From contig JAXLQJ010000001.1 of assembly GCA_046331705.1 (NCBI GenBank), positions 371,063 to 391,062 of the forward strand: a stretch of 20,000 bases of DNA, written 5' to 3'. Below are positions 1-20,000 of the stretch, piece by piece; the first letter of the stretch is position 1; each line of letters starts with the position of its first letter. Source of the DNA: a bacterium (GTDB lineage Bacteria; JADJOY01). The translations under genes were made by a program, and so were the position numbers. Below the pieces are notes generated by a model, which had not been told where the DNA came from, ran no database searches, and saw only the letters and a list, made by a program, of their open reading frames with translations.

Positions 1-458
1 CTGCGCCTCGTGATCGGCGACCGAAGAACGCGGTGATCGCGGAACTGGCGCGCGAGCGCGGGCTCACGTCGTTCGATGCGCAGGCGGTTGTCGACGGAAA
101 GCCTCACGACGCGTTCTTCCTCCTCGACGGCGAGCACCCCACGCCCGCGGGCCACGCGGCGCTGGCTGCGGCGCTGGCCCCCGTGATCGCGGAGGTGCTG
201 TGGCCCGCCGAGCCCCATCGGCTCGAGTGTGCGGCCTCCCTCGATCGAGCCGCGGTTCCGGGCTGGGCGCGTGGGAACGGCGTTGCTATGCTCGCGCCAC
301 TCGAGCTTGCCGCTGTTCGCGCGTCTTCCCCGGCCCGCGTCAGCGATCCGAGCCCATTCGATGGACGCCGAACGCCTCGCGCTCGCAGCCGCCGTGGACC
401 AACGGTGGCGCGAGTACGAATCCGCGCTGCCCAGCTCCGGTCTGCTCGCGCGCCGTGA
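1..458 (+). CDS. C-terminal part of SGNH/GDSL-type hydrolase (5' truncated; true 3' end uncertain)
   Basis: Frame is open from the window edge. 'FFLLDGEHPTPAGHAALAAAL' matches the SGNH block V DGxHP motif with its terminal helix. Sequence after ~220 looks low-complexity and overlaps the next gene, so the real end may be earlier. Confidence 0.6.
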   Translation, partial: APRDRRPKNAVIAELARERGLTSFDAQAVVDGKPHDAFFLLDGEHPTPAGHAALAAALAPVIAEVLWPAEPHRLECAASLDRAAVPGWARGNGVAMLAPLELAAVRASSPARVSDPSPFDGRRTPRARSRRGPTVARVRIRAAQLRSARAP

Positions 459-1245
459 CGGCGAGGTGGTCGAGATCCTCGACGGCAACGAGGAGGCCTA
501 TCTGCGCGCCCGCCCGGCTGGCTCGAACCACAGCTACGACGAGGCGCGCCAGATCATCGTGGACAGCATCCAGCGGATGCAGGAGAGCTCGCTCGGCTAC
601 CACGCGATCGTGGACCTGTTGCTCAAGACCGGACGCCGCCGCATGCAGACGCGCGGCGCGTCGCTCGCCGGGCTCGACGCACGGCCGCTCAAGGTGTTGG
701 AGGTCGCATCCGGCAGCGGCTGGTTCATGCGGCATCTGTGGCGAATCGCGCTCGCCGAGAGCACGCCGATCGAGCTCTGGGCGGGGGACATCAATCCCGA
801 GTTCGTGAGGTCGCTGGCGGCTCGTCTCGCGGCCGACGGCGTTCCGTGCCAGACCACCGTTTCCGACGCGCGTCACATGGCCGGCGTCGAGGACGGCCGT
901 TGGGACGTGGCGTTCATGTCCTATACCTTGCACCACTTCCGGCCCACCGACGCGGCGCTGTGCTTGCGCGAGCTGGATCGCGTCTCGAACGGCGGGATGG
1001 TCATGGTGGACATCGCGCGCAACGCCTTCGGGCTCGCGTTCGGACGCGTCGCGTACGGCTTCGTCGATCCAGGCGGTGCGCGCTACACCCAGCACGACGG
1101 TCTGGCGTCGGTGCGCCGCGCCTACAACGTCCGTGAGCTCGAGCTCTTCCTGGAATGGGTGGGCATTCGGGACCGGTATCACGTCGGTGCGTTGCCCACG
1201 TGGCATCCGCAGCGGTTGATCGCGAACGCCATCTGGCCGAAGTGA
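361..1245 (+). CDS. Class I SAM-dependent methyltransferase
   Basis: ATG at 361. Motif I 'VLEVASGSG', acidic motif 'AGDIN', 'WDVAFMSYTLHHF' and C-terminal 'HDGLASVRRAY'. Stop overlaps the next GTG (GTGA). Confidence 0.85.
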   Translation: MDAERLALAAAVDQRWREYESALPSSGLLARRDGEVVEILDGNEEAYLRARPAGSNHSYDEARQIIVDSIQRMQESSLGYHAIVDLLLKTGRRRMQTRGASLAGLDARPLKVLEVASGSGWFMRHLWRIALAESTPIELWAGDINPEFVRSLAARLAADGVPCQTTVSDARHMAGVEDGRWDVAFMSYTLHHFRPTDAALCLRELDRVSNGGMVMVDIARNAFGLAFGRVAYGFVDPGGARYTQHDGLASVRRAYNVRELELFLEWVGIRDRYHVGALPTWHPQRLIANAIWPK

Positions 1246-2744
1246 TCGGCATCGCGCCACGGCTGCGACGGTCCATTCGAGCCGTCGCGATCGTTCTCGT
1301 CGGCACGTCGCTGGCGCTCGGCCTCGCGCGCTGCGATCGAAGCGGCGCGCGCCGCACCGCCACTCCCGCCGCGACCTCAGCGAGCACGCCGGTAGCCCGC
1401 GCGCAGCCCAACGTGCTCTTGGTCGTCGTCGACACGCTCGCCGCGCGTCACCTCGATGCCTACGGTTACGCGCGGCGCACCGCGCCCTTCCTCGCCGAGG
1501 AAGCGGCGCGCGGCACGCTCTTCGAGGACGTCACCGCGGCGGCTCCGTTCACGGCGCCCGCGGTGGCGTCGATCTTCACCGGGCTCGACGGGATGCACCA
1601 CGGCGTTGCCGGGCACCTCCCGGACCTTCGCTTCTCTCGCGCGCACCACACGCTGGCGGAGGCGTTTCGGGACGCGGGCTACGCCACCGTGGGCGTGGTC
1701 ACGAACCCCTGGCTCAGCGCGGCGCGCGGCTTCGACCAGGGCTTCGACCGCTACCTCCACGCGAACGACGGTGACGCCGCCGCGCGTGCGGCGACGTTGC
1801 TCGGCGAGCTGGGCAAGCTGCCCGAGGGCCGGCCGTGGTTCGCGTGGCTGCACCTGCTCGACACGCACATGCCGTACTCGCCGAGCGCCGCCAACCGCGA
1901 CCGCTTCGACGCCACCGCCGCCCAGAGCTTGCCGCTCGCTCATTTCCTGAAGCGGCCGATCTCCGTCGACTCGATCTTCTTCGAGTACCGCTACACGCCC
2001 GACGACGTGGAGCGGACCCGCGCGCTCTACGACGCCGCGATCCTCACGGTCGACGAGGTGCTGCGCTCGACCGTCGCCGCGCTACGCGCCCGTCCCGGGG
2101 GCGACGAGCTGGTGGTGGTCTACACCTCGGATCATGGCGAGGCGCTCTGCGAGCACGGACTGTGCTGGTCGCACGAGTTCACGCTCTACCAGGAGCTGAT
2201 GGGCGTGCCACTCGTGGTGCGGGCGCCGGGGCGGGTGCCGGAGGGGGCACGCGTGGCCGCCCCGGTGCGCGCGATCGACGTCGCGCCCACGCTCACCGAG
2301 ATCGCCGGGGTGCCGTTCGGCACGGCGATCGACGGCGCGAGCGCGGTTGCGCTCGCTCGTGGCGCCGCCGAGCCCGCCGCCCGCGTCGCCTTCGCGGAAA
2401 GCGCCCCCTATCGCGAGAAATACAAGAAGAACCCGCGCATCCACGTGCACGGCGACGAAGGCCGCTGGAAGATGGTGCGCGACGGGAAGTGGAAGTTGAT
2501 CGAGGTGCCGCGGGTCGCCAGCGATCCCGGCCAGGACGAGATCGAGCTCTACGATCTGGCGCGCGATCCGACCGAGACGCGAAACGTCGCCGCCGAGAAT
2601 CGCGAGGTCGTCGCGAAGCTGCGCGCCGCGATCGCCGCGTGGGTGAAGACGCGTCGCGCCGCGCCTCCCGACGACGCGCCGCCGCTCACGATCTCGCCGG
2701 AAGAGCGCGAGAGCCTCACGAGCCTCGGTTACGCCGGGCCGTGA
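1242..2744 (+). CDS. Sulfatase/alkaline-phosphatase superfamily protein with N-terminal signal or anchor
   Basis: In-frame GTG at 1242 overlaps the upstream TGA. Hydrophobic N-terminus. Motifs 'PNVLLVVVDTL', 'TAPAVASIFTG', 'GFDQGFDRY', 'HLLDTHMPY', 'YTSDHGE', 'ELYDLARDPTETRN', 'LTSLGY'. Confidence 0.9.
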   Translation: MIGIAPRLRRSIRAVAIVLVGTSLALGLARCDRSGARRTATPAATSASTPVARAQPNVLLVVVDTLAARHLDAYGYARRTAPFLAEEAARGTLFEDVTAAAPFTAPAVASIFTGLDGMHHGVAGHLPDLRFSRAHHTLAEAFRDAGYATVGVVTNPWLSAARGFDQGFDRYLHANDGDAAARAATLLGELGKLPEGRPWFAWLHLLDTHMPYSPSAANRDRFDATAAQSLPLAHFLKRPISVDSIFFEYRYTPDDVERTRALYDAAILTVDEVLRSTVAALRARPGGDELVVVYTSDHGEALCEHGLCWSHEFTLYQELMGVPLVVRAPGRVPEGARVAAPVRAIDVAPTLTEIAGVPFGTAIDGASAVALARGAAEPAARVAFAESAPYREKYKKNPRIHVHGDEGRWKMVRDGKWKLIEVPRVASDPGQDEIELYDLARDPTETRNVAAENREVVAKLRAAIAAWVKTRRAAPPDDAPPLTISPEERESLTSLGYAGP

Positions 2745-2793
2745 GCGGGCGCCGACTCGCCGAATCCACGCAGGCAGCATCGCGCCGCGCGGC

Positions 2794-2799
2794 TAGAAT
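2794..2799 (+). promoter_or_regulatory. Possible -10 element (TAGAAT) upstream of the FNR-like gene
   Basis: TAGAAT in GC-rich intergenic DNA, followed by a purine-rich RBS-like GAGAGGGAG and ATG at 2821. No clear -35. Confidence 0.35.
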
Positions 2800-2820
2800 C
2801 CCAGAGAGGGAGCCTCGTTC

Positions 2821-3561
2821 ATGCCGAAACTTCCGGTCGAGCTCGTGTCGCGCGACGAGATCGCGCAGGGCACGTTCCGTTTTCGCTTCACCAAGCCCGC
2901 GGAGCTCGCGTTCCAGGCGGGCCAGTACGTGTCCTTGGGAATCCCGGACCCGCCCTATCGAGACAAGAAGGGGCCGCGCCGCCCGCTCACCCTCGCGTCC
3001 GCGCCGAGCGACGACGTCCTCGAGTTCGCGTGGCGCACCAGCGACAGCGCCTTCAAGACGATCCTCGCCGAAGCTCCGCTCGGCAGCAGCTACGAGGTGG
3101 TGGGACCGATCGGCGCGTTCGTGCTGCACGAGGACGCGTCCGTCCCGGCGGTCTTCGTGGCCGGCGGGATCGGCATCACGCCCTTTCGCAGCATGCTGCG
3201 CGACGTCGCTGCCCGCGGGCTCACGCACGCGATCACGCTCGTCTACTGCAATCGGGATCCGGAGGGCGCCGCATACCTGGACGAGCTGCGCGAGCTTTCC
3301 GCGCGCATTCCCAAGCTCCGCCTGGTGCTCACCATGACGCGCGCCGAGGAATCCAAGCGCGGCTGGGACGGCCTGCGTCGTCGTGTGGATCTGGATTTCC
3401 TGCGCGAGATCGTCGGCGACCTGAATACGCCGAGCTTCTACGTGGCCGGCCCCTCGCGGATCATCGCCGCCGTGAGCGAAGCCCTCGCCGCCGCCGGCGT
3501 CGACCCGACCCGCCTCAAGAAGGACGAGTTCACGGGTTACGGAGCGGCGCCGCGAGCGTGA
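2821..3561 (+). CDS. Ferredoxin-NADP(+) reductase-like FAD/NAD(P)-binding oxidoreductase
   Basis: 'FQAGQYVSL', FAD motif 'RPLTLAS', 'GPIGAF', NAD-binding 'AGGIGITPFRSM', 'FYVAGP', C-terminal 'DEFTGY'. Confidence 0.9.
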   Translation: MPKLPVELVSRDEIAQGTFRFRFTKPAELAFQAGQYVSLGIPDPPYRDKKGPRRPLTLASAPSDDVLEFAWRTSDSAFKTILAEAPLGSSYEVVGPIGAFVLHEDASVPAVFVAGGIGITPFRSMLRDVAARGLTHAITLVYCNRDPEGAAYLDELRELSARIPKLRLVLTMTRAEESKRGWDGLRRRVDLDFLREIVGDLNTPSFYVAGPSRIIAAVSEALAAAGVDPTRLKKDEFTGYGAAPRA

Positions 3562-3613
3562 TGCGGTGGTGCCTCCCGCGCGCGGCGCGCGCTGAGCACG
3601 AGGTCGAGCACCG

Positions 3614-4753
3614 ATGGACGTGGACGTCACGATCGTCGGCGGCGGCGTCGTGGGCGTCGCATGCGCGGCGGCGCTCGCGGCACCCTCGCGCAGCGTGCTC
3701 CTGATCGAGCGGAACGCGCGGCTCGGCCTCGAGACGTCGAGCCGCAACAGCGGCGTCATCCACGCGGGCATCTACTACGCGGAGGGCTCCCTCAAGGCAC
3801 GCCTGTGCGTGGAGGGACGCGAACGGCTCTATCGCCATTGCGTCGAGCGAGGCGTTCCGCATCGCCGGATCGGCAAGCTGATCGTCGCAACCGACCCCCG
3901 CGAGGAAGAAGCGCTCGAATCGATCCGGCGTCGTGCCGAGGCGAACGGCGTCTCGAGCCTCGTGCCGCTCGATGCGCCGCAGCTGCGCGCGCTGGAACCG
4001 GAGGTGCGCGCGACGGCGGCGCTTCACTCGCCCGAGACCGGCATCGTCGACGCCTTGGCGCTGGTCGCGTCGCTCTGGCGCGAAGCCCAAGACGGCGGTG
4101 CCGAGCTGGTGCTGGGCACCGAGGTCGGCGCCCTCGATCGGGTGCGCGACGGCTGGCGGGTCACCACCGCGACGCGCGGCGGCGGCCGCTCGGAGCACAC
4201 GAGCCGGCTGGTGGTGAACGCTGCTGGGCTCGCGAGCGACACGATCGCGGCGCGCGCGGGCATCGACGTCGACGCGGCGGGCTATCGGATCCACGCCATC
4301 AAGGGCGACTACGTCTCGGTGGCGCCAGCAGCGGCGCGGCGCGTGAGCCGCCTCGTCTATCCGGTTCCTCCCGCGGCAGGTCACGGTCTCGGCGTCCACT
4401 GGACGCTCGACCTCGAAGGGCGCGCGCGGCTCGGGCCGGATGCCACGTGGATCGACCGCGATGCGCCCAGCTACGCCGTGGATGCGACGAAGTGCGCTCG
4501 CTTCTTGGAAGGCGCGCGCCGCTTCCTGCCGTTTCTCGCGCTGGAGCAGCTGGCACCCGAGTCGAGCGGGATCCGTCCGTCACGCCGCGCGCCCGGCGCA
4601 CCCGAGCAGGACTTCGTGGTGGCGCACGAGAGTGCCCGCGGCTTGCCCGGACTCGTGAACCTGATCGGCATCGAATCGCCTGGCCTCACCTCGTGCCTGG
4701 CGATCGCCGCTCACGTCCGCGCACTCCTCGCCAGCGCCGATCTCCTCGACTGA
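3614..4753 (+). CDS. FAD-dependent oxidoreductase, L-2-hydroxyglutarate oxidase (LhgO)-like family
   Basis: Rossmann 'IVGGGVVG', 'ETSSRNSGVIHAGIYY', 'GLGVHWTLDL', 'GPDA', 'NLIGIESPGLTS'. Confidence 0.9.
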   Translation: MDVDVTIVGGGVVGVACAAALAAPSRSVLLIERNARLGLETSSRNSGVIHAGIYYAEGSLKARLCVEGRERLYRHCVERGVPHRRIGKLIVATDPREEEALESIRRRAEANGVSSLVPLDAPQLRALEPEVRATAALHSPETGIVDALALVASLWREAQDGGAELVLGTEVGALDRVRDGWRVTTATRGGGRSEHTSRLVVNAAGLASDTIAARAGIDVDAAGYRIHAIKGDYVSVAPAAARRVSRLVYPVPPAAGHGLGVHWTLDLEGRARLGPDATWIDRDAPSYAVDATKCARFLEGARRFLPFLALEQLAPESSGIRPSRRAPGAPEQDFVVAHESARGLPGLVNLIGIESPGLTSCLAIAAHVRALLASADLLD

Positions 4754-4884
4754 CCCGCTCGGCAGGGCGCGCTCGCGTCTCGCGCGCCGCGCGCCGAGCG
4801 CGAAACCGTCTCACGCATGAGCCGACCGAGACGATCGCCGGCGGCGCGTCTCAATCGTTTCGCGGTCTTCGCCGCGTCGTCGCG

Positions 4885-4900
4885 CGGCACGCCGCTTTCA
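4885..4900 (+). promoter_or_regulatory. Possible sigma54 (-24/-12) promoter
   Basis: CGGCACG-CCGC-TTTCA versus consensus TGGCACG-N4-TTGCW (two mismatches, one in the conserved -12 GC). Lies upstream of RBS GGAGGA (4931-4936). Confidence 0.3.
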
Positions 4901-4942
4901 GTGGGTGCTCGCGAATCCCGCTCTCGAAAAGGAGGATCCGCC

Positions 4943-5581
4943 GTGCACCGCATGCGCCACACGATCGACGAGATTCGCCCCTGGTCGCTCGGCCCTCGCA
5001 GCATCGAGCGCCATCCTCACGGCGCCGATCACGACACCCGCGAGCTGCTTCGCCACGGCCTGCGCGCTCGCATCACGGCGGCGCCCACGGGAGGCTCGCA
5101 TCCGCCGCCGAGCGTGCGCGCGCGGCGCCCGGTGGTGCGCTCGTGGCGCAGCACGCGCGTGGGGGCGCGGGCCGAGCTCGCCGCCCGCGAAGCGAGCGCC
5201 GCGCGCTCCGGCACGGCGGAGGACGCCACCCTCCGGCGTCACGATCACGCTGCCGGGCTCGTCGGCATGGCGCTCGGCACCGCCATCGGGCTCGCACTGC
5301 TTCGGTGCGCCGGACCGTGGGCGTTTCGCGCCGACTGGATGGTCGCGACCGTGCCGCTGCTCACGCTGTGGGCCTCGGTCGGCGGGCTGGTGGCCATCTC
5401 GATCGTCCGCGCGCGGCGCGGCGAGGAGCCGCTTCCGGAGCTCACGGCTCGCGGCCCCCTCGGCGAACGTCGCTCGCTCGCGCGGCCGGTTGCGATCGGG
5501 GCGATCCTCGGCGTGGTGCTGGTCGCGGCCCTGCGCGTCGGCATCGCGGTGTCGAGCTGGCTGCCTGCGGTGCCGAGCTGA
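4943..5581 (+). CDS. Hypothetical membrane protein (about 3 TM segments in C-terminal half)
   Basis: GTG at 4943 preceded by GGAGGA. Hydrophobic segments 'GLVGMALGTAIGLALL', 'WMVATVPLLTLWASVGGLVAISIV', 'VAIGAILGVVLVAALRVGIAV'. Arg-rich middle may hide an indel. Confidence 0.55.
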   Translation: MHRMRHTIDEIRPWSLGPRSIERHPHGADHDTRELLRHGLRARITAAPTGGSHPPPSVRARRPVVRSWRSTRVGARAELAAREASAARSGTAEDATLRRHDHAAGLVGMALGTAIGLALLRCAGPWAFRADWMVATVPLLTLWASVGGLVAISIVRARRGEEPLPELTARGPLGERRSLARPVAIGAILGVVLVAALRVGIAVSSWLPAVPS

Positions 5582-5617
5582 ACTCCCAGCACCGCGCCGT
5601 GCCGGGCCGATTCGCGG

Positions 5618-7641
5618 TCAGAGCGCGGCGCGCCGTCGGGTGCCGCGACGCAGCAGGCGCAGCGCCGCGAAGAGCGCGAGCGCCGCGCCGAAGGGAGGCA
5701 TCCAGGCGCCGCGCGCGCGCGAGCCTCCGCTCCCTGCTTCCGCAAGCTCGGGGGTGAGGCAGCCGGGGGTCGAAGCGGTGCAATCGTCGTCGACGCCGTT
5801 GCCGGGGATCTCGATGGCGCCGGGGTTCACGTTCGGGTTGGCGTCGTTGCAGTCGGCGGCGCCGCACACGCCGCCCTCCGCGGCGAAGCCGTCGCGGTCG
5901 CCGTCGGTGCATGGAGCGGCATTCGCTTCGAACGCGCCGGCGTCGCACGCACCCGCGTTCCGGACGTAGTTACGCTGATCGCGCGTCGAGCACGAGGCCG
6001 CGACACCGGCATCGATCGCCACGCTGCCGGCGCCGAGCGCGCGAGTCTCGGAAAGCCCGCCAGCGAGCGCGAGCGGCTCGAGCGCCAGCGCGGCCACGCT
6101 CACCGCCGATTGGTCGTGCGCGGCAGCGAGCCCGCAGCTCGCGATCGGGCTCTCGACGTTGCCGCCCAGCGACGCCAGGGGGACGGTGCCGTCGCAGACG
6201 CTCAGCACCGGTGCCGCGGGCGGCGCGATCGCGTAGCTCGCCGCGAGAATCGAGTTGGCGAGCGTGGTCGTGCCGTTGGAATCGACGTTGCCGCCACGAA
6301 CCGCACCGGCGACCTCCGAGGTGCCGGACACCACCACGTTGTCCGCGAACGTCGCGTGCGCGACCGCCCTGCCGTTGGCCTGCAGCCCGCCGCGCTGGCG
6401 TCGCCCCGCGTCCGACGGACAACGGGCTGTCGTGGCCGTTGCCACCCACCGGCGTTCCCGACCAGCGTGGCGTTGACGAGCGCGGCGGTCGCGCCGCTCG
6501 CGACGAAGATACCGGCGCCGCTCGCCGCGCCACCATCGCGCGGCTCCATGTCGCGAACCCGTTGCCGCCGACCTGGCGTTGTCGCGGCGATCAGCGTGCG
6601 CTCGATCGTCACCGTGCCGACGCGAGCCGAGAGCGCCGCGCCACGCGGCAGCGCCCGGCTCACCGCTGCCCGCGCTGGCGCGGTTCTCGCGGATCACCGA
6701 GTCGGCGACCGTGGCGGTGCCACCGGCAAGCGCCACCGCGCCGCCGCTCGCATCTCCCGGGATCCCCCAGTCCACGCCGAGGTACTCGGCGCCATTGCCG
6801 CCGACCGCCTCGTTCTCGACCAGCAACGAGCGCAGAACCGTCACCTCGCCCTCGCTGTAGAGCGCGCCGGCCTCGGCCGCTCCGCCGTTTCCGACGCGAA
6901 AGCAATGGCAGGGGTTTTCGTCGGTGCAGCAGTAGGCGGCGCCGTCGCCGCCCTTCGCCCGGTTGTTGCTCACGCGCGCGCCGTCGAGGATGAGCGTACC
7001 GGTGGCGGAATTGAAGATGCCTCCCCCGGTCCCCGAACCGCCATCGCGAACGCCGCCGCCACGGGCCTCGTTGCCGGTCACCACGACTCGCACGAGCGTG
7101 AGATCGCCGTCGTTGCGGAGGCCGCCGCCAGCCACGGGCTCGCTGGGCGCCCCCACCAGCGATCCACCGGTGATCGTGAGGTCCTGGATGTGAACCGTCG
7201 CGTTCGAGGCGACCTGAAGCACGCGATCACCGGAGCCCGCCGCCGTGATCGTCGTCATCGCGGCGCCGCGTCCAGCCAGGCGCAGGTCCTCACGGACGTC
7301 CAGATCGCCGGTGGCTGCGGAGTCCTCGGCGGAGCCGACGATCGTCAGCGCGTAGCTCGCTGCGTCGAGAACGATCGTGTCCTCGCCGGGCGATCCGGCG
7401 GCGCACGCGTCCACGGCCGCATTGGAATTCGCCGCCAGCACCGCCTCGCGCAGCGTGCAATTCCCGTTCGCACCCTGGTCGGCGTCGTCTGCCGTGGCAT
7501 GCACTTCGTAGAGCGTGGCGCTCGCCGTCGACGACGCGGACAACGCCAGGCACAGGCTCCACGCGAGCGTTCTCGTCCGCGGCTGGAATGCTGCGCTCGC
7601 GAACGTGGCGAACGCAACGATCGAGCCGCACGCGTGCTCAT
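5618..7641 (-). CDS. Secreted CSLREA-domain / choice-of-anchor-Q beta-helix protein with Cys/Asp metal-binding motif and C-terminal TM anchor (apparent indels)
   Basis: ATG at 7641 with GAGGAG RBS; needs a frameshift to join the signal-like 'TLAWSLCLALSASSTASA'. Motifs 'GNCTLREAVLAAN', 'GDLDV', repeated GGG-I/L-x-N, 'DQRNYVR..ACDAGAFE', 'DCNDANPNVNPGAIEIPGNGVDDDC', and a hydrophobic+basic tail. Between ~6380 and 6650 the sensible reading is in another frame ('GAGIFVASGATAALVNATLVGN'). Confidence 0.8.
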
Positions 7642-7779
7642 GACATCGCTCCTCGTCGTCGAAAGAATCGCGCGACGAGCGGCCCGAACGGCCACCGCTC
7701 GCGTCGATGGTACGCGCCGCCGTGGAACCGCCACAAGCATGCGGCCGCGCGACCGCGCTGCATCCTGGCTTGGCGTGAC

Positions 7780-8536
7780 GAGCAGGATCGGCGCAGCTCG
7801 ACGAGCCACGCTTCGATCTCACTCGCGTTTCGCGGCTCGTGCGGAAGCGGCGATGCAGGGCGCGTCGTCGAGCGCGGCGAAGAGCGCGTCGAGGCGCGGC
7901 GCCCACGTCGCGATGCTCGTTGCCAGCGCCGCGCGCTCGACGCTTGCGTTCGATGAAATTCGTTCACGCCCTCGAGCGCCATCTCGTCCGCCAGCTCGGT
8001 GAGATCGATCACGAAACCTGCCGGTTCGGAGCAGATGAATGCCCGTCGACGCCGTGCAGGGCACGTAGAGCAGACAGCGGCCGTGGGACGTTCCGCGAGG
8101 CGGACGCGCTGCTGCGTCGCGAAGCCGCGGTAGTGGCCGTGGAAGCGACGGCTCAGCGCGCGGTTCGCGATCGGGCGCAGCGTGTCAGTTCCGGCGAGGT
8201 CAGAGCGCCGTGCAACCGAGGACGCGTTCCAGGAAGTTCCCGTTGCCACGCAAGATGCCCGCGAGCGCCGGGCCGACCTCGTTCGACGTGTAGTCGATCT
8301 CGACGCCCTCGAGGGCACTTCCGCTCGATCGGGCGTGGCGCGCGGCGGTTCGAGCCCCAGCAGTGCATCGGTGGGCGCCGTGGATCGCCTTGAGGTCGAG
8401 GTCGCTGTCGGGCGACGGAAGCCGGCCACGTGGGCGCAACTCAGGTACACGACGAGGTGCATGCGGCGCGCGGTCCTCGGCGCGATCGGCTCGCGATCGT
8501 GCGCTGATGCGAGGTGAGCCGTGCGTCGACGCTCAT
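7780..8536 (-). CDS. Pol-beta superfamily nucleotidyltransferase, RlaP/YcgL-like (second of pair; frameshifted; 3' end approximate)
   Basis: ATG at 8536 overlaps the upstream TGA (ATGA). Pieces across frames: 'MSVDARLTSHQRTIA', 'HLVVYLSCAH..GF', 'PSPDSDLDLKAIH' (DxD), 'GVEIDYTSNEVGPALAGILRGNGNFLERVLG', 'LSRRFHGHYRGFATQQ', 'TGIHLLRTG', 'LPHEPRNASEIEAWLVELR'. Confidence 0.8.
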
Positions 8537-9776
8537 GCCGACCACTCGGCCGCGGGCGGCGCCGGCGCGTCACGGCCCCGGCCCCGGCGTCTGCGGAGAA
8601 GCGCCGCGCGACCTCGACGCCGATCCGCCGCGCGAGCGCGTCGGCGCGAGCGAGGTCCGCGCGCGGCGGCAGGCGCGTGGAGGCGCGGGGCCGCGTCGAG
8701 CGCGGGGATGAGCGAGTCGGCCTCGGCCATCACCTCGGCCAACGGAACCTCGCCGCGCTTGATCGAGGCCAGGCGTTCGTGCACCGCGCCGCTCGGAGCG
8801 AAGACGGGCTCGCCGTTTCGCAGCCACTCCGTCGCGGTCCAGATCAATCGCAGCAGGGTTGTACGCGTTCTTGGGCCGAAGCTCTCGCGCGGCAGCTCGA
8901 AGGAATGAGCGCGCTCCCGGGCGAATGCGACCAATGCGCGAAGTCGCTGCGGCAGGAATCCTGATCGTGAAGCGAGCGGTAGAGCTGCTTCACCCATTGC
9001 TTGCACTCGAGCGCGTGGCTCGAATCACCGGCGCCGGGCGCGCGCGACGTGCGCAACGCGATGCGCGCGGCCACCTGATCGAGATCGAGCGTGGGTTCCT
9101 CGCGCAGCCAGGCCAGCACGTCGTCGCGATGAGCGGCCAGTCGCGCGCTTTGCTGAAGGCGCCGCAGCTGCGCGATGGCGTAGCGGCGCCCGGGCTGGTG
9201 ACCGTGGATCTCCGCGGAAGCGAAGGCGTCGCGCTCGCCGAGGAGCCAGGCACCGATCTCGTCGAGCAATTCGGGCTTCCGGCACGAACAGCATCTCGAG
9301 GGTGTTGGGATCGGCGCGCAACGCCTGGCGGATCGCCTTCTCGATGACGGACCAGTAGGTGCGCGTGCCGTCGAGGCTCACCAGGTCGTGTGGCGGTTCG
9401 ACCAACCCCGCGATCAGGGCAGCAACGCAGACCTCCGCGCGCGTATCGACGTCGGACGACTCGTCGGCGAGCCCACGCCCGCGAGCCCACCACCGTCTCG
9501 GGGACGCGGCCTGGCGCGCCGGACCGACCAGCTCGCCTCGCGGCGCATGAAGGGACTTGCCCGACTTCGTCGCGGCAGCAGCACGTCGGCGCGGGCACAG
9601 CGAAGGCGGCCGACGCCGACGACCGTCACCTCGGTAAAATCCGCCGTCGCCCAGGTGACGCGGCCGACGGTGCCCTGTGGCACGGTCCGCTCGCCCAGCG
9701 CGCGATCGACGCGCAGCACCACCTCGGTGCCGTGCAGCAGCAGCACTCGCCGCGGGTCGAGATCCGCGAGGCTCAC
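8533..9776 (-). CDS. Pol-beta superfamily nucleotidyltransferase, RlaP-like, with extra N-terminal beta-rich domain (first of pair; frameshifted)
   Basis: GTG at 9776 with GAGG upstream. Pieces across frames: 'HGTEVVLRVDRALGERTVPQGTVGRV', 'ETVVGSRAW' + 'GLADESSDVDTR' (GS...DxD), 'EKAIRQALRADPNTLEMLFVP', 'YAIAQLRRL', 'KQLYRSLHDQ', 'LLRLIWTATEWLRNGEP', 'LASIKRGEVPL'. TGA at 8533-8535. Confidence 0.8.
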
Positions 9777-9798
9777 GCGCCTGGCGCCTCATCGCGCG

Positions 9799-9804
9799 AG
9801 TATA
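9799..9804 (-). promoter_or_regulatory. Possible -10 element (TATACT) for the nucleotidyltransferase pair
   Basis: TATACT on the minus strand ~23 nt upstream of GTG 9776 in otherwise very GC-rich DNA. No convincing -35. Confidence 0.35.
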
Positions 9805-9999
9805 GGCGCGGCGGCACGACGCTGCAGCGCCGGGCCCGCTCGGCCGTGGCACGGCCTGGCGTTGTGGTCCTCGCTTCCGCCGTGGAGCTATCGTCGTCAT
9901 GGCGCGACCGGCCACGGCCGACCGACGAGCCCTCCTCCACCGCCGCCGACGACGACCACCCGCCCCAAACCGTCGCGACCGATTCGCGGGCCGGACCCC

Positions 10000-10511
10000 G
10001 GGTCGATCGTCGAGGGCGGCGACCCAGGCTGACGAGGCGCCGCTTCGATGACGAAGAGGGCGAAGACACCATGCCGTTCGATTGCGGTCGATCTGCGCGA
10101 GGTTGTGCTCGAAGTCGGCGGCGGAGTGGATCAAGAGATTGATCTTGAACTCGGTCTCCGAGGCCGTCGCCCAATCCGGGTAGAGGCGGCCCGGGCTCAG
10201 GATGTGGATGGTGCCGGTGAGCAGCGTGCCGGCGCCGATGGCCATCGCGGCCACGAACGCCGCCATCGCCAGCCAGAACCACTCGTCGTAGGCGATGAGC
10301 GGCTTGATCGCCTTGAGGATCCCCAGCGCGCCGACGGTGAACGGGATCATGAGCGCGATCAGCGCCTGGAGCCGCCCTCGGCGGCCTGATAGCGCGTGAT
10401 GAGCCACGCGTACGAGTCGCGCACGAATCCGAACGCCGGCTCGACGCCGGGGTAATCCGCCTTCAGCTCCTCGGACGAACGATCGGCCCAGGACGTCGTG
10501 TCGTTGCTCAT
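10000..10511 (-). CDS. Small ~3-TM membrane protein, PycTM/DUF5706-like topology (frameshifted; 3' end approximate; not called intact by the ORF track)
   Basis: ATG at 10511 with GGAGGA RBS gives 'MSNDTTSWADRSSEELKADYPGVEPAFGFVRDSYAWLITRYQAAEG'. A one-base shift in a G run (~10375) continues 'RLQALIALMIPFTVGALGILKAI..WFWLAMAAFVAAMAIGAGTLLTG..LSPGRLYPDW..FKINLLIHSAADFEHNLAQIDR'. A third hydrophobic stretch 'GVFALFVIEAA..AWVAAL' follows further shifts. Confidence 0.65.
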
Positions 10512-10708
10512 GCGCTCTCCTCCGTTCGGTCCCGCCGGGTTCGCCGGGTCTGCGCGTCAGGCCGGCAGCGCGGCACGCGTTCCCGCGTGGAGCCTCCGTA
10601 CGTGTGCGCGCGGCGCTCGCGGGTCACCGGCAGGGCCTCGGCCGTTCTAGCCAACCAAGCTCGCCGAAACTAGGTAGCTTCCGGTATCGTCGCCGCGCCA
10701 CGACCGCG

Positions 10709-10753
10709 GAGTCGCCAGAGCCACCAGAGTCGCCGGAGTTGCTGGAGTTGCCC
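10709..10753 (+). repeat. Five imperfect 9-nt tandem repeats abutting the CHAT gene start
   Basis: GAGTCGCCA GAGCCACCA GAGTCGCCG GAGTTGCTG GAGTTGCCC, then ATG at 10754. Confidence 0.7.
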
Positions 10754-13700
10754 ATGGCCGCGTACGCGACGATCACGTTCACACGGCTCGGTCTCGAGCT
10801 GCGCTCGCCGGCAGCGAATCTGCGCGAGGACCGGCCGCTTCGCGCGGAAGACGCCACGCGCTTCGAAGCCTGGAGCCAGCGGCAGCGGCAGCTCGCCCGG
10901 AAGGATCACGCGGACGCCGCTCGCGAGCTGCTGGCGCTCGGCGAGGAGATCTTCGCGTGGCTCGATGGCGCCGAGCGTTTCCTCACGCGCCTCGTCGAGA
11001 GCGCGCCCACCGCTCGAGATCGAGCTCGCCATCGGCAAGGTCGATACGGATGCCCCCGCGCGTGCGTTTCTCAACGCGCCGTGGGAGCTGCTCGCCGCCA
11101 ACGGCGAGCACTGGGCGCTGCGTGAGGACATCGTGCTCGTGCCCGTGCGGCGGATCGGCAAGGCTTCGCCCCCGCCCGCCCCTTCCCCCAACCGGCTCGC
11201 GCTGGTGTTCATGGCGGCGGCGCCCCGGGGCGCCGACAACCTGAGCTACGAGGCCGAGGAAGCGACGATCCTCGACGCCACGAAGGGCCTGGGACTCGAC
11301 CTCGTGGTGGAGGAGAGCGGCACCCTCGATCTGCTCTCGGCGATCGTGGCCCGCGAGAAGCCGGACGTGGTGCAGCTCTCGTGTCATGGCGCGCTCGAGC
11401 CCGAGCCGGCGTTGCTCCTCGAGGACGACCTCGGCGATCCCGCCGTCACCCCGGCCAAGGAGCTGGTCCGGAAGCTCGCGGGCCACCCTCCGCGGATGCT
11501 CTTTCTCTCGGCCTGCGAGACCGCGGAAGCGCATCCCGTCCTCGACTCCTTGGCCCCGGCGTTGGTGCGCGCTGGGGTCCCCTCCGTCCTGGGCTGGGCC
11601 GCACCCGTCCTCGACAACGAGGCGTCGATCTTCGCCGCCGCCCTTCAGAGGCATCTCGCGAGCGGCGAGGACCTGGCACGCTCGCTCGCGTACGCGCGCC
11701 TCGAGCTCGCGTCCTCGTCACGCCTCCCCGAGCGCGACGAGTCCCCCATTCGCTCCCACGACTGGCACCTGGCGCGCGTCTATCTCGGCACCGCGGGCGG
11801 CGGCGCCCTCGCCACCGCCGGCGGACCGCGGAAGCACATCGATCGCGGCCGGGCGCTCAAGACCTTCCTCGATGCCAAAGGCCAGCGCGTCCCGGTGGCG
11901 AGCGAGGCCGAGTTCGTGGGGCGGCGGCGCCCGATCCAGACCCACCTGCGCGAGCTGCGCGCAGGCCGAGGCAGGCCGCCCGCGCTGGCCGTGTTGATCC
12001 GCGGTGTGGGCAGGCAAGGAAAATCGAGCCTGGCGGCGCGGGTGGCCCAGCGCCTCGAACGGACCCACGACGTGGTCGTGTTGTTCGAGCGCTACGACGG
12101 TGCGGCGGTGATCTCGGCGTTGCGGGAGCGGATCGGCCGGCCGGCGATCGGGGAATGGGTGGATCGCCACCTGCCGCGGGTGGAGGAGGATCCCCGGCAC
12201 CTCCGGGAAGCGCTCGCGGAGTTGCTGGAAGGACCGTGCGCTCAGCTCCGCGAGGCGCGCGAGGACGACACCCTGCCGAGAAGCCCGTGTTGCTGGTGGT
12301 GGACGACTTCGAGCAAGCGCTGGAAGGGCACGCCGATGGGCTGCACACCGTGCGAGCGGAGCTGATCGAGCCCATCCGCGCCCTGATCCTCGCGTTCGGG
12401 AGCGCCGCCACGGACTCGCGGCTCGTCTTCACCAGCCGCTTCCAGTTCACGTTGCCGAGCGGCGGCCGTGATCTGGCGGATCGCCTGCTCGATCTGCCGC
12501 TCCCGGGAATGGACGAGCACGAGGCGCGGAAGCAGGCCGCCGCCAAGCTCGCGGTCGCGGTGGGCGGCGGCGACGTCGCGCCCGAAGGGCTCGTCGCCGT
12601 GGCCGATCCCGAGCGCCTCGGCGCCATCTTGCTGGCGGCGCAGGGAAACCCCGGGCTTCAGGATCTGCTCTTCTCGCTCGCGCTAGACAACCCAGCCGCC
12701 TGCGATCGGTGCCTCCACCAGATGGAGGCCTACCGAAGCGAAGGCACGCTCCCGAGCGAGGAGGCGGTTCGGGAGTTCTTCGAGAAGATCGCCATCGAGG
12801 CGATCCTCGCGCTGCTCTCACCGGCCCATCGTGAGCTGCTCCGAGCCGCCACGCTCTTCGAGCTGCCCGTTCCGCGGAGGTCATGGAGGATCCTGGGCGG
12901 CGAAAGCGAGATCGCGGCCACGAGGTTGGGTCTGAGCAGGCTCACGAGCCTCGGTTTGATCGAGACCTACGAGGACCTCCACGACCGCCGCGAGACGGCG
13001 CTCGCGATCAACGCCCTCATCCGGCCTCTTGCCGGCAGCCTCGATGCGGACGAGCGCCGGGCGAAGGCTTCGCTCGCCGCCCCGCGCCTCCTCGAATGCT
13101 GGGGTGGTGCAGCGGGCAGCCAGGAGCGCGGCTACCTCGGGACCTCGAGCTCACGCGGCTTGGGCTCGCGGCGCGAAGCGGCGCGGTGGTGGCGGCAACG
13201 GGTGCCGATGCGCTGCGGTTTCCTGGACACACGCTTCGAGTATCGGCAGGCGGCCCAGGTGGGCGGTCGCGATCCTGGAGCTGCTCGACGAGCAGGGTGT
13301 CGAGCCATCCGTCGATCTGCGCGCCGCGCCGAGCTGCATACGGGTCGGCGAGGTCGATCGCGCACGACGTTCCGCCGGCGCGCACTCACCAGCGAGCGAG
13401 AAGGGCAGCGCGCCCGATGACATCCCACCGACTCGCCACGCTCCTCGACCATGCCCGCCGCCCTGGTGCAGAGGAGCGCGGACGAGGCCTTGCCCCTCTT
13501 CGAGACCGTGCGCCAGTTGCTTCCCGAAGGGCGCAGGCAGGCGGTGACGCTCGGGGACATCGCGCGCATCCGGGCGGACAAGGGCGATGTGGACGGTGCG
13601 CTCGCGTTGCACGAGAAGCTCGCGATCGTCGAGGGCTCGGCGACAAGCGCTCGCGGGCGGTGACGCTCGGGGTTGTCGCGCATCCGGGCGGACAAGAGCG

Positions 13701-14864
13701 ATGTGGACGGTGCGCTCGCGTTGCACGAGGAGGAGGCTCGCGGTCTACGAGGGGCTCGGTGACAGCGCAGGCGTGCGGTGACGCTCGGGGACATCGCGCG
13801 CATCCGGGCGGATAAGGGCGATGTGGACAGTGCGCTCGCGTTGCACGAATCGCGATCGTCGAGGGAGCTCGGCGACAAGCGCTCGCGGGCGGTGACACTC
13901 GGGGACATCGCGCGCATCCGGGCGGACAAGGGCGATGTGGACGCTGCGCTCGCGTTGCACGGAGGAAGGCTCGTCCTACAGGGGCTCGGGGCCAAGCGCC
14001 GGCGTGCGGTGACGCTCGGAGACATCGCGCGCATCCGGGCGGATAAGGGCGATGTGGACGGTGCGCTCGCGTTGCACGAGGAGGAACTCGAGGTCTACGT
14101 CGAGGAACCGGGGAAAAGCTCGCGGGCGGTGACGCTCTGGGGACATCGCGCATCAAGATGAAGGGCGATGTGGACGGTGCGCTCGCGTTGCACGGAGGAG
14201 GCTCCGCTGATCTTCGAGGGGCTCGAGGACAAAGCGCAGGAGCAGGCGGTGACGCTCGGGGTCCTCGCGCGCATCCGGGCGCGTAAGGGCGATGTGGACG
14301 AGTGCGCTCGCGTTTGGCGAGGAGATGCCGATCTTCGAGGGGCTCGGGGACAAGCGCTCGCGTGCGGTGACGCTCAGGGACATCGCGCGCATCGAGGCTT
14401 CGAGGGCGATGTGGACGATTGCGCTCGCGTTGCGGGCTCGCGGTCTACGAGGGCTCGGTGACAAGCGCTCGCGGGCGGTGACGCTCGGGGACATCGCGCG
14501 CATCCGGGCGTCAAGGGCGATGTGGACGGTGCGCTCGCGTTGCACGAGGCTCGCGGTCTACGAGGGGCTCGGGGATCTCGACGGGATCGCCAACACGCTC
14601 TGGTCGATCGCTCGGATCGAGATCGAGCAAGAGAAGTTCCAGGAGGCCTACGAGCGGCTTCAGCGCTCGTACGAGATCAATCTCAAGCTCGGCCGGCTCG
14701 ACGGGATCTGCATGGTTGGCGTCGATCTCGGTCAACTGCTGGCGATGGGCGGTCACCGGGAGGAGGGGCTGGCGGTGCTCGCGCGATCGCGAGGTAGGTT
14801 CGTGCGGCTCGGGCAGGTGCAGCTCGCGCAACGGTTCGAAACCTGCTGGATGAAGTTGCGGTGA
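10754..14864 (+). CDS. CHAT (caspase-like) protease + STAND/NB-ARC-like NTPase + TPR protein (NLR-like), split by several indels
   Basis: 'APWELL', catalytic His 'VVQLSCHG' (~11385), catalytic Cys 'LFLSACETA' (~11515), 'HDW', 'FVGRR', Walker A 'GVGRQGKSSLA' (~12003), Walker B 'LLVVDDFEQ' (~12295), 'FTSR', 'QGNP', then TPR array ending at TGA 14864. Frame switches near 11010, 12280, 13140-13440 and within the repeats. Confidence 0.85.
13541..14572 (+). repeat. Nine near-identical ~120-nt tandem repeats encoding 40-aa TPR units
   Basis: Core GCGGTGACGCTCGGGGACATCGCGCGCATCCGGGCGGACAAGGGCGATGTGGACGGTGCGCTCGCGTTGCACGAG recurs at 13541, 13657, 13775, 13889, 14006, 14126, 14246, 14364, 14475. Consensus peptide DKRSRAVTLGDIARIRADKGDVDGALALHEEELAVYEGLG. 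Confidence 0.95.
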
Positions 14865-15030
14865 GCGGAGGCCTTCCGAGGGTCGGTAGAAGGCACCTGC
14901 CTCCCGGTACCGCGAGTGCGGGCGGGTATTCGGGCGCCACGATCCCGGGCGGGCGGAGGCTCCGTCCTCCGAATCGCGGCGCGACGATCGGCTGGAGGAC
15001 AACACGCCGGTCGTTCTCGAGGGCGAACCC

Positions 15031-15052
15031 GGCGACCGAGGGACCGGTCGCC
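15031..15052. terminator. GC-rich hairpin between convergent genes
   Basis: GGCGACCG-AGGGAC-CGGTCGCC, a perfect 8-bp stem. No U-tract, so terminator function is uncertain. Confidence 0.3.
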
Positions 15053-15079
15053 CTCCGCCGATGCCGGAACGGGCGCCGC

Positions 15080-17460
<2,381 letters not shown>

Positions 17461-17464
<4 letters not shown>

Positions 17465-18249
17465 GACGAGCGCTCCTTTCGATTCGCGGAGCGCGTTCGG
17501 CGCGTCGCGGTCGCTTGCGTGGACCTGGGGTTGCTGGGACGAGCGGGAACCGAGTGCAAGCGCGCGCTCGAATTCGCGCGCACGGCGGCGGCCGAGCCGT
17601 CGAGCCCGAGCAGGATCATCGCGGTGTCGATCACCGACTTCCGGACGCGCGCCGCGTGCGCCGGATCGCTCAGATCCTTGCCGAAGTACTGACGCTGGCT
17701 CGGCTGATCGAGGAAGGCCTGCGCGAACTGTCCGTAGAAGAGGCTCAGCATCACCTCGACGTCGATGTCGCGCGTGCGGCCTTCGTCCTTGAGCCGCGAG
17801 AAGTACTGGACCGCCATCCGGAACCACGGCGCGAAGGTCTGGAACACTCCCGGGAAATCCATCGACTCGGCCTGCATCGAGGCCCACATGCCGATGCGGA
17901 TGGGACGCGGGTCGACGAGCAGCGCATCGAACATCGTGCCGATGAGCTTCGGCACCGCGACCTCCACCGGCTGCGCCACGTCCAGGCACTCGCGGGTGAG
18001 GCGCATCACCTGGCGCGCCACGGCATCGCAGACCGCGAGCCAGAGACTCTCCTTCGAGCCCCAGTGGTAGTTGAGCGCGGCCACGTTCACGTTGGCGCGC
18101 TTGCAGATCTCGCGCGTGGACGTGCCGTCGAACCCGTACTCGGCGAAGACGTCGAGCGCCGCCTCGAGGATGCGGGCGCGGGCACCGGCTTGCTCGGCGG
18201 CCTCGGCTTCCGAGCGGGTGGGACGACGGACGAGCGCACGAACGGACAT
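17461..18249 (-). CDS. TetR/AcrR family transcriptional regulator
   Basis: ATG at 18249 with GGAGG RBS. HTH 'RARILEAALDVFAEYGFDGTSTREICKRANVNVAALNYHWGSKESLW'. Stop overlaps the next ATG (ATGA). Confidence 0.92.
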
Positions 18250-18298
18250 GTCGCGAGACCTCCCGAGTGGCGAGCCGGCGCTGCGGCGCCGCTGGGCA

Positions 18299-18326
18299 AT
18301 CGATTGAATCATCCGATTCAAACGAT
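18299..18326. promoter_or_regulatory. Palindromic operator, probably for the adjacent TetR
   Basis: ATCGATTGAATC-ATCC-GATTCAAACGAT: 12-bp arms with one mismatch and a perfect core TTGAATC-N4-GATTCAA, directly downstream of the -10 box. Confidence 0.75.
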
Positions 18327-18331
18327 CGCTT

Positions 18332-18360
18332 AAAGTACGGGCGCGTGCGCGCGGCGTCAA
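18332..18360 (-). promoter_or_regulatory. Sigma70-type promoter for the tetR / ABC1-diiron operon
   Basis: Minus strand TTGACG (18360-18355), 17-nt spacer, TACTTT (18337-18332). Confidence 0.75.
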
Positions 18361-18397
18361 GCACGGCGCCGTCGCGGAGGGGCGTCGGGGAGAAGCG

Positions 18398-19672
18398 TCA
18401 GGGAGGAACGCGCGCGGACCAGGCGCTCGTGTCACCGCACTCGAAGCCGTCGCTCAAGAGCCCGCCGGCGATCACCACGTGATCGAAGAGGACGCCGTCG
18501 CCCGAGAACGCGCCCGGGGTGAAGCCCCGATTCTCGACCCGGATCGAGGCCAGGGTCTCCGGGCCGCTGGTGTCGAAGCGGAGGTAGCCCACGTGCCCGC
18601 TGGCAGTCGGCAGTCCCGACAGCGCCGAGAGCCCGCCCACCAGCACTCCGTTCACGAGGAGATCGGCCTCCTGGTCGAGCTGAGCGACGGAGAAGCCCGC
18701 CGCGGCCACGGGCGGCGCGAAGCCGAGCTCCACGTCTCCCCAGTTTCCGGAGTCGGCATACGTGTGCGACGCGTTGTCGCGGGTGTTGAGCAGGCCGTGC
18801 GTTCCGTCCCACGTGCCGTCCAGGAACGCCACGCCGAAAGTGTCGTCGACGGGATCGAACGTCGCCGGTAGCGTCGTCGCCGGTCCCGCGTCGCCTGCAG
18901 GTGACGTCCACGCCACCGTCAGACCCGAGATCAGGTCGACGTCCTCGAAGTCCTCGACGCGACGCGCGCCGGGAAGGCCGAGGGCACAATCGGCTGCCGC
19001 CCATTGGCCGGCCGCGACTCCCGCGACGGTCACGTCTGGCATCGCCGCGGGCGCGAGCATGACGAGATGATCGACGACGAACCCATCTCCGCCCGCGTTG
19101 TCGAGGAGGATCGACTCGATGGTCGAGCCGCCCGTTCCGACGACGCGCACGTAGCCGATGCGAGCCCCATTCACCGTCAGGTACGAGAGCGCTGCCAGAG
19201 CACCCAGGTTCTGACCGTTCACCCACAGCGTCGCGTCGTTGTCGAGCTGCTGCACGCTGAATCCCACCGCCGCGACGGGGGGATCGAATCGAAGACCCAC
19301 GTCCCCCCAGAACTGGGATTGCGTGTATTCGTGAGAGGCGTTGCCGACCGAGCTGATCAGGGCGCGTGTTCCGTCCCACGTGCCGCCCACGAAGGCGCTT
19401 CCGAACGAGTCCGCGGCCGGATCGAAGAGCGCCGGGAGCGTAGCCGTGGGCAAGACGTTGCCGGAGGACGAGAGCCATTCGACCTGCAGGCCGGGCGCCA
19501 GGGTGGCGTCCTCGAAGTCCTCGACGGTTCCGCCCGGGAGGCCGAGCGTTGCATCGGCTGCGCCCCAAGCCGCAGGCGGCACTCCCGACACGTAGAAGCC
19601 CGCCCAGACATCGACGACGCCTGCAGCCAGCATCATCACGACGAGAGCACAGACCTGCTTCGCGGCCCGCAT
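18398..19672 (-). CDS. Secreted protein with two tandem homologous ~190-aa domains and C-terminal 'SDGFECGDTSAWS' motif
   Basis: ATG at 19672 with GGAGG RBS. Signal peptide 'MRAAKQVCALVVMMLAAGVVDVWA'. Internal duplication visible ('LGLPG..VEDFED', 'TLPAxFDP..DxFGxAF..GTWDGT', 'FxPPVAAxGFSVxQLD', 'DG..xDHxV'). Confidence 0.8.
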   Translation of the reverse strand: MRAAKQVCALVVMMLAAGVVDVWAGFYVSGVPPAAWGAADATLGLPGGTVEDFEDATLAPGLQVEWLSSSGNVLPTATLPALFDPAADSFGSAFVGGTWDGTRALISSVGNASHEYTQSQFWGDVGLRFDPPVAAVGFSVQQLDNDATLWVNGQNLGALAALSYLTVNGARIGYVRVVGTGGSTIESILLDNAGGDGFVVDHLVMLAPAAMPDVTVAGVAAGQWAAADCALGLPGARRVEDFEDVDLISGLTVAWTSPAGDAGPATTLPATFDPVDDTFGVAFLDGTWDGTHGLLNTRDNASHTYADSGNWGDVELGFAPPVAAAGFSVAQLDQEADLLVNGVLVGGLSALSGLPTASGHVGYLRFDTSGPETLASIRVENRGFTPGAFSGDGVLFDHVVIAGGLLSDGFECGDTSAWSARVPP

Positions 19673-19783
19673 ACACACCTCCCGGCTCAATTTTCCGGGC
19701 AGGCGCGCGCGAGCCGCAACTCGGCGCCATTCAACGCAAGCTCGCAGGAACGCCGGAGCGCCTGCGTGTGGATCGCCGCGCGC

Positions 19784-20000
19784 TCAGTCGTCAGCAGCGC
19801 CGCGACGGAACTGCTTCTTCTGCGAGTGGCGCGCCTTCTCGGAGAGGCGCCGCTCCTTGGCACCCCGCGAAGGCTTGGTGGGCTTACGCGGCTTGGGTGG
19901 CGGGCTGAGCGCTTCGAGCACCAGCTCGCGCAGCCGTTCGCGCGCATCGTCCAGATTGCGCGGCTGCGAGCGATAGCGCTGGCTCACGACCACGATCTCG
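19784..20000 (-). CDS. arfB: Alternative ribosome rescue factor ArfB (YaeJ), C-terminal part
   Basis: 'VVVSQRYRSQPRNLDDARERLRELV...PKPRKPTKPSRGAKERRLSEKARHSQKKQFRR' matches the RSQxxN motif and basic tail of ArfB. The GGQ domain lies outside the window. Confidence 0.88.
   Translation of the reverse strand, partial: EIVVVSQRYRSQPRNLDDARERLRELVLEALSPPPKPRKPTKPSRGAKERRLSEKARHSQKKQFRRGAADD

Follow-up and report, generated by a model that had tools for sequence, protein, structure and literature searches.

Four neighbouring genes at a bacterial locus: an RlaP-family nucleotidyltransferase pair, a CHAT-P-loop-TPR protein and a three-helix membrane protein as probable separate units

Gene content of the locus and its frame breaks

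The window, by which we mean the whole stretch of 20,000 nucleotides of bacterial DNA that was analysed, contains two coupled genes for nucleotidyltransferases (NTase1 and NTase2), a co-oriented gene for a small membrane protein with three transmembrane helices (the 3-TM protein) and, head to head with the latter, a gene for a protein with a CHAT protease domain, a P-loop NTPase of putative STAND type and a TPR repeat array (Table 1). A preliminary description of this DNA had reported these four genes, and all of them were recovered with matching coordinates and orientations, the start codons of the divergent 3-TM and CHAT genes lying 243 bp apart. Each of the four is broken by frameshifts in the assembly. 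The genes that flank the locus encode a methyltransferase, a sulfatase, an oxidoreductase, a secreted MopE-motif protein, an ABC1 kinase and a TetR regulator, and are ordinary metabolic, regulatory and secreted-protein genes, unrelated to the locus. Scanning the intergenic regions for promoters and terminators returned nothing, and the consensus promoter scan called no promoter in the divergent region between the 3-TM and CHAT genes.

Table 1. Genes and other features of the locus, in window positions.
Feature	Position	Strand	Remarks
NTase2, RlaP-family Pol-beta nucleotidyltransferase, ~225 aa	about 7776..8450	-	~10 frame breaks
NTase1, longer RlaP paralogue, ~420-439 aa	8536..9792	-	~12 frame breaks
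TATACT -10-like box	9799..9804	-	6 nt upstream of NTase1 ATG (9790-9792); read from sequence
Segment absent from sister genome G001	9811..14965		5155 bp; G001 locus L002 aligned locally with both sides of the window
3-TM membrane protein gene, 169 aa	10012..10511	-	ATG at 10511, gene extending to about 10012; 5 frame breaks; stop codon lost in this copy
Divergent intergenic region, 3-TM gene/CHAT gene	10512..10754		243 bp; read from sequence
Protein of ~1370 aa with CHAT protease, P-loop NTPase (AAA_16, putatively STAND-type) and TPR repeats	10755..14864	+	ATG 10755, stop 14864
TPR-type repeat array, about 9 copies of a 114-bp (38-aa) unit	13540..14575	+	Tandem Repeats Finder; 77% matches, 9% indels

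Frame breaks were located by frameshift-aware alignment to orthologues or intact homologues. There are roughly 42 of them, all between about 7.7 and 14.3 kb; some indels already set in at about 5.9 kb. Among the contig pieces listed, all 13 that lie in 4000-5808 or 15592-18000 aligned with 0 gaps, and all 13 that overlap 7692-13557 had 1-35 gaps. Indels at the predicted break sites are found in contigs from four independent sludge and digester runs, belonging to four studies; individual indels are shared by up to four of these runs and coincide, exactly or to within a few bases, with breaks predicted from the orthologues (for example 8200, 8076/8078, 8015 and 7957). The frameshifts occur in this assembly alone and are most likely errors of its consensus, so that the four genes are probably intact in nature.

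The frameshifts could instead be real, the block being a decaying stretch of pseudogenes in which none of the four genes functions here, and we regard this as unlikely. The confinement of the breaks between clean flanks would agree with such decay, and so would the mismatches against other populations, which amount to 2-5% in the block and about 0.25% in the flanks; yet four independent populations carry the frame-restoring state, and the corrected NTase and 3-TM frames are free of in-frame stops. The listed indels are not confined to homopolymers, and in the NCBI annotation of the contig the 3-TM protein is represented by no more than a 50-aa fragment, both as decay would have it. Against this, indels and substitutions stand near 1:2 and large deletions are absent from the block, a pattern unlike the one expected of natural pseudogene decay, and NTase1 is also frameshifted in a related MAG (G003), whose contig names suggest a long-read assembler. 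Natural decay is usually far less indel-rich than the 3-TM copy, which has 5 indels against 11 residue differences. Genome-wide counts of similar patches by open-frame cover, phase switches or period-3 strength did not discriminate: such measures pick up intact genes of odd composition as well, and they miss the NTase region. As a technical caution, the locus is a patch of several kb that is dense in indels absent from four independent data sets.

The RlaP nucleotidyltransferase pair

NTase1 and NTase2 are paralogues that are ~25% identical to each other. By frameshift-aware alignment, 321 of 439 residues of NTase1 are identical to the orthologue in the sister genome G001 (73%), and 142 of 229 residues of NTase2 to the orthologue in G003 (62%); the true start of NTase2 may lie further upstream, towards 8530. 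The window's own broken NTase frames gave no Pfam match because of the frameshifts, and the Pfam assignment of both proteins was made on intact orthologues and not on the raw frames of the window. These orthologues match RlaP (PF10127) with 66.5, 92.2, 54.4, 67.5, 91.6 and 56.6 bits (cut-off 23), where orthologues of NTase1 score 54-67 bits and the NTase2 orthologue 92 bits over its full length. NTase1 is laid out as a ~110-aa N-terminal extension, an RlaP core and a C-terminal helical extension. The Pol-beta catalytic motif (G-S/A ... D-x-D) is kept, as VGSRAWGLADESSDVD in NTase1 and LSGAHAYGFPSPDSDLD in NTase2 orthologues, the conserved motifs being GS..SDVD and SG..DSDLD, respectively. The window NTases retain the acidic motif residues, and window NTase2 has SC where the orthologues have SG. 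Nucleotidyltransferase families of PHROG match the NTases as well.

The two genes overlap by 49 nt in G001. G003 has the pair twice, and a Polyangiaceae MAG has it too, with a 10-nt overlap between two genes that both match RlaP. The pair is a stable two-gene module of this Myxococcota-like lineage. The TATACT box ahead of NTase1 was not called by the consensus promoter scan. It is conserved in G001, inside the aligned block that ends at 9810, and its 6-nt spacing from the ATG suggests that the NTase1 transcript is leaderless or near-leaderless. The box had earlier been taken to favour at least partial independence of the NTases, and its conservation, together with its place just inside the sequence shared with G001, lends weight to that view.

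With the RlaP proteins of RNA-repair operons (PfRlaP/PaRlaP; phage T4 NrdC.11) the NTases share the PF10127 match of their orthologues and the Pol-beta G[SA]...D.D motif. They differ from them in being two diverged paralogues encoded as an overlapping pair, one of which has the ~110-aa N-terminal and a long C-terminal extension. The family owes its name to genes that adjoin an RNA ligase (RtcB or a 5'-phosphate ligase). According to PMC12776372, characterised RlaPs reside inside RtcB operons, and the addition of 1-2 NMP to RNA 3'-OH ends has been demonstrated biochemically only for PfRlaP and PaRlaP. Here, in contrast, no Pfam match to RtcB/RtcA or another RNA ligase was obtained in the frames overlapping 7400-15200 or in the selected ORFs scanned elsewhere in the window, and there was no RNA ligase family among the Pfam-scanned neighbours of the NTases in two further loci (L043 and L045). 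By family membership, the pair would most likely add one or two nucleotides to RNA 3' ends; it would do so with no RNA ligase gene close by, the two proteins probably forming a heteromer. As RlaP paralogues conserved together in this lineage but lying outside an RNA-ligase operon, the two could reveal a role of RlaP beyond RtcB repair. Assignment to CBASS, with its CD-NTases (cGAS/DncV-like), was rejected, as both NTases are RlaP and their orthologues have no PADLOC match.

The 5155-bp segment and its two genes

The 3-TM and CHAT genes lie together in a segment in place of which G001 has 44 bp, the gene order in G001 being secreted protein, NTase2, NTase1 and the ABC1 gene. A boundary search for repeats at least 8 nt long found none, terminal or shared, at the ends of the segment. 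Among the six genomes of the phylum, the segment occurs in this species only, and so does the 3-TM gene (1/6). The nearest relatives of the CHAT protein within the phylum are 30-36% identical to it, and those of other phyla reach 60-66%. The segment appears to have been acquired, the CHAT protein by horizontal transfer. A contig of 3515 bp from an independent run covers NTase1, the 3-TM gene and the 5' part of the CHAT gene, and the gene arrangement is therefore stable in the species.

The CHAT domain of the large protein (PF12770) reaches 76.6 bits, where the cut-off is 24. The His/Cys motifs SCHG and SACETA, Walker A (GRQGKSS) and Walker B (LLVVDDFE) are all present and are invariant in the family alignment; H141 and C184, which we take to be the catalytic dyad, are invariant in 16 sequences. 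AAA_16 reaches 28.3 bits on the window's piece of the gene, below its cut-off of 32.6, and PF13191 is precomputed on most of the homologues listed. TPR_12 (39.2 and 30.5 bits) and TPR_7 (36.8 bits) are all above cut-off, and NCBIfam added only TPR-level matches. The gene has 2 frame breaks up to 13140 and then about 13 in the repeats, with one in-frame stop at 13661. In the TPR repeats the frameshift-aware alignment is unreliable and its global end misplaced, and the true C-terminus is given by the frame at 14253-14864. At E<=1e-10 the family comprises 243 matching proteins, and most of the best 120 listed of these 243 have CHAT, AAA_16 and TPR; by its domain assignments the architecture is already a known one. 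None of the 243 matches bears an experimentally based name in the listed sources. If the protein behaves like other STAND proteins, a ligand bound by the TPR array would trigger oligomerisation that depends on NTP, and oligomerisation would switch on the CHAT protease.

BovA is a single-gene CHAT defence system (Borvo). The CHAT protease core is shared with it, and BovA models match 60-160 residues round the catalytic region, but with just 24-33 bits and over part of models that are 711-720 positions long (window, 24.2 bits over positions 537-600 of 720; full-length homologues, at most 33.4 bits, 510-602), and the rest of the architecture is not shared. Identity with Borvo was rejected, no full-length PADLOC match to BovA having been obtained. 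Bacterial Apaf-1 orthologues bearing caspase-like N-terminal effectors are described in PMC13581612, and PMC10907252 deals with conflict proteins of the CHAT and STAND kinds. The window protein resembles such bacterial Apaf-1-like/STAND proteins in the order of protease, P-loop NTPase and repeat sensor, but its sensor is a TPR array and not a beta-propeller, and its NTPase piece stays below the Pfam cut-off for AAA_16. PADLOC models covered the protein only at the CHAT or TPR domain. The view of the locus as a defence hotspot finds no backing here, since no PADLOC model matches beyond the domain level and the flanking genes are ordinary.

The 3-TM gene starts with an ATG that has a Shine-Dalgarno sequence (GGAGGAGAG), and 158 of the 169 residues of its product agree with a database protein that is complete at 169 aa; such intact copies, at 97% identity, fall in the same 90% cluster. 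The protein has three hydrophobic segments, and its AlphaFold2 model has a pLDDT of 93.8. A search of 1.84 billion proteins gave 78 representatives of the family at E<=1e-3, and the closest relative, P0003, shares 53% identity with the intact copy P0001. Of two metagenome scans for close relatives, one came back empty and the other with a single marginal match; a scan of viral contigs and a search of PHROGs found no match for the family. Foldseek of the model against the PDB retrieved only generic helical bundles (E>=0.17). With 78 representatives, a confident fold prediction and no database name, the family is a lead in its own right. The protein is predicted to carry a conserved cytoplasmic helical bundle on its three membrane helices, and our best guess is that it would be a ligand-gated or partner-gated membrane-perturbing protein.

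In size and layout the 3-TM protein resembles the stand-alone PycTM-domain proteins of Pycsar (PF18967), which have about 105-200 aa and consist of an N-terminal helix, two membrane helices, a soluble helical part and a last membrane helix. It had earlier been called PycTM-like, a label that fails in every sequence comparison we made: the PF18967 model leaves the 3-TM gene unmatched at a threshold as loose as E<=10, hmmscan found no PycTM match at E<=1 in any of 14 family members, and hhalign of the family against 6 PycTM members gave a probability of 0.5%. The label is echoed only by language-model features, where the clusters nearest to the 3-TM protein carry PycTM in 15-33% of their members. 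The locus differs from Pycsar also in that no cyclase gene is present: there was no cyclase family among the Pfam matches in the 7400-15200 frames, and the pyrimidine cyclase PycC had no PADLOC match. Membership in Pycsar was rejected, with no PycTM module by the sequence tests and no adjacent PycC.

Bacterial gasdermin systems consist of a caspase-like protease plus a pore-forming substrate. The locus is like them in that a caspase-family protease with a repeat sensor adjoins the gene of a membrane-active-looking protein, but here the neighbour is an integral three-helix membrane protein and the pairing is not conserved. Among all frames of at least 70 aa in 7400-15200 there was no Pfam match to a gasdermin family, a search that a very divergent form could escape. 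A bacterial gasdermin system was rejected, as no gasdermin gene was found beside the protease.

Separate units or a joint system

The neighbourhoods of homologues were surveyed for all parts of the locus. At 49 loci with relatives of the CHAT-STAND protein, 39 of which have at least 700 bp upstream of the CHAT gene, the HMM of the 3-TM family had no match at E<=1 (0/49; the window itself, 2.7e-28), and the NTases of this window were likewise absent (0/49). Loci of 3-TM relatives were sought from a 9-row subset of the alignment. The eight obtained, all distant (23-39% identity to P0001), were recovered by the 3-TM HMM (8/8), and none carried a match to the CHAT-STAND HMM or an RlaP NTase (0/8). 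Neither the 3-TM nor the CHAT gene was found at the five NTase loci (tblastn, E<=1e-6). The preliminary description had named in advance, as speaking against a joint system, the absence of co-occurrence among homologues of the modules together with the absence of a phage or toxicity phenotype that depends on more than one component; on the computational side, the survey found absence throughout. A different small partner gene, encoding about 130-150 aa with a hydrophobic helix, is carried by 25 of the 49 CHAT loci, and none is present in the window. Both the 3-TM gene and the small partner are missing at L012, L047 and L049, the loci of the three nearest CHAT relatives in other genomes.

We favour, with a probability of about 0.7, the reading that three separate units lie side by side here, the frameshifts being most likely assembly errors. 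One would be the paralogous RlaP-family nucleotidyltransferase pair, co-transcribed from its own promoter box. Another would be a horizontally acquired, single-gene NLR-like protein with an N-terminal CHAT caspase-like protease, a P-loop NTPase and a TPR sensor. The small membrane protein would stand alone, as a member of an unnamed family of roughly 160-aa proteins, and would share with the NLR-like protein one 5.15-kb segment and no other tie. The preliminary description had left the choice between one system and independent genes, and of the two the independent genes are the better supported, given the arrangement in G001 and the survey counts. That all four genes form one sensor, nucleotidylation and membrane-effector system is hardly credible and already contradicted by the comparative data. 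What speaks for it is adjacency as such and the co-orientation of the 3-TM gene with the NTases, ~220 bp before the first of which it ends. The indel boundary at 9810/9811, however, separates the 3-TM gene from NTase1, which has its own conserved TATACT box, and in G001 the NTase pair occupies the same position on the chromosome with neither of the other genes beside it; G003 and the Polyangiaceae MAG have the pair in other contexts. Moreover, the NTases belong to the RlaP family (nucleotide addition at RNA 3' ends) and not to CD-NTases or cyclases, they have no PADLOC match, and co-occurrence is zero across the 49 + 8 + 5 loci. As the candidate for a new four-gene defence system does not hold, bench work on a four-gene construct is saved.

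A narrower association would leave the NTases as bystanders: the 3-TM and CHAT-STAND-TPR genes might be a two-gene module acquired together, in which the protease would cleave or release the membrane protein and the membrane would be damaged, a logic like that of gasdermins with a different membrane effector. We consider this distinctly unlikely. Both genes do lie in the same 5155-bp indel and diverge from a shared intergenic region, and their linkage is seen in the 3515-bp contig of an independent run; however, being divergent they form no operon, and the closest CHAT relatives elsewhere (L012, L047 and L049) do without the 3-TM gene. An adjacent small partner with a hydrophobic helix in 25 of the 49 relatives means that the CHAT family tends to act with a small second protein, which fits a module of two genes, but a 3-TM homologue is found at none of the 49 CHAT-relative loci and a CHAT-STAND gene at none of the eight 3-TM loci. 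At the locus of one 3-TM relative (L020), a gene for a trypsin-like peptidase lies upstream at a distance of 5 nt, and the language-model features place the 3-TM protein nearest to clusters in which 15-33% of members carry an effector module, PycTM, to which no sequence-level link was found. We hold it very improbable that the 3-TM protein is a new membrane effector or substrate recruited by the CHAT-STAND-TPR protein, replacing the partner of half of its relatives, with the pair co-acquired on the 5.15-kb segment. If true, the pair would be a protease-triggered membrane-damage module distinct from gasdermins and Pycsar. Outside the window, the small partner gene that recurs next to half of the CHAT-P-loop-TPR proteins makes a stronger candidate for a protease substrate or adaptor than anything in the window.

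As a side observation, zero co-occurrence among relatives of 25-66% identity is compatible with a 3-TM/CHAT pair that formed recently.

Gene content and origin of the frameshifts

Because the G+C content of the window is 70%, we picked reading frames by third-position G+C, combined with comparison with relatives. Four genes, all frameshifted in this assembly, lie between a gene for a secreted MopE-motif protein and an ABC1-kinase gene: two RlaP-family nucleotidyltransferase paralogues (NTase1, NTase2), a three-helix membrane protein (3-TM) and a CHAT protease with P-loop NTPase and TPR parts. These genes, named in the preliminary description, were recovered by alignment to intact orthologues or homologues and by CHAT and TPR domain matches. 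The 3-TM and CHAT genes stand head to head at 243 bp, close to the ~240 bp first estimated, and the TATACT box reported before the NTases was found as well. The Shine-Dalgarno sequence of the 3-TM gene is GGAGGAGAG, ahead of its ATG.

Features of the locus (window coordinates) and of the small partner gene found beside CHAT relatives (locus coordinates)
Feature	Position	Strand	Remarks
698-aa ORF	3661-5757	plus	Good third-position G+C; no Pfam match; weak period-3 signal
Secreted MopE-motif protein gene	5618-7906	minus	Intact
NTase2	about 7776-8450	minus	142/229 residues identical to intact orthologue of G003 (related MAG); 10 frame breaks
NTase1	8536-9792	minus	321/439 identical to orthologue of G001 (sister genome); 12 breaks
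TATACT box	9799-9804		6 nt from NTase1 ATG; conserved
3-TM gene	ATG 10511 to near 10012	minus	158/169 identical to intact database protein; 5 breaks
CHAT gene	ATG 10755, stop 14864	plus	2 breaks up to 13140; ~13 more in repeat region
ABC1-kinase gene	from 15080	minus	In frame 15083-18397, the C-terminal region after the kinase domain weakly matches di-iron oxygenase-like families (AurF, Phenol_Hydrox, DUF455; E 1e-4 to 1e-2)
Small partner, 25 loci	L048, L050, L052, L053, L055-L061, L063, L066, L067, L069, L071, L072, L079, L081, L085, L087, L088, L090, L092, L093
Small partner, example	L053:4310-4699

Four studies each contributed one public run of activated sludge or digester material; contigs of these runs were aligned to window positions 4000-18000, with per-piece gap figures for 32 listed of about 5,370 pieces. 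Among those listed, all 13 flank pieces (4000-5808 or 15592-18000) were gap-free with ~0.25% mismatches, and all 13 pieces overlapping 7692-13557 carried 1-35 gaps and 2-5% mismatches. Against the four independent runs the indel-rich patch spans 5850-14300, between clean flanks; its onset lies inside the secreted-protein gene (9-11 gaps in pieces at 5853-6861), whose ORF is still open. Identical indels recur in up to four runs, those at 7770, 7914, 8076 and 8200 in all four, and breaks predicted from orthologues at 8207, 8080, 8013 and 7955 coincide with contig indels at 8200, 8076/8078, 8015 and 7957. The window sequence itself recurs in both activated-sludge and digester runs.

We therefore read the frameshifts, with a probability of roughly 85%, as unpolished consensus error in one assembly patch; we infer this cause, since indels outside homopolymers are also among those listed. 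Real decay of the genes would be another reading of breaks in all four, but we regard it as improbable. Once corrected, the frames of the NTases and of 3-TM are free of stop codons, and the 3-TM copy differs from the intact protein by 5 indels and 11 residues. In the 90% cluster of the 3-TM protein, other assemblies supply three intact 169-aa members; a 50-aa fragment in the same cluster comes from an NCBI contig of 391,062 bp, which matches the contig position of the window's final base.

One system or independent genes

The phylum comparison set comprised six genomes (two genera, one family), and the 3-TM gene was found in one of them, the window's own. The sister genome G001 carries the order secreted protein, NTase2, NTase1, ABC1 gene. 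Its homology to the window stops at 9810 and restarts at 14966, with 44 bp in between in G001 versus 5155 bp in the window; this segment comprises exactly the 3-TM and CHAT genes and has no terminal repeats of at least 8 nt. The TATACT box falls just inside the sequence common to both genomes, which indicates that the NTase pair has its own start signals.

Although all four genes are real, their sequence neighbourhoods do not support the single conflict system proposed for them. At 49 loci of CHAT relatives from many phyla, neither the 3-TM HMM (E<=1) nor the NTases (E<=0.01) gave a match (0/49 each), and both matched the window. Eight loci of 3-TM relatives (Acidobacteriota and one Chloroflexota MAG) had heterogeneous neighbours: the NTases and the HMMs of CHAT-STAND and of the small partner each matched 0/8, and the 3-TM HMM 8/8. 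Relatives of 3-TM or CHAT were likewise absent from the five NTase loci, from four genomes, and the NTase pair stands without them in G001. The alternative of independent genes fits these comparative data. A recently formed pair of the 3-TM and CHAT genes, which share the 5155-bp segment, is unlikely; of the CHAT relatives in other genomes, the closest three have neither a 3-TM gene nor the small partner. As for a defence locus, PADLOC returned domain-level matches and no system-level match, leaving a defence role unsupported for any of the genes.

The nucleotidyltransferase pair

Intact NTase orthologues matched Pfam RlaP (PF10127) at 54-92 bits (cut-off 23) as well as PHROG nucleotidyltransferase families; the frames of the window, broken as assembled, had no Pfam match. 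The paralogues are about 25% identical. G003 carries the pair twice (L044 and L046, on two contigs) in the order ABC1 - secreted MopE-motif protein - NTase1 - NTase2, which differs from that of the window and G001 (ABC1 - NTase1 - NTase2 - secreted protein). One G003 copy, with a frameshifted NTase1, adjoins a gene for a HigA-like antitoxin. A Polyangiaceae MAG has the pair, both RlaP, with a 10-nt overlap, and at a second Polyangiaceae locus NTase1 alone was seen; database labels assign the closest NTase relatives to MAGs of Polyangiaceae or Deltaproteobacteria.

PMC12776372 describes characterised RlaPs as adding 1-2 nucleotides to RNA 3' ends, from genes within RtcB operons, whereas Pfam scans of frames overlapping 7400-15200 and of selected ORFs elsewhere in the window gave no ligase family. 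Because both paralogues keep the catalytic motif and the orthologous genes overlap by 10-49 nt, the sequences suggest a heteromeric RNA 3'-end modifier that would act without a neighbouring ligase gene.

The CHAT and 3-TM proteins

Pfam matched CHAT (76 bits), TPR_12 and TPR_7 over cut-off in the CHAT gene, and AAA_16 below it (28.3 bits vs 32.6). The catalytic His (SCHG) and Cys (SACETA), Walker A (GRQGKSS) and Walker B (LLVVDDFE) motifs are present, and the TPR array comprises about nine 114-bp units. The family numbers 243 proteins at E<=1e-10 (best identity 66%), with CHAT, AAA_16 and TPR together in most of the 120 relatives listed; horizontal acquisition of the gene is probable, given identities of no more than 30-36% to relatives within the phylum. 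In an Alphaproteobacteria MAG (L015:3438-10609) a recent duplication has left two CHAT-STAND genes in tandem whose N-terminal sequences are identical.

The layout is that of NLRs; parts of two publications treat bacterial Apaf-1 orthologues with caspase-like N-terminal effectors (PMC13581612) and conflict proteins with CHAT and STAND (PMC10907252). A ligand would trigger oligomerisation, which in turn would activate the protease. A candidate substrate or adaptor is the small partner, a gene of ~130-150 aa with one hydrophobic helix in 25 of the 49 loci, usually directly upstream and co-oriented (downstream in two) and absent from the window. Its motif is roughly ..DP.AVAALVLSIP.ALLAT.DLA.RL.LK.KV.RLI..; it had no match in NCBIfam or PADLOC, nor did two related Verrucomicrobiota copies in Pfam.

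A search of 1.84 billion proteins gave the 3-TM family 78 representatives at E<=1e-3, most of them 155-180 aa long, and the family has no match in Pfam, PADLOC, PHROG or NCBIfam. The AlphaFold2 model of the protein is confident (pLDDT 93.8; helices 23-69, 77-98, 107-114, 119-168) and had no match in the PDB. No sequence test supported the label "PycTM-like": the PF18967 model found nothing at E<=10, PycTM was absent at E<=1 from the hmmscan results for 14 family members, and hhalign against six PycTM members gave a probability of 0.5%. What remains of the likeness is a language-model search, in which the intact protein lay nearest to clusters with PF18967 in 15-33% of members (score 0.94), and a layout resembling stand-alone PycTM proteins; no cyclase family was among the Pfam matches of frames in 7400-15200. 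A gated membrane-perturbing function is our guess, held with low confidence. In a Pyrinomonadaceae MAG (L020:5018-8359) a trypsin-like peptidase gene is followed after 5 nt by a 3-TM homologue and then by a 219-aa ORF of no known family and a DprA/SLOG-family gene; together these may form a small conflict-type cluster.
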